DNA from: a virus
Virus record (IMG/VR): IMGVR_UViG_3300021185_003351
Span: 64,001-128,000 of that record
Length of the DNA stretch: 64,000 nucleotides
Direction: 5' to 3' (one strand)
Below are positions 1 to 64,000 of the stretch, piece after piece. The notes below the pieces were generated by a model that had not been told where the DNA came from, ran no database searches, and worked only from the letters and a program-made list of their open reading frames with translations. Each line of letters starts with the position of its first letter. Positions within the stretch are counted from its first letter, which is position 1. Made by a program: the position numbers and the translations under genes.

Positions 1-2
1 AA

Positions 3-1442
3 AATGTAGTTCTAGAAAAACAATTAAAAATAGGATCTGGATCTTTAATAACAATATCAGCTTCACTAGCAACAGGTGACATAATATTCCCAAGCACGGC
101 ATCAGCAGACTATTTTGTAGGTGATGGATCTCAATTAACAAATTTACCAGCAGCATCTGCAGGATCAACAGCAGGTAGAGTAGTATTCACAACTACCAAT
201 GGAGAATTAACTTCTGAAACTGGATTTACATATGATGCAACTACTGACAGATTAACAGTACCTAATTTAACTACCACAACATTTACCGCATCATTTATAA
301 CATCATCTACAATTGAAACCTCAGGTTCAAATATATTTGGAGATGAAGCTGGAGTAGATATTCAAACATTAATAGGTACTACTAAGATGACCGGTAGTGC
401 TCAAATTACGGGTAATACACAAATAACAGGATCATTATTAGTAGCAGGAGCTAATTCTGGTATTGCTCCTACCACTTCATCTCTTAAAATAGATAGTAAT
501 GGATATTTTTATCATTTAGGTAGATACGTTGGAAATGCAACAAATTTTGCAAATAACCAATCTAATACTGTTATAGGTAATAATATAACTAGTGATGGAG
601 ATTATTACAATACCATAATAGGAGAATCAGCAGGAGTAGGTAGTACAACTAATCAAACCGCAATAGGTAGAGGAGCTATAGCAAATGTTGCAAGTAGTAC
701 TGCTATTGGGTCTACATCTAAAGCTTACGGTGTTAAAAGTACAAGTATAGGAATGGGTGCTGGTAGTACAACATCAAAGGGTTTAAATATAGGCTACTAT
801 GCAAGAGGAACTGGAGCAAAAAATATTGTTTTAAATGCTTCTGAAGGAACTGTTGGACCTACTAAAGCAAATACCTTTGGTATTTACATGACTGGTACTA
901 GTCCTAACTTTGAAATTGAAGCAACAGGTTCATCAACACTATCCGGATCATCTTTCACAATAGAAAAATCAGGTTCAACAGTATTCGAAGTAATAGGATC
1001 AGAAGGTACATTATTTTCAGTAGACGATGATTTAGATGGAACTATATTTACAGCAAACGATAGAACAGGTCTTCCAGTACTAGAAGCATCAGCTTCAGGA
1101 GAAGTTTACATAGGAAAGAATCCACAATCTTTATATACTACAGCTGTTATAAGCTCCACTACCGCAGATGTAACACAATCATTGTATGGATTGGATACAA
1201 GTTCTTATGGAGGAGCCTTCTTTGATTATATAGCACATTCTGGGTCTAATGCACGGGGTGGAACAGTCTCATCTGTATGGACTCCTGGTGGATCTGTTGT
1301 GTTCTCAGAAACAACTACAACTCATATTGGAGACACATCCAATTTAAATTTAGTAGTACACTTTTCTCAAAGTCAAGCACAATTAGCTTGTTATGCAGAT
1401 ACATCTCAATACAATATTAAAGTTATAACACGAGCAATATAA
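3..1442 (+). CDS. Tail fibre-like virion protein, 5'-partial (YadA-head-like repeats, ITGS repeats)
   Basis: Frame is open from base 3 (NVVLEKQLKIGSGS...) into the listed ORF at 387, so the true start lies upstream of the window. S/T-A-I-G repeats (QTAIGRGA, STAIGSTS, STSIGMGA) and an FVGDGSQLTNL motif typical of phage fibres. Confidence 0.75.
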   Translation, partial: NVVLEKQLKIGSGSLITISASLATGDIIFPSTASADYFVGDGSQLTNLPAASAGSTAGRVVFTTTNGELTSETGFTYDATTDRLTVPNLTTTTFTASFITSSTIETSGSNIFGDEAGVDIQTLIGTTKMTGSAQITGNTQITGSLLVAGANSGIAPTTSSLKIDSNGYFYHLGRYVGNATNFANNQSNTVIGNNITSDGDYYNTIIGESAGVGSTTNQTAIGRGAIANVASSTAIGSTSKAYGVKSTSIGMGAGSTTSKGLNIGYYARGTGAKNIVLNASEGTVGPTKANTFGIYMTGTSPNFEIEATGSSTLSGSSFTIEKSGSTVFEVIGSEGTLFSVDDDLDGTIFTANDRTGLPVLEASASGEVYIGKNPQSLYTTAVISSTTADVTQSLYGLDTSSYGGAFFDYIAHSGSNARGGTVSSVWTPGGSVVFSETTTTHIGDTSNLNLVVHFSQSQAQLACYADTSQYNIKVITRAI

Positions 1443-2161
1443 TGGGAACAAGTTACTCTCCAAATATAGTAGAAGATGGATTAATATTTCAAGTAGATGC
1501 TGCAAATCAAAGATCATATCCTGGGAGTGGCACTACTGCTACTGATTTAAAAGGTCCGGCAGAAGGAACTTTATCCGCTGGAGCTAGTTTTAATTCTATA
1601 AACTTAGGAGCATTTCAATTCGATGGAATAGACGATCAATTGAATTTTGGGAATGCCGTATCAACTAATATTGCTAATGGTGAAGATTTAACTATAGATG
1701 CATGGATACGATATACTAGTGATACTGGCGGAGAATCTCAATATCCTATGATTTTTACTAGAAGAAGATCAGTTCAAAATCAATCATCTCTAACTAATTA
1801 TTATCTTTATTTACTCGACTCAACAACTTCCGGTGAGAGATCAATTAGATTCTTCACATCTTATACAGATGGAAATATTACTAGTGATCAAACTGTAAAA
1901 ATTAATACTTGGACTCATATATCAGTAACTTGTCAATCTGGACTTAATAATGGAACCTTTATGTATAAAGATACAGAACAAGTAGCTAATTTTAGAGCTG
2001 ATACTGCGGGAGCATCTAATTGTACTACAATAATAGGCGATTCTCCATATTCAAGTAACAATTTTCCAGGTCAAATAGCTAATGTAAAATTATATAATCG
2101 TGCTCTTTCGACTCAAGAAGTTAAACAAAATTACAATGCAATGAAAGCGAGGTTTAGATAA
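1442..2161 (+). CDS. LamG/concanavalin A-like lectin domain virion protein (paralogue 1)
   Basis: DGLIFQVDAANQRSYP ... FQFDGIDD ... IANVKLYNRALSTQEVKQNYNA, the LamG_3 pattern. Confidence 0.85.
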   Translation: MGTSYSPNIVEDGLIFQVDAANQRSYPGSGTTATDLKGPAEGTLSAGASFNSINLGAFQFDGIDDQLNFGNAVSTNIANGEDLTIDAWIRYTSDTGGESQYPMIFTRRRSVQNQSSLTNYYLYLLDSTTSGERSIRFFTSYTDGNITSDQTVKINTWTHISVTCQSGLNNGTFMYKDTEQVANFRADTAGASNCTTIIGDSPYSSNNFPGQIANVKLYNRALSTQEVKQNYNAMKARFR

Positions 2162-2901
2162 TGGGTATAAGAAGAGGTTCTATATCAACTCCAATCATAT
2201 CGGATGGGCTAGTATTCAATATGGATGCTGCAAATAGGGCAAGTACTATGCCTAATACCGATACTACAACAACATTTAATACTGTAGATACTTCTATATT
2301 TGGTTCTATAATAACAGATGGTACTTGGGAAGCTGGACCACCGTTGGCTTTCGATTTTGATGGTAGCGATGGACATATACAGTTTGGTGTTCTTTCTTTT
2401 ATACGAAATGTTTCTGAATTTACTATTTCATTATGGGTTCAAATAAGTAATTTAACTAGTAATTATAGATTTTTTGGAAGTAGACAATCTAGTTCTCCAT
2501 ATGATGGTCTAGGTAGTGAAACTGGTAGCGGTGGTATGGCCGGAAAATTATTTTTTTATTCAATGGGTAATAATCAAGCATTTCCGGCAGTTGGTATAAC
2601 CATGGCTAATGAGGGAATAACTGCAAATAACTGGTTTTTATTTACATGTAGATATGGAAATTCTACACAAGAAATATTTGTAAATGGAAATCCCACAACA
2701 GTAACTCAAGGAAGCACAACAACTAATGTAGCAAGTACCACCGATAATAATTCTACAAATTTTTTGATAGGCGGAGATTCGATAAATTCAGCCGGAAAAT
2801 TAAATGGTAAAATAGGAAATTTTCAAATTTACAACCGTGCCTTATCAGCAACAGAAATCCTACACAACTACAATGCTTTAAAAGGAAGATTTGGGTTATG
2901 A
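2161..2901 (+). CDS. LamG/ConA-like lectin domain virion protein (paralogue 2)
   Basis: DGLVFNMDAAN ... FDFDGSDG ... FTISLW ... IYNRALSATEILHNYNALKGRF. Confidence 0.85.
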   Translation: MGIRRGSISTPIISDGLVFNMDAANRASTMPNTDTTTTFNTVDTSIFGSIITDGTWEAGPPLAFDFDGSDGHIQFGVLSFIRNVSEFTISLWVQISNLTSNYRFFGSRQSSSPYDGLGSETGSGGMAGKLFFYSMGNNQAFPAVGITMANEGITANNWFLFTCRYGNSTQEIFVNGNPTTVTQGSTTTNVASTTDNNSTNFLIGGDSINSAGKLNGKIGNFQIYNRALSATEILHNYNALKGRFGL

Positions 2902-3626
2902 AAATAGGTAGCATAACAACAGGTATTATAGCGGATGGGCTAGTATTCAATATGGATGCGGCAAATAGAGCAAGTTATCCTAAAACTGGTACTACTGTTA
3001 CTGATACTATAGATTATGATATAAATACTAATAACACAGGGACATTTAGTAATAATAACAGTAGTACATTCTTTAGTACAGATAAGGGTGGAATATTTCT
3101 TTTTGATGGAATAGATGATTATATAACAGTTAATGGAAGTACTAATTCTGGACTAAATAGACCAGGAATAACAAACCAAATAACATTAGAAGCCTGGTGT
3201 TATACTAGAACTTTTAATAATAATTATGAAAGAATAATAGCACGAAGAATAGTAAATACTCCTTTACCTTATATGTTTGGATTTCATACTGTGTCAGGTA
3301 ATAAATATGATCTTTATTTAAGTGGTAACAGTAGTTATGGGCCTGCATCTTTAAACTCTACTACTAACGTAATATTAAATGAGTGGGTACATTTTGTAGG
3401 TACTTCTGATAATTCTACAAGAAAAATATATTTAAATGGAGTATTAGATAACTCAGATTCATATTCATCTGGGATATTTTCTACAGATATAAATCTTCAA
3501 ATAGGAGCCCAATTAAGCGGTTACAATTATAATGGAGATATAGGTGCTGTTAGAATATATGATCGCGCCTTATCAGCAAACGAAGTTTTACGCAACTACA
3601 ATGCTTTAAAAGGAAGATTCGAATAA
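2898..3626 (+). CDS. LamG/ConA-like lectin domain virion protein (paralogue 3)
   Basis: DGLVFNMDAANRASYP ... ITLEAW ... WVHFVGT ... IYDRALSANEV. Confidence 0.85.
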   Translation: MKIGSITTGIIADGLVFNMDAANRASYPKTGTTVTDTIDYDINTNNTGTFSNNNSSTFFSTDKGGIFLFDGIDDYITVNGSTNSGLNRPGITNQITLEAWCYTRTFNNNYERIIARRIVNTPLPYMFGFHTVSGNKYDLYLSGNSSYGPASLNSTTNVILNEWVHFVGTSDNSTRKIYLNGVLDNSDSYSSGIFSTDINLQIGAQLSGYNYNGDIGAVRIYDRALSANEVLRNYNALKGRFE

Positions 3627-4351
3627 TGGGATTAGCACACGGAACAAATATAGTAAAAGATGGATTAGTATTTTATATGGACGCTATGAATTTAAGAACA
3701 TGGTCTGGTCCTCCTTCATATTCAGTAAATTCATTAGTAGGAAGTGTAACGGGATCTATTTTTAATGATACCTCTGGCAGTTTTGGAAATAGAAATAGTT
3801 TTGATTTTGATGGAACTGATGATCGTATAACAACGAATATAACTGGAAATGCTCTATTAGGAAGTAACAACCCATATACTTTTTCAGCTTGGATTAAACC
3901 ATCAAACCCTGGAAGTTCATCAACCCAAGCAATTTTTGGAGGATATAGCCATTGGTCAAACTTTCATTTTTTTGGATTTTTTGTTAAAAATGGTTATGCT
4001 GGCTATTATTATTCTGGTGGCGGTGGTTTATGGGGTCCAAAGTGGGATACAGCAGCAGATACTCCTGTAACAGAAAATGTTTGGCAAAATATTACTTATA
4101 CTTGGACTGGTACTACTGACCAAACAAGAAAAATTTATATAAATAATGTTTTAAAAAAAACTCAAACTGAATCTGGTGGAGGTGGTATAGTAAGTGCGGT
4201 TTTAATGAATGTAGGATCTTTTAGATATATGTCCCAAAATAATTCACATTTTCAAGGTGATATAGGACCAATACAATTATTTAATAGAGCATTATCAACT
4301 CAAGAACTTATCCAAAACTACAACGCATTAAAAGGTAGATTTAGTTTATAA
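3626..4351 (+). CDS. LamG/ConA-like lectin domain virion protein (paralogue 4)
   Basis: DGLVFYMDA ... FDFDGTDD ... YTFSAWIK ... FNRALSTQELIQNYNALKGRF. Confidence 0.85.
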   Translation: MGLAHGTNIVKDGLVFYMDAMNLRTWSGPPSYSVNSLVGSVTGSIFNDTSGSFGNRNSFDFDGTDDRITTNITGNALLGSNNPYTFSAWIKPSNPGSSSTQAIFGGYSHWSNFHFFGFFVKNGYAGYYYSGGGGLWGPKWDTAADTPVTENVWQNITYTWTGTTDQTRKIYINNVLKKTQTESGGGGIVSAVLMNVGSFRYMSQNNSHFQGDIGPIQLFNRALSTQELIQNYNALKGRFSL

Positions 4352-4353
4352 TC

Positions 4354-4367
4354 ATATTTATATTAAA
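4354..4367 (+). promoter_or_regulatory. Putative late promoter motif ATATTTATATTAAA
   Basis: One of 13 near-identical copies placed just upstream of start codons. Confidence 0.6.
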
Positions 4368-4398
4368 GTACTTTTTGGATAGGGAAAAAAAGAACTAG

Positions 4399-7071
4399 AT
4401 GGCAAACGAATTCATAATAAAACACGGCTTTCTCTCGAAAGGCAATTCTCAAGTAACGGGATCATTAGGCATCTCCGGCTCGGTTGATATTAGTCTTCCT
4501 TCAGGTTCTGCATTTTCTATTAACGAACCAGATAATGACCAACAAGGAAGATTAGATTTTTCATTTACACAAGGTGATCCAGTATTAGAAATAGGAAGTA
4601 GATCTAATATAGCTTATTTAAATTTAAGAAAAGGCTTTACTGGAGATGCTTTTAAAATTGGTAGTGACGGAACTTTTGCAGTAGATGGAACAACTACAAT
4701 TCAATTAAATTCGTCTCAATTTAAACCAAATGCAACTAATACTATTGATTTAGGAGTATTTAATAGAAGATTTAAAGATGTATTTTTATATAATGGGGCT
4801 AAATTAGGCTGGAGTGCTAATACATCTGCAGATCTAGTTGCTTTAAAACATATTGTAGGAACTAATACTTTACAAGTAACAGGATCATCAGATATAATAT
4901 TAGATGTAAAAGGAGTAGTATCAGCTAGTAAATTCACAGCAAACTCTGGAAGTTCAGCAACTTTACCTGGATATTCATTTCATCATGCATCTGGAACTGG
5001 ATTATATTCTCAAGCAGCTGGATATCTTCAATTACAAGTTAATGGTGGCGGATCGCCAGAATTTGAATTAACTACAGGTCAAGCATTATTTAGAGTACCT
5101 ATATCATTAAACAACAATGAATTATACAATGTTAGTAGAATACGTAATCTATCAAGTATAACAGGATCTAATTCTGGAAACACTTTAAATGTATCTGCTT
5201 CATTAGATTTAGTTGGAGATTTATCTATAAGTAAAACAACTGGTACTGGTGCACCAGGCACAGGAACAACTCATTCAATAGCAGTAACTGTTTCAAATCC
5301 AGGAAGTGGTAATAAATATTATTTAGATAATGTATTAACTGATTCAATAGTAATGAATGCTGGTGATGCTTATAAATTTGATCAATCAGCTGCTAGCAAC
5401 AGTACACATCCATTTAGACTTTCAACAGGTACAGATGGATCAGGTACAGCTCCATATGAAGTAGGAGTAACATATGGTGTAGGATCACCAGGAAATGCAA
5501 ATGCATATACTCAAATATCAGTTACCACATCAACAACAGCCCCATTATATTATTATTGCACTCAACATGGTGGAATGGGAGGTTCCGGACAATTAACAGT
5601 TGATTCTGGTTCATTAAATCCAATGGCTGGATTTGCTAATATTACTGGATCTACAAATTTAACTGGATCATTAAATTTAGCAGATAATACAAAATTAAAA
5701 CTAGGAGATTCTGGTGATTTAGAAATTTATCATGACGGTAGTAATAGTTATATAGATGAAGTAGGTACAGGAGCATTATTTTATAGAGGTGGTACACAAA
5801 CATTTCAAAATGCAACTGGTACCAAAACGATGTTAACCTTAAATGCTGCATCTTCTGTAGATTTAAGATTTAACAATTTAACAAAATTATCCACAACAAA
5901 TACCGGTATTTCTGTTACAGGCGAAATTACCGCATCCGGAGCTATTAGTTCAAGTGGCATTATATCAATGGCAACTGCTTCTATTGGTGGAGGATTGTTT
6001 ACATCTGCTTCATTAGCTGCAGGAGGAGGAGGAACTACAGTAGTTGCTAATCCAGGTGGATCTCCAGGAACAGCATTATCAACAATTACAATAGGAGCAT
6101 CTGATTTTTCTGTTGGCGGAGGATCTGGATTTCCATTTGCAGGCGATGGAGTTATATCAGGATCATTATTAATATCGAGTTCTAATGCAGGTGGGGTATC
6201 TACCGCATCAATGACTTTGCAAGGTTCTGGTTCAACAATATTTGAAATACAAGGTTCTCAAGGCCAATTATTTTCAGTTACTGATGATTTAATACACGAT
6301 GTATTTAATGTTTCAGACATATCAGGAGACACATTATTAAAAGTTTCAGGGTCAGGTTTAGTCGAAGTTCCAATAGGACCAATAAGCTCTTCAGGATTAT
6401 TATTTATATCAGCATCAGAAAATGCAGGACAAAGCACATATAAAACATTGGTGCAAGATCCAGCAACCGGAAGAATTTATCATACTGGTTCTTATGGCAC
6501 TGGAGGCGGAGCTGGTGGTGGAGATACATACACCCTACAAGCAGAAGCTAAAAGTGGCACATCTGTACCTTTAAAATTAGACGCAGCTTCTGGAACAGAC
6601 TCTACTGTAAACTTAACAGAAGGCTCAAATATTACATTAACTAGAAATAGTGCAAACCAAATAACCATAGCTAGTGCAGCCGGCGGTGGAGGAGGCGAAT
6701 GGAAAGATTTAGGAACTACTATTACTTCTTCAAAAGATGTTCAAATAACAGGTTCATTAGTAGCTTCTGGATCAGTAGTTAATTTTGCATCTGCATCATC
6801 CGTTATATTACCTGCAGAAACAGTACCATTAATTAATCCTAAAGTAGAATATTTTACAATTTCAGAAATAACTGCTTCTGGAACTACAGTACCATTACCT
6901 AATTCATTAACGTTTGTATCTTCATCCGCATTTGAGTACTTGGAAATATTTATAAATGGATTAAGGTTACGTTATGATATAGATTTTGCACCAATGTCTA
7001 CTAGCACAATAAAATATTTTGTAACAATACCAAGTGGATCTGAAGTCACATATAAATCATTAAGGAGATAG
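4399..7071 (+). CDS. Mosaic tail fibre protein with an internal cupredoxin-like domain
   Basis: Gly/Ser/Thr-rich with ITGS repeats, LEIYHDGSNSYI module, and HPF...YYYCTQHGGM copper-site pattern. Confidence 0.7.
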   Translation: MANEFIIKHGFLSKGNSQVTGSLGISGSVDISLPSGSAFSINEPDNDQQGRLDFSFTQGDPVLEIGSRSNIAYLNLRKGFTGDAFKIGSDGTFAVDGTTTIQLNSSQFKPNATNTIDLGVFNRRFKDVFLYNGAKLGWSANTSADLVALKHIVGTNTLQVTGSSDIILDVKGVVSASKFTANSGSSATLPGYSFHHASGTGLYSQAAGYLQLQVNGGGSPEFELTTGQALFRVPISLNNNELYNVSRIRNLSSITGSNSGNTLNVSASLDLVGDLSISKTTGTGAPGTGTTHSIAVTVSNPGSGNKYYLDNVLTDSIVMNAGDAYKFDQSAASNSTHPFRLSTGTDGSGTAPYEVGVTYGVGSPGNANAYTQISVTTSTTAPLYYYCTQHGGMGGSGQLTVDSGSLNPMAGFANITGSTNLTGSLNLADNTKLKLGDSGDLEIYHDGSNSYIDEVGTGALFYRGGTQTFQNATGTKTMLTLNAASSVDLRFNNLTKLSTTNTGISVTGEITASGAISSSGIISMATASIGGGLFTSASLAAGGGGTTVVANPGGSPGTALSTITIGASDFSVGGGSGFPFAGDGVISGSLLISSSNAGGVSTASMTLQGSGSTIFEIQGSQGQLFSVTDDLIHDVFNVSDISGDTLLKVSGSGLVEVPIGPISSSGLLFISASENAGQSTYKTLVQDPATGRIYHTGSYGTGGGAGGGDTYTLQAEAKSGTSVPLKLDAASGTDSTVNLTEGSNITLTRNSANQITIASAAGGGGGEWKDLGTTITSSKDVQITGSLVASGSVVNFASASSVILPAETVPLINPKVEYFTISEITASGTTVPLPNSLTFVSSSAFEYLEIFINGLRLRYDIDFAPMSTSTIKYFVTIPSGSEVTYKSLRR

Positions 7072-7074
7072 GCT

Positions 7075-7359
7075 ATGAACGAACAAGAATTATTAGATAG
7101 AATTTTAACATCATATAATATGACATTTATAGTATTTTTTAAAAATACAGATTTTGTAATAGATCATGATGCAAAAACTATTACAATGCCCGAGCAAACA
7201 TATACCAAAGAAAATATGCAAATATTAGTTGATGAAATGCAATCTAATATAAATTTGTATGAATCACAATGGGAGAACGAGAATGTTCCAGAAGAATATA
7301 AATCCACATTGCAATGGGTAAAAGAACAAGTAGAAATTTTTAAAGGATGGTTAGCATAA
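7075..7359 (+). CDS. Small acidic protein, possible fibre assembly chaperone
   Basis: 94 aa ORF between two large fibre genes; function inferred from position only. Confidence 0.4.
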   Translation: MNEQELLDRILTSYNMTFIVFFKNTDFVIDHDAKTITMPEQTYTKENMQILVDEMQSNINLYESQWENENVPEEYKSTLQWVKEQVEIFKGWLA

Positions 7360-7360
7360 T

Positions 7361-10300
7361 ATGGCAACAATAATTGCAAAATTAAATCCAGTCGATTCTA
7401 CATGGAATCCGTTAGATCCTAATAATTGGATAGGAGGAGTAGTTCCTGGTCCTGATGATATAGCACGTTTTTATACTTATACTACAAATGCAACTTATGA
7501 AACAGGTTATTATTATATAAATAAAAATCGAGGATATGGTAATAATGCGGTATATGATAGAAACCAATTTCACACAGCTATTGCATTTGGAAATGGACAA
7601 GGTGAAGGATTTTATACTAGAAGTTTTTGGGAACAAGAATATAGTAGAGATTTTTTTACAAGAAATTGGTCTGGATCATTTGATCCTACAGCTTCGGTTG
7701 CAGGAGCTGGATATAATTGGACACAAGGAAGTTCATATACATATGGATCGCCTGGAACATTTAATTCAAATAATTCATCGATATATACTCATTATGGCGA
7801 TTATTACGCTCAAACCGGCTACCAATATAAAGGTAGTTATAAATCTATGAATTTATATTATGACAATATATGGAACTACAACTACGGTTCGCCAAGAACA
7901 GACACTCCAGCATATGGCCCAATGTACTATAGATTTAAATGTTATGTATTCAGAGTAGAAAATTTGACATCTACGTCATTAACTATTGATGATGTTACTA
8001 TATCTGAAACAGACACTGAAACTTATGCAACTAAAAATCGTGCATTTGGAACAACAAAAGCTGCACATGCAGCTGCAAATCCAGGATCAGAAGTACTTAC
8101 AGATAGAATAGTAGATTTATTTACAGGTTCAGCGCTACATATTGATAATGGAGGAAAATGGCAAATTTGGGGGCCGCATAATGGAAGACAACCATATTAC
8201 AATAATAGAACTTATTTAAATAGTAACGACTTTTTTACTATTGCAATGTATACTAGTAGTGATAGTTATAGTCCTAGTGTTTCAGATACAAATTTATATA
8301 CAGCAAATTATTCAACAGCATTAGCCGGCAAATATCATTTAGGATTATTTACAGCTAGTGCCGCAGGAATAAATGACTCACTTTCAAAAATAGATTTTCC
8401 TTTAACTGTTATGGGTAATGGAGAGCCTGGAGTATATGCAACAGAAGGAACTTCTAGTTTTAGATTTTCAACTAGATTTGGAAATGAAGTTACTGCTAAA
8501 ACAGCTTCATATACAAACATAAATAATCAAAACGATCAAAATGGTGGATGGAGTTATTCTCAATATACAACTTCATCACACGGAGCCTCAGCTTTCCTTG
8601 AAGGTACTTTGCCATCATATTATAGCTGGCAAGGAGTTGGTCCTGGAAATTTAGGAAGAATTAGATGGAAACATGATGGAACGTACTCATATGACAAATT
8701 TTTAATTCATCCAACTGAAGATTATGATCCTAATAAACCTGGATCAAAACCCGGGCGTAGACAAGGCCAAGGTTTACGAATAGATCCAACATTTTCAACA
8801 TGGACTACAAGTTCTAGAATAACACATCCTATTTTTTCCAAACAACCATACACTTGGCTTGAAAATGGAAATATAGCAGGAAGTGAATTAGTTGGTGGTT
8901 ATGGTTATACCAATCATATGTATAAACAAGGTCAAATACAATATTGGGAATTAACTGGAAGTCAAGAATGGAATGTTGGTCGAATTGAAATGGGGCGGTT
9001 CACTCATTTTCATGTAAAAGATAATGCTCATATTGTATTACATGATATGCAAGGAGATTCCAATGGAACAAGTACAAGTCAAGCTCCAACTATTGATTTT
9101 GAAGATCATGGATTAAAATCTACATTATATATAACTGACGAAGCTACTATAGAAATTTCTTCTAGCAGAACAGCATATTGGAATAATGATGAAGCTGGAA
9201 TATATCTTCGAAGAAACAGTACATCTCTTATAATTTCAGGAGCAGCTAATTATTCATCTTCTAAACTAACAGAAAACGTATCTGCAGGAAGTTCAACATT
9301 ATCAATAGACAATTTATCAAATACATTTGCTCCTGGTGATATAATAAGTGTCCAATCAACAGCATCATTTAAACTTACATTTCCAGCAGCTAGAGAACAT
9401 TCTTTAGATTATGTAGATCAAAACGATCCTACTACATGGTATTCTGGATCATATGAAGAGATGTACCATAAATCATCCGGGGGTAGAAATGCAACGTACA
9501 TGAACGGCACTACCTTACCACCAGCTCATAAAGATTCTGTAGTTACAGCATTTGCTAGTTTTGAAAAACCTAGCGGCATGGAATTTGATAATCCTGTACA
9601 CACAGATGAAATAACAGTGATTGCAGCAACTTCATCAAATACTGCAACAATAAGAAAATTTTTCGGAAAAGAAGGAGAAATTCACCATGACATGGGGCTA
9701 TATAATAAGCAAGAATTTGTAGATACTTTTCCTTCGGGTGGAGCTCCAATATTTACAGGAGATAAGAGAGTTGTGCTTGTCGATAGTAATCATAAAAAAT
9801 TTGTATCTGGAGATCAATTAGAAATAAGCGGATCTGTATATACTGTATTACATAATACCACATATTTATCACAATCTTTATTTAGAGATTTTTCTAGGTC
9901 TGATAATCCTTCGTTAGATGATATGTTTTATATGAGACTCGAATCATTTTCCGGATCTTCTATATGGCCTATAGATGTTAACGCAGATGGCGTTATTAAT
10001 ACCAGTACCGAAGATGAAACTCATTTTGAACGTATTCATAAAAACAAACTATTAATAACAGGATCGTATCAAGGTTCAAGAGCAATGCTTGAAAGATATG
10101 GTAATATAGGCGTTCCTATGTTAAAAAATTCTGGCTCTAATAATGGTTATCAAGCATTACAAATTGATCCAACATTGTCCTACTACTGGCAACATTCAAT
10201 GAATCTAAACTATGATAATTTGAATAATGATTCATATAATTATCGATATAGATATTATGTAAACAATAATTATACAACGTGGTATGGAAGTGCTAATTAT

Positions 10301-13300
10301 TTACTCAAAAATACAGACAATTTTGAATTTGGTGAAATAACAATTTCAGGAAGTTTACTTAGAAATGGATTTATGGATCCAACATCTAGTATTGGCGAAT
10401 GGAATGAAAACTCATTTGGTGTTACATGGGGAAATACCGTTTATGAAGGTCCTCCAATGGCAACATGGGATGGTTATGGATATCAAGGTCGACCTGGTTA
10501 TAATAGGCCTTATCCATATGGCTCAGGATATTCAATTCATAATCGATATTATGGGGTACTAAACAACACCGGCAAGATTAGAAAAACAGGAACCCTTTTA
10601 TCTTCTAGATCAGATCAGCTTCAATATAAGCATAGTAATCCAGGAACTCCTTATAGATATTCTACTAGAGGTTATGGTAAAACTATAGAAGATGATCCCG
10701 CTAGCGGAAATTGGAGTATAGATGGATGGATGAATGATTTTACTTCTAGTTATTATAAAGTAACTCAATCTATAGAAGATAAACGTCTTCAATTTCCAGA
10801 TAAATTTGGAGGAAGTGGTACATTGCGAGTTACTATTGATGATAATACTGCATTAGCATATGTAGGAGATGGTAGAGGAAATGAACTATTACTTCAAGGA
10901 CATTATTCATATCAAGGTAGAGGCCCAATCGGATTACAGCTAAATAGATATGGATCAATACATTCAGTAAATATTAAAGAAAGATATCAACAATTAATAT
11001 TAGATACTACCAATTCTTTTAGTAAACGTGATAAAATTTATGAATCTAGATTGTTATATGACCATGACCCTAGTAAAGAAGTTAATTTTATAGGTACTTT
11101 AGTAACAGATGCTAAAGGCCATAAAAATTTATTATGGGAATATATGAGGACCAAAGGCAATACTGACATCCTTCCATATATGTTCGGAGCATGTAATCAA
11201 GGAACAACCGCTGCAGGTAATACTTCTACTAACATTAATGCTGGGGGATATTACAATCATATTTATGGTTCAAATTATAATGCATTAATACCTAAAAATA
11301 ATATAGGTACCAGTCGATTTAATAGATATCAAGCAAATGATAATTTTTATGTTATATATGATTTAGGCACCCAAGTAACATTTGATACCGTAGGAATGAT
11401 ATTTGCTAAAGATAATTATGGTTCTGAACATGTTACTAACAATCAAATGAACAATGTTGAATTTCAAGTATGTGATGATGTAGGAGTTGCGTCTCCTGCC
11501 TGGGAAATAGTTCGTGCAAAAGAAAATGATTTGCGATATTCAAATTATAGAGGTGGAATAAGATTTTATACATTTCCTTCTGGCTCAGTAAATAAACGAT
11601 ATGTAAGATATCATAGTAGAGGAGGAACAAATAGTACAGCATTTGCAATGCATTCACATTTTGGCTTATATAATTTTTCAGGATCGTGTGCAGATTCAAA
11701 TACATTGGATGCATCATCAATAGCAGGAGGATTTGCAGATCAGTTCGGCTCGCCTACAGCATCAATGTGTCAAATAGAGTTAGCTAGCACTAAAAACTGG
11801 AAAACCGGCGATATGATTTATTTCTGGTCTAAGCAAATGAATTCTAGCGGAGTATTTTATGATGAAGGATATAATACTATATCATATTATAACACTAATA
11901 ACATAACTGGATGGCAAGCAGGCACAACACCTGAAGCTCAAATACTTAATGGAAAATGGCCTATTTACACTATTACAAACATTCAAGGTAACATAGTAAC
12001 ATTAGATAGACCGGTAACACAAATGTTTATAGATGCTGGCACAATAGCTTACAAATACAATAGAGGTAAGGTTACACTTAAAGCACCTCGTCAAATGATA
12101 TTTAATCTAGGATTTTTCTATAACAATTATGTTCGAAGAACAATACGTAATATAACAGGAATTAATGCAGTTCCTCACAATTACAGTGGCCAATACTATG
12201 GAATGTATTCTATTGAAGATGCTGGTATAATGCCATTCCAAGGTAATGTAAATGCAGATGGTTGGTATCTACCCCATGGTTTATATAGAAATATGTATAC
12301 AAGTTGGATATATCCTGAAGTAAGTCATGGTAGATGGGATCAGTTTAGAGCCAAAAAATGCTTTAATTATCATACCGAGTATTCTGCTGCATCTAATGGA
12401 ATATTAGGAAGTTTAAGCGTAAATAGACCAAATGAAGTTATAAGTTTTTGCAAATCTCCTCATCAACCTTCTTATAATACTAATATATATGGAGGATGGG
12501 AATATGGACAATATTCTGCAAGAGGACATGTTTACTATCAAAATAATTGGGCTAAAGGTGACAGATACAATGGTATTGTACCAAGAAGAGTATCACCTAG
12601 ATGGGGAACTAATGATGATCATTTAATACATATAGGAGATCTTGTAACTGTAGATAATCATCAAGCAAGCGTCGGAGGATGGTGGGATAGTAGTAGAAAT
12701 CCTGGATATAATGATAAAATTTATAAAACTAATAATAATACTAGAGATTATAATTTAATTCAATATTTTACATGGTGGAATCCATATGCAACTAATCCTA
12801 AAACTAATCCATCTCATTTAAGACACAATGATTATACCGAATTCCCAACAAATAATAATGGAAGTTATTTTGATAAAGATGACGTTCCAATTTTATATCG
12901 AAAAAATAAACAATCACTTTTCCCAGGCAGAGACATGATTGCTGCTAAAATGCATTATTATGGTATAACACATATTGTTCCAACTAACACACACGCTGAT
13001 GATAAAATGTATGAATTACATGTATGTCCAAATTATGAGTTTAGTATGACATATTCAACCGGAGCCAGTTACCTAAGCCTTCCGTTTAAAGCAGAATTTA
13101 CAGTTCTAGAAGACGCAGATGTTCGTTTAGATATTAGTATGATATATAAAATGATGGCATCTCAAGTATATAATTTTGGCGAAACTTATAGCAATAGTAC
13201 CCTTTATAATAATTTCGGTAATAGTATGCCTTGTATTTTTGTTGAAAATTTAACTACCCAAGAAATGATATATAATGAACCTATATATAAAATGGATAGC

Positions 13301-13633
13301 AGCATAAACATGCAAGAAATATTTAGTCTACCTGCAGGTCATTATAGAGTTGCTTTTAGAGTCAGCAGCGTATATCAATCTGCTAATCCTGGACTAGTAA
13401 TGTTTTTCAAAGATTTAAAATTTAAATTGGTAACTACTAATAAAAATAATATTGTAGTAATACATAATAATTGGGATATGGTAAAAATGCTAGAACAACC
13501 AGGAAGAGGAGAAAATTATTCAAACGTTAATAATTTACCATATACAGAAAATACAGGTCCAAATTCAGTAGTAAGACAAGCAAATAATTTAACAAATACC
13601 AAAACAATTAAATTTAATAAAATTAAACTATAA
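7361..13633 (+). CDS. Very large Tyr/Asn/Gly-rich virion adhesin or spike protein (2090 aa)
   Basis: N-terminal W-x-GGVVP-x3-D motif; internal discoidin/F5-8-like segment (VIYDLGTQVTFDTV...KRYVRY); lies in the fibre region. Confidence 0.6.
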   Translation: MATIIAKLNPVDSTWNPLDPNNWIGGVVPGPDDIARFYTYTTNATYETGYYYINKNRGYGNNAVYDRNQFHTAIAFGNGQGEGFYTRSFWEQEYSRDFFTRNWSGSFDPTASVAGAGYNWTQGSSYTYGSPGTFNSNNSSIYTHYGDYYAQTGYQYKGSYKSMNLYYDNIWNYNYGSPRTDTPAYGPMYYRFKCYVFRVENLTSTSLTIDDVTISETDTETYATKNRAFGTTKAAHAAANPGSEVLTDRIVDLFTGSALHIDNGGKWQIWGPHNGRQPYYNNRTYLNSNDFFTIAMYTSSDSYSPSVSDTNLYTANYSTALAGKYHLGLFTASAAGINDSLSKIDFPLTVMGNGEPGVYATEGTSSFRFSTRFGNEVTAKTASYTNINNQNDQNGGWSYSQYTTSSHGASAFLEGTLPSYYSWQGVGPGNLGRIRWKHDGTYSYDKFLIHPTEDYDPNKPGSKPGRRQGQGLRIDPTFSTWTTSSRITHPIFSKQPYTWLENGNIAGSELVGGYGYTNHMYKQGQIQYWELTGSQEWNVGRIEMGRFTHFHVKDNAHIVLHDMQGDSNGTSTSQAPTIDFEDHGLKSTLYITDEATIEISSSRTAYWNNDEAGIYLRRNSTSLIISGAANYSSSKLTENVSAGSSTLSIDNLSNTFAPGDIISVQSTASFKLTFPAAREHSLDYVDQNDPTTWYSGSYEEMYHKSSGGRNATYMNGTTLPPAHKDSVVTAFASFEKPSGMEFDNPVHTDEITVIAATSSNTATIRKFFGKEGEIHHDMGLYNKQEFVDTFPSGGAPIFTGDKRVVLVDSNHKKFVSGDQLEISGSVYTVLHNTTYLSQSLFRDFSRSDNPSLDDMFYMRLESFSGSSIWPIDVNADGVINTSTEDETHFERIHKNKLLITGSYQGSRAMLERYGNIGVPMLKNSGSNNGYQALQIDPTLSYYWQHSMNLNYDNLNNDSYNYRYRYYVNNNYTTWYGSANYLLKNTDNFEFGEITISGSLLRNGFMDPTSSIGEWNENSFGVTWGNTVYEGPPMATWDGYGYQGRPGYNRPYPYGSGYSIHNRYYGVLNNTGKIRKTGTLLSSRSDQLQYKHSNPGTPYRYSTRGYGKTIEDDPASGNWSIDGWMNDFTSSYYKVTQSIEDKRLQFPDKFGGSGTLRVTIDDNTALAYVGDGRGNELLLQGHYSYQGRGPIGLQLNRYGSIHSVNIKERYQQLILDTTNSFSKRDKIYESRLLYDHDPSKEVNFIGTLVTDAKGHKNLLWEYMRTKGNTDILPYMFGACNQGTTAAGNTSTNINAGGYYNHIYGSNYNALIPKNNIGTSRFNRYQANDNFYVIYDLGTQVTFDTVGMIFAKDNYGSEHVTNNQMNNVEFQVCDDVGVASPAWEIVRAKENDLRYSNYRGGIRFYTFPSGSVNKRYVRYHSRGGTNSTAFAMHSHFGLYNFSGSCADSNTLDASSIAGGFADQFGSPTASMCQIELASTKNWKTGDMIYFWSKQMNSSGVFYDEGYNTISYYNTNNITGWQAGTTPEAQILNGKWPIYTITNIQGNIVTLDRPVTQMFIDAGTIAYKYNRGKVTLKAPRQMIFNLGFFYNNYVRRTIRNITGINAVPHNYSGQYYGMYSIEDAGIMPFQGNVNADGWYLPHGLYRNMYTSWIYPEVSHGRWDQFRAKKCFNYHTEYSAASNGILGSLSVNRPNEVISFCKSPHQPSYNTNIYGGWEYGQYSARGHVYYQNNWAKGDRYNGIVPRRVSPRWGTNDDHLIHIGDLVTVDNHQASVGGWWDSSRNPGYNDKIYKTNNNTRDYNLIQYFTWWNPYATNPKTNPSHLRHNDYTEFPTNNNGSYFDKDDVPILYRKNKQSLFPGRDMIAAKMHYYGITHIVPTNTHADDKMYELHVCPNYEFSMTYSTGASYLSLPFKAEFTVLEDADVRLDISMIYKMMASQVYNFGETYSNSTLYNNFGNSMPCIFVENLTTQEMIYNEPIYKMDSSINMQEIFSLPAGHYRVAFRVSSVYQSANPGLVMFFKDLKFKLVTTNKNNIVVIHNNWDMVKMLEQPGRGENYSNVNNLPYTENTGPNSVVRQANNLTNTKTIKFNKIKL

Positions 13634-13646
13634 TATTTATAATAAA
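13633..13646 (+). promoter_or_regulatory. Putative late promoter motif ATATTTATAATAAA
   Basis: Repeated motif, abutting the ATG at 13646. Confidence 0.55.
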
Positions 13647-14830
13647 TGAATTTTGATATATTAAATAATAAACCACTAGAATTCTTCAATCAAGATGGCG
13701 AATTAATGGGTAAAATATTCATCTCCGGATCAACTGGTGATTTATATTTAACTCCCGTATCTGGTAGTGATGGTGATGTTATTCTAGGAAATAGAGATAC
13801 AGTTGGCGATGTTGAAATAGGATTACCATCTGCAGAAACATCATTAAAATTAATGGGCGGCGGAATCATATCTGCAAATGGAAATACTTTAACTATAGGA
13901 GATGTTGCTGCTGGTGATTCTGTTATAGTAAACGGCCCTATAACTGCATCTAATATATTATCTGCTTCATATGCGTTAACTGCATCACATGCACTTAATA
14001 GTAGTGGAGGAGGCTCTGGAATATTTGAAGCAACTGGATCTATATTTGCAACCACAAATGTTTTAGAAGTCACCGGATCAATGACGCTAATTAACACAGC
14101 TTCAAATTCAACCTCATCAAACACACTATCTATAGAAGGATCAGGATCAGTAAGTGGATCTGGAATATTTGACGTTCGTGGATCTGTTGGACAACTATTT
14201 GAAGTTGCAGACGGATTAGATGGAGTATTGATGTCCGTTAATGATATATCAGGTATTCCTATATTAACAGTATCATCATCAGGTAATGTTATTTTAGCAG
14301 AAGGATCAACATTAATAGGAACAGCATCATTTGCATCTACTAGTCCAGCAGGAGCACCTTTTCCTCATACTGGTACAGCTCGTATTGATGGTAATTTAGA
14401 TGTTACTGGATCTGGAGATGATATATTCAAAGTAAGATCAAGATCCGGATCATTGTTTTCAGTTGATGATGGATTAGATGGTATCTTAATGTCAGTTAAT
14501 GACATATCCGGATTACCATTATTTGAAATTTCATCTTCTGGTAATGTAGAATTAATTGAAGGTAATATATCTGGATCTGCAGCATCAACCGCATCATTTG
14601 GAAAACTAGAATCATATGGTGGATTACATGTAGAAAGCTCCGGTTCAACAGTATTTGAAGTAGTAGGATCTGAAGGATCATTGTTTGCAATAGACGATTC
14701 ATTGTCTGGATCATTGTTTGCAGTAACAAATAAATCAGGTATTCCTAGATTTGAAGTGTTTTCAGACGGCAAAATAGAAAAACAAGGTAATAATATTCAA
14801 GACGAATCATTTACATGGTTCATGGCATAA
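13646..14830 (+). CDS. Tail fibre-like protein with three copies of a ~45-aa repeat module
   Basis: Repeats of F-x-V-x-GS-x-G-x-LF-x-V-x-D-x-LDG-x-LMSVNDISG-x-P. Confidence 0.65.
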   Translation: MNFDILNNKPLEFFNQDGELMGKIFISGSTGDLYLTPVSGSDGDVILGNRDTVGDVEIGLPSAETSLKLMGGGIISANGNTLTIGDVAAGDSVIVNGPITASNILSASYALTASHALNSSGGGSGIFEATGSIFATTNVLEVTGSMTLINTASNSTSSNTLSIEGSGSVSGSGIFDVRGSVGQLFEVADGLDGVLMSVNDISGIPILTVSSSGNVILAEGSTLIGTASFASTSPAGAPFPHTGTARIDGNLDVTGSGDDIFKVRSRSGSLFSVDDGLDGILMSVNDISGLPLFEISSSGNVELIEGNISGSAASTASFGKLESYGGLHVESSGSTVFEVVGSEGSLFAIDDSLSGSLFAVTNKSGIPRFEVFSDGKIEKQGNNIQDESFTWFMA

Positions 14831-14831
14831 T

Positions 14832-15542
14832 ATGAAAAAATACGGATTAAATAATGGATATATTGGTAAAGATCGTTTAAGATCATTTGCTTCTGGCATA
14901 ATCTCACAACATAAACATGCAACTCTTAGGACAGCCGGGTTAATGAAACTAGCTGGATCAGGTATAATCCAAGAAGGTCTTCGAATAAATTATAATATTG
15001 ATTCTGTTACAGACACATATCCTGAAACATGGACTGATTTAAGCGGAGCTGGAATACATGCAACAATATTGGGAGCACCGCAGTTAACAGACGACGGTGG
15101 TGTAAATTATTTAGCTTTTGATTCTATAACTGATGGATTTGAACCGTCATCTGGATATTCATTTACTAATGGTACTGGAACCGTTGCATTGGTTATGAAA
15201 ACAGTTGATGTACAAGGCTTGTTTTTTGGTAATTTTTTGGGAGCTTATAGATCCGGAAATAAATTTTATAATAACGGATTTGGATCTCCTACTTTTCATA
15301 TGGACACTGATCAAAAATCTAATATCTATGATCATTTGCGTACTGGTAATTGGCATTATGTAGAATTTAAAAATATACAAAATTCTTCTACGTCTACTGC
15401 TACATGGCGATTTTCCAAATATGGCAGTTATGAAATACAGTGTGATTTAAGAGCTGTAATAGCATATGATCACAACTTAACCGCTGAAGAAAGCCTACAA
15501 AATTACAATTATTATTATAACAGCGGTTATTTATCTGATTAA
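14832..15542 (+). CDS. Divergent LamG/ConA-like domain protein (paralogue 5)
   Basis: IIQEGLRINY ... WTDLSG ... LAFD ... IAYDHNLTAEESLQNYN; its N-terminus differs from the other copies. Confidence 0.65.
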   Translation: MKKYGLNNGYIGKDRLRSFASGIISQHKHATLRTAGLMKLAGSGIIQEGLRINYNIDSVTDTYPETWTDLSGAGIHATILGAPQLTDDGGVNYLAFDSITDGFEPSSGYSFTNGTGTVALVMKTVDVQGLFFGNFLGAYRSGNKFYNNGFGSPTFHMDTDQKSNIYDHLRTGNWHYVEFKNIQNSSTSTATWRFSKYGSYEIQCDLRAVIAYDHNLTAEESLQNYNYYYNSGYLSD

Positions 15543-15556
15543 TATTTATATATAAA
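15542..15556 (+). promoter_or_regulatory. Putative late promoter motif ATATTTATATATAAA
   Basis: Repeated motif upstream of 15567. Confidence 0.55.
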
Positions 15557-15566
15557 GAAATGAATT

Positions 15567-15953
15567 ATGGCAACAACATATCATAACGCAGGTTTAAATA
15601 TATCACAATCAACAACCATCAACATGAATTATTCTGCATCTGGAGATTTTTTAACTGCAGGTTCTGGCGAAACATATATATTAAAAAATATTCAAATTGC
15701 AAATACATCAGAACCGGTTGCAGGTACTTATTATGATACAAATATAACTGCAAGATTTATAGATTTTAGTACTTCAACGACACATAGTTTAGCAAAATTT
15801 ATATCACTACCAAAAAATTCGTCAATTGATATATTGTCAGATAATTTAGTTTTAGAATCAGGAGATAAAATACAATTACAAATAACAGGATCTTCTGAAG
15901 CTACTATAAATTATGAGGTAAATGCAGTAGGAAGTTATTTGAAAATTACATAA
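15567..15953 (+). CDS. Small beta-rich virion structural protein
   Basis: ILKNIQIAN ... LVLESGDKI pattern common in small virion proteins of aquatic phages; structural context. Confidence 0.5.
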   Translation: MATTYHNAGLNISQSTTINMNYSASGDFLTAGSGETYILKNIQIANTSEPVAGTYYDTNITARFIDFSTSTTHSLAKFISLPKNSSIDILSDNLVLESGDKIQLQITGSSEATINYEVNAVGSYLKIT

Positions 15954-15962
15954 GGGTTCACC

Positions 15963-16676
15963 ATGGCAATTCGTAGAGGTGAAATAATTACTAGAATTAT
16001 AGAAACCGGTTTAACTCATAATATAGACGCTTCAAATCGTGTAACATATCCTAGATCAGGAGTCAAAGTTTATAATACTGTAGACACAGACATTACCGGA
16101 TCATTTATTAATGATGTAGCATATAACAGTGTATCGCCAGACAATTTTCAATTTGGATTAGATGGAGTAGATGATATAATTAGATTTGAATCTCATTTTG
16201 CTGCTTATGGACAAACAGACATCACATTGTCATATTGGTTTAGATTATTAGGATCTCCTGCATCAGTTTGGCACGGGTTGTCCAACGAAATTGCTACTCA
16301 ACTACCTTTTAGATCAAGAATATTAATCAAAGAAAATTTAGCTCAGTTGTTATACACATTAACTTTAAATGGACAGAAATCAATTACTCCTATTAGTTTT
16401 TCTTTGAATACATGGCATAATGTAGTTATAACCAAAGACAGCATAGTTGGTACCAAAGTATATTTAGACAATGTATATAAAGGTGGTCACTCAACGGAAA
16501 CAGGTGCTATAACTGGAACTAGTAGCACAACAGTAGGAGGTACTGACGTTGGACGTGGTTATGAATCTGGATATTACATGAACGGAAACATGGCCAGTAT
16601 ACATGTTTACGACAGAGCATTATCAGCAACAGAATTAACTCATAATTATAATGCAATGATTGGGAGATTTTCATGA
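15963..16676 (+). CDS. LamG/ConA-like lectin domain virion protein (paralogue 6)
   Basis: GLTHNIDASNRVTYP ... LDGVDD ... WHNVVIT ... VYDRALSATELTHNYNA. Confidence 0.85.
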   Translation: MAIRRGEIITRIIETGLTHNIDASNRVTYPRSGVKVYNTVDTDITGSFINDVAYNSVSPDNFQFGLDGVDDIIRFESHFAAYGQTDITLSYWFRLLGSPASVWHGLSNEIATQLPFRSRILIKENLAQLLYTLTLNGQKSITPISFSLNTWHNVVITKDSIVGTKVYLDNVYKGGHSTETGAITGTSSTTVGGTDVGRGYESGYYMNGNMASIHVYDRALSATELTHNYNAMIGRFS

Positions 16677-17413
16677 GTGGAAGAGCCGGCGAAATTATTA
16701 CGGATATTGTTGAAGATGGACTAGTGTTTAATATGGACGCTGCTAATAGAGCAAGCTATTCTAAAACTGGGACTTCTGTCAAAGATACTTTAAATAATTC
16801 ATCTGGAACTTTAACAAATGGATCATCTTTTCAATCTACATTACCTTTAAGTTTTGATTTTGATGGAGCTGATGATGAATTAATTTTTTCAAATAATACT
16901 GCTATTAATAGTTTAGGCACTTTAACTACAGATTTAACATTATCTATATGGTTTAGAAATGAAGGAGCATCTAATGTAGAACAAAGAATATTTGGTATGT
17001 CGACTAATCAAAGCTATACAGGAGGAAGATCAATTTCTGCAGTAATTTATTCAAATAATTTACAATCATATTATCGAGACAATAATGGATATAAATATAG
17101 AAATATTAGCTTTTCAGGTCAACAAAATGAATGGCTTAGTTATACAATTGTATTTCATTCAGGTGATGAAAATGCTACTACTCAATATTTAAATAACGTA
17201 GCTTACTCCGGGATGACAGCAGGACAATCAGGCGTAATATTTCCATCTTCATTTAATTTTGCAGATACTACAATATATCTAGGAAACAATTCTTCGCATT
17301 CAACGCTAGCTTTAGATGGTCAAATTGGCTGTTTTCAAATGTATACAAGAGCATTAAGTGATAATGAAAGAACACACAATTACAACGCATTAAGAAGTAG
17401 ATTTGGAGTATGA
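16673..17413 (+). CDS. LamG/ConA-like lectin domain virion protein (paralogue 7)
   Basis: DGLVFNMDAANRASYS ... FDFDGADD ... MYTRALSDNERTHNYNALRSRF. Confidence 0.85.
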   Translation: MSGRAGEIITDIVEDGLVFNMDAANRASYSKTGTSVKDTLNNSSGTLTNGSSFQSTLPLSFDFDGADDELIFSNNTAINSLGTLTTDLTLSIWFRNEGASNVEQRIFGMSTNQSYTGGRSISAVIYSNNLQSYYRDNNGYKYRNISFSGQQNEWLSYTIVFHSGDENATTQYLNNVAYSGMTAGQSGVIFPSSFNFADTTIYLGNNSSHSTLALDGQIGCFQMYTRALSDNERTHNYNALRSRFGV

Positions 17414-18099
17414 GATTAGGAGAAATTAAAACGGATATCATTGAGAATGGGCTAGTATTCAACATGGATCCAGCTAATAGAGCAAGTTATCCTAAAACTG
17501 GTACTATTGTTACTAATACAATAAACAACAGTACTAGTACCTTAACCAATGGCCCAACATTTTCGGACAGTAATAGTGGAATTATGCACTTTGATGGAAA
17601 TGATGATTATATTAATACTCCATCCAGCTGGACATCATTAGGAACCGGAGATTTTACAGTTTGTAGTTGGTTTAGAGTAGAAGAGGTGCCAGCTGGGAGT
17701 GGTTTTGTTTGGGTAATGGTCGATGCAGGCGGTAATTCTAATTATGCAAATTTAAGAGTTCGATTAAACAATCAAATTCAATTTCAAGCTAGACAAGGAG
17801 GAGGAGGAAGTGTTGAACTAACTTATGGTACTACTTATAGTACAGATACCTGGTATCAAGCAACATGCACAAGAACAGGTACTACAGGAACATTATACCT
17901 TAATGGTATTAATCCTTCATCTCAAACTAATTCTGAGTTTGGTGTAGATCTAGGAGATGAACTTTATATAGGAAATTGGCGAATATTTTCATATGCTTTA
18001 AGTGGGGACATAGGACCAATTCATATCTACAACCGAGTATTATCAGCAAATGAAGTCCTACACAACTACAATGCTTTAAAAGGTAGATTTGGAGTTTAG
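17410..18099 (+). CDS. LamG/ConA-like lectin domain virion protein (paralogue 8)
   Basis: NGLVFNMDPANRASYP ... HFDGNDDY ... IYNRVLSANEVLHNYNALKGRF. Confidence 0.85.
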   Translation: MRLGEIKTDIIENGLVFNMDPANRASYPKTGTIVTNTINNSTSTLTNGPTFSDSNSGIMHFDGNDDYINTPSSWTSLGTGDFTVCSWFRVEEVPAGSGFVWVMVDAGGNSNYANLRVRLNNQIQFQARQGGGGSVELTYGTTYSTDTWYQATCTRTGTTGTLYLNGINPSSQTNSEFGVDLGDELYIGNWRIFSYALSGDIGPIHIYNRVLSANEVLHNYNALKGRFGV

Positions 18100-18102
18100 G
18101 TT

Positions 18103-18116
18103 ATATTTATAATAAA
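18103..18116 (+). promoter_or_regulatory. Putative late promoter motif ATATTTATAATAAA
   Basis: Repeated motif upstream of 18131. Confidence 0.6.
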
Positions 18117-18130
18117 CCAAAGAAACTACA

Positions 18131-18592
18131 ATGGCAAATACATTATCAAGCACCGGAATATCTAATGGAAGTAGAATACTTCCAGCTCATATATCACAAA
18201 TAACTGATGCATTATCAAAACAAGAAGCATATGATATAACAATATCAGGATCTTTAGTTGTAACTGGATCAGCAAAATTTGATAGTACACTATCAGCTGT
18301 TTCAATGTCAGGAGATGGATCTGCAATAACAGGTATATTAAATGCAGTAACTGCATCTCATTCTTTATTCAATGATTCATCATCAATTGCAACATTAGCT
18401 AACACAGCTAGTTTAGCTTTATCTGGCAATGGAGTATTTAGTGGATCATTTTCAGGATCACATACAGGTATCGTATTAACCTCAGTTTCAGAAAGTTTAA
18501 ATTTTGCAGATGATAGTGCAGCAGCTGCTGGAGGCGTTGCATTGGGCGGATTATATAGAAGTGCAAGTTTTGTAAAAATTAGGATTTCATAA
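18131..18592 (+). CDS. Short fibre-like virion protein
   Basis: SGS/TAS-rich; C-terminal FADDSAAAAGGVALGGLYR motif seen at phage fibre tips. Confidence 0.55.
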   Translation: MANTLSSTGISNGSRILPAHISQITDALSKQEAYDITISGSLVVTGSAKFDSTLSAVSMSGDGSAITGILNAVTASHSLFNDSSSIATLANTASLALSGNGVFSGSFSGSHTGIVLTSVSESLNFADDSAAAAGGVALGGLYRSASFVKIRIS

Positions 18593-18609
18593 AAAAATTT
18601 ATTATAATA
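18580..18609 (+). promoter_or_regulatory. Putative early/middle promoter TAGGA-N17-TTATAATA
   Basis: Member of a 10-copy bipartite motif with a fixed 17-nt spacer. Confidence 0.5.
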
Positions 18610-18660
18610 AATTATTATAGTTTACAAATAAATACAAACAAATAAAAATAAAGTTATATT

Positions 18661-18945
18661 ATGGCAAAAAAAGAAACAACAAAAAAACTAGAGCAAGTAG
18701 ATATTGATTCAATAGTAGAATTAAGACAAAAATATGCTGAAAACACAAATGCATTAGGTTTAATAACAACTGATGAATATGCAATTAATCAACAATTAGA
18801 ACAACTTAAATTACAAAAAGAAAAAATGTTTTCTTCATTAAATGAATTAAGAGAATCTGAAATCAAATTAATGGATTCACTTAAAGAAAAGTATGGAGAC
18901 GGACAAATAAATATTGAAGACGGAACATTCACTTCAATTTCATAG
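18661..18945 (+). CDS. Small coiled-coil hypothetical protein
   Basis: Heptad-rich, ending LKEKYGDGQINIEDGTF; directly upstream of the sheath gene. Confidence 0.55.
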   Translation: MAKKETTKKLEQVDIDSIVELRQKYAENTNALGLITTDEYAINQQLEQLKLQKEKMFSSLNELRESEIKLMDSLKEKYGDGQINIEDGTFTSIS

Positions 18946-18964
18946 GTTTTTCCGTTAATGAATC

Positions 18965-18978
18965 ATATTTATAATAAA
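18965..18978 (+). promoter_or_regulatory. Putative late promoter motif ATATTTATAATAAA
   Basis: Upstream of the tail sheath gene. Confidence 0.6.
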
Positions 18979-18999
18979 CATAATTAGAGGAGACAACTA

Positions 19000-21462
19000 A
19001 TGGCCGAAAGAATAGTATCGCCAGGTGTATTTACAATAGAAAAAGATCAATCATTTTTACAACGAGGAGTTAGTGAAATTGGAGCATCAATAGTAGGATC
19101 AACATTAAAAGGTCCAGCTCAAGTTCCTACAAAGATAGGATCATTTTCTGAATTCCAAGAAATATTTGGAGGATATACCGATGAATCATATGTACCATTT
19201 ACAGTACAAGAATATTTAAAAAATGCAGGTACCATTACAGTAACAAGATTATTGTATGAAAATGGATATAATTTACAAAATGGCGTATTAGCTATTGTAG
19301 CTGAATCAGGATCTGTTTCAGAAGTGACTCATTTATTACATCCAACACAACCAGTATCAACTACAGGTGATTCAAATGTATTTGAAGAGTCATTATTTGA
19401 AAATTTAAATTCTGGATCTTTTAAACTAAAAGTTTCTGGAGCATTTGCGACGGATTCATCAATACCAGGATATTCGGCATATTTAACTACTGACTTTATT
19501 TCTGCATCATTAGATTCAACATCTAATAGTTATATCACAAAGATATTTGGAAATAATCCTAAATCAGTAAATTATCCAGTTTATGTGCAATACGAAAACA
19601 AAAATGCATTTTCATTATTTAATCAAAGTAGTGAAATATCAATGAGTTTAGCAATTGTAGATAAGTATCAATTTCTTCAAGATTTTCAAGCAGCATCTAC
19701 TCCGTATATAACATCACAACAAATAACAGGTGGGTCTTCTATAGACTTATTTAAATTTCATACATTATCTCATGGTAACGTAGAAAATTTTGATGTTAAA
19801 GTTGGAGTAAGAGATATTAAAGTTTCATCAGAAGTATCAGATCCAAATGGATATGGAACATTTACATTAGAAGTAAGAAGAGTAAATAATCAACATTTAC
19901 CTACTTCCCCTTTTGATTCTGATGACACAGACAAATCACCAGACATAGTAGAACAATTTACCAATCTTAATTTAGATCCAGATTCTCCTAATTATATAGT
20001 TAGAAGAATTGGCGATCAATTTAGAACTATTGATAGTGACGGTAAAATATATGATAATGGTGATTATCCAAACTTATCAAAATATATAAGAATCGAAGTA
20101 ACTGAAAATGTTAAAGCAAAAGCGATAGACGCATCTTTAATACCATTTGGTTTTAGAGCAACAAATTCTCCAATTCCAGATGTATCAGGATCTGCAGGTA
20201 ATTTAAACCTAGGTGCAGTATCATATATATCATCTCAAGTAATAGGAAGTTCATATAGTTCAAAAAATTATTTTGGATTTGATTATACAAATTTAAATAA
20301 CTTAAATTATTTAGCACCATTACCAACTTCAGGTTCAAATACAGGTTCAAATACTGATTTTTACTTAGGAAATGTATCACAAGCAGCTGAAGCTAATTTT
20401 CCAAGTATAGCTGGTGCCTATTCTGGATCCATAGGAACATCATTAGACGCCGGTAGGTTAGCAACAGAAATATCAATTAATACTAGAAAATTTATGGTAC
20501 CATTCCAAGGTGGATTTGATGGATCAAAACCTAATTTACCTAAAATGATTGGAACTAATATTAAATCTTCAAATACATTAGGATTTGATTGTAGCACTTC
20601 AACCTCAACTGGAACATTAGCATATAGAAAAGCATTTGCAGCACTATCAAATACCGATTTCTTTGATATGAACATGTTAATTACACCTGGATTAATAGAC
20701 AGATTACATTCAAGTGTAACAGCAGAAGCTAGACAATTAGCAGAAGATAGACAAGACACATTTTACATAATGGATGCAGGAGCTGTAACAGATTCAATTT
20801 CAACCGTTGTTAATCAAGTTAATTCAATTGATTCAAATTACACTGCAACATATTTCCCATGGGTGAGAATAGTTGATCCAGGAAAGAATAAGCCAATGTT
20901 TGTTCCACCATCTGTAGTAGTACCTGGAGCATTATCATTTAACGATACAGTAGCAGCACCATGGTATGCACCTGCAGGATTAAATAGAGGAAGTTTAACG
21001 TCTGTAATTAATACATATGAAAAATTGACTCAATCAAATAGAGATGAGTTATATGAATCTAGAGTTAATCCAATAGCAAATTTTCCAAATCAAGGAATTT
21101 GTATATGGGGACAAAAAACTCTTCAATCTAGACCATCTGCATTGGATAGAGTTAATGTTAGAAGACTATTGATAACTGTTAAGAAATTTATTGCTTCGTC
21201 AACTAAATTTTTAGTATTTGAACAAAATACAACCGCAACTAGAAATAGATTTTTAGCTATAGCAAATCCGTATTTAGAAAGTGTTAGATCACAACAAGGA
21301 CTTCATGCATTTAGAGTTGTAATGGATGCAAGTAATAATACACCAGATTTAATAGATCAAAATATATTATACGGACAAATATTTTTACAACCAACTAGAA
21401 CGGCAGAATTTATAGTATTAGACTTTAATATTCAACCAACTGGTGCTTCATTCCCAGAATAA
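19000..21462 (+). CDS. Contractile tail sheath protein (T4 gp18-like)
   Basis: N-terminal SPGVFTIEKDQS; C-terminal PWYAPAGLNRG, WGQKTL, RVNVRRL, QPTRTAEFI. Confidence 0.95.
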   Translation: MAERIVSPGVFTIEKDQSFLQRGVSEIGASIVGSTLKGPAQVPTKIGSFSEFQEIFGGYTDESYVPFTVQEYLKNAGTITVTRLLYENGYNLQNGVLAIVAESGSVSEVTHLLHPTQPVSTTGDSNVFEESLFENLNSGSFKLKVSGAFATDSSIPGYSAYLTTDFISASLDSTSNSYITKIFGNNPKSVNYPVYVQYENKNAFSLFNQSSEISMSLAIVDKYQFLQDFQAASTPYITSQQITGGSSIDLFKFHTLSHGNVENFDVKVGVRDIKVSSEVSDPNGYGTFTLEVRRVNNQHLPTSPFDSDDTDKSPDIVEQFTNLNLDPDSPNYIVRRIGDQFRTIDSDGKIYDNGDYPNLSKYIRIEVTENVKAKAIDASLIPFGFRATNSPIPDVSGSAGNLNLGAVSYISSQVIGSSYSSKNYFGFDYTNLNNLNYLAPLPTSGSNTGSNTDFYLGNVSQAAEANFPSIAGAYSGSIGTSLDAGRLATEISINTRKFMVPFQGGFDGSKPNLPKMIGTNIKSSNTLGFDCSTSTSTGTLAYRKAFAALSNTDFFDMNMLITPGLIDRLHSSVTAEARQLAEDRQDTFYIMDAGAVTDSISTVVNQVNSIDSNYTATYFPWVRIVDPGKNKPMFVPPSVVVPGALSFNDTVAAPWYAPAGLNRGSLTSVINTYEKLTQSNRDELYESRVNPIANFPNQGICIWGQKTLQSRPSALDRVNVRRLLITVKKFIASSTKFLVFEQNTTATRNRFLAIANPYLESVRSQQGLHAFRVVMDASNNTPDLIDQNILYGQIFLQPTRTAEFIVLDFNIQPTGASFPE

Positions 21463-21476
21463 AAGTTAAGGAATGA

Positions 21477-21490
21477 ATATTTATATAAAA
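21477..21490 (+). promoter_or_regulatory. Putative late promoter motif ATATTTATATAAAA
   Basis: Upstream of the tail tube gene. Confidence 0.6.
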
Positions 21491-21505
21491 GAAATAGGAT
21501 AAAAC

Positions 21506-22015
21506 ATGGCATTAGAGCAAGAATTAGATGGAATTAATCAAAATGAACTATTTGATAGTGCATTTGATTGGGAACCTAAATATACCAATAGATTTATTAT
21601 GTATATAGGAGATATTCCTACTTATATTATAAAAGCTGCAGCTAGACCTTCTTTAACTAATGGTGAAGTTATTCTTGATCATATTAATGTTGAGCGAAAG
21701 CTAAAAGGTAAAACTAGATGGCAAGACATTTCGATCACATTATATGATCCAATTGTACCATCAGGAGCACAGTCGGTAATGGAGTGGGTAAGATTACATC
21801 ACGAATCTTTAACAGGTAGAGATGGATATAGTACTCAATACAAAAAAGATATTAGATTTAATTCACTTTCACCAACCGGAGAAATTATTGAAGAATGGTT
21901 GTTGAAAGGAGCATTCATTGCAGATTCAAACTTTGGATCAATGGATTGGTCGACAGAAGAATCAGTTCAAATTGAATTAACATTGAAATATGATTACGCT
22001 GTATTAGAATTTTAA
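21506..22015 (+). CDS. Tail tube protein (T4 gp19-like)
   Basis: Follows the sheath; WQDISITLYDP, EEWLLKGAF, IELTLKYD motifs. Confidence 0.9.
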   Translation: MALEQELDGINQNELFDSAFDWEPKYTNRFIMYIGDIPTYIIKAAARPSLTNGEVILDHINVERKLKGKTRWQDISITLYDPIVPSGAQSVMEWVRLHHESLTGRDGYSTQYKKDIRFNSLSPTGEIIEEWLLKGAFIADSNFGSMDWSTEESVQIELTLKYDYAVLEF

Positions 22016-22031
22016 AATAAATTATAAAAAT

Positions 22032-22056
22032 AATGGGAGTTTAGGCTCCCATTTTT
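22032..22056 (+). terminator. Rho-independent terminator
   Basis: AATGGGAGT-TTAG-GCTCCCATT stem-loop followed by a T run, right after the tube gene. Confidence 0.8.
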
Positions 22057-22067
22057 ACGATCTAAAA

Positions 22068-22083
22068 ATATTTATTATAAATA
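22068..22083 (+). promoter_or_regulatory. Putative late promoter motif ATATTTATTATAAA (overlaps a T4-type TATAAATA)
   Basis: Repeated motif upstream of 22126. Confidence 0.5.
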
Positions 22084-22125
22084 AGTCATTCCAATCATAT
22101 TGTTACATTTAAACCTAGGTAACAT

Positions 22126-22698
22126 ATGAATCGTATATTTATTATATTTTTAACTTTATTAACTTGCAATATATTCTGTCAAGATACTATTTTTAGATTT
22201 GAAGAAGAGCCATTAACTGGAAAGATAGTATTTATTGATAATAACATTATATTATATAATAAAAATAATTTTATAAAAGATATACCAACAGAAGTTGTAT
22301 TTGGATATAAAAAAGACAACAAACTATCAATATTATATAAAGAAAATAAACAACCATTTTCCACAATACAAATGAATGATTATGTAACGGGTAGAACAAA
22401 AGGATATCAAGATCATACTCCAGGAATACCATTTGCAATAGGATTTTTTAGTTCTTATTTTTATACATATTACAATACTAGAGGTTTAACTAGAAATCCA
22501 AAATTTTCATCATTAGCATTTACTGCAGTACCATCAATTGTATTTACATATGTAAAACCTAAGGCTAATAAAAAATGGAGTTTAGAAAAAAGAACAGGTT
22601 ATCAATTATCTAGATCTGAAAAAAATCAAGTTTCATCATGGTGGGGTGCAGTATTAGGCACTGCTACTATATTTACTCTCTATTTTTCAAGTAACTAA
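22126..22698 (+). CDS. Exported/membrane protein of unknown function
   Basis: Signal peptide followed by Q (NIFC|QDTIF) and C-terminal hydrophobic segments. Confidence 0.6.
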   Translation: MNRIFIIFLTLLTCNIFCQDTIFRFEEEPLTGKIVFIDNNIILYNKNNFIKDIPTEVVFGYKKDNKLSILYKENKQPFSTIQMNDYVTGRTKGYQDHTPGIPFAIGFFSSYFYTYYNTRGLTRNPKFSSLAFTAVPSIVFTYVKPKANKKWSLEKRTGYQLSRSEKNQVSSWWGAVLGTATIFTLYFSSN

Positions 22699-22711
22699 TA
22701 TTTATAATAAA
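22698..22711 (+). promoter_or_regulatory. Putative late promoter motif ATATTTATAATAAA
   Basis: Upstream of 22730. Confidence 0.6.
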
Positions 22712-22729
22712 GTTTTAAAAAGGAAAGTT

Positions 22730-23485
22730 ATGACAAAATTAACAGATCGTTATTCAAATGAAAATCTAATAAACTTAGCAACTCAAAATTACGACAAAAC
22801 AAAAAAAAGTACTTTACCAACTGAAGTAGTAACATTAGCTTCAGGAGGAAAGGTATATTCAAAAACAAATCCATTAAGTTCCGGCAAAATTGAAATGCGT
22901 TATATGACCGCTTATGACGAAGATATACTAACAAATGCATCATATATAAAAGAAGGAATTGTTTTAGATAAGCTGTTAGAAGCACTTATAATATCGGATA
23001 TCAATATAAATGATATAGCAACTGTCGACAAAGATGGATTAATTATACATGCAAGAATAGTTAGTTACGGAAAAATATATCCAGTACTGGTAACAGATCC
23101 AAAAACTAATAATAATTTAAAAAGAGAAGTTGATTTATCAAAACTAAATGCGTTTGATTTTAAACTAGAGCCTGATGAAAACGGTGAATTTGATTATCAA
23201 ATTAATGAAGATTTCAAACTAAAATTTCAATATACAAAAAAAGAAACAACAGGTACAGTATCAGAAGTATTAACAAAAAGTATTACTCAAATTAATAAAT
23301 CTAGAAAAGTAGAAGATATAGAACATTTTATAAAATATGAATTTTTAGCAAAAGATGCTAAAGAATTTAGATTATATATCTCAGAAAATGCGCCAGGAAT
23401 AAATTATGAATATGAATTTGAAGGTGAAGATGGAGGCACCTTCATTTCAAGGTTTCAACCTGGAACAGACCTTTTTTGGTTTTAA
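22730..23485 (+). CDS. Baseplate hub / tail assembly chaperone (T4 gp26-like)
   Basis: LPTEVVTLASGGKVY, IEMRYMTAYDEDILTN; located between tube and tape measure. Confidence 0.7.
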   Translation: MTKLTDRYSNENLINLATQNYDKTKKSTLPTEVVTLASGGKVYSKTNPLSSGKIEMRYMTAYDEDILTNASYIKEGIVLDKLLEALIISDININDIATVDKDGLIIHARIVSYGKIYPVLVTDPKTNNNLKREVDLSKLNAFDFKLEPDENGEFDYQINEDFKLKFQYTKKETTGTVSEVLTKSITQINKSRKVEDIEHFIKYEFLAKDAKEFRLYISENAPGINYEYEFEGEDGGTFISRFQPGTDLFWF

Positions 23486-23702
23486 GCCAGAACATCGTGT
23501 TGATTTACATGATCAATTATTTAATATTTTATGGGCTGGTGAAGGCAGATGGACATGGAGTGATATATATTATATGCCATTATTTCTAAGAAAGTTTTAT
23601 ATAAAAAAGTTGAATTCTATACATGAAAAGAAAAACTCTGCAGAAAAACAAAGAAAAAAGAAGCCAACAGCAAAAGATAAGATCGCAAAACCTCCTATGT
23701 AA
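23406..23702 (+). CDS. Tail assembly chaperone extension (gp51-like), probably reached by a +1 frameshift
   Basis: WTWSDIYYMPLFLRKFYI motif; overlaps the upstream gene in the +1 frame across CTT TTT TGG TTT TAA. Confidence 0.6.
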   Translation: MNMNLKVKMEAPSFQGFNLEQTFFGFKPEHRVDLHDQLFNILWAGEGRWTWSDIYYMPLFLRKFYIKKLNSIHEKKNSAEKQRKKKPTAKDKIAKPPM

Positions 23703-23716
23703 ATATTTATATAAAA
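23703..23716 (+). promoter_or_regulatory. Putative late promoter motif ATATTTATATAAAA
   Basis: Upstream of the tape measure gene. Confidence 0.6.
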
Positions 23717-23726
23717 AGATATTTGC

Positions 23727-25604
23727 ATGAATATTCCGTATAATTACATACAATCGTTAAAACAACTTCCTAAACAGAGCGCACAAGTACCTCTTAACCC
23801 CGGCAGCGACAACCTAAATACTAAACTTGCTGACTTAGATGTTGGCGATATAGCACCCGGGTATGACGAGTTAAATAAGCTTATTGTAAAATTTCAAGAT
23901 AATATTTCCAAATCAAACAATTTGTTTGAAGCTCAAATTGATCAACTTCGTAAAAATCAAAAAGCTGTACTTTCATATACAAAATCACTTACTGCATTTG
24001 AACAAAGAAATGTAAGAATACAAAAAATATTTAAACTAAATACAGAAGAATCTGCTGTATTAGGGAAAGAAATTGATAAAATTGCAGTTCGATTTAATAG
24101 ATCTGGAGCAACTGTAAGAAAGTATACAAGTGATTTAAATAAATTAATACCTGGATTCCAAAACACAATCACTTCTGGGGGTAAAGCCGGCGATAGTTTG
24201 TTAAAAATACAAGATGCATTTCAACAACAATTAGGTTTATCTGGAGATTTAGCTAATTCATTTGCTTTATTCTCCGGAGGAAATGAAGAAGTATTAACAT
24301 CACAATTACAAATAGTTAAAGGTATAGAAGCTCAAACAAATGGACTTATAAATGCTAGAGATATAGTTGGTGATATATCCGGATTATCTGCAAACTTGCA
24401 ACTGCAATTTGGAAAGATACCTGGAAATTTAGAATTAGCTGTTTTAAAAGCTAGAACATTAGGTGTTTCATTTGCTGATATAGCAAAAACAGGAAATGAA
24501 TTATTAAATGTAGAGTCATCTATTAATAATGAATTAGAGTACCAATTGTTATCAGGAAAGCGATTAGTAGATCAAAATGGCAAAAGCTTAACACAACAAT
24601 TCAGAACAGCTGCAATTCAAGGAGATGCAAATGCACAAGCAGACGCATTAACCAAAATCATAGAAACTCAAGGATCTACTATAGAAAATAATGTATTTGC
24701 ACGACAACAGTTAGCTAAAACATTAGGAATGGAAGAAGGACAATTATCAAAAATTGTTCAACAACGAAAATTAGTATCTAAACTTGGAGCAGAAAGTTTA
24801 TTAGGATTACAAGGAGCTGATTTAGAAGAAGGCATAGAAAAATTTAAAAAAGGATTTAAAGGAGACATAAATGATTTAGATGATTTATTAAGCTCCTTTG
24901 ATAATAGATCAACTGACCAAATGCTTGTAGAAGTACTTGGAAAACTTGAAGCACAACTAGGAGCTGGTACTAATACAGCCGAAGTTCTAAAGCAACAAAA
25001 AAAAATATTAAAAGAAGCTAGAATTGTAACACCAGCAAGAACTGAAAAAGATGCACAAACTGGAGAAGAAATTAAAATTCCAGCTGTAGAAGGAGACATT
25101 TTAAGTTTTGTTAATTCTGGAAAAAAACTTATTGAGAAAATACAAAATGAAGTCGGCCCATCAATAACTGCTTATACCACAATCGGCCCTGTAATAGCAG
25201 ATATTCAAAGCAAAGTTCCACTACTTGGAAAAAGCCTTGCTCTAATAACAAACAGCATCATCACTAGTGCAAAAAAATTAGGAACCGGCACTTTAGAAAC
25301 AGATCCTGTAGCAGATGCAACGGCTGCAGAAACAACAGATTCAAACGATTCGATAATACGAGTAAATGATGCTATATTATTTAATCCAAACGACAAATTT
25401 AATATAGTAGCATCAACAAGTCCCGGAGCATTAGATCAAGCAACTGCAGATATAACGGGAGCAGGCAAAGGATCGTCATCAGGCCCTTCAGCACAAGAAA
25501 TAGGAGCAGCTGTTGCAAACGCTCTACAAGGAGTTAATTTATATGTATCACCAAACGAATTAGCAGCAGAAATGGCTTTTAATTCTTATAATATAAACGC
25601 TTAA
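23727..25604 (+). CDS. Tape measure protein
   Basis: Alpha-helical, Ala/Gln/Leu-rich; LLNVESSINNELEYQLLSGK and RQQLAKTLGM motifs; follows the chaperones. Confidence 0.75.
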   Translation: MNIPYNYIQSLKQLPKQSAQVPLNPGSDNLNTKLADLDVGDIAPGYDELNKLIVKFQDNISKSNNLFEAQIDQLRKNQKAVLSYTKSLTAFEQRNVRIQKIFKLNTEESAVLGKEIDKIAVRFNRSGATVRKYTSDLNKLIPGFQNTITSGGKAGDSLLKIQDAFQQQLGLSGDLANSFALFSGGNEEVLTSQLQIVKGIEAQTNGLINARDIVGDISGLSANLQLQFGKIPGNLELAVLKARTLGVSFADIAKTGNELLNVESSINNELEYQLLSGKRLVDQNGKSLTQQFRTAAIQGDANAQADALTKIIETQGSTIENNVFARQQLAKTLGMEEGQLSKIVQQRKLVSKLGAESLLGLQGADLEEGIEKFKKGFKGDINDLDDLLSSFDNRSTDQMLVEVLGKLEAQLGAGTNTAEVLKQQKKILKEARIVTPARTEKDAQTGEEIKIPAVEGDILSFVNSGKKLIEKIQNEVGPSITAYTTIGPVIADIQSKVPLLGKSLALITNSIITSAKKLGTGTLETDPVADATAAETTDSNDSIIRVNDAILFNPNDKFNIVASTSPGALDQATADITGAGKGSSSGPSAQEIGAAVANALQGVNLYVSPNELAAEMAFNSYNINA

Positions 25605-25611
25605 GGAAATC

Positions 25612-27096
25612 ATGTTAATAACATATACTAGTAAAAGATTATCAGATTTAAGTGAAGAAGAATATAGAAAAGCTACTATAGAAACTCCAACTAATTTTGG
25701 ACGATCTAATACTATAGATTTAGTTGGCGCAGACAAAAATCAACAAATAGGACAAACATTAAATAGTGATACAATTTCTAGTTTAGATAGAATTGTTTCA
25801 AATCACACAAATGCAACTGATGCAACAGCATTAGGATCAATTGGAGCAGCAGCTGGAGCAGGACTTGCTAGCAACTTAGGTATTCCAACTCTAGGACAAG
25901 GACTAGGTGCAGTTGCAGGAGGATTATTACCTCCAGTATATGCAACAGTGCCATTTTTAAACTTAGGAAAATTACCAGAGTTAGGTGGAATGACTCAAGA
26001 CTTTAGATCAAGAAAAGGTTTTGGAAGTGTTTCTGATTTTGTAGGCAAACGGTTAGACGGAGCAGCTGCAGCAGTATCAATTGAAGGAAAAGGTCGAGCT
26101 AGAGCAGCAGCGTACGCAGCAGCTAGTATTGCACCAGGAGGAGCATATACATTATTTAATCGTGAAACGTTATATGGAGAAGGAAATTTTGGATCTCCAA
26201 TGGCATTACGAAATGATTTCACTGCAAAATCAACTGTAACAACAAAATGGGATCAAGCAGCAAATGATGGAAAAGGCAAATGGATTCCTACAAAAAATCC
26301 ATTGCAAAAAGCTTTGGAATTCCGAGGAGACAAAGTAAATGTTATTGATTTTCAAAAAGGAACATTTGCAGATACATATAGATGGAAACCAAATATAAAT
26401 CTAGGAAAAGTAGGAGATGTATTAGGCGCAGTAATTAATGATCCTGGAGTAACTCAAGATTATATTAAATTCTTTTTTACTGGTCCTAATATAAAATTTG
26501 GAGATACAAACTCAGTTGATGATATTATGACATTCCGAGCTAGTATAACTAGTTTAACAGACACATTTAATCCACAATGGAATCCTGTACAGATGATTGG
26601 CCGAGCAGACCCAAATTATCATTATTCCGGATATAGTCGTGATATGAACCTAGATTTTACTATATATGCAACAGATCGAGATGAATTAAAACCAATTTGG
26701 AGAAAATTAAATGCATTAGCTAGTTATACTGCTCCTGAATACACTAAAGATAGTATTGCAATGAAAGGCCCATGGATGCGTGTAACAATTGGAGATTTAT
26801 ATAAACAAACCCCAGTATTTATTTCTAGTTTATTTTATACATTAGTAGACAACGAAACAACATGGGATATTAATATCGAGCAAGATCCGACTAGAATGCA
26901 AGTACCAAACAAAGTACAAGTCTCCATGGGATTAACAGTAATTACAGATTACTTACCAGAAAAAGGAGGAAGAATGTATTCATTAAATAATGGTAATGCG
27001 TTAGATGAACTAGGAGATAATAATTGGTTAAGTGACAGTGTTAATTCTGCCCCTACATTTAATGTAGATATTGAAAAAATTAAAGAAAACAAATGA
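25612..27096 (+). CDS. Baseplate / tube initiator protein
   Basis: C-terminal tube-like domain FRASITSLTDTFNPQWNPVQMIGRADPNYHYSGYSR; follows the tape measure gene. Confidence 0.6.
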   Translation: MLITYTSKRLSDLSEEEYRKATIETPTNFGRSNTIDLVGADKNQQIGQTLNSDTISSLDRIVSNHTNATDATALGSIGAAAGAGLASNLGIPTLGQGLGAVAGGLLPPVYATVPFLNLGKLPELGGMTQDFRSRKGFGSVSDFVGKRLDGAAAAVSIEGKGRARAAAYAAASIAPGGAYTLFNRETLYGEGNFGSPMALRNDFTAKSTVTTKWDQAANDGKGKWIPTKNPLQKALEFRGDKVNVIDFQKGTFADTYRWKPNINLGKVGDVLGAVINDPGVTQDYIKFFFTGPNIKFGDTNSVDDIMTFRASITSLTDTFNPQWNPVQMIGRADPNYHYSGYSRDMNLDFTIYATDRDELKPIWRKLNALASYTAPEYTKDSIAMKGPWMRVTIGDLYKQTPVFISSLFYTLVDNETTWDINIEQDPTRMQVPNKVQVSMGLTVITDYLPEKGGRMYSLNNGNALDELGDNNWLSDSVNSAPTFNVDIEKIKENK

Positions 27097-27392
27097 GTAG
27101 ATATACAACAACAAAACAAATAAAAGATGCATCAGGTAAAAGAAAAGCAGAAACGACTATTTTACCAGTAGTACCATTGTCAGATGATGATATATACATA
27201 CAAGTAACATCGCCAGAGCGATTAGATTTGTTAGCTAATAAATTTTATAATGATGTTAGTCTATGGTGGGTAATCGCAACTGCAAATGCTCTAGGGAAAG
27301 GATCATTATATGTCCCGGAAAATACAAGACTACGAATACCTGCAGCTACAAAAATACAAGATACTATAGAATTATTAAATAATTCAAGATAA
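27093..27392 (+). CDS. LysM-like baseplate wedge protein (gp53 / tail X-like)
   Basis: ERLDLLANKFYNDVSLWWVIATAN...LRIP. Confidence 0.8.
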   Translation: MSRYTTTKQIKDASGKRKAETTILPVVPLSDDDIYIQVTSPERLDLLANKFYNDVSLWWVIATANALGKGSLYVPENTRLRIPAATKIQDTIELLNNSR

Positions 27393-27396
27393 CATT

Positions 27397-29670
27397 ATGA
27401 CAGGTGATATATTTTATACAAATGTTGATGAAAATTTAAAAACTGAATTAAATGCTCGTGGTAGATCCGGATTTAATCGATCAAATCCAGATCAAAATTC
27501 TAGAAGTTTACATTTCATGTTAGACAAAGTAGCTAATGTAAGCTTAGCTGCATATGAAGGACAAGACCGTAAAATAATTAAAGACGGCTCTTTTATTGGA
27601 CCAATTAAAACAACATCATTAGAATCTGATGATGGAGTAAAATCATTTGAAACATTTGTAAAATCAACATTTTTGCCAAATAGCTATTTAGATCCAAAAA
27701 AAAGAAGTAGAGAAATTGTTACAGATATAGACTTAAAGTCATTTCAAATAGAACCAAAAGACGGAAAATTAAGTGTATCAGGCGAAGCTAAAAAAGATAT
27801 TGAAACGTTTAATAATGTCAGTCAACGAATACCTCCGGTGATAACTGCTTGTAGTATGACTATTGGAGATAATTCACAAGGAACATTAAATAAAGCAGAG
27901 ATACAAATTTTAATACCAAATGCAGACGTTGATCTAGATGAGATAGAAAAAATATATTTTAGACCAGGTCGATTAATTCAATTACGAATAGTACATCCCG
28001 AATCCGCAGTAATAACAAAGCAACGATTAACTACTGAAAATATACTTCCAAGTTTGGCACAATTAAAAAAACAAAATCCAAATATGCAATTAGAAACATT
28101 GAATAAAATCAATGAAACACATTTTGAAGGAGTTATAACATCATTTGAATTTAGTTATGAGCAAGATGCATCTGTATCAGCTACAATTTATACGACTGGT
28201 ATTAGCAATGTATATACAGATTTAAGTATGCTAATAAACGAACAAGATTTTATTACCGGATCCTTAGGATTTTCATATACTGGCGGAGATAAAAATAAAA
28301 AGAAAGTAATATCAGGTTCTGCAGACGCAAAAGAAAAAAAACAAAAACAACGTAATACATTTTATGAAGGTTTATTAAACGAACATGCTGAATTATTAGG
28401 TGATTTTGAAAATAATAAAAAAGGAGCTCAAACAGTTGGATTTGCATATGGTAAAAATGCAAATGAAAAAGAAAATTCTGATGTATATATGGCATTTGTA
28501 GACGGATTAGCTCAAAATGAAGATGAAGATGGCAAAGATTTTATTAGATATATATCATTAGGATATTTAATTGATTATATTAATCGTAAAATAGTATCAA
28601 AAAATAAAACAATTGCGAATGCTAAAATTACATGCGATGATATTATTTGTAAAAGTAATTATTATGAACATATTAAATCTGCAGATCCTAGATCAGTATT
28701 ACTACCAGGATCTTCAACTCAATTATATGATTATGAAGCATATGTAGTTTTTGCAAAACTATTAACATCTCCATCTGCAGCAGAAGGATTAAAACCATTC
28801 TATGAAAATTCATTAGGACATCCTTCTAGAATTTTATTATCATTAGATATGATAAAATTAGTATTACTTAATATTGATCCTATAGAAGAAGTAACAGATA
28901 ATAAAGCAGAAATACAATCAGGAGTTCAGATTAAACATTTTTTACGACGAATCTCTGATAAAATTTCAATTTCAACTGGTAGAGCTATTGACATGAAATT
29001 AATATGCCATCCTAATGATGATAGTCAATCTTCTTTATGTTTTTATGATGCTAATTTTGCAGGAACTCCAGAAAGTCAAAAAGCAGTCAAACCATTTTCA
29101 GTTCCAATGTTTGCAAATCATCCAAATGGAACTATAGTTAGAGAGTTTTCAATTAAAGCAAAATTACCTGGATCTGCAAAAAACTTGGCATTTGTATTAA
29201 ATGATGGAACTGATGTATCAGAAGCAAAAATAGCACCATTTCTTCAATTCATGTACCAAGACAATACAGATGCAGCAACTGAAGCAGTTAAAAAAATGTT
29301 GAAAGATTATGCAGAAAAACATTATGCTGCAGTTGAAACATTACGAGAAACACAAATAAAGTTAACAGAAAATTTTGCAGATCAAGAAAGACAAACTGCG
29401 TTAAATAATGCGTTAAAAGAATATATAAAATATCCAAAAGAAAGAATGTCGGATAGTGTGCTAATTGGATCTCCACAATTTCCATATGAAGTTTCATTTA
29501 CTATTGATGGAGTAAGCGGATTTAGATACGGAGATGTTTTAGATTTTGAAGGAATACCAAAAAGATACAGAAACACTACAGTTTTTAGTATCACAAATAT
29601 TCAACACAATGTAGATACATCTGGAATGTGGACAACAAAAATAACTTGTATAATGAGACCAAAAATATGA
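27397..29670 (+). CDS. Baseplate hub protein (gp27/gpD-like)
   Basis: C-terminal FTIDGVSGFRYGD...ITNIQHNVDTSGMWTTKI; follows the LysM gene. Confidence 0.65.
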   Translation: MTGDIFYTNVDENLKTELNARGRSGFNRSNPDQNSRSLHFMLDKVANVSLAAYEGQDRKIIKDGSFIGPIKTTSLESDDGVKSFETFVKSTFLPNSYLDPKKRSREIVTDIDLKSFQIEPKDGKLSVSGEAKKDIETFNNVSQRIPPVITACSMTIGDNSQGTLNKAEIQILIPNADVDLDEIEKIYFRPGRLIQLRIVHPESAVITKQRLTTENILPSLAQLKKQNPNMQLETLNKINETHFEGVITSFEFSYEQDASVSATIYTTGISNVYTDLSMLINEQDFITGSLGFSYTGGDKNKKKVISGSADAKEKKQKQRNTFYEGLLNEHAELLGDFENNKKGAQTVGFAYGKNANEKENSDVYMAFVDGLAQNEDEDGKDFIRYISLGYLIDYINRKIVSKNKTIANAKITCDDIICKSNYYEHIKSADPRSVLLPGSSTQLYDYEAYVVFAKLLTSPSAAEGLKPFYENSLGHPSRILLSLDMIKLVLLNIDPIEEVTDNKAEIQSGVQIKHFLRRISDKISISTGRAIDMKLICHPNDDSQSSLCFYDANFAGTPESQKAVKPFSVPMFANHPNGTIVREFSIKAKLPGSAKNLAFVLNDGTDVSEAKIAPFLQFMYQDNTDAATEAVKKMLKDYAEKHYAAVETLRETQIKLTENFADQERQTALNNALKEYIKYPKERMSDSVLIGSPQFPYEVSFTIDGVSGFRYGDVLDFEGIPKRYRNTTVFSITNIQHNVDTSGMWTTKITCIMRPKI

Positions 29671-30287
29671 GCAGAAAAAAATTAAGATATACAAAAGATG
29701 AAATAACAAATAATCTTTATACAACTGGTCAAGAGTGGATGACTACAGATAATGAAGATTATATAGGATTATACCATCGATATGCAACTGGCGAAGTATA
29801 TACTAATGCAAAATGGAATGTTAATTCGTCTATATCATTAATTAAATATAAACAAACACCAACTGCTAATAAATCATATAAAAAAATAAAATTTGATATT
29901 GAAACAACATATAAATCATTGCAACCAATTAAAATTAAAATAACTCAAACAAATATCAATAATGGATATGTTGATCGTTATTTTGTACAAAATATTGTAA
30001 CAAATAATATTATTGAAATTAATACTGATCAACAACAAAAATTAAATGAAAACAAATTTGATCCAAACTTATATATTTCTACATCAATTCGATGGTATAT
30101 TACCGGTAACTTAGAAACAATCATAAAAAATGGCGTAACATTAAAATCTGTAACAGATAAAAACTTAGATCAAATAAATATAGCTGCACGAACTATTCCT
30201 ACTATTAGTACTTATTTAACTAATTTATCTGAATATTTTTCTGACACTACATATATAGTTCCCAAAGACATTAATCCAATTGGATAA
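29667..30287 (+). CDS. Conserved hypothetical protein (baseplate region)
   Basis: Likely start is the ATG at 29667 (ATGA overlap); NLYTTGQEW...YIGLYH, GYVDRYFVQ. Confidence 0.6.
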   Translation: MSRKKLRYTKDEITNNLYTTGQEWMTTDNEDYIGLYHRYATGEVYTNAKWNVNSSISLIKYKQTPTANKSYKKIKFDIETTYKSLQPIKIKITQTNINNGYVDRYFVQNIVTNNIIEINTDQQQKLNENKFDPNLYISTSIRWYITGNLETIIKNGVTLKSVTDKNLDQINIAARTIPTISTYLTNLSEYFSDTTYIVPKDINPIG

Positions 30288-30309
30288 TTCAAAAAATTTT
30301 ATTATTATA
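30280..30309 (+). promoter_or_regulatory. Putative early/middle promoter TTGGA-N17-TTATTATA
   Basis: Bipartite repeated motif upstream of the PolA-like gene. Confidence 0.6.
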
Positions 30310-30316
30310 GTAATGT

Positions 30317-31645
30317 ATGATAATAATTGACGATGTAGTAGAACTAGATTCGTTGTTACATGAGATTGAAAAAGAAAAATATGTTTTAGTAGTTCCTATA
30401 CTATCAGATCATCAACTTCACCCGATATGTAATAAAATCTCATGTATATACGTATATACTAGTAATGAATTAGAATTCGTTATTCCAATACATCATACAG
30501 AACAAATAACCGGATTTTCAGAACAGTTACACCGTGTTCTCAACTTAGAATCTATATTTGTACATGACAAAAAGTTATGGCTACAAATGGGCGGAAATAA
30601 TAATGTATATGATGTGAAAACTCTATGGTGGTATACATATGGAGAATCATATAATGAAAATCATTATTATACATCAGCTCATAATTTTTATTGGAGGCGA
30701 CATACTAATTTACAACATGTTAATACAATTATTCCATTAATGAAACATGCAGAAATGTGTCAAAAAATACGCAAGTATGCAATGCCAATGATTGTTAATT
30801 CAAAATTAAGTAAGTCATATAAACAATTCAATGAATATTATCCAAAAATATTTTCTGAAATTGAATCTAACGGAATGCAAGTTGATAATTCTTTTAAAAT
30901 GAAAGAGTTAATTACAAATGGACGAGTTTATTCTAATTATCATTATCATACAACTACAGGTCGACCGTCTAATGCATTCCGTGGATTTAATTATGCAGCT
31001 ATGAATAAAGAAGATGGAACAAGAGATGCTTTTTGTAGTAGGTTTGACGCAGGAGCATTAGTGGAATTTGATTTTGATGCATATCATGTAAGATTAATTG
31101 CACAACTAATTGGATATAAATTACCAGCTGGATCAATACATACATATTTTGGTAAATTTTATTTTGGAACCGATTCATTGACTGTAGAACAATATGAACA
31201 AAGCAAACAAATAACATTTAGATTGTTATATGGACATATAGAAAAAGAATTTTTAAAAATTCCATTTTTTAATGAAGTAAATAATTTTGTATATTCGTTA
31301 TGGTCAAAATGGAAATCAAACAAGTATATACAAACTCCAATATTAAAAAGATCTTTAAGTTCAGACAATTTGTCTAACATGAATCAAAATAAATTATTTA
31401 ATTATTATCTTCAAGCATTAGAGACAGAATTTACAGCAAGTCGACTAAATGAATTATCAATACTACTTAAAAATTATAAAACATGTATAATATTATATAC
31501 ATATGATTCTGTACTCTTCGATGTTCCAATTCATGAAGCTAAAGAAATATTACCACAAATTAAAACACAATTAGAAAGAAATAATTTCCCTGTTAAATGT
31601 AAAGTAGGCAATATTTATAGTAAAATGAATGACATCAAGTTATGA
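30317..31645 (+). CDS. Short, divergent family A DNA polymerase-like protein
   Basis: TTTGRPS, motif A (EFDFDAYHVRLIA), motif B (SKQITFRLLYG), motif C (YTYDSVLFD). Confidence 0.8.
   Translation: MIIIDDVVELDSLLHEIEKEKYVLVVPILSDHQLHPICNKISCIYVYTSNELEFVIPIHHTEQITGFSEQLHRVLNLESIFVHDKKLWLQMGGNNNVYDVKTLWWYTYGESYNENHYYTSAHNFYWRRHTNLQHVNTIIPLMKHAEMCQKIRKYAMPMIVNSKLSKSYKQFNEYYPKIFSEIESNGMQVDNSFKMKELITNGRVYSNYHYHTTTGRPSNAFRGFNYAAMNKEDGTRDAFCSRFDAGALVEFDFDAYHVRLIAQLIGYKLPAGSIHTYFGKFYFGTDSLTVEQYEQSKQITFRLLYGHIEKEFLKIPFFNEVNNFVYSLWSKWKSNKYIQTPILKRSLSSDNLSNMNQNKLFNYYLQALETEFTASRLNELSILLKNYKTCIILYTYDSVLFDVPIHEAKEILPQIKTQLERNNFPVKCKVGNIYSKMNDIKL
31611..31624 (+). promoter_or_regulatory. Putative late promoter motif ATATTTATAGTAAA
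   Basis: Embedded in the 3' end of the polA-like gene, upstream of 31642. Confidence 0.5.
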
Positions 31646-32901
31646 TAGATAAAATTATTAATGAATGGACATATCAATTAGACGCTGGATATCCAACAAA
31701 AGATTCTGACTATGAAGTTCTTCGTTCTGTTTTACAAGAAACTGATATACTTTCTGAACAAGAAATTGATCAAACAATTCGTCAGGCAAAAGGATTATAT
31801 GAACAAGATCCGGAGTTAGAAAATACACAACTTTTATTGGAAGATGATTTAAGATCAAGACTATTAGATATAAAAATACCTAATGATTTAATTAACATAA
31901 TCATAACTATATATTCTGGATTATCAGATACAGAGAAACGAGAATTTTCAGAAAATTTTAGAATACATTCAATTGAATCATTTGTACAAACAGGATATAT
32001 TCCATTTCGAAAATTTTATAATGTTATACCTGGAGGTGCTGCCTCCGGAATGGGAAGAGGAGAAATGATGGCACTATTAGCAGTAAAAGATTCTGCACCA
32101 GGCGGTACTGAACGTCATGATATTGTTATGTCAAATGGCGAATGGGAAGTTAAAGAATTAGAAAAGAAAGCATTTAGACCAGCAAAAAAAGGAATGGCAT
32201 TTGCTTTTGATTTTGCTCCAAAAATTATAAAATTTTATAATGATATCATTGTTCCATTTTCAAGAATAGGCGATCCTGGAGATGAATTAATACCAATGGT
32301 AGATGATAGATCAAAACCATTAGTAAAAAAATTAATTGACATATTAGAATCTAGATTTGAATCTCTTGCTGATATGAATAAAATTAAAAGTGCTAATGAA
32401 TGGAAACTAATGTTATTTCATAATTGGTATGAAGGATTTAAAGAATTAAATCAATTATTTTATCAAACAAAATTTGATAGTGATGTAAAAGATACAAGAT
32501 TAGTTGTTAAAACCGGAGGCAAAGAAAAAGCATATTGGATATCAGATACAGACGCTGATAATATTGAACTAAAATCAGGAGAAGATGAACCAGCAAATAT
32601 TAATATTGGCGATGCTATTGATAATGTAAATCAAAATATACAAATTTGGTTCAAACGAATTGAATTTAATGAATTTATTAAGAATCCACGAATTTTTATA
32701 GAAGAATTAAATACTGTTAAAAATACATTTTTTAAAGGAGTATTAGGAGTTGTATATTATTTAAAAGAAGCTAAAGATCAAAAACCATATTTATCTAGTC
32801 CTTCTGATTTTCTAATATATCAAATTTCACAAGGTCAATATCGTTTTAGATTAACAAATCATAGTGCTAATAATAAACCATATCAATTAGATCAAAATTA
32901 G
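31642..32901 (+). CDS. Hypothetical protein with a PD-(D/E)XK-like motif; candidate internal head protein
   Basis: GMGRGE...HDIVMSNGEWEVKE; acidic N-terminal leader with IINE, LSE, LYE and LLE sites. Confidence 0.45.
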   Translation: MIDKIINEWTYQLDAGYPTKDSDYEVLRSVLQETDILSEQEIDQTIRQAKGLYEQDPELENTQLLLEDDLRSRLLDIKIPNDLINIIITIYSGLSDTEKREFSENFRIHSIESFVQTGYIPFRKFYNVIPGGAASGMGRGEMMALLAVKDSAPGGTERHDIVMSNGEWEVKELEKKAFRPAKKGMAFAFDFAPKIIKFYNDIIVPFSRIGDPGDELIPMVDDRSKPLVKKLIDILESRFESLADMNKIKSANEWKLMLFHNWYEGFKELNQLFYQTKFDSDVKDTRLVVKTGGKEKAYWISDTDADNIELKSGEDEPANINIGDAIDNVNQNIQIWFKRIEFNEFIKNPRIFIEELNTVKNTFFKGVLGVVYYLKEAKDQKPYLSSPSDFLIYQISQGQYRFRLTNHSANNKPYQLDQN

Positions 32902-32909
32902 GATAACGA

Positions 32910-33293
32910 GTGAGGACACAACTATTGTGCACATTTGCACATAAAACAAATTTAGACATAGTTACAGAATATATCAAGCAAAACTTCGAAATTCCAGAAA
33001 ACCGAATATTTGTATTTGCAAACTATGAAAACAGAAATGATTTATATTGCACATTCAATGCTGCAGATAACGGATATCGTGGAAAAAATACAATATCAAT
33101 TCACAGAAAAAAAGAAACTAACACATTATATACGGTTAATGCTTTAAATGAAGTTATCAAAGATTTAAACAATGGTATACTAGATAAAACAATGATTTTA
33201 CCATGGGAAGCATTTGAAAATTCTTTTTTATTAACTGATGATAATGGTTATCGCAGGATAGACTTAGTATTTTTTAAAAGAATTAATTTTTAA
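32910..33293 (+). CDS. Conserved hypothetical phage protein
   Basis: GTG start; QLLCTF and NTISIHRKKETNTLYTVNALNE. Confidence 0.65.
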   Translation: MRTQLLCTFAHKTNLDIVTEYIKQNFEIPENRIFVFANYENRNDLYCTFNAADNGYRGKNTISIHRKKETNTLYTVNALNEVIKDLNNGILDKTMILPWEAFENSFLLTDDNGYRRIDLVFFKRINF

Positions 33294-33295
33294 CT

Positions 33296-33309
33296 ATATT
33301 TATATATGT
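33296..33309 (+). promoter_or_regulatory. Putative late promoter motif ATATTTATATATGT
   Basis: Core ATATTTATA upstream of 33328. Confidence 0.5.
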
Positions 33310-33327
33310 AATAAAGAAAATACTATC

Positions 33328-34023
33328 ATGATTAAATTAAAAAATTTACTAAAAGAAGGATTTGCATGGGAAAGAAATGCAGATGGATCATTACCCACAT
33401 TAGCAGACGCTACTAGAAATCATCAAAAAAATCTTCAAGAACAATCTTTCAATAGATTACAACCATTAATTGATATGGGATTTGAACTTAAAAAATTAGA
33501 AAATGGTCAAACTGTAGCTACAATCGGTGATAAATCTAATAATGTTGCATTAATAATAGGAACAAATGCTGTATTTAAAGGATTGTATAAAATTAACGGA
33601 CAACAAGGAATGTTAGCTGGAACAATTCCTGCAGGCCCTGGAGACGATGATAAATACATACAACTGATTAAGTCTAAAATTGCAAAAATGGGTATAACAG
33701 AAGTCTTAAAAGACAAAGACGGAAATGTACGAACAGATTTAAAATATAAAGACAATCAAAACTATCAGCCAAGAATTGAATTGAAAAATACAAAAATGGG
33801 TAGTGGTACAAATCTTACAATAACAGTTAGTATAGATGGAAGTTCACCATTTGATATAGAATTTGATGATTATGAAGAAACAGATGATCATGGATATGAA
33901 AAAGCAATCTACTTAATGGGAGCTGACGATGGCGGTAATGAATGGGGTATGGAAGGATCAATGGCATTTCATGGAGAATTGGAAGATTTTAATATTGACA
34001 CATTAGAAAAAATGGAAAAATAA
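33328..34023 (+). CDS. Candidate internal head protein
   Basis: Leader MIKLKNLLKE; internal NLQE and ITE sites. Confidence 0.5.
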   Translation: MIKLKNLLKEGFAWERNADGSLPTLADATRNHQKNLQEQSFNRLQPLIDMGFELKKLENGQTVATIGDKSNNVALIIGTNAVFKGLYKINGQQGMLAGTIPAGPGDDDKYIQLIKSKIAKMGITEVLKDKDGNVRTDLKYKDNQNYQPRIELKNTKMGSGTNLTITVSIDGSSPFDIEFDDYEETDDHGYEKAIYLMGADDGGNEWGMEGSMAFHGELEDFNIDTLEKMEK

Positions 34024-34343
34024 TGAATTTAAAAGAATCAATGAAAAGATTTGGTACAAAAAATCTTAAAGAATCTAATTTAATAACTGAAGCTGCAGCA
34101 AATCAACAAAATTGGCTTAAAGGATATTTCAAGAAAAAAGAAGGCGATACAGGCGAATGGAAAATTGGCCAAAACGGAGACTTGGAAATTTATGTTGATG
34201 GAAAATTGGCAGGAGAATTTTTAGCAGACGATAAGTTATACATTCCAAACTCATTAATGGGAGATCTTCGAAAAGGTAATTATGATAAATCATATCAAAA
34301 ACCTAGAAATACGTTTGATGATGATTTTGAACTTGAACGATAA
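34023..34343 (+). CDS. Candidate internal head protein
   Basis: Leader MNLKESMKRFGTKNLKESNLITE, shared with the next gene. Confidence 0.5.
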   Translation: MNLKESMKRFGTKNLKESNLITEAAANQQNWLKGYFKKKEGDTGEWKIGQNGDLEIYVDGKLAGEFLADDKLYIPNSLMGDLRKGNYDKSYQKPRNTFDDDFELER

Positions 34344-34348
34344 AACTA

Positions 34349-34978
34349 ATGAATTTTAAAAAGTTAATGAAAAGAATTGGTACTAAAAATCTTCAGGAAC
34401 AAGAAGATCTTTCAATACCATCATTAGGTTTTGATATAGCAGATAAAATTCAAGATGCAGTAGGAGTTTTAAATGACAAAGAAGATGTCATGCAAGAAGA
34501 AATAGCAAGAATTACTGATACCAAAATACTAAAAGAAGTTGAAAAAAATTTAGGAAAGTCTTTAGTCAGTTGGTTAATGGATAATTATTCAAATCCTTCC
34601 TTACTAAATATATCGCTAGCATCATTAACAACTATTACAGATGTAGCGTGGATAACAAAGTCAGTAGAAGATTATACTGCAGATAATGTTGGAGACGGAA
34701 AGATACCTAGTATATTTACATCATTAAAAAAACTAGGGATATTAAATCAAAGATCTTTGGGTAAAGAAATATTAGTATCTATGAAACAATTGAGGTTTAC
34801 ACGAAGTCCGTATAATTCTAAAGGAGGATATTACTATTATGCTCCTCCATCTGAAACATATGCTACTAGGAATAAAGATATAGAAACAACATGGAATAGT
34901 GACATACTTCCAAAAATTGATATGGATGCAGATAAACCGACACTTCAACGTGGTGATATCAAACATACAAATTTATAA
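34349..34978 (+). CDS. Candidate internal head protein
   Basis: Leader MNFKKLMKRIGTKNLQE, shared with the previous gene. Confidence 0.5.
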   Translation: MNFKKLMKRIGTKNLQEQEDLSIPSLGFDIADKIQDAVGVLNDKEDVMQEEIARITDTKILKEVEKNLGKSLVSWLMDNYSNPSLLNISLASLTTITDVAWITKSVEDYTADNVGDGKIPSIFTSLKKLGILNQRSLGKEILVSMKQLRFTRSPYNSKGGYYYYAPPSETYATRNKDIETTWNSDILPKIDMDADKPTLQRGDIKHTNL

Positions 34979-34995
34979 ACAATTACACAATTAAC

Positions 34996-35025
34996 TTTGA
35001 ATTAACGAATTAATTACTTATAATA
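34996..35025 (+). promoter_or_regulatory. Putative early/middle promoter TTTGA-N17-TTATAATA
   Basis: Variant of the bipartite motif, upstream of the SSB gene. Confidence 0.5.
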
Positions 35026-35075
35026 TAATTAATAAATAAACAAATAATAACAATTAAACAATTAAAGGATACAAT

Positions 35076-35849
35076 ATGAGTTTAGACTTAAACGCCATAA
35101 AGGCGAAACTTAACCAATTAACAACAACTAACGACAGAAGAAATAACTATTTCAAGCCAGAACCTGGCAAACAAAGAGTAAGAATTGTCCCTTACGTTCA
35201 CAGAAAAGAAAACCCTTTCCTAGAAATGTATTTCCATTATGATATTGCAAAGAGAAGTATGCTCTCTCCAATAACATTTGGTAATGCTGATCCAGTAGTA
35301 GAATTTGCTGAAAAGCTTAAGAAAACTGGTGATAAAGATGACTGGTTAATGGGTAGAAAAATTGAACCAAAAATGAGAACGTACGTTCCTGTTATAGTAA
35401 GAGGTAAAGAATCTGAAGGTGTTAAATTTTGGGGATTCGGAAAAACAATTTATTCTGAATTATTATCTATTATAGCAGACCCTGATTATGGTGATATTAC
35501 CGACTTAATGAATGGAAGAGACATTGACGTTGAATTTACTCCATCAGAAGGTCCTGGTCAATATCCAAAAACAGCTATTAGAGTTAAACCTAATACATCA
35601 GCAGCTACTGAAGATAAAGCAATTGCAAAATCAATAATGGATCAACCTAAAATAACAGATCTATTTCCAGAGCCAACATATGAAGAATTAGAAAAAGCAT
35701 TAAATGATTGGATGAATCCAGAAAGTGCTGACTCTGATACGTCAACTCCAAAAGCTGCAGCAACTCCTGCAACTGAAACAAAATCGAATGATACTGTTAC
35801 TAAAAAAACAGACGTAGCAGAAGCATTTGACGATTTATTCAATAATTAA
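35076..35849 (+). CDS. Single-stranded DNA-binding protein (T4 gp32-like)
   Basis: VRIVPY, GVKFWGFGKTIY, DYGDITD...GRD; acidic tail AFDDLFNN; upstream of uvsX. Confidence 0.85.
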   Translation: MSLDLNAIKAKLNQLTTTNDRRNNYFKPEPGKQRVRIVPYVHRKENPFLEMYFHYDIAKRSMLSPITFGNADPVVEFAEKLKKTGDKDDWLMGRKIEPKMRTYVPVIVRGKESEGVKFWGFGKTIYSELLSIIADPDYGDITDLMNGRDIDVEFTPSEGPGQYPKTAIRVKPNTSAATEDKAIAKSIMDQPKITDLFPEPTYEELEKALNDWMNPESADSDTSTPKAAATPATETKSNDTVTKKTDVAEAFDDLFNN

Positions 35850-35860
35850 GAAAGTTATAT

Positions 35861-37018
35861 ATGGGAAAGAAAAAGAGCGAACTGGAAGATTCGTTAGCAT
35901 CAGCGCTAGCAGATAGCATTAATAAACAATTTAAAGGACAAAATTACAAGTCAGCATTTTTTCTAGATGGTGATGATGATGCTCCTACAAATGTTAATGA
36001 ATGGATATCTACCGGATGCTCAATGTTAGATTTAGCCATTTCAAATCGTCCTAATGGAGGTTTTCCTGTTGGTAGAATTACCGAAATAACAGGACTTGAA
36101 GCTTCTGGTAAATCATTACTAGCAGCTCATACCTTAGCAGAGACGCAAAAGAAAAATGGATTAGCAGTATATATTGATACAGAATCAGCTAGTAGTGCAG
36201 AATTCTTAACAGCAATTGGCGTAGATTTAAAAACTATGTTATATGTTCCATTAGAAACAATTGAAGAAATATTTGAAACTATTGAAACAATTGTTGAAAA
36301 TGTTAGAAAGTCTGACAAAGATAGGTTAGTAACTATAGTAGTAGACTCAGTAATGGGAGCATCTACTAAAATAGAAATGGCAATGGAATATGATAAAGAT
36401 GGATATGCAACATCCAAATCTATTATATTAAGTAAAGCTATGAGAAAAGTTACTAATTGGATAGCTAGAGAAAGAATATGTTTAATCTTCACTAATCAGT
36501 TAAGAACTAAATTAGGCGTATCTTTTGGAGATCCATGGACAACTGCAGGTGGTAAAGCTTTACCATTTCATTCATCGGTTAGACTTCGTTTAAAAAATAC
36601 TGGTATGATAAAGGCCAGAGTAAACGGAACAGATCAAGTAGTTGGAAATAAAACTAATGTACATGTTGTAAAAAACAGAATGGGGCCTCCTAACAGAAAA
36701 ATTGATTATGAAATATATTATGATAGTGGAATTGACAACTATGGCGGTTGGTTAAATATCATGAAGAATTTCAAATTAGTTTCTCAATCAGGAGCTTGGT
36801 ATTCATTAGATGATGTTGATCCAGATACTGGCGAAGTTCTAGAAACTATCAAATTTCAAAGTAAAGATTTCATAGAAAAGGTAATACAAAATTCCGAAAT
36901 GAAAGATAGACTGTATAATAGAATTTGTGAAGCATATATATTTAAATACAGAGCCGGAATAGATGGTGGTATTGACGATGTAGTAGTTGATGAAGAAGTT
37001 ATAAATGAAGAAGGATAA
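35861..37018 (+). CDS. uvsX: RecA/UvsX recombinase
   Basis: ISTGCSMLDLAIS, GRITEITGLEASGKS, YIDTE, IFTNQLR, GGKALPFHSSVRL. Confidence 0.95.
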   Translation: MGKKKSELEDSLASALADSINKQFKGQNYKSAFFLDGDDDAPTNVNEWISTGCSMLDLAISNRPNGGFPVGRITEITGLEASGKSLLAAHTLAETQKKNGLAVYIDTESASSAEFLTAIGVDLKTMLYVPLETIEEIFETIETIVENVRKSDKDRLVTIVVDSVMGASTKIEMAMEYDKDGYATSKSIILSKAMRKVTNWIARERICLIFTNQLRTKLGVSFGDPWTTAGGKALPFHSSVRLRLKNTGMIKARVNGTDQVVGNKTNVHVVKNRMGPPNRKIDYEIYYDSGIDNYGGWLNIMKNFKLVSQSGAWYSLDDVDPDTGEVLETIKFQSKDFIEKVIQNSEMKDRLYNRICEAYIFKYRAGIDGGIDDVVVDEEVINEEG

Positions 37019-38067
37019 TGAATAAATATCAAGAATTATTTAAGCAACTTCAAAAAGAAAAAGAAAGTATTAATCAGAGTCCTGATGATCATATTATGAT
37101 TTTTGATGGACTCAATACTTTTATTAGATCATTTTCAGCAACTCCTTCAACTAACGAAGATGGAGAACATATAGGAGGGATTACAGGATTTTTATATAGC
37201 ATTGGAAAATGTGTTAGAGATTTTAAGCCTTCTAGATGTATCATTGTATTTGATGGGGTTGGTGGATCTAAACGAAGAAAAAAGATTTATAAAGATTATA
37301 AAGGTAATCGTGTTAATAAAACAAGATTGCGAAGACATGATCATCATATGCCTAGTATAGAACATGAGCAAGAAGCTATGAGACATCAATTCAGCAGATT
37401 AGTTTCATATTTAGATGCATTACCAGTTACATTTTTATCAATGGATGGAATTGAAGCAGATGACACAATTGCATATATTACTGAAATGTATGAAGCTAAA
37501 AGTAAAAAAATGACAATTGTATCAACTGATAGAGATTTTTATCAATTAATTAATGATAAAATTCAAATTTGGTCTCCTATTAAAAAGAAATTATATGATA
37601 CAGAAAAATTATTAGATGAGTTTCAGGTACATCCTAAAAACTATGTATTATATAGAGCATTTACAGGTGATAAGTCAGATAATATTCCTGGAGTAATGGG
37701 AATTGGTCCAAAAACTTTATTAAAACATGTTCCTAACTTGGATAAAGAACAAGAATATGAATTAGATGATTTATGGGAAACATGTTATAATAATGTAACA
37801 GAATCAAAAACATATAATAAAATAATAGATAACAAAAATATTATTTCAGATAATTGGAAACTAATGAATCTAAAACTATTAGATATTCCAGCACAAACAA
37901 AAAGTAATATTAGAAAAATTATGGAATCATCAGTATCAGAATTAAATAAGATTGAATTTAGAAGATTATTTATGGAAGACAAAATGTGGTCTGTAATGAA
38001 AAATATGCCAGACTGGTTAAATAACACCTGGTTATCATTGAGTGCATTTGCACAAAAAACAAAATAA
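37018..38067 (+). CDS. 5'-3' exonuclease / flap endonuclease (T4 RNase H-like)
   Basis: IFDGLN, YKGNR, EADDTI, STDRDF, GDKSDNIPGVMGIGPKT. Confidence 0.92.
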   Translation: MNKYQELFKQLQKEKESINQSPDDHIMIFDGLNTFIRSFSATPSTNEDGEHIGGITGFLYSIGKCVRDFKPSRCIIVFDGVGGSKRRKKIYKDYKGNRVNKTRLRRHDHHMPSIEHEQEAMRHQFSRLVSYLDALPVTFLSMDGIEADDTIAYITEMYEAKSKKMTIVSTDRDFYQLINDKIQIWSPIKKKLYDTEKLLDEFQVHPKNYVLYRAFTGDKSDNIPGVMGIGPKTLLKHVPNLDKEQEYELDDLWETCYNNVTESKTYNKIIDNKNIISDNWKLMNLKLLDIPAQTKSNIRKIMESSVSELNKIEFRRLFMEDKMWSVMKNMPDWLNNTWLSLSAFAQKTK

Positions 38068-38068
38068 A

Positions 38069-38098
38069 TTGGATTTATTATTTATTTTTTATATAATA
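38069..38098 (+). promoter_or_regulatory. Putative early/middle promoter TTGGA-N17-ATATAATA
   Basis: Bipartite motif upstream of the helicase gene. Confidence 0.5.
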
Positions 38099-38102
38099 AT
38101 TT

Positions 38103-39458
38103 ATGACAGATAAGTTAAGTGAGTATGGATGGTCGTTTCAAATTAAAGTTTTGGCAGCTATGTTTGTGGATAGAACATTTTTACAACAAATTGCTGATAT
38201 TATACAGTCAGAGTATTTCGAATCTGATGCTAATAGTTGGTTATTAGATATATTACTAGAACATTTCCGTGAGTATAAAACTCCACCTTCAAAAGATGTA
38301 TTAAAAGTTAAAGTAACAGAAATAGATAATGATGTTCTTAAAACTGCAATATTAGAACAATTAAAAGAAGTATTTCGATTTATGGAGTCAGATGATTTAG
38401 ACTTTGTTAAAAATGAAATACTTAAGTTTTGTAAGAATCAAGAAATTAAGCGAGCAATAATGGATTCGGTTAATTTGCTCAAAATGGGTAGTTATGATGA
38501 AATTAAAAGTAAAATAGATTCAGCAATGAAAGCTGGTGCTGACACTGACATCGGTCATGAATATAAAAAAGATGTTATTGCTAGATATACTGAATCAGCT
38601 AGAAACACTATTAGCACCGGATGGGATGTAATAGATGATTTAATGGATGGTGGATTAGCTGCCGGCGAATTAGGAGTAGTTATGGCTCCAGCTGGTATTG
38701 GGAAATCATGGATGCTTATTAATATAGGAGCAAATGCTGTTAAAAAAGGTAAAACAGTTATACACTATACGTTAGAGTTAAATGATAATTATGTAGGTCA
38801 ACGTTATGATTCTGTAGTTACTGGTATTGCTGCTCAGAATTTAAAAAATTACACTGATGATATACAAGAAAAATTAGAGACATTATCTGGAGAATTAATT
38901 ATAAAATATTATCCAACTAAGTCTACTGGTGTTATGGGAATAAAAGCACATATTGAAAAAACAATTATGCTAGGAAATACTCCAGATTTAATTGTAATAG
39001 ATTATGGTGATTTATTAAAAGTAAATACTAAAAAAGATAAGCATGAAGCTTTAGAAGAGTTATATGAAGAAATGCGAGGTATGGCCGGGGAATATAATGT
39101 TCCAGTTTGGACAGCATCTCAAGCAGGTAGATCTGCATTAGAAGATGATGTTATTGAAGCAGATAAAATTGCATCATCATATGGTAAAGTAATGGTTGCA
39201 GATTTCTTAATGTCATTATCAAGAAAAGTTGAAGATAAATTATCTGGTACTGGTAGAGGCCATGTTATTAAAAATAGATTTGGCCCAGATGGTATTACAT
39301 TACCAAGTAAAATTAACACAAATAACGGGCAGTTTGATTTCTTTGAGCCACAAACATCTCAAGGAAGACAGACTACCCAAACAATGAAAACAGGAGAAAC
39401 ATTGGTAAAGAAAAATTTAGCACAAAAATTTAAAGATTTAGGCGGAAGTTTAGGATAA
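38103..39458 (+). CDS. Replicative DnaB-like helicase (T4 gp41-like)
   Basis: Walker A APAGIGKS, HYTLEL, IVIDYGDLL, PVWTASQ, KNRFG. Confidence 0.92.
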   Translation: MTDKLSEYGWSFQIKVLAAMFVDRTFLQQIADIIQSEYFESDANSWLLDILLEHFREYKTPPSKDVLKVKVTEIDNDVLKTAILEQLKEVFRFMESDDLDFVKNEILKFCKNQEIKRAIMDSVNLLKMGSYDEIKSKIDSAMKAGADTDIGHEYKKDVIARYTESARNTISTGWDVIDDLMDGGLAAGELGVVMAPAGIGKSWMLINIGANAVKKGKTVIHYTLELNDNYVGQRYDSVVTGIAAQNLKNYTDDIQEKLETLSGELIIKYYPTKSTGVMGIKAHIEKTIMLGNTPDLIVIDYGDLLKVNTKKDKHEALEELYEEMRGMAGEYNVPVWTASQAGRSALEDDVIEADKIASSYGKVMVADFLMSLSRKVEDKLSGTGRGHVIKNRFGPDGITLPSKINTNNGQFDFFEPQTSQGRQTTQTMKTGETLVKKNLAQKFKDLGGSLG

Positions 39459-39463
39459 CATTT

Positions 39464-39477
39464 ATATTTATATTAAA
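39464..39477 (+). promoter_or_regulatory. Putative late promoter motif ATATTTATATTAAA
   Basis: Exact copy of the motif, upstream of nrdJ. Confidence 0.45.
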
Positions 39478-39484
39478 TTAATCT

Positions 39485-39510
39485 TAGACCTCTATAAGGG
39501 GTCTATTTTT
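39485..39510 (+). terminator. Stem-loop with T tail (terminator-like)
   Basis: TAGACCTC-TATAA-GGGGTCTA-TTTTT between the helicase gene and nrdJ. Confidence 0.6.
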
Positions 39511-39537
39511 GTCTAAAATAAAAAAAGTAGGAGTCAT

Positions 39538-41397
39538 ATGAACATATCAAATAAAATTTTATCAGATATAACAGTATACATGAAGTATGCAAAATTTATA
39601 CCAGAATTAAACAGAAGAGAAACTTGGGAAGAGTTAGTTACACGTAATAAGAATATGCATATTAAAAGATATCCTGCTTTAACAGATGAAATTGAAGATG
39701 TTTATAAATTAGTATATTCTAAAAAAATACTTCCTTCGATGAGATCGTTACAATTTGGTGGTAAACCAATTGAAATATCTCCTAATAGAGTTTATAATTG
39801 TGCTTACCTACCTATAGATCATATTGATGCATTTAGCGAAACAATGTTTTTATTATTAGGCGGAACTGGAGTAGGATATTCAGTTCAACGACACCATGTA
39901 ACAAATTTACCTCCAGTAAATAAACCATATCAAAAAAGAAAAAGAAGATTTTTAATTGGCGATAGTATTGAAGGCTGGGCAGATGCAATTAAAGTGTTAA
40001 TGAAGTCATATTTAAATGGTAAAAGTTCAAGAATAGAATTTGATTATTCTGATATTAGAGCCAAAGGCGCCCAACTAGTTACATCTGGTGGCAAAGCACC
40101 GGGACCGCAACCATTAAAAGAATGCATTCTTAAGATAACAGGTATATTAGAATCAAAAGAAGATGGTGATAAATTATCAACATTAGAAACTCATGACATA
40201 GTTTGTCATATAGCAGACGCAGTTTTAGCAGGAGGTATTAGAAGAGCAGCTTTGATTAGTTTGTTTTCTGCAGATGATGATGCTATGATAGGATGTAAAG
40301 CAGGACATTGGTGGGAAGAAGCTCCGCAAAGAGGTAGAGCTAATAACTCAGCTGTGTTAATGAGACACAAAGTAACTAAAGAGTTCTTTATGGAGTTATG
40401 GAAAAGAGTTGAATTATCAGGAGCAGGAGAGCCTGGCATATATTTAAACAACGACAAAGATTGGGGAACTAATCCATGTTGTGAAATAGCATTAAGACCT
40501 TTTCAATTCTGCAATTTATGTGAAGTAAATGCTTCAGATATTGAATCGCAGGATGATTTAAATAAACGAGTAAAAGCTGCTTCGTTTATAGGAACATTAC
40601 AAGCAGGTTACACTGACTTTCATTATTTAAGGGACATATGGAGAGAAACAACAGAAAAAGATGCTCTGATAGGAGTATCTATGACGGGAATCGGTTCTGG
40701 CACCGTTCTAGGTTACGACTTGAAGAAAGCCGCTCAATTAGTAAAACGAGAAAACGTAAGAGTCGCCAAACTAATTGGTATAAATCCTGCAGCTAGATGT
40801 ACGACAGTTAAACCAGCTGGAACAACATCTCTAGCATTAGGAACTTCATCTGGCATTCATGCATGGCACAATGATTATTATATCAGAAGAGTTAGGGTTG
40901 GAAAAAATGAGTCAATGTATAAGCACTTAAGTGTACATCATCCAGAATTAATTGAAGATGAATATTTTAGACCACATGATACAGCTGTGATTAGTATACC
41001 ACAAAAAGCACCAGATGGAGCAATAATGCGAACAGAGTCTCCATTTCAATTGTTAGAAAGAATTAAAAAAATAGCAATGGAATGGGTAGTTCCAGGACAT
41101 AGAAATGGATCTAATACTCATAATGTTTCAGCAACTGTTAGTTTGAAAGCAGAAGAATGGGAAACAGCAGGAGATTGGATGTGGGATAATAGAAAACATT
41201 ATAATGGTCTATCTGTATTACCGTATGACGGAGGAACATATACCCAAGCGCCTTTCGAAGATATAACAGAAGACAAATATAACGAATTAATGGAAACGTT
41301 GAAAGATGTAGATTTAACTCAAATTATTGAAACTGAAGATGAAACAGATTTAGCAGGAGAGTTAGCTTGTGCTGGTGGAGCGTGTGAGATACAATAA
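39538..41397 (+). CDS. nrdJ: Class II (adenosylcobalamin-dependent) ribonucleotide reductase
   Basis: PSMRSLQFGG, YNCAY, GIRRAA, TNPCCEIAL, TTVKPAGTTS, C-terminal ACAGGACE; no beta subunit gene adjacent. Confidence 0.88.
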   Translation: MNISNKILSDITVYMKYAKFIPELNRRETWEELVTRNKNMHIKRYPALTDEIEDVYKLVYSKKILPSMRSLQFGGKPIEISPNRVYNCAYLPIDHIDAFSETMFLLLGGTGVGYSVQRHHVTNLPPVNKPYQKRKRRFLIGDSIEGWADAIKVLMKSYLNGKSSRIEFDYSDIRAKGAQLVTSGGKAPGPQPLKECILKITGILESKEDGDKLSTLETHDIVCHIADAVLAGGIRRAALISLFSADDDAMIGCKAGHWWEEAPQRGRANNSAVLMRHKVTKEFFMELWKRVELSGAGEPGIYLNNDKDWGTNPCCEIALRPFQFCNLCEVNASDIESQDDLNKRVKAASFIGTLQAGYTDFHYLRDIWRETTEKDALIGVSMTGIGSGTVLGYDLKKAAQLVKRENVRVAKLIGINPAARCTTVKPAGTTSLALGTSSGIHAWHNDYYIRRVRVGKNESMYKHLSVHHPELIEDEYFRPHDTAVISIPQKAPDGAIMRTESPFQLLERIKKIAMEWVVPGHRNGSNTHNVSATVSLKAEEWETAGDWMWDNRKHYNGLSVLPYDGGTYTQAPFEDITEDKYNELMETLKDVDLTQIIETEDETDLAGELACAGGACEIQ

Positions 41398-41555
41398 TGA
41401 GAGCAGACGACTGGATATCAGAACTAGATCTCAAAGAAAAAATTAATTCGTTACAGGATTTCTATTGGGAAGGTGGAATGATGATAATGACAAAACAATA
41501 TCATTTGAAACGAGGATATTGTTGCACAAATGGCTGCTATCATTGTCCATATTAA
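41397..41555 (+). CDS. Small Cys-rich protein (DUF5522-like), 52 aa, not in the ORF track
   Basis: Translated by hand: MRADDW...YHLKRGYCCTNGCYHCPY; TAATG coupling to nrdJ. Confidence 0.75.
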   Translation: MRADDWISELDLKEKINSLQDFYWEGGMMIMTKQYHLKRGYCCTNGCYHCPY

Positions 41556-41556
41556 T

Positions 41557-41586
41557 TTGGATAATTAATATAATTTTATTATAATA
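41557..41586 (+). promoter_or_regulatory. Putative early/middle promoter TTGGA-N17-TTATAATA
   Basis: Heads the operon containing folE-queD-queE. Confidence 0.6.
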
Positions 41587-41597
41587 AAATAAAAAGA

Positions 41598-41909
41598 ATG
41601 AGTTTTAATTTCTTAAATCCATCTGATGTAGATAGAAGCATGTTTTTTCGATGTGTAAAAATACTTTCAAAAAAAGATGGTATTGATCTTCATATATTAA
41701 ATGATGCGGTTATGAAAGAATATAACAGAACTATCAATGAATTTTTATCATATTTAATTTCAGTTGGAGAACAACTAGAAGAATATGAAAAATGTAGTGA
41801 GTTAATATTACAGCAAAAAAAATATAAAAAGTGGTTAACAGTTAATTTAGAAACAGTTAAATCGATTTCAAACTTATTAAAAGACTTAAAACATAAATAT
41901 GACAACTAA
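41598..41909 (+). CDS. Hypothetical protein with a UvrB/C-like helical motif
   Basis: LEEYEKCSEL segment. Confidence 0.45.
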   Translation: MSFNFLNPSDVDRSMFFRCVKILSKKDGIDLHILNDAVMKEYNRTINEFLSYLISVGEQLEEYEKCSELILQQKKYKKWLTVNLETVKSISNLLKDLKHKYDN

Positions 41910-42558
41910 AAAAAGTATTGAATTAGTAAAAGAAGGATTTGCAAATGGTGTAGCATCCGGAGGCCCATTAGATGATTATCAAAAAAATGATATGATTCAA
42001 AAAGCTGCAAAAGCGTATGGTGAGTTTTTAGATGCTTTAAAATGCGATTGGAGAAATGATCCTAATTCAAATGATACTCCTAGAAGAGTAGCAAAAGCAT
42101 ATGTAAATGATTTATGGGCTGGAAGATATAATGGAGCTCCTAATATTACAGCATTTCCATCTGATGGATATGATGGTATGGTATTTGAAGGTGGTATTCC
42201 ATTAACATCAATGTGTTCTCACCATCATCAAACTATTATGGGTAAAGTTCATGTAGCTTATATTCCAGGTAAAGACAGTAAAGTTATTGGATTATCAAAA
42301 TTAAATAGATTAGTAGAACATTTTGGTAGAAGAGGAGCAATACAAGAACAATTAACAGTTGCAATTCATAATTCAATTAATACTATTATTAATGATAATA
42401 ATGGTGTTGCTGTTATGATAGATGCAACTCATAATTGTGTTTCATGTAGAGGAGTTAAACATGGCGGAGCATCAATGAAAACAAGTAAGCTTACAGGCGC
42501 ATTTAAAAATGATCCTGCAACTAGAAATGAGTTTTATGAATTTATAAGAAGTTATTAA
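41899..42558 (+). CDS. folE: GTP cyclohydrolase I
   Basis: DTPRRVAKAY, SMCSHH, GLSKLNR, IQEQLT, HNCVSCRG. Confidence 0.95.
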   Translation: MTTKKSIELVKEGFANGVASGGPLDDYQKNDMIQKAAKAYGEFLDALKCDWRNDPNSNDTPRRVAKAYVNDLWAGRYNGAPNITAFPSDGYDGMVFEGGIPLTSMCSHHHQTIMGKVHVAYIPGKDSKVIGLSKLNRLVEHFGRRGAIQEQLTVAIHNSINTIINDNNGVAVMIDATHNCVSCRGVKHGGASMKTSKLTGAFKNDPATRNEFYEFIRSY

Positions 42559-42713
42559 TGAATCAACCAAATGCAAAAAAACATCAAACAATAAGTTTTA
42601 TTAAAAGTTGTATTAGAATAATAGGTTATTTTTTTATACCATTTAGTTTAATAACAGCAACAATAATATTAGTAATAAGTGAAATTATAGGAATAATAGA
42701 AGAATTAGTATAA
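42558..42713 (+). CDS. Small membrane protein, 51 aa, not in the ORF track
   Basis: MNQPNAKKHQTISFIKSCIRIIGYFFIPFSLITATIILVISEIIGIIEELV; exact TAATG coupling at both ends. Confidence 0.7.
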   Translation: MNQPNAKKHQTISFIKSCIRIIGYFFIPFSLITATIILVISEIIGIIEELV

Positions 42714-43180
42714 TGAGTAAATTTAAATCAACAAAAATATTTGACGGATTTAGTACAGTATTTCGTCAATTTGGAGCTATTGAAACACACTGCAGATTTT
42801 TACATGGATATGCAATTGAATTTAAAGTAACATTTGAAGGAGAATTAGATCACAGAAATTGGGTATGGGATTTCGGAGGAATGAAAAGGTCTAAAACAAA
42901 AATTGATGGAATGTCTGCAAAAGAATGGATGGATTATATGTTTGATCATACTACAATAATAGCAGAAGATGATCCATACCTAGAAACATTTTTAAAAATG
43001 CAAGATGATGGACTTATTCAATTAAGAGTTATGGAAGGACCGACTGGAGCAGAAAAGTTTGCAGAATACATATTTAATAAATTAAATGATTTTGTAAAAG
43101 AAGAAACTACAGATAGAGTAAAAATAGCTCGAGTAGAATTTTTTGAAAATAAAAAAAATACAGCTATATATGGAGAATAA
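42713..43180 (+). CDS. queD: 6-carboxy-5,6,7,8-tetrahydropterin synthase
   Basis: HCRFLHGY, WVWDFG, FDHTT, GAEKFAEY. Confidence 0.9.
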   Translation: MSKFKSTKIFDGFSTVFRQFGAIETHCRFLHGYAIEFKVTFEGELDHRNWVWDFGGMKRSKTKIDGMSAKEWMDYMFDHTTIIAEDDPYLETFLKMQDDGLIQLRVMEGPTGAEKFAEYIFNKLNDFVKEETTDRVKIARVEFFENKKNTAIYGE

Positions 43181-44033
43181 CCTAATATATGAATCTCCTA
43201 ATGGAGGCAAAACAGTATATCAACGAGAAATTGGATCTTCTAAAAGAAAGATACAAAGTAGATTAAAAAGAATAGAAGATTATAATAAAGTATTACCAGT
43301 TTTAGAAGTATATAGATGTGTACAATCAGAAGGTTCTAGATTTGGTAGACCAACTATTGCAGTTAGAACTACAGGCTGTACCCATAGATGTTATTTTGGA
43401 GAAGGCGGTTGGTGTGATTCTTGGTATACAAGCATTCACCCAGAAAAAGGTACATTTACTTTTAATGATATTATTAAGATATATGATGATAATCCCCATG
43501 TAAAGGAAATGATGTTAACAGGTGGTTCACCTACAATGCATCCTGCTTTAGTAAATGAAATAACACATTTTGCAAATGAAAGAAACATTTTGGTTACAAT
43601 TGAAACAGAAGGCTCTCACTTTCTTGAAACAGACTATCCTTTGGATCTTATTAGTCTTAGTCCTAAATTTAGTAACAGTGTGCCTGTACTTGGTGCTGTT
43701 ACACCTAACGGGGCTATCGCCGATGAGCGAATGATTAAAGTTCACAATAGACTTAGATTAAATAAGGAAGCTATTAGTAAAACAATTGCATATCATAAAG
43801 ATTATCATTTCAAGCCAGTATGGGATGGCACAAATGAAAATCTAGAAGAAATTGAGACATTTAGAGTTGAAATGGATATTCCAAAAAATAAAACATTTAT
43901 AATGCCAGCTGGTGATACTAGAGAAACATTAGTAAAAATGTATCCATTAGTATTTGAATTATGTGCTGAAAAAGGATATAATATGACAGGTAGAGACCAC
44001 ATTATAGCATATGACACAGAAAGAGGAGTGTAA
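43170..44033 (+). CDS. queE: 7-carboxy-7-deazaguanine synthase (radical SAM)
   Basis: VQSEG, RTTGCTHRCYFGEGGWCDS, LTGGSP, IETEG, SLSPK; likely start is the ATG at 43170. Confidence 0.9.
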   Translation: MENNLIYESPNGGKTVYQREIGSSKRKIQSRLKRIEDYNKVLPVLEVYRCVQSEGSRFGRPTIAVRTTGCTHRCYFGEGGWCDSWYTSIHPEKGTFTFNDIIKIYDDNPHVKEMMLTGGSPTMHPALVNEITHFANERNILVTIETEGSHFLETDYPLDLISLSPKFSNSVPVLGAVTPNGAIADERMIKVHNRLRLNKEAISKTIAYHKDYHFKPVWDGTNENLEEIETFRVEMDIPKNKTFIMPAGDTRETLVKMYPLVFELCAEKGYNMTGRDHIIAYDTERGV

Positions 44034-44164
44034 TGGATGAAGCATTATTACTACTGGATGAAATAGAAGAAAATGTTAATATTTGTTGTGCAATAACAAT
44101 GGATCCTGATGAAGTTCAGGAAATGATAGATAAATTACGAAGTATATTAGAAAACATAAAATAA
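44033..44164 (+). CDS. Small acidic hypothetical protein, 43 aa, not in the ORF track
   Basis: MDEALLLLDEIEENVNICCAITMDPDEVQEMIDKLRSILENIK; TAATG coupling to queE. Confidence 0.55.
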   Translation: MDEALLLLDEIEENVNICCAITMDPDEVQEMIDKLRSILENIK

Positions 44165-44174
44165 AGGAAAAGTT

Positions 44175-44471
44175 ATGAAAATGAAACCAATTGGAGATCA
44201 AGTTTTAATAAAAGAACAAGAAAAAGCTGATAAAACAGAAAGTGGAATAATATTAGTAGATGGTATAGACGGAGAATTTATATATGCAGATGTTATATCT
44301 GTAGGTAATGGATTATTTACTCAAACTGGAAATAGAATACCAATGTCAGTCTCTCCGGGAGATACTGTTTTAATACATAAAAATAATACTGGTGCACAAA
44401 AGAAAGTAAAAATTGATGGTACGGAATATATATTAGTAAGAGAAATGGAAATATCCATGGTTTCAAACTAA
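44175..44471 (+). CDS. groES: Co-chaperonin GroES
   Basis: MKPIGDQVLI, KTESGIIL, VISVGNG, PMSVSPGDTVL. Confidence 0.92.
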   Translation: MKMKPIGDQVLIKEQEKADKTESGIILVDGIDGEFIYADVISVGNGLFTQTGNRIPMSVSPGDTVLIHKNNTGAQKKVKIDGTEYILVREMEISMVSN

Positions 44472-44472
44472 T

Positions 44473-45111
44473 ATGTTAAAAATAAAAAAAGATAAAAATG
44501 TTATAAAGTCTAAAATGCCAAAGGGGCAAGCAACTGTTGTAGCATTTATTTATTACATCCTAATAATGTCTTTATATTTTTTATTTACGTCATGTAAAAA
44601 AATAGACGAAAATGGATTTAAAACATATATTATCGATCAAGGAAGTCATTATTCAAATGGTAAACTAGATAAATTATATGGCAATGATAATAAAGAAAAT
44701 TCATGGCAATGGCAAGTTATTTTTGATAGCTCAGCTATATACGAAACGCAGAATCCATTAAATCAATTAGATGTTAATAAATTAATAGGATTTTCAGATT
44801 GCGGAAATCATCATTCAACATCATCTCATCGAATTGGATGGAGATATAATAACGGATTAGAATTATTATCATATAATCGCAATGATGGCAATTTTTTGTT
44901 TCAATCAATTAGTACGATTACTATTAATGACATTATAAATATTGAGATGTCATTCTCAAATGAAACCTATATAGTATGTATAGATGGAATTTGTGACACA
45001 ATGCCAAGATATTGTTCAAATTGGTCCGGTCGTAAGTTTGCACTTTGGCCATATTTTGGAGGAGACGAACCAGCTCCTCATGATATAACGATTAAAATAA
45101 AAAATATATAA
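44473..45111 (+). CDS. Putative lipoprotein with a beta-sandwich domain
   Basis: Hydrophobic stretch followed by LFTSC lipobox; NKLIGFSDC, RIGWRY, PYFGG; the start may be the downstream Met (MPKGQ). Confidence 0.6.
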   Translation: MLKIKKDKNVIKSKMPKGQATVVAFIYYILIMSLYFLFTSCKKIDENGFKTYIIDQGSHYSNGKLDKLYGNDNKENSWQWQVIFDSSAIYETQNPLNQLDVNKLIGFSDCGNHHSTSSHRIGWRYNNGLELLSYNRNDGNFLFQSISTITINDIINIEMSFSNETYIVCIDGICDTMPRYCSNWSGRKFALWPYFGGDEPAPHDITIKIKNI

Positions 45112-45773
45112 TGCCAGATAATAAAGACAAAAATCCTCCGAAAGGAAACATAAAATTTAATATTACATTATCAGATGAACAAAAATTAGCTAAAGCTGAG
45201 ATATTACACCATCCTTACAATTTTATTATAGGTAAGGCTGGAAGTGGAAAAACCTTATTAGCAGTACAGGTTGCATTGGATATGTTTTTTAAAAGAAGTG
45301 TTAATCAAATTATTATTACTAGACCAACTGTATCAAATGAAGATAATGGTTATTTACCTGGATCATTAAATGAAAAAATGGAACCTTGGTTAGTACCAAT
45401 TCGTTCTAATATGAGAAAAGTTTATAATAAACCAGCTATACTTGAAAAAATGGAAAATGATGAAAATATTGAGTTAGTATCGTTATCCCATTTTAGAGGC
45501 AGGACATTTGAAAATGCTTGTGTGATTATAGACGAGTTTCAAAATTTAACTAAACAACAACTAGGGATGGTATTAGGTAGATTAGGTAAAAACTCAACTA
45601 TGATATTAACAGGCGACCCACAACAAATAGATTTAAAATTTGGTAATGACTCAGCTATACATGATGTTCCTAAAGTAAAAGATTCAAAATTTGTTCATGC
45701 TGTTACTTTAAAGGATAATCATCGACATTCAGCACTAAACGAAGTATTGAGATTATTACAATCATATTCATAA
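45111..45773 (+). CDS. phoH: PhoH-family ATPase
   Basis: GKAGSGKT, ITRP, GYLPG, FRGRTF, IIDEFQN, TGDPQQID. Confidence 0.95.
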   Translation: MPDNKDKNPPKGNIKFNITLSDEQKLAKAEILHHPYNFIIGKAGSGKTLLAVQVALDMFFKRSVNQIIITRPTVSNEDNGYLPGSLNEKMEPWLVPIRSNMRKVYNKPAILEKMENDENIELVSLSHFRGRTFENACVIIDEFQNLTKQQLGMVLGRLGKNSTMILTGDPQQIDLKFGNDSAIHDVPKVKDSKFVHAVTLKDNHRHSALNEVLRLLQSYS

Positions 45774-45775
45774 AC

Positions 45776-45805
45776 TTGGATATTACATAATTATTTCTTA
45801 TTATA
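45776..45805 (+). promoter_or_regulatory. Putative early/middle promoter TTGGA-N17-TTATTATA
   Basis: Upstream of uvsE. Confidence 0.6.
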
Positions 45806-45815
45806 TAATAAAAAT

Positions 45816-46850
45816 ATGATTAGATATGGTTATGCATGTGTCAATCAGACACTAACAAGTAGACCCAAGAATGAAGGTGGTAGAGTTACTACTTCAAGGA
45901 CTGCACGTAAAGCTTCTTGGTATCCCGATAATTTACAGCTTATTTCAGATAAAGCATTAGACAATGCTAAAGATTTACTTACTTATCTGAAATGGAATGA
46001 CGACCATGGTATTACTTTATTTCGTGTAGGCTCCGAATTATTTCCATGGCATGATCAATATGAATTACATGATTTACCTGACTTTGAAGAAATTGCTTAT
46101 CACTTGCATGCAGCTGGAGAATTTGCTAGAGACAATGGACATAGACTAACTACTCATCCTGGACCGTTCCATGTATTAGGTTCTCCTAGGCAAGATGTTG
46201 TAGAAAAAAGTATTATTGGTCTAGAACGACACTCTGAAATGTTTGATATTATGGGTTATGAGCCGTCCTTTGAGAATAAGATTAATATACATGTTGCTGG
46301 CGCATATGGTGATCGTGAAGCTACTGCTAAGCGGTGGATCAAGACCTGGAGACGATTATCTGAGTCTTGTAGATCTAGATTAGTACTAGAGAATGATGAT
46401 AAGGCATCTATGTATAGTGTAAGGCATCTATACGAGCTTATACACCAAGAAATTGGTATTCCCATTACATTTGACTATTGGCATCATACCTTTTGTACAG
46501 GCGATTTATCTGAACGTGAGGCATTCTTTATGGCAAGATCTACTTGGGAGAAGTATGGTGTAACTCAATGTACTCATTATTCTGAGTCTAGACGAAACGA
46601 AAAAAAAGCTTTCTTGAATGAAGTATGTAGCAAGCATGGTATTTCGTGGGATGAAATTGATAGCTGGCCTACCTTTGCAAAGTTCAAGAAAGAATTCTCA
46701 AAGATAAAAGAGCCTGCCCATGCAGATTATATTGTGAATACTCCTAATACTTATAATGTTGATAATCTAGACATAGTAGTTGAAGCTAAGGCAAAAGAGT
46801 TAGCTATTTTACCGGTATTGGAAAAACAAAAAGAATTACTTATATTATAA
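45816..46850 (+). CDS. uvsE: UV damage endonuclease
   Basis: RYGYAC, FRVGSELFP, RLTTHPG, LVLENDD, FDYWHH, HYSES, HADY, VEAKAKE. Confidence 0.93.
   Translation: MIRYGYACVNQTLTSRPKNEGGRVTTSRTARKASWYPDNLQLISDKALDNAKDLLTYLKWNDDHGITLFRVGSELFPWHDQYELHDLPDFEEIAYHLHAAGEFARDNGHRLTTHPGPFHVLGSPRQDVVEKSIIGLERHSEMFDIMGYEPSFENKINIHVAGAYGDREATAKRWIKTWRRLSESCRSRLVLENDDKASMYSVRHLYELIHQEIGIPITFDYWHHTFCTGDLSEREAFFMARSTWEKYGVTQCTHYSESRRNEKKAFLNEVCSKHGISWDEIDSWPTFAKFKKEFSKIKEPAHADYIVNTPNTYNVDNLDIVVEAKAKELAILPVLEKQKELLIL
46818..46847 (+). promoter_or_regulatory. Putative early/middle promoter TTGGA-N17-TTATATTA
   Basis: Inside the uvsE 3' end, upstream of the small membrane gene and polB. Confidence 0.45.
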
Positions 46851-46852
46851 TT

Positions 46853-47080
46853 ATGATAGACTTATTAGGATGGATTAGTACTGGATTAGTATTATTAGGG
46901 TATGTTTATAATGCTCGCCAATTAACTATATATGCAATGATTGCATGGATTATAGGAGATACAGGATGGATAATATATGATTTCTTTATCGATAATTTTA
47001 GTCATCTAGTACTAAGTTTTGTTATTATATCAATTAATATATACGGAATGTATAACATAAAAAAAGCAGAAAAACAATAA
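46853..47080 (+). CDS. Small three-helix membrane protein (PnuC/SWEET-like half)
   Basis: LLGWISTGLVLLGY ... WIIYD ... INIYGMYN. Confidence 0.55.
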   Translation: MIDLLGWISTGLVLLGYVYNARQLTIYAMIAWIIGDTGWIIYDFFIDNFSHLVLSFVIISINIYGMYNIKKAEKQ

Positions 47081-49600
47081 ATGTATCAAAATATAGCATA
47101 TCATAAGAAAACTGGCACAATGCATGTATGGGATGACGAATTAGGTCATAAAACTTTTAAGTTTACTCCATATGGATATATTCCAGATACAAATGGAGAA
47201 TATGTATCACTAAATGGCACTAAATTATCAAAGACTCCAGGCAATCATAGAGATAATTCAGATGCATATGAATCTGATTTAAATGAAGAGGTTAGAACAT
47301 TAATAGACTTATATTATGAGTCTGATTTAGTATCCACTGGTCATTCCGACTTCTTTTTTGATATTGAAACAGCAAAAGATGCAGATGGATATTCTACTCC
47401 AGAAGATGTTAGAACCGAAATAACATCAATAGCATATTATGACAAAGTTGGCAAAGATAGGAGAGTATTAGTATTGGATAAAGCAAACAGATTATCTGAT
47501 GACATTATATACGGTGATAACTATACTGTTGAGGTATTTGATAATGAAGCAAATTTGCTAATTAAATTTATTAACTATTTTTCAGAAATACAACCTACTG
47601 TTATAACTGGCTGGAATACTGATGGGTATGATATTCCATATCTTATTAATAGAATTAAAAAAGTATTAGGTCCTAAGTCTGCCAATAAATTATCTCCAGC
47701 TGGAATTGTAGAATGGAATAAACATCGTGAAAGATATAAAATATTTGGAGTTTCTAGTTTAGATTATATTAAATTATATAAAAACTTCACATATACAGAA
47801 CTTCCTAATTATAGATTAGATACAGTAGGTAAAACAGAGTTAGGTAAAGGTAAAATTGAATATGATGGTGACTTAGATGATTTATTTGTTTCAGACATTA
47901 ACAAGTTCATAGAATATAATATGACTGATGTTGATCTTGTATATGAGTTGGATGAAAAATTACAATTAATCAACTTAGCAAGAACTATATGCCATAAAGG
48001 ACATGTTCCATATGAAGATGTTTATTACGCATCTAAATATCTTGATGGTGCAGCTATTGTAGATTTAAAAAGAAACGGATTAGTAGCTCCAAATAAACAA
48101 TTTAGATTTGTTGAAGATGAAGAGCAGAATAAATTAGCCGGTGCATATGTTATGCCTCCTATACCAGGCCTATATAAATGGATATACGATTTAGATTTAA
48201 CATCTCTATATCCATCCATCATAATGAGCCTTAATATATCTCCAGAAACTAAAATAGGTGTTATTCCAAATTGGAAACAAGAATCATTGCTAAGTAAAGA
48301 GCCTGTTAGTGTAGTATGTAACGGCCAGACTATTCCAGATATTAAACAATGGCTAATTGATAATAAATTTACTGTTGCAAGTAATGGAGTAGTATATGAT
48401 ACTAGAAGTAAAGGATTCTTACCAAAGATATTAGAAAAATGGTTTGATGAACGTGTTAAATTTAAAAATGAACGAGATAATCATGAAGTAGGAAGTGATA
48501 AGTATAAATTTTATGATGCAATGCAATTAACACAAAAAGTATTGTTAAATTCATTTTATGGAGTATTAGGATTAAAGACATTTAGATTTCATGATTTAGA
48601 TAACGCAGGAGCTATCACAGCAACTGGCCAAAGTGTTATTAAATTTTCTGCAAAAGTTATTAATGGGTACTATAAGAAAGAAGTTGGTAAAGATTATTTT
48701 ATTAATGCTAATGGCAATAAAGCAGAATTTTCATTCTATACAGATACAGATTCAACATTTGTATCTAGTTTACCTTTAATAGAAAAAAGATATCCTGGAT
48801 TTGATGAATCTGATGAAAAGTTTATGATTGAAAAAACAAATGAAATAGCATCTGAAATACAATCGCATGTAAATAAAATGTATGATCAATATGCAGTTCA
48901 TTTTCATAATACATTTGATCATAGATGGCAAATTAAACAAGAATATGTTGCTAAGTCTGGTCTGTGGATAGCAAAAAAGAGATATGCTCAGTGGGTAATA
49001 TTTAAAGAAGGTAAACCTACGGATAAAATGGATATAAAAGGATTAGACGTAGTCAGATCATCTTTCCCTACTGAATTTAAAACTATAATGAAAGAAACAT
49101 TATGGTATATACTCAAAGAAAAGTCAAAGAATGCCACAACTAACTTAATAATGGATTTCAAAGACAAAATACAAGATTCTCCAATATTGGATGTCATGAA
49201 GAATACAGGTGTTAAAAATATCACAAAGTATACTAAAGGAAGAAAAACATTATCTGGATATCCATTAGGAACCCCAGTACATGTTAAATCTTCAATAAAT
49301 TACAATGATATGCTTAAACATTTAGGTATAAATAAAAATGCAAAAAACTTTGCAGATATACAAAATGGAGATAAGATTAAATGGGCGTATCTTAAAACAA
49401 ATCAAATGGGGTTTGATACCATTGCACTTAGAGGTTATGAAGATCCAACCCAAATAACAGAATTTGTTGAAAAATTTATTGATAGAAATAAAATATTTGA
49501 CAGAGAGATACGTGGAAAGTTAGATGACTTTTACGCATCAATGAATTGGGATAAACTTCCTGAAAATAATAATATGAATAAGTTCTTTTCATTTGGATAA
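47081..49600 (+). CDS. Family B DNA polymerase (T4 gp43-like)
   Basis: Exo FFDIET, TGWN, YNMTD; pol DLTSLYPS, KVLLNSFYG, YTDTDS, KKRY, KGLD. Confidence 0.97.
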   Translation: MYQNIAYHKKTGTMHVWDDELGHKTFKFTPYGYIPDTNGEYVSLNGTKLSKTPGNHRDNSDAYESDLNEEVRTLIDLYYESDLVSTGHSDFFFDIETAKDADGYSTPEDVRTEITSIAYYDKVGKDRRVLVLDKANRLSDDIIYGDNYTVEVFDNEANLLIKFINYFSEIQPTVITGWNTDGYDIPYLINRIKKVLGPKSANKLSPAGIVEWNKHRERYKIFGVSSLDYIKLYKNFTYTELPNYRLDTVGKTELGKGKIEYDGDLDDLFVSDINKFIEYNMTDVDLVYELDEKLQLINLARTICHKGHVPYEDVYYASKYLDGAAIVDLKRNGLVAPNKQFRFVEDEEQNKLAGAYVMPPIPGLYKWIYDLDLTSLYPSIIMSLNISPETKIGVIPNWKQESLLSKEPVSVVCNGQTIPDIKQWLIDNKFTVASNGVVYDTRSKGFLPKILEKWFDERVKFKNERDNHEVGSDKYKFYDAMQLTQKVLLNSFYGVLGLKTFRFHDLDNAGAITATGQSVIKFSAKVINGYYKKEVGKDYFINANGNKAEFSFYTDTDSTFVSSLPLIEKRYPGFDESDEKFMIEKTNEIASEIQSHVNKMYDQYAVHFHNTFDHRWQIKQEYVAKSGLWIAKKRYAQWVIFKEGKPTDKMDIKGLDVVRSSFPTEFKTIMKETLWYILKEKSKNATTNLIMDFKDKIQDSPILDVMKNTGVKNITKYTKGRKTLSGYPLGTPVHVKSSINYNDMLKHLGINKNAKNFADIQNGDKIKWAYLKTNQMGFDTIALRGYEDPTQITEFVEKFIDRNKIFDREIRGKLDDFYASMNWDKLPENNNMNKFFSFG

Positions 49601-49622
49601 TTCAATAAAATTAATTATAATA
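49593..49622 (+). promoter_or_regulatory. Putative early/middle promoter TTGGA-N17-TTATAATA
   Basis: Heads the orf-dpdL-GT-orf-dpdA-clamp operon. Confidence 0.6.
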
Positions 49623-49632
49623 AAGAAAAAAT

Positions 49633-50085
49633 ATGTACGGTAAGCATCAATGGAAAGGTAGAGAAGTAGAAGGTCGTTATTCAGATCTTATGACTTTCTT
49701 CGTAAGAGACTTAAATCATAATATTAAAAAAACTTATGGTTTAGAAGTAGAAAATTTTAATGAATATCCTCATTATTATTTTACAATTGAATTCATGAAA
49801 AAGTCTATGAAAGACGAAAAATATTTGGAAAGTATTAGACGTATATTAGATGAATCAAATTGTGCTGTAACTATAGAAGCTACTAAAGACACTTTAGACA
49901 CAATTAAACCAGACTTATTTAATAGATGTCATATTATATATAGAATTTCAGATCCTTATTTAGAAATGCTTAAAGACACTGACACATTATCAATCGATGC
50001 AGGTTGGTATAGAGTTCATCAAGTAACTAAATGTAATATGATGGAAATTCAACCAGATAACTATAAATTTGACGAAGAAATATGA
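49633..50085 (+). CDS. Hypothetical protein, first gene of the modification operon
   Basis: GREVEGRYSDLMTFFV; ATGA overlap with the dpdL-like gene. Confidence 0.6.
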   Translation: MYGKHQWKGREVEGRYSDLMTFFVRDLNHNIKKTYGLEVENFNEYPHYYFTIEFMKKSMKDEKYLESIRRILDESNCAVTIEATKDTLDTIKPDLFNRCHIIYRISDPYLEMLKDTDTLSIDAGWYRVHQVTKCNMMEIQPDNYKFDEEI

Positions 50086-50429
50086 AATATTCAGTAGTTG
50101 TATCATTTAGCGTAGAAGGATTTCATTGTTGGCCAGAAGCTAAAGAAATTTTCCCGGAAGTTGGATTTTTATCTGACAGACATAGGCATATGTTTGGATT
50201 CCGTTGCTATGCAAAAGTAACACATACAGATAGAGATGAAGAATTTATTTTAATGCAAAGAAAATTAAAAAAACAACTAAGAACTAATTTTGGTGGTAAT
50301 ATATTAGAATTTGGTAGAATGAGTTGTGAAGATATAGGCGCTTGGATTTTAGAACAAAATAATAATTTGTATAAAGTAGAAGTTTGGGAAGATTGGGAAA
50401 ACGGAGCAATAGTAGAATTAGGTTATTAA
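50082..50429 (+). CDS. dpdL: QueD-like T-fold protein, DpdL-type (predicted CDG decarboxylase)
   Basis: EGFHCWP, LSDRHRHMF (LxxxHRHxF), SCEDI, EVWEDWENGA. Confidence 0.75.
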   Translation: MKYSVVVSFSVEGFHCWPEAKEIFPEVGFLSDRHRHMFGFRCYAKVTHTDRDEEFILMQRKLKKQLRTNFGGNILEFGRMSCEDIGAWILEQNNNLYKVEVWEDWENGAIVELGY

Positions 50430-50430
50430 T

Positions 50431-51618
50431 ATGAAAAAAGTATTTTATTTTGGTTTAGAGCCTTTAAAGGCTAGATATACATATCAGTTATCTAAAGAAT
50501 GGATGCCGGCAACATTCCAGCCATATGTTGATGCAGGTAAAATTGAATATATTGATGTAGAAGGAGAATTTGATCCAGATCAACAAATTAAAATTGGAGC
50601 TGTATTAGATGCAGTAGGTAGAGGTAAGTTTGCTATGAGTCAATGTAGCAACTTTTTAGATATGATGAATCGAGATGAGGTTAGAGACGGAGATGTTATA
50701 TTTTTACAAGACTATTGGCATCCAGGTATCGGATCTATTTTGTATGCAGCTGATTTATATGGTATTAAATTGGAAATATATGCAATGTTACATGCTCAAA
50801 GTGTAGATGAATATGATTTTACATATCCTATGAGAACATGGATGCGAGGTTTTGAATTAGGTTTAGACAAAAGAATGACAGGTATATTTGTAGGATCTAG
50901 TATTCATAAAGAACAACTACGAGTAGCTGGATTTGAATCTCCAATACATGTTGTTTCATTACCAATTCATAAACAAGCTACATTAGACAAATTGCCTAGT
51001 TATAACTCCGGTGCAGAAAGAAAACCATTTGTTGTATACTCTAGCAGATTAGACAAAGAGAAAAATCCATTTTTCATGATGGAAGTAGCAACAGAATTTC
51101 TACAAGAATATACAGATTGGGAATGGCACATAACTACCTCAGGCAAAGAGTTTAGATCAATGTTACCAGGCGTTATTGATAAATTAAGATCATTAGCAAA
51201 ACAAGAGCCTAGATTTAAATTATTAGAAGGATTAACAAAAGAAGAATATTATACAGAGTTATCTACTTGCAGTATACAGTTTAATTCAGCTTTACAAGAT
51301 TATGTATCATGGACTGTAATTGAAGCTACTGCTTTTGGAGCAGATATTGTATATCCTAATTTTAGATCATTTCCAGAATTTATTGACAGTAAAAGAATGT
51401 ATAAACCATTTAATGTACAATCTGCATTAGATACATTTAGTGATGTAATGCTGTTTCCTAATAGACACAATGAAATAGTAGATATATCTGATCTAGGTAG
51501 ACAAATGGAAGGATACATTGTAGCAAATGGTATTAATCAAGAAATTAATGTTTGGCATGAAGCCGAATATTGTAAAATTTTATTAAATAAAAAAGAGGAA
51601 AAACATGAAAATAGATAA
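50431..51618 (+). CDS. GT-B fold glycosyltransferase inside the DNA modification operon
   Basis: LEPLKARYT, HAQSVD, SSRLDKEKNP, ALQDYVSWTVIEA, YPNFRSFPE. Confidence 0.8.
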   Translation: MKKVFYFGLEPLKARYTYQLSKEWMPATFQPYVDAGKIEYIDVEGEFDPDQQIKIGAVLDAVGRGKFAMSQCSNFLDMMNRDEVRDGDVIFLQDYWHPGIGSILYAADLYGIKLEIYAMLHAQSVDEYDFTYPMRTWMRGFELGLDKRMTGIFVGSSIHKEQLRVAGFESPIHVVSLPIHKQATLDKLPSYNSGAERKPFVVYSSRLDKEKNPFFMMEVATEFLQEYTDWEWHITTSGKEFRSMLPGVIDKLRSLAKQEPRFKLLEGLTKEEYYTELSTCSIQFNSALQDYVSWTVIEATAFGADIVYPNFRSFPEFIDSKRMYKPFNVQSALDTFSDVMLFPNRHNEIVDISDLGRQMEGYIVANGINQEINVWHEAEYCKILLNKKEEKHENR

Positions 51619-51784
51619 ACAAGGTTTAGAAGAAATTAGAAGTACTATTGAAACTCCCTTTAAAGCTTTAGCAGAACAGCTAAGTGATAAAGGATGTTTA
51701 GATAAACAATCTGCAGAAATAGTAACATTTATATTTTCGAAAATTGAAACTCTCGGAGATTCATCATGGGAAGTAATTGATTAA
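51605..51784 (+). CDS. Small hypothetical protein, 59 aa, not in the ORF track
   Basis: MKIDKQGLEEIRSTIETPFKALAEQLSDKGCLDKQSAEIVTFIFSKIETLGDSSWEVID; TAATG coupling to the dpdA-like gene. Confidence 0.6.
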   Translation: MKIDKQGLEEIRSTIETPFKALAEQLSDKGCLDKQSAEIVTFIFSKIETLGDSSWEVID

Positions 51785-53034
51785 TGGATAAAAATTTTAT
51801 ATATTATCCATCGTTATCAGCTGGTAGTATGGTGTCTGCATTCAAAAAGAATACAAAATTTGAGGATGGAACTACAACAAGATTCTTTTCAAAAGAGTAT
51901 CCTGCAGAATGGAGACATCCATATTTCTTAATCACTGCTGGACATCATTTCAAAAAGATGGATTTTCGTGATCAGTTAGGTTTAGATGATGAGGTATTAG
52001 TATTCGGAGATTCAGGCGGATTCCAAATAGCAACAGGAGCTTTAAAGTGGGACGGTACTATTCGTGAAAGAATATTTGAATGGTTAGAACATAATTCAGA
52101 TGTAGCAGCAAATTTAGATATTCCACCAAGAGCAAAATATGAAAATAGATTTGCCGAATCCATGGATATTAGTTTTGATAATTTTAAATATTTTGAATCT
52201 AAACAAACTGGAAAAACTGATTTCTTAAATGTTATACAAGGAACATATACAGAAGAATATGAAGAATGGTATCATAAGTTTAAGGATTTTGCATTTAATG
52301 GTTGGTGTATCGGAGGCCCTAAGAAATTAGTAGATTTCATGTATGTTATTGCTTTAATGTTAAAGGAACGAGAATTTGAAAAGAATCATGTAAAGTATAT
52401 ACATTTACTAGGAATATCAAAAATATCAGACTTTTTTATATTAGCAACATTACAAAAGTTAATTAACAAATTAACTGATAACAGAGTATTATTCTCAACA
52501 GATTCTAGTTCACCAGGACAATATCCAGTATTTGGAACATATTTACATTCTGGGAATTATAAAACTCAAACATTTACAGAATTATACTTTCCAAAAAATA
52601 ATGAATATAGAAGAAAATCTCATGCTAATAGATCTAATAAAACAGTAGCCATTGACACTACTAAACACGTGCCATGTAGTTTAGGCTGCCCTGCTTGTAA
52701 TGATTTTACATATGATTATTTAGGAGGCCAGACAGCAACTGGGTTAGATAGATATAGCCAAGAAGGTATGCCTAGAATGGTTATACATAATACTCATTTA
52801 TATGTCGACATTGCAAAAGATGTAAGCAAACTAGTAAATAATCATGTTGAATTGTTAGAAACAGCAATTCCAAAACCATTATACGATGTTATATTATCAT
52901 TACACGATATGTTTGCCGATCCAGACAATGCAATGAGAGTATATGCGACTTATAAAAAAACATACAAAAAGTTTGGTGGTGATAGTATATCAACTACTGA
53001 CGCAAATCAATTCAATAAATTCTTTAAATTTTAA
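51784..53034 (+). CDS. dpdA: TGT-fold transglycosylase, DpdA-like (7-deazaguanine insertion)
   Basis: GDSGGFQ, NLDIPP, NVIQG, WCIGG, IHLLG, STDSSSP, Zn site CSLGCPAC...HN; context of dpdL, folE, queD and queE. Confidence 0.8.
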   Translation: MDKNFIYYPSLSAGSMVSAFKKNTKFEDGTTTRFFSKEYPAEWRHPYFLITAGHHFKKMDFRDQLGLDDEVLVFGDSGGFQIATGALKWDGTIRERIFEWLEHNSDVAANLDIPPRAKYENRFAESMDISFDNFKYFESKQTGKTDFLNVIQGTYTEEYEEWYHKFKDFAFNGWCIGGPKKLVDFMYVIALMLKEREFEKNHVKYIHLLGISKISDFFILATLQKLINKLTDNRVLFSTDSSSPGQYPVFGTYLHSGNYKTQTFTELYFPKNNEYRRKSHANRSNKTVAIDTTKHVPCSLGCPACNDFTYDYLGGQTATGLDRYSQEGMPRMVIHNTHLYVDIAKDVSKLVNNHVELLETAIPKPLYDVILSLHDMFADPDNAMRVYATYKKTYKKFGGDSISTTDANQFNKFFKF

Positions 53035-53046
53035 AAATAAAAGCAA

Positions 53047-53754
53047 ATGGAAAAAAGTAAATTACAATCGTTTATTAACAGATATTATCTAGCAGGAAAT
53101 TGCGAAGCTGTAACTGTTAAAGCAAATGGTCAGTCTGTTAATTGTGAATTAATAGATGTTGATCAAACAGTAGTCGGAAAAATAAAATGGAAAACAGATC
53201 CATTTATGTCTGGCGAATTAGGTATTAATCATACAGGTGGATTAACAAAAATGTTATCCGCAGTAGGTGAAAATATCGATATCAATGTACAAGAGTCTGC
53301 AGGTAAGAATTATGCTATGAAGATCAAAGAAGGAAGTACCACAATGACTTTCATGTTAGCTGATACTTCTGTTATACCAGCAGTTCCTGCAATTAACGCA
53401 GAACCAGAATATAATGTTACAATTGATATTGATGAATTATTTGTTAATAAATTTATAAAAGCAAAAAATGCATTACCAGACGCAAAGAATTTTGCAGTAC
53501 AAGTACAAAACGGTAAAATAAAGTTTATTATTAATTATACAACTATTAATTCAGACAATGTTACATTTGAAATAGATGGTGGTACAGAAGCAATGGAACC
53601 AATTTGTTTCTCTGCAGATAAACTAAAAGAAGTATTAACTGCAAATAAAGGAGATAAAGGTACAATGCATTTTTCATCTAAAGGATTAGCTAGAATAGAT
53701 TTTACAGGTCCTGACTTTGATTCAAATTATTGGTTAGTTCAATTACAAAATTAA
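53047..53754 (+). CDS. DNA polymerase sliding clamp (gp45/PCNA-like)
   Basis: 235 aa two-domain beta/alpha pattern; next to the clamp loader gene. Confidence 0.75.
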   Translation: MEKSKLQSFINRYYLAGNCEAVTVKANGQSVNCELIDVDQTVVGKIKWKTDPFMSGELGINHTGGLTKMLSAVGENIDINVQESAGKNYAMKIKEGSTTMTFMLADTSVIPAVPAINAEPEYNVTIDIDELFVNKFIKAKNALPDAKNFAVQVQNGKIKFIINYTTINSDNVTFEIDGGTEAMEPICFSADKLKEVLTANKGDKGTMHFSSKGLARIDFTGPDFDSNYWLVQLQN

Positions 53755-53755
53755 T

Positions 53756-54184
53756 ATGGAAGTACGAGTAATAAATAAATCAGACAACGATCTTCCTGGC
53801 TATGAAACTATAGGTAGTGCCGGATGTGATGTTAGATCAACTCATGGAGCAATAATAGGACCTGGATTGAGTACTTTAATTAAAACTGGGTTATATGTAG
53901 AAATACCAGTAGGTTATGAAATACAAGTGAGGCCAAGAAGTGGATTAGCATATAAAAAACAAATAACGGTTTTAAATAGTCCTGGCACTATAGACGCAGA
54001 TTATAGAGGAGAAATTGGAGTAATTATAATTAATCACGGATTATCAAAAGTTACTTTAGAAAAAGGCGAACGAATAGGACAATTAGTATTAAATAAAGTT
54101 GAACAAATAAAATGGAATCCTGTATTAGCATTAGCCGACACTACGAGAGGTTCTGGAGGATTTGGATCAACAGGAAAACAATAA
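53756..54184 (+). CDS. dut: Trimeric dUTPase
   Basis: SAGCDV, QVRPRSGLA, NSPGTIDADYRGEI, RIGQLV, RGSGGFGSTG. Confidence 0.97.
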   Translation: MEVRVINKSDNDLPGYETIGSAGCDVRSTHGAIIGPGLSTLIKTGLYVEIPVGYEIQVRPRSGLAYKKQITVLNSPGTIDADYRGEIGVIIINHGLSKVTLEKGERIGQLVLNKVEQIKWNPVLALADTTRGSGGFGSTGKQ

Positions 54185-54187
54185 ATT

Positions 54188-55114
54188 ATGTTTGGAGTAA
54201 CAGAAAATACACTTTGGGTAGAAGCATTTAGACCTGATACATTAGATGGATATATTGGTAATGAGCATATCATTGATAAAGTTAAAATATTCATTGAAAA
54301 TGGAGATGTTCCACATTTGCTATTTTATGGAGGAGCAGGCACAGGTAAGACTACATTAGCAAAAATTATTGCAAATAATGTAGATGCAGATTTAATGTAC
54401 ATTAATGCATCTGATGAAAACTCAGTAGACGCAGTAAGAGATAAAATAAAAAGATATGCATCTACAGTAGGATTTAAAAGATGGAAAATTGTTATATTAG
54501 ATGAAGCTGATTATCTTACCCCAAATGCACAAGCAGCATTGAGAAATATAATGGAAACATATAGTAAAACTACTAGATTTATTCTAACATGTAACTATGT
54601 TGAAAAAATTATAGATCCAATTCAAAGTAGATGTCAAACATTTGGTATTGCACCTCCTAGCAAAAAAGATGTAGCTCAACGATTAGTTACAGTATTAGAA
54701 GAAAAACAAGTTGAATATGACATTAAAGATGTTGCAGCTATTATTAATTCTTCATATCCTGATATACGTAGAGCAATTAATGCAGCACAAAGCCATGTAG
54801 TTAAAGGTAAGTTAACATTAGACAAAAATAGCGTTGTACAAGCTAATTATATGACTAAATTACTAGAGTTATTAAAGAATGTAACAGATAAAAAAGAAAC
54901 ATTTAAAAGTATCCGACAAATTATAGCAGATAGCAAAGTTAAAGATTTTACACCGCTATATACTTATTTGTATGAAAATTTAGATGAATTTGCAACTGGA
55001 TCTATTGCTTCTTGTATATTAATTATAGCAGAATCTCAGTATACTGATTCTCATGTAGTAGATAAAGAAATAAATATAATGGCAATGTTTGTTAAATTAA
55101 TGAATGAATTATGA
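54188..55114 (+). CDS. Clamp loader AAA+ subunit (gp44/RFC-like)
   Basis: LWVEAFRP, GGAGTGKTT, INASDE, ILDEAD, FILTCNY, IQSRC. Confidence 0.95.
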   Translation: MFGVTENTLWVEAFRPDTLDGYIGNEHIIDKVKIFIENGDVPHLLFYGGAGTGKTTLAKIIANNVDADLMYINASDENSVDAVRDKIKRYASTVGFKRWKIVILDEADYLTPNAQAALRNIMETYSKTTRFILTCNYVEKIIDPIQSRCQTFGIAPPSKKDVAQRLVTVLEEKQVEYDIKDVAAIINSSYPDIRRAINAAQSHVVKGKLTLDKNSVVQANYMTKLLELLKNVTDKKETFKSIRQIIADSKVKDFTPLYTYLYENLDEFATGSIASCILIIAESQYTDSHVVDKEINIMAMFVKLMNEL

Positions 55115-55332
55115 TGAATCCAAATCAACCAAATATCAATCCTGCAGATTTAAAACCAATGATCTGTACAGAATGCGGAGGAATGTATTTTAGACAAGTA
55201 ATGAGTATTAACAAAGTATCTAGATTTGTAACTGGTGCAGACAAAGACACAGTAGTCCCAATACCAGTATTTAGATGTGACGATTGTGGACATGTTCCAG
55301 AAGAGTTTAGACCAGTAATACCTAGTAAGTAA
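55111..55332 (+). CDS. Small zinc-ribbon protein
   Basis: CTECG ... CDDCGH. Confidence 0.7.
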   Translation: MMNPNQPNINPADLKPMICTECGGMYFRQVMSINKVSRFVTGADKDTVVPIPVFRCDDCGHVPEEFRPVIPSK

Positions 55333-55544
55333 TGGGAGCTCCATATCCAAAAGAACCAGTAGTCTTAGTTTTCAAAACATCAAATAGGTCAAATGCTCGA
55401 ACTAAAATGAAAGTTTATAAAAATAAAAATGTTGATTATGTAAACGAAAAGAAACTTCCAGGAGTGCCAGAAAATTCAATATTTTTGGAATTAGCTATTG
55501 GAGAACATTATATTGAAAAATACAAACAAAAATATAAATTATGA
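55332..55544 (+). CDS. Small basic hypothetical protein
   Basis: Coupled 70 aa ORF. Confidence 0.55.
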   Translation: MGAPYPKEPVVLVFKTSNRSNARTKMKVYKNKNVDYVNEKKLPGVPENSIFLELAIGEHYIEKYKQKYKL

Positions 55545-55984
55545 CAAAGAAACCTGCAACTATTTTCGATTTCATTGATGGGATGACTCATAAGAAGAAA
55601 GCTTGGTCTGAATATACAGAAATAGACCATAAAAAGTTTTCTCCTTTTCTAATTAATAGATGGTTATCAATGAGAATAGAACTAATTGAAGTTATCAATC
55701 AGTTACAGAAATACACAATAGGGTTACTATCCCATGAGAATACTTATCGTCTCTATCACGGCCTCTTACCAGCCCAGAGAACCTTTGCTAAGTACGTAAA
55801 AGGAAAAAAGGAAGATAAGTATGACAAACAGTTAGTTTCACACATTGCAGACCACTACCTAATAAGTAAAGCAGAGGCCATTGATTATATCGAGTTAATG
55901 CCAAAAGATAGTTGCAGTTCTTTGTTATCATTATATGGATATACAGAAAAAGAAATTAAAAAAATGCTAAAAGGTAAAAAATGA
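55541..55984 (+). CDS. Clamp loader small subunit (gp62-like)
   Basis: TIFDFI, FSPFLINRWLSM, AKYVKGKK, IADHYLISKAEA. Confidence 0.7.
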   Translation: MTKKPATIFDFIDGMTHKKKAWSEYTEIDHKKFSPFLINRWLSMRIELIEVINQLQKYTIGLLSHENTYRLYHGLLPAQRTFAKYVKGKKEDKYDKQLVSHIADHYLISKAEAIDYIELMPKDSCSSLLSLYGYTEKEIKKMLKGKK

Positions 55985-56208
55985 CATTTGAATCAGATAA
56001 CACAGAATCAATAAATACACAATATCATTATGTTGGTAAATCTAGTTTATACAAATTTTCAGAAGAATGGGAGTTAAACTCATATGAATTTGATATTATT
56101 AAAAGAATTGTCAGGTGTAGGAAAAAAGGTCAATTTGAAGAAGACTTAAAAAAATCAAAGGATTTAATAGATATATATCTTACTGAACATTTGGATCAAT
56201 CCGAATAA
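55981..56208 (+). CDS. DUF3310-like protein (possible nucleotide kinase)
   Basis: HY...IIKRIVRCRKKG...EDLKKS pattern. Confidence 0.6.
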   Translation: MTFESDNTESINTQYHYVGKSSLYKFSEEWELNSYEFDIIKRIVRCRKKGQFEEDLKKSKDLIDIYLTEHLDQSE

Positions 56209-56220
56209 TTTCTTATAATA
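56191..56220 (+). promoter_or_regulatory. Putative early/middle promoter TTGGA-N17-TTATAATA
   Basis: Upstream of 56235. Confidence 0.6.
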
Positions 56221-56234
56221 TAATAAAAAAGAAT

Positions 56235-56819
56235 ATGGCAAATAACGTATATACAGTTGTGAGTATAGAAGCTTCTAAAGAAGTTCTTAAGAATTTTGTA
56301 GACAAAATATTTACTCCAGAAGTAGAAGAAGCCAATTGGCAGAAAAAAAGTGATTTATTAGCTGACAATTTATATGGACTATTATATAAAGATTATCCAA
56401 AAGACAATTTAACTAGAGATTGGATGACTGAAAATGTAGGAGCAAAATGGTGTTTTGTACACGATTGGCAAATAGATGATGATATAATTGATTTGACATT
56501 TAATTCAGCATGGTATCCACCTGAAGAGTTGTTTCATGAAATTGCAGATTGGTTTATAAAGCGAGGAGAATTTGAAATGGAAGCTAGAAGTGAAGATGAG
56601 GCGTATTTACATGTTTCAGGAGGATATGCTAATCAAAACGGATCTGAATTTATAATGGAAGATGACAATTTGCCAGAATATCCGGATGAAGATGACTTTG
56701 AGGATAACGAAGATGAATATGCATATGATGAAGCTGTTGATAAGTTTTATGATAAAATTTCTGAAATAAAAGACGACCTTATATTAGAATGTAAACAAGA
56801 TCTTATAGTATACCCATAA
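56235..56819 (+). CDS. YubB/DUF1281-like ferredoxin-fold protein
   Basis: W-x2-ENVGAKW ... FNSAWYPP; acidic tail. Confidence 0.6.
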   Translation: MANNVYTVVSIEASKEVLKNFVDKIFTPEVEEANWQKKSDLLADNLYGLLYKDYPKDNLTRDWMTENVGAKWCFVHDWQIDDDIIDLTFNSAWYPPEELFHEIADWFIKRGEFEMEARSEDEAYLHVSGGYANQNGSEFIMEDDNLPEYPDEDDFEDNEDEYAYDEAVDKFYDKISEIKDDLILECKQDLIVYP

Positions 56820-56820
56820 T

Positions 56821-57774
56821 ATGAAAAGCGGTTACATAAATCCAGTATACAAACTATCATTAAATGATGTATCTAAAGTTCCTGCAAAGATATCTTATTC
56901 ACAATGGTCTATGTTTGAAAAGTGTCCTAGACAATGGAAGCTTTCTTATATTGACAAATTAGCTCCATTTACTCATAGTATAGCAACATGTTTTGGAACA
57001 GCATTTCATGAAACATTGCAAGAATATTTAACTGTGATGTATACTGACTCGGTTAAAGCAGCAAATGAAATTGACTTTCGTGATATGTTGCTAACATGTT
57101 TAAAGATGGAATATCAAAAAGGCGTCAAGGCAAATAATGGCGAACATTTTTCTACTCCAACTGAGTTAGCAGAACATTTAGAAGATGGTGTACAAATACT
57201 AGAATGGTTTACTAAAAGAAGAGCTCAATATTTTTCAACAAAGAATCAAGAGCTTGTTGGAATAGAAGTAGAATTAGGAGTCCCTGCTTCTCCTAGCAAT
57301 AAAAATGTATACTGGTACGGATTTATAGATATAGTAGTTAGAGATACCGTTCAGAATAAAATAAAGATACTAGATATTAAAACTAGTAGAATGGGTTGGA
57401 ATAAATGGCAAAAAGCAGACAAGTTAAAAGCTGCTCAATTGGTTGCATATAAAAAGTACTTTTCAGACCAATTTGGCACTCCAATTGATAATATTGATAT
57501 TGAGTTTTTCATAGTTAAACGAAAACTATTAGAAGAGTCAATGTTTCCTCAAAAAAGGATACAATTACTTAATCCAGCGTCTGGCTCTGTTACTAGAAAA
57601 AAAATACAACGAAGTATTGACACATTTATTGAGTATTGTTTTGATAAAGATGGTAACAAGCAAACAGATAAAAATTATTTAGCTATAGCTGGTAAAGGTG
57701 CAAAACATTGCAAATGGTGTCCTTTTAAAACAGACTATGATAATTGTCCTAAAGAAAATAGGATTCGTGAATAA
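56821..57774 (+). CDS. PD-(D/E)XK exonuclease (RecB/Cas4-like)
   Basis: ISYSQ...CPRQW, FGTAFHE, GFIDIV, ILDIKTS, QLVAY, CKWCPF...C. Confidence 0.88.
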   Translation: MKSGYINPVYKLSLNDVSKVPAKISYSQWSMFEKCPRQWKLSYIDKLAPFTHSIATCFGTAFHETLQEYLTVMYTDSVKAANEIDFRDMLLTCLKMEYQKGVKANNGEHFSTPTELAEHLEDGVQILEWFTKRRAQYFSTKNQELVGIEVELGVPASPSNKNVYWYGFIDIVVRDTVQNKIKILDIKTSRMGWNKWQKADKLKAAQLVAYKKYFSDQFGTPIDNIDIEFFIVKRKLLEESMFPQKRIQLLNPASGSVTRKKIQRSIDTFIEYCFDKDGNKQTDKNYLAIAGKGAKHCKWCPFKTDYDNCPKENRIRE

Positions 57775-57788
57775 TTTTTATTATAATA
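57759..57788 (+). promoter_or_regulatory. Putative early/middle promoter TAGGA-N17-TTATAATA
   Basis: Upstream of 57827. Confidence 0.55.
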
Positions 57789-57826
57789 ATAATAAGTAGT
57801 TTAACAAATAAAAAAGAAACAAATAT

Positions 57827-58180
57827 ATGAAAAAATCAATAATTACAATAGGCTTGTTTTTAATAGCAATTTCATTTTCTGCACAAGAAAAAGGACACAA
57901 AAACACTACCCCTATCAAAGATACTAAGGTTGTAGTTAACCCAATTAAACCAAATGTATTTAATCAAAAAAATAATATGGTTGTAGTCCCAGTTGCTAAT
58001 GTAAAATATCAAACATCAACTACAAGAGCAACATCATCAACTAACAGACCAGAACAGGTTAAAGGTGAAAGAAAAGACAATGTAAAAGTTGTAAATAACA
58101 GATCCAAAAATGCTCCAAAGCCAACTGGTTTAAATCCTGAAAAAGTTAAAGAAGTAACTAAAGAAAGAAACGATAAATAA
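57827..58180 (+). CDS. Secreted, basic, low-complexity protein
   Basis: Signal peptide MKKSIITIGLFLIAISFSA|Q. Confidence 0.6.
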   Translation: MKKSIITIGLFLIAISFSAQEKGHKNTTPIKDTKVVVNPIKPNVFNQKNNMVVVPVANVKYQTSTTRATSSTNRPEQVKGERKDNVKVVNNRSKNAPKPTGLNPEKVKEVTKERNDK

Positions 58181-58181
58181 T

Positions 58182-58427
58182 ATGAATGGGTTATTATTAG
58201 ACGCGTTATATGCAAAATATCATGCAGATAAAGCTGATGCAGTTGCTAGATTAGATATTTACCTAAACAATTCTGTTGGTATTGGAGAACATCCGCAACA
58301 TACAGAAGAAATGGATAATATAGTAGCACAATTTGCAGACGCACAAGACAAATTAGAATCTTTAAAAATGATGCTTTCTCATATAAGCAACGGAAATATG
58401 TCACAAAAAGAACTTTTAAATGACTAA
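58182..58427 (+). CDS. Conserved small phage protein
   Basis: YLNNSVGIGEHP motif. Confidence 0.65.
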   Translation: MNGLLLDALYAKYHADKADAVARLDIYLNNSVGIGEHPQHTEEMDNIVAQFADAQDKLESLKMMLSHISNGNMSQKELLND

Positions 58428-58824
58428 AATTGCAGTTGTTGGAAATAAAGAATGGCAAAATAAAAGAAAAATACAAAAAGTACTGTTAGAACTAAGACAA
58501 AAATTTAAAGAAGAATTAATATTAATTGGAGCTGGCGGGTCTGAAGGAGCAAATTATATGATTAGAAAATTTGCATTAGAATTTGGAATTAAATATCAAG
58601 AATATAATGCATCATATACTGGATATAATTTGTATTCAGCATTACCAGAATCATATTATGGAAAGAATTATCACTTTTCTCAGTTATTACATCGAATGAA
58701 AATTTTAGCTGAAAATTGTGATTATTTAATGATTTTAAATAACCAAATAGATTTGAACCCACAACTGCAAACAGCATATAATAAAGTTACAAAGTTAAAT
58801 AAGCCTGTTGTTGTATTAGGTTGA
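58420..58824 (+). CDS. SLOG/DUF2493-like protein
   Basis: KIAVVGNKEW, IGAGGSEGA, KPVVV. Confidence 0.6.
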   Translation: MTKIAVVGNKEWQNKRKIQKVLLELRQKFKEELILIGAGGSEGANYMIRKFALEFGIKYQEYNASYTGYNLYSALPESYYGKNYHFSQLLHRMKILAENCDYLMILNNQIDLNPQLQTAYNKVTKLNKPVVVLG

Positions 58825-58837
58825 TATTTATATTAAA
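58824..58837 (+). promoter_or_regulatory. Putative late promoter motif ATATTTATATTAAA
   Basis: Heads the glycosyltransferase cluster. Confidence 0.6.
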
Positions 58838-58859
58838 TAAGTTATAAATAAGGACATAA

Positions 58860-60350
58860 ATGGAGTTACCAAAGTTAAAAAAAATAGACTCAAACAAACA
58901 AAAAAAGAAAAAGATATTATTACTAGCTGATGATTTAAGATTACCATCAGGCATAGGAACAATATCAAAAGAAATTGTGTTGAACACAGTACGCCAATAT
59001 GATTGGGTACAAATTGGAGCAGCAATGAATCATCCAGATGCTGGTAAAATGTTCGACGTTTCAAAAGACGTAGCAAAAGAATCTGGAATAGAAGATGCAG
59101 TTGTTAAAATTATTCCATCAAATGGATATGGTGATAGAAACTTATTATTTGCTGTATTACATCAAGAGAAACCAGATGCTATATTTCATTTCACAGATCC
59201 TAGATATTGGGAATGGTTATATGCTATTGAACATGAAATAAAAACAACATTTAATATTCCAATCATATATTATTCAATTTGGGACGATCTACCATATCCA
59301 ATGTGGAATGCGCCCTTTTATGCGAGCTGTGACCTAATAATGGGAATTTCTAAGCAATCTGATAATATACATCGAGAAGTGTTGTTACAGAACGATTATG
59401 GGGTGTATGACTTTGATGCAGAAGAAAATAAAGAAGATCCTGAATTAGAGTGGGATGAAGTTGTAACAGGATATGTTCCACACGGATTAAATCACAACGC
59501 TTACAAGACATTATTAGAGTCTGATGAGTTATATGAAAGATTCTATACTGATATAAAAGTGAAAAATGATGTCGACTTTGTTGTATTTTGGAATAATAGG
59601 AATATTAGAAGAAAACAGCCAGGCGATGTTGTACTAGCTTTCCAGCATTTCAGAAACATGTTACCAAAAGATAAAAAAGATCGAGTAGCTTTATTAATGC
59701 ATACTCAACCGTCTGATTCAAACGGTACAGATATAAGAGCTGTTTGGAAAAACATAGCACCAGAATGTAAAGTTATATTTTCTGAAAAGAAATTAACATT
59801 ACAAGAATTAAATGCAATGTATAATATTTCAGATGTTGTATTAAATATTGCTTCAAACGAAGGATGGGGGTTAAGTAGCACAGAAGCATTATTATCAGGT
59901 ACTCCAATTGTTAATAATGTAACTGGAGGGTTACAAGATCAATGTAGATTTGAAGATGAAAATGGAGAATGGATTACATTTGACGGTACATTCTCGACAA
60001 ATCATAAAGGAAGATATAAAAAACATGGAAAGTGGGTAAGACCAGTATTTCCTTCAAATAGATCATGCCAAGGATCGCCAGTCACTCCTTATATATTTGA
60101 CGATCGTGCACAATTCGAGGATGTAGGAGATGCATTATTATATTGGTGGAATATGCCAAAAGAACAACGAGAAGAATGTGGAGAAGCTGGAAGAGAGTTT
60201 TGTTTAAATCATGGATTAACAGCAAAACAAATGGGTGACAAAATGATAGAAATAATGGATTTCTTATTTAAATATCCAAAAAAATCTAGGCCTAAATATA
60301 CATTAAGAAAAGTAACAAATAAACAATATAAAGAAATGGGAATAGTATGA
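58860..60350 (+). CDS. Glycosyltransferase, GT-B (GT4-like)
   Basis: DDLRLPSGIG, YVPHG, NRNIRRKQP, NEGWGLSSTEA. Confidence 0.88.
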   Translation: MELPKLKKIDSNKQKKKKILLLADDLRLPSGIGTISKEIVLNTVRQYDWVQIGAAMNHPDAGKMFDVSKDVAKESGIEDAVVKIIPSNGYGDRNLLFAVLHQEKPDAIFHFTDPRYWEWLYAIEHEIKTTFNIPIIYYSIWDDLPYPMWNAPFYASCDLIMGISKQSDNIHREVLLQNDYGVYDFDAEENKEDPELEWDEVVTGYVPHGLNHNAYKTLLESDELYERFYTDIKVKNDVDFVVFWNNRNIRRKQPGDVVLAFQHFRNMLPKDKKDRVALLMHTQPSDSNGTDIRAVWKNIAPECKVIFSEKKLTLQELNAMYNISDVVLNIASNEGWGLSSTEALLSGTPIVNNVTGGLQDQCRFEDENGEWITFDGTFSTNHKGRYKKHGKWVRPVFPSNRSCQGSPVTPYIFDDRAQFEDVGDALLYWWNMPKEQREECGEAGREFCLNHGLTAKQMGDKMIEIMDFLFKYPKKSRPKYTLRKVTNKQYKEMGIV

Positions 60351-61636
60351 GAAAATGTGTAATATCAAGTCCATTAGCAACACAATCGGGATATGGACAC
60401 CATGCAAGAGAAGTTATAGAAAATATAATTGAACAACGAGGAAAAGAATGGAATATTAAATTGTTATCAATGCCATGGGGCAATACACCATTAACATTTC
60501 CAATATCAAACGAAATGCGAACTAGAGTAGTTCCATTACCATTAACAGAACAACCAGATATATGGATACAAATAACAATCCCAAATGAATTTCAACCGGT
60601 TGGAAAATTTAATATCGGAGTAACTGCAGTAACCGAAGGCGATATATGTTCAAAAGAATGGATTGATTCTATTAATAAAATGCAAGTTATCATAGTTCCA
60701 TCTGAATTTACTAAATCAGTATTAACAAAAACTGCAGAAAAACATAATATTGCAATTTCGACAGAAATACATGTTATATCAGAATATTTTAATAAAGATA
60801 TATACAATAAAAATAATAGAGCTGAATCAATTGATTTGAGTGAAGTACATGAATCATTTTGTTATTTGTTTGTAGGACATTGGCTTCAGGGATCATTAGG
60901 AGAAGATAGAAAAAATATAACTGGATTACTTCACAATTTTTTAGAAACATTTAAAAACAAAGAAAAAACTCCAGGATTAATATTAAAAACTAGTTCTGCA
61001 ACATACTCTGTTACTGACAGAAGTAAAATGGAACAATATATTAATTCAATTCGTGACTTATTTCCTAAAACTGCTAAACTTCCAAATATATATTTATTAC
61101 ATGGAGATTTATCTGACAATGAAATGAATTCATTATATAATCATTCCAAAGTTAAAGCAATGGTTTCATATACTAAAGGAGAAGGATTTGGAAGACCTTT
61201 ATTAGAATTTGCATCTACAGGAAAACCTATTATAGCACCACACTATTCAGGCCAAGCAGATTTCTTAAAGAAAGAGCATATAGTTGCATTAGCAGGAGGA
61301 TTAACAGAAGTACATCCATCGGCTAGAAATCAATGGATTATTGAAGGATCTAAATGGTTTACTCCCGATTATGCATATTCAAAAAAAGCATTAAAAGAAG
61401 TACATAAACATTACAGCAAATTTATTCCTGGAGCTAGAGAGCAAAAGAAATTTGTTACAGAAAATTTTACGAAAATTGCAATTGCTCCTAGTTATACAAA
61501 GTTAATAGAATTAATTGAAAGTAGAGTAGTAGAAGGTCCTAGTATGCAGCAATTAAAATTGCCACAGCTTAATAAACCAAATCTTAAAACAGTTGAACTT
61601 CCTAAGTTAAAATTACCTAAACTAAATAAAGTATGA
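60347..61636 (+). CDS. Glycosyltransferase, GT-B (GT4-like)
   Basis: TQSGYGHHARE, DRKNI, KGEGFGRPLLEF. Confidence 0.88.
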   Translation: MRKCVISSPLATQSGYGHHAREVIENIIEQRGKEWNIKLLSMPWGNTPLTFPISNEMRTRVVPLPLTEQPDIWIQITIPNEFQPVGKFNIGVTAVTEGDICSKEWIDSINKMQVIIVPSEFTKSVLTKTAEKHNIAISTEIHVISEYFNKDIYNKNNRAESIDLSEVHESFCYLFVGHWLQGSLGEDRKNITGLLHNFLETFKNKEKTPGLILKTSSATYSVTDRSKMEQYINSIRDLFPKTAKLPNIYLLHGDLSDNEMNSLYNHSKVKAMVSYTKGEGFGRPLLEFASTGKPIIAPHYSGQADFLKKEHIVALAGGLTEVHPSARNQWIIEGSKWFTPDYAYSKKALKEVHKHYSKFIPGAREQKKFVTENFTKIAIAPSYTKLIELIESRVVEGPSMQQLKLPQLNKPNLKTVELPKLKLPKLNKV

Positions 61637-62265
61637 AAATAGGATATTTCATAACAGCCTGTAATGAATATGAAGAGTTAAAAAAACTTTTAATATTGTT
61701 ACGAACTAATATAGACAAAAATGACTGTATTGGTGTTTTATTAGATGAAAAAAACGTGACAGATGAAGTTGATTCATTATGCAATCAATTTTTAGTTCCA
61801 AATAATGAGTCTTTTCGGGTAATATACAGTAACTTAGACAATGACTTTGCATCATTTAAAAACTTAGGATATCATTTATTTGATGATTGTGATTGGATTT
61901 TTAATATAGATGCTGATGAATTACCATCTTCAATTTTAATACAAAATATTAAACAAGTTATAAATTTAAATCCAGAAACAGAATTAATATATGTTCCAAG
62001 AATAAATACAGTTGAAGGATTGACACAAGATCATATTAATAAATGGAGATGGCAAGTAAACGATGAAGGATGGGTGAATTGGCCAGATTACCAAGGCAGA
62101 ATATATAAACGATCGCCTATGATAGAATGGAAAGGTAAAGTGCATGAGCGAATAGAAGGAATGAAAAAATATTCACATCTTCCAGCTAAAGAAGAATTTG
62201 CATTTCACCATCCTAAAACAATTGAACGACAAGAGCGTCAAAATAAATTTTATGAAAGTATATAA
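61633..62265 (+). CDS. Glycosyltransferase, GT-A (GT2-like)
   Basis: ITACNE, DFASFKN, WIFNIDADE, WPDYQGRI, VHE. Confidence 0.85.
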   Translation: MKIGYFITACNEYEELKKLLILLRTNIDKNDCIGVLLDEKNVTDEVDSLCNQFLVPNNESFRVIYSNLDNDFASFKNLGYHLFDDCDWIFNIDADELPSSILIQNIKQVINLNPETELIYVPRINTVEGLTQDHINKWRWQVNDEGWVNWPDYQGRIYKRSPMIEWKGKVHERIEGMKKYSHLPAKEEFAFHHPKTIERQERQNKFYESI

Positions 62266-62268
62266 AAA

Positions 62269-63042
62269 ATGAGTGTTACAGTAATATTAAATGGATATAA
62301 GCGTGGTAATCAATTAAATGAACAGTTAGAAGCATTACATAATCAAACTATACAACCAAATGAAATATTATTATGGTATAACAATCCAGGAGATGATTCA
62401 CTAATTAATTATGATGTTATGAGTTCTATACCTACTGCATTATGTAATTATAATTTTGGAGTATGGGCTAGATTTGCATTTGCATTTAACGCACAATCTA
62501 AATATGTTTGTATATTTGATGATGATACAATTCCTGGAAAAAAATGGTTAGAAAATTGTTTAGACACTATGAAGAAAAATGAGGGATTGTTAGGAACAGT
62601 TGGATTATTATATTTAAATCCATTACCACCAGAACAATCATCATATTATGAACATTATCTAAGATTTGGATGGGTTCCTAATGGCAATAATGAAGAAACA
62701 GTTCAAGTAGATTTAGTGGGGCATAGTTGGTTTTTCAAAAAAGAATGGTTGAGTCATATGTGGAGAGAAATACCAGATCCAAAATATAATACATGCGGAG
62801 AAGATATGCATTTTAGTTATATGTTACAAAAATATGCTAATATACCAACATATGTTCCTCCACACCCAATTAATGATAAAGAATTATGGGGAAGTTTAAA
62901 AGGAGCCGAATATGGAGGAGATCAAAATTCAATGTGGGAAACTAATCAATTAAGCAAAGATGGAATACCATTCAAAAACTTAATGAATGAATATTTCCAT
63001 ATTCAACGAAAAAAAGGATGGAAGTTAGTTAATGAAAAATAA
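62269..63042 (+). CDS. Glycosyltransferase, GT-A (GT2-like)
   Basis: TVILNGYKR, YVCIFDDD, GEDMHFS. Confidence 0.82.
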   Translation: MSVTVILNGYKRGNQLNEQLEALHNQTIQPNEILLWYNNPGDDSLINYDVMSSIPTALCNYNFGVWARFAFAFNAQSKYVCIFDDDTIPGKKWLENCLDTMKKNEGLLGTVGLLYLNPLPPEQSSYYEHYLRFGWVPNGNNEETVQVDLVGHSWFFKKEWLSHMWREIPDPKYNTCGEDMHFSYMLQKYANIPTYVPPHPINDKELWGSLKGAEYGGDQNSMWETNQLSKDGIPFKNLMNEYFHIQRKKGWKLVNEK

Positions 63043-64000
63043 AATTTTATTATGTTTCGGGACTAGACCAGAATGGCTAAAAATAAAACCATTGATAAAA
63101 GTTTTAGATAATTATGAATTATTATTTACTGGCCAGCATGTAGATTTACTAAAAGATATACAAGTAGATTATAAAATTAAAATGAACGAAAATACCAATC
63201 GGTTAGATCAACTAGTAAGTGATTGTTTAATACAATTTCCAATCGGAAATTTTGATTCAGTATTAGTTCAAGGGGATACTGCATCTGCATTTGCTTGTGC
63301 AATTGCTGCACTACATCGAAAGCTTAAAATCTATTATTTAGAGGCAGGACTTCGAAGTTATAATTTAAATCATCCATACCCAGAAGAAGGATATAGACAA
63401 ATGATATCAAGAATATCAGATGTTAATTTATGTCCTACAGAGTTATCTCTTAATAATCTAGTAAATGAAAAAGTAAATGGAAAACATCATATAGTAGGAA
63501 ATACCGTATTAGATAATTTATTACCATACAAAGATGAATGCGAATATACTAATAAAGTACTAGTAACATTACATAGAAGAGAGAATCATCATTGGATGGA
63601 TAAATGGTTTATTGAAATAAATAATTTAGCAAAAGAAAATCCAGATTTAGAATTTATATTGCCAATACACCCAAATCCAAATGTACAAAAACATAAACAT
63701 TTACTTACAAATATTAACGTTATAGATCCATTAACACATTCTGAATTGCTAGATATTTTAGTAAAATGTAAATTAGTAATTAGTGATAGTGGGGGACTAC
63801 AAGAAGAAGGGAGCTTTTTTAATAAAAAAGTTATTGTTTGTAGAAAAACAACAGAACGACCGGAAGGATTAGATACTGGCCATTTAATTATGTGCGAAAC
63901 ACCTGATCTATTAAATAAACATTTTGGAAATGTAAATAAAAATTATTATATTAGTAATAAATGCCCATATGGGGATGGCTATTCTTCTATTTACATAAAA
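63032..64000 (+). CDS. wecB: UDP-N-acetylglucosamine 2-epimerase, 3'-partial, not in the ORF track
   Basis: Translated by hand from ATG 63032: CFGTRPEWLK, FTGQH, VQGDT, EAGLRS, PYPEE, VGNT, TLHRREN, SDSGGLQEE, TERPEG. Confidence 0.92.
   Translation, partial: MKNKILLCFGTRPEWLKIKPLIKVLDNYELLFTGQHVDLLKDIQVDYKIKMNENTNRLDQLVSDCLIQFPIGNFDSVLVQGDTASAFACAIAALHRKLKIYYLEAGLRSYNLNHPYPEEGYRQMISRISDVNLCPTELSLNNLVNEKVNGKHHIVGNTVLDNLLPYKDECEYTNKVLVTLHRRENHHWMDKWFIEINNLAKENPDLEFILPIHPNPNVQKHKHLLTNINVIDPLTHSELLDILVKCKLVISDSGGLQEEGSFFNKKVIVCRKTTERPEGLDTGHLIMCETPDLLNKHFGNVNKNYYISNKCPYGDGYSSIYIK

Follow-up and report, generated by a model that had tools for sequence, protein, structure and literature searches.

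The window analysed here is a stretch of 64,000 nucleotides (bases 64001-128000) from a phage genome of 172,973 bp, which has a GC content of 30% and about 222 of its 230 genes on one strand. It carries a candidate DNA transglycosylase gene among genes with predicted roles in DNA replication and in deazapurine synthesis (Table 1). Downstream of the gene for a T4-type family B DNA polymerase (PolB), a cassette encodes a conserved companion protein (orf150), a DpdL-like protein, a GT-B glycosyltransferase-like protein and the TGT-fold protein that is the subject of this analysis, hereafter the enzyme. The original prediction had placed a sliding-clamp gene directly after this dpdA-like gene. The gap after the stop codon is 12 nt, and the clamp fold is confirmed, with Foldseek matches at a probability of 1.0 to PCNA and to the gp45 clamps of T4 (3u61_F, 6drt_A, 1czd_A) and RB69 (1b77_A). 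A dUTPase gene comes next after the clamp gene and is followed by the gene for an RFC-like clamp loader.

Table 1. Features of the window discussed in the text, in window coordinates
Feature	Position	Strand	Basis or remark
GTP cyclohydrolase I (FolE)	41899..42558	+	phrog_2197, 1.5e-61; NCBIfam FolE, 1e-46 to 1e-48, under equivalog cut-offs
QueD-like PTPS	42713..43180	+	PF01242, 2.4e-16, above cut-off; TIGR03367 QueD, 2e-7
QueE-like radical SAM enzyme	43143..44033	+	several NCBIfam QueE models, 1e-14 to 1e-5, under cut-offs; Radical_SAM, 2e-7
T4-type family B DNA polymerase (PolB), 839 aa	47081..49600	+	phrog_262, 1.1e-177, with an alignment that reaches the C terminus; Pfam DNA_pol_B
orf150, conserved companion	49633..50085	+	without a family match; homologue with the same end (..PDNYKFD..) in the L140 cassette
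DpdL-like T-fold protein (orf115; proposed CDG decarboxylase)	50082..50429	+	38% identity to phiST DpdL, E = 2e-12
GT-B glycosyltransferase-like protein	50431..51618	+	weak Glyco_trans_1_4 and Glycos_transf_1 matches
TGT-fold DNA transglycosylase candidate, DpdA-type, 416 aa	51784..53034	+	fold, motifs, pathway context
Flexible linker of the enzyme, residues 401-409	52984..53010	+	AF2 pLDDT <50 at 401-406; sequence variable among family representatives
Clamp-binding-type peptide FNKFFKF (F410-F416)	53011..53031	+	kept in ~100 orthologous loci
Sliding clamp, gp45/PCNA fold	53047..53754	+	phrog_223, 1.2e-8; AF2 pLDDT 94
RFC/gp44-like clamp loader ATPase	54188..55114	+	phrog_168, 9.5e-87; AAA and DNA_pol3_delta2 domains

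Identity and pathway context of the enzyme

The match of the enzyme to the Pfam TGT model is weak (E = 1.2e-5; 25 bits, under the cut-off of 26.3); a search of the PDB with the single sequence gave no match, and PADLOC gave no match to bacterial DpdA. A profile built from 66 relatives matches the archaeosine TGT (ArcTGT, 1iq8) at 2.2e-5, and with this family profile the DSGGFQ motif and the Cys-cluster/HN Zn site align between the enzyme family, TGT and ArcTGT. The AF2 model of the enzyme (pLDDT of 92) has bacterial, archaeal and human TGTs as its best Foldseek matches (probability of 1.0, TM of 0.5-0.6). Invariant among the 66 sequences of the family are D76-S-G-G, Q81, D112, H207 and D240, together with the C..C..C..H Zn site; by motif position only, D240 would be the counterpart of the TGT nucleophile.

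The described phage DpdA proteins comprise DpdA1 (9g, CAjan), DpdA2 (nt-1), DpdA3 (phiST, CP220) and DpdA4 (PMC6884629, PMC10516641), and the enzyme resembles them in its assignment to the TGT superfamily and in being encoded with 7-deazaguanine genes. Its orthologue in the Acidovorax phage ACP17 is gp123, the sole TGT-like gene of that phage, which has been treated as ‘dpdA’ (PMC10516641). DpdA2 of the Vibrio phage nt-1 is a distant relative only (E = 1e-4). Filing the enzyme under DpdA3 was tried and rejected: hhalign of the family alignment against phiST gp042 gave a probability of 2.7% (E = 0.017), and tblastn in either direction gave no link between the enzyme and phiST DpdA3. The phiST protein differs in having 259 residues, LDNGAGD instead of GDSGGFQ and an end (LRELLKK) without the tail described below, and at the level of sequence the two proteins have no detectable kinship beyond the fold. 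DpdA3 of the Campylobacter phage CP220 was not located with either the enzyme-family profile or the phiST protein as the query.

Genes for FolE and for the QueD-like and QueE-like proteins lie 8-10 kb upstream of the enzyme gene, and the DpdL-like protein, which is encoded in the enzyme’s own cassette, carries LSDRHRHMF, a fit to the DpdL signature LxxxHRHxF (PMC10516641). No QueC was found in the phage genome. The same combination of FolE, QueD, QueE and DpdL without QueC is present in phiST-type phages and has been linked to 2'-deoxy-7-deazaguanine (dDG), which in phiST replaces 100% of G (PMC10516641). The predicted gene set of the window is that of phages that make 7-deazaguanine DNA, and its predicted product is therefore 7-deazaguanine or a derivative. 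Elsewhere, relatives of the enzyme neighbour QueC, QueF, PTPS and FolE. The module of orf150, DpdL, the GT-B-like protein and the enzyme was found again in ACP17 and in contig L140, and in both the homologue of the GT-B-like protein (gp124 in ACP17) adjoins the enzyme and DpdL; the GT-B-like protein of the window lacks an aromatic tail. Taken with the Foldseek matches to TGT, the DSGGFQ motif and the Zn site, the presence of FolE, QueD, QueE and DpdL upholds the ‘DpdA-like’ label of the original prediction at the level of fold, motif and pathway context.

C-terminal tails of the enzyme and the polymerase

The enzyme ends in ANQFNKFFKF (bases 53002-53031, with the TAA stop at 53032-53034) and PolB ends in NNMNKFFSFG (NKFFSFG at 49577-49597), which confirms the starting observation of the original prediction, an NKFFxF shared by the two C termini. 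In the AF2 model of the enzyme, residues 1-400 are folded into a TGT barrel and a helical C-domain, and a short helix (residues 407-413) follows the linker. F, K and N make up 4.6%, 7.4% and 7.1%, respectively, of the 56,028 residues of the phage proteome. A scan of all of these residues found exactly two occurrences of NKFFxF, at the end of PolB and at the end of the enzyme; KFF occurs 12 times, and 3 proteins have it within their last 8 residues, compared with an expectation of 0.30. The match is therefore beyond chance and composition, and the tail shared by PolB and the enzyme is not due to chance, despite the GC content of 30%.

Across PolB orthologues with 63-100% identity, the tail xKFFSFG(K) is near-invariant. 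The enzyme tail in approximately 100 loci (70-100% identity) reads either F-[NSAGE]-x-[FY]-F-K-[FTSIL] or SFNQFFGQKTN. Many orthologues that are 93-96% identical have T, S, I or L where the enzyme has its last F, and in one clade with 71% identity, which has the tail SFNQFFGQKTN, the motif is not terminal. Because the last residue varies and the motif is subterminal in some members, the exact motif that was noticed first is not the conserved unit. NKFFxF at the extreme end is true of this phage and is too narrow for the family, in which the conserved core, to judge by the compared tails, is F-x-x-[FY]-F (F410, F413 and F414), a PIP-like h-x-x-a-a pattern. A407-N-Q-F410-N-K-F413-F414 fits h-x-x-a-a and departs from the canonical PIP box Q-x-x-[LIVM]-x-x-[FY]-[FY], as A, V, I or K takes the place of Q at position 1.

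The motif is also kept far beyond close orthologues. Among 114 representatives that are mutually at most 50% identical, 45.6% have FF within the last 8 residues, compared with 0.6% of 2,181 ORFs that were taken from these loci as background (Fisher, 6e-62), and an aromatic doublet is present there in 78.9% of the representatives and in 7.0% of the background. Stretches just upstream of the tail in the same enzyme proteins have FF in 0-4% of cases. Conservation of the motif, unlike that of the linker, extends down to 30% identity. Both the 114 representatives and the approximately 100 orthologous loci thus bear out the conservation that a functional tail had been predicted to show. The idea that the relatives of about 500 residues from jumbo phages are motif-less was refuted; in these proteins an acidic end follows the motif at a distance of about 30 residues.

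The two tails change together. We took tail pairs where the enzyme and PolB genes share one contig; in the window, NKFFKF of the enzyme is paired with NKFFSFG of PolB. The corresponding enzyme and PolB tails are SDNDFF and ADNDFF in L140, KKINNLFKF and KKINSLFKF in L180, VKMDALFD and IKMDGLFW in L195, MNEFF and IDEFF in L219, NKFFKF and NKFFKF in L147, and TLDELFE and SLDDLFE in ACP17. The subterminal motif of the long-type (about 500-residue, jumbo-phage) enzymes again resembles the tail of their own PolB, as in the Pseudomonas phage PA5oct (SFNSLFD of gp168 and HFDSLFGW), L203 (GFNSLFE and NTFNLLFE) and L210 (TFNNLFE and TFNKLFDFE). For 55 non-redundant pairs, the observed score was 19.85 versus 16.55 ± 0.51 under permutation, and none of 10,000 shuffles was as high; when each PolB-tail class contributed a single pair (n = 15), the observed score was 15.7 versus 11.1 ± 1.3, a value reached by 5 of 10,000 shuffles. 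The expected co-variation of the two tails is thus present, and the pairing is widespread, extending to ACP17, PA5oct and more than 10 metagenomic lineages.

Some pairs match poorly, among them those of L223 (NEFFE in the enzyme and DDLFC in PolB), L217 and Phosso (VEGLF and FNDLFTF), and a comparison by eye of the clamp pocket residues with the tail class gave no clear rule. DpdA2 of nt-1 is without a PolB-like tail, although the PolB of nt-1 matches that of the window. In Peetri and PhiXhv-12, in which neither PolB nor a clamp was detected, the TGT-like proteins have K-rich ends without the motif.

A third protein of the genome has a similar end. An endonuclease VII-like protein (phrog_945; genome positions 29109-29585, outside the window) ends in VVKFFV, and of 80 orthologous loci most retain a [KN]FF end behind a linker that varies. 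This fits the use of a common clamp tag by several DNA enzymes of the phage clade. A search of the genome for small tail-bearing proteins of the gp33 or gp55 kind gave two candidates, with the ends SKYFDIK and NKIFPYKK, which match only unannotated PHROGs and were dropped.

Predicted docking on the sliding clamp

We modelled the clamp trimer together with residues 376-416 of the enzyme. The complex scored an ipSAE of 0.63 (runs of 0.62, 0.64 and 0.63) versus 0.00 for the best control. A control in which an unrelated protein replaced the clamp scored 0.00, and the score of the complex may owe something to its likeness to clamp-peptide structures that have been solved (1b8h-type, 6drt). Among 80 solved complexes, 58 attained this mark, as did 2 of 110 mismatched pairs. 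At least 56% of the contacts were common to the runs, and the pLDDT of the peptide partner was at least 48, which is only about 50. In the model, F410, F413, F414 and F416 are in contact with clamp residues 39-43, 112-120, 212-214 and 229-234, of which 112-120 form the interdomain connector and 229-234 the C-terminal strand. The modelled site corresponds to the pocket in which PIP boxes and the peptides of RB69 and T4 are bound, which supports clamp docking; the predicted placement of the aromatic residues in this canonical interdomain pocket is the one that the original prediction would lead one to expect.

Gene order associates the two proteins in both subfamilies. Of the 77 short-type loci with a clamp, 65 have the clamp gene directly after the enzyme gene. 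In long-type loci, it lies mostly about 0.2 kb or less upstream of the enzyme gene, and at most about 1.3 kb away in all 12 among the matches listed.

The arrangement resembles that of the gp45 clients of T4, in which the peptides EKASLDFLFG of gp43 and LDFLF of the ligase bind gp45, and gp33 is also a client (PMC6212786). In T4, RB69 and the phage studied here alike, several proteins of one phage bear a short peptide, hydrophobic or aromatic, on a flexible segment. The site that it occupies in T4 and RB69, and is predicted to occupy here, is the interdomain pocket of a trimeric clamp with the PCNA fold, and the ACP17 tails, (S/T)LD(D/E)LFE, nearly copy the T4 motif. The differences are that the T4 motif is LDFLF whereas this phage clade has F/M-N-K-F-F, that binding here is only modelled, and that the predicted client is a TGT-fold base-exchange enzyme, a class absent among the described gp45 clients. 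The T4 alpha-glucosyltransferase (alpha-GT) offers a second comparison. It co-purifies with gp45, and its gp45 binding (Sommer et al. 2004) has been confirmed (PMC13216743), so that here too a phage DNA-modifying enzyme associates with the phage clamp, with a proposed coupling of modification to replication. It differs in its GT-B fold and in transferring sugar to 5-hmC that is already in DNA, and we met no account of a polymerase-like terminal peptide for it in the literature searched. Clamp binding of alpha-GT was not regarded as what mainly sets the modification level (PMC13216743), and docking therefore need not be functionally decisive.

In the literature searched, we found no description that links DpdA or deazaguanine with the clamp, gp45 or the replisome, and no clamp-binding motif described for any DpdA. 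In eukaryotes, PIP boxes of DNMT1, UNG2 and MSH6 tether these DNA-modifying or repair enzymes to PCNA. As is proposed here for the phage, an h-x-x-a-a peptide there brings a DNA-modifying enzyme to the clamp, and new DNA is marked in step with replication; the lineage and chemistry are unrelated, and the phage peptide lacks the Q of the canonical PIP box. Since clamp-tethered DNA modification is known (T4 alpha-GT and eukaryotic DNMT1-PCNA), the principle is not new, and the proposed link between DpdA and the clamp is a variant of it.

Five lines of evidence, each independent of the others, support clamp docking through the common tail: the conservation of the tail, its co-variation with that of PolB, its absence where PolB and a clamp were not detected, the third tail-bearing protein and the model. 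The original prediction that the enzyme rides the sliding clamp and modifies nascent DNA at the fork is thus partly supported, with physical binding, action at the fork and DNA as the substrate as its predicted parts.

Proposed replication-coupled base exchange and its alternatives

In the mechanism that we propose, the TGT barrel and helical C-domain (residues 1-400) are followed by a short flexible linker and then by the PIP-like peptide F410-N-K-F413-F414-K-F416, which copies the C-terminal peptide of the phage’s own family B polymerase. By analogy with gp43 of T4 and RB69, the aromatic side chains would insert in a hydrophobic pocket of the trimeric gp45-like clamp, located between its interdomain connector loop and its C-terminal strand. 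With its tail in one of the three pockets of a clamp that surrounds newly made DNA, the enzyme would be kept on phage DNA that is replicating or has just been replicated, beside the polymerase or alternating with it, and may either travel with the polymerase or use clamps that stay behind on replicated DNA. There the tethered enzyme would replace G with the deazapurine that FolE, QueD, QueE and DpdL supply. Most likely, then, the enzyme hooks the phage sliding clamp, a predicted binding, and modifies DNA in step with replication. We assign a probability of roughly 75% to the reading that the 416-residue protein is a TGT-superfamily DNA base-exchange enzyme, tethered to the clamp by its PolB-like tail and acting on replicating or just-replicated phage DNA; the binding, the timing, the DNA substrate and the inserted base are what we infer in this reading.

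The likeness of the tails could be convergent or compositional and without function, a neutral appendage in an AT-rich genome that yields K-, N- and F-rich ends. The 30% GC content, the abundance of these residues (F 4.6%, K 7.4%, N 7.1%) and the variation of the last tail residue among close relatives are in keeping with this explanation, which we regard as very improbable: KFF is present in the last 8 residues of 3 proteins against 0.30 expected, NKFFxF occurs at the two ends only, the motif persists to 30% identity and the linker does not, and the co-variation with PolB extends to GC-richer phages such as ACP17, in which the motif is LDELFE. The permutation and the proteome counts already disfavour it. 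Co-variation of the tails shows a common constraint and not the identity of the partner, which leaves room for an explanation in which the tail docks both proteins on a partner other than the clamp (a gp32-like SSB, a helicase or primase, or a chaperone) or is a shared C-terminal degradation or localization tag. The endonuclease VII-like protein also bears the tail, and we know of no clamp binding by T4 gp49. We nevertheless consider a non-clamp partner unlikely, given that the PolB tail lies at the position of the clamp-binding peptide of T4 and RB69 gp43, that the ACP17 PolB tail is almost the T4 sequence (SLDDLFE versus SLDFLFG), that in the model the peptide sits in the canonical pocket and the unrelated-protein control scored 0.00, that the enzyme and clamp genes are adjacent in both subfamilies and that the motif is missing where a clamp went undetected.

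A different objection accepts clamp binding and questions the chemistry. The enzyme would insert no base in DNA. Instead, it would resemble a DNA glycosylase with a part in repair or surveillance, or would be a tRNA enzyme for which the replisome is just a scaffold, and the deazapurine would enter DNA by way of the nucleotide pool and the polymerase. Incorporation at the level of the pool was once proposed for Campylobacter phages (PMC6884629), the dUTPase gene lies next to the clamp gene, and no DpdA of this type has been reconstituted: ACP17 dpdA and dpdL in E. coli gave no dDG, and the DNA transglycosylase activity of the family has never been reconstituted (PMC10516641). Set against these points are the invariance of the TGT base-exchange residues and the Zn site, the association of the gene with FolE, QueD, QueE and DpdL here and with QueC and QueF elsewhere, and a cassette in which no deazapurine kinase or PRTase was recognized, which together make a role without base insertion improbable. 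The tail of the transglycosylase itself may be read as sequence-level evidence for insertion on DNA and not via the nucleotide pool.

If replication-coupled base exchange on the clamp is taken as the preferred reading, a more far-reaching version of it can be put forward tentatively. The clamp may be an obligatory processivity factor for the base-exchange enzyme, which would let this type of DpdA replace all or nearly all G during replication. The common tag would then form a ‘toolbelt’ for the polymerase, the transglycosylase, the endonuclease VII-like nuclease and, in some phages, the glycosyltransferase of the cassette, with hypermodification built into the replisome. If the clamp were obligatory, dpdA and dpdL of the ACP17 type would be inactive in E. 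coli because neither the phage clamp nor its loader is present there. A clamp hook on the transglycosylase suggests a simple remedy for reconstitution, the co-expression of the clamp and the clamp loader.

DNA with 7-deazaguanine makes phage genomes resistant to many restriction enzymes. A polymerase-type hook would provide a concrete and testable mechanism by which the phage’s own clamp recruits a transglycosylase to newly replicated DNA, and it bears on how some phages replace G completely and on why the enzymes fail in heterologous hosts (PMC10516641). It would also add a new, predicted class of enzyme to the clients of viral sliding clamps. The cultivated phages ACP17 and PA5oct bear the same pairing of tails, which makes the idea testable at the bench.

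A candidate clamp client, and a probable clamp in PA5oct

An endonuclease VII-like protein encoded elsewhere in the phage genome (phrog_945) ends in VVKFFV. Of 80 orthologous loci from IMG/VR, the majority retain the [KN]FF end, which follows a variable EGE.P linker. This protein may be a third client of the sliding clamp. The PA5oct protein gp170 matches our sliding-clamp profile (A4) at E = 7 × 10−47 and its gene lies a short way upstream of that for the TGT-like protein; for these two reasons gp170 is most likely the sliding clamp of that phage.

Coordinates of the features discussed
Feature	Location	Annotation or match
Endonuclease VII-like protein, 158 aa	G000:C1:29109-29585 (= L081:11110-11586), outside the window	phrog_945
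PA5oct gp170 (L142)	NC_071039 221902-222648	'structural protein (ESI-MS/MS)'; profile A4
orf150, DpdL and GT-B-like cassette	window 49633-51784; ACP17 gp122-gp125 (L086); L140:4477-6410	
QueC, QueF, enzyme and PTPS cluster	L139:479-3571	
TGT-like protein, Peetri	L143:3857-5227	
TGT-like protein, PhiXhv-12	L145:3611-5317	
DpdA2 and PolB tails, Vibrio phage nt-1 (T4-like)	L278:1303-2712 and L279:1123-3681	
GroES-like co-chaperonin	window 44175-44471	NCBIfam, 4e-20
UvdE UV-damage endonuclease	window 45816-46850	Pfam, 3.7e-55
gp26-like baseplate hub protein	window 22730-23485; ACP17, NC_041997 88633-89394	

TGT-like proteins with other tails

Long lysine-rich ends occur on the TGT-like proteins of Peetri (KRRKQSDGERSKAKK) and PhiXhv-12 (KRPGKQKVKKKKK), for which neither PolB nor a clamp was detectable; such tails may provide an alternative, direct grip on DNA. 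The DpdA2 of nt-1 ends in AEYPDFKS, which differs from the TLESFFG end of the PolB of the same phage. A low insertion rate is reported for DpdA2 (PMC10516641), and the absence of the tail could be linked to low modification, although this is a correlation only.

Gene neighbourhoods

In distant phages (the window phage, ACP17 and L140), the transglycosylase is accompanied by orf150, DpdL and a GT-B-like protein, the last of which lacks an aromatic tail in the window phage. This glycosyltransferase might produce a glycosylated deazapurine or act at some other step. A distant family member with the tail SINDLF is clustered with QueC, QueF and PTPS genes (L139), which points to a preQ1-type pathway; the QueC gene contains a LAGLIDADG insertion, pointing to an intein or a homing-endonuclease insertion. 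In the window phage, the stretch that separates PolB from the genes for deazaguanine precursors holds both the GroES-like and the UvdE gene.

The gp26-like baseplate hub protein also has an aromatic C-terminal tail, both in the window phage (GTDLFWF) and in ACP17 (GLDDFFV), the latter resembling the LD(D/E)LFE tail of the PolB and DpdA of ACP17 itself.
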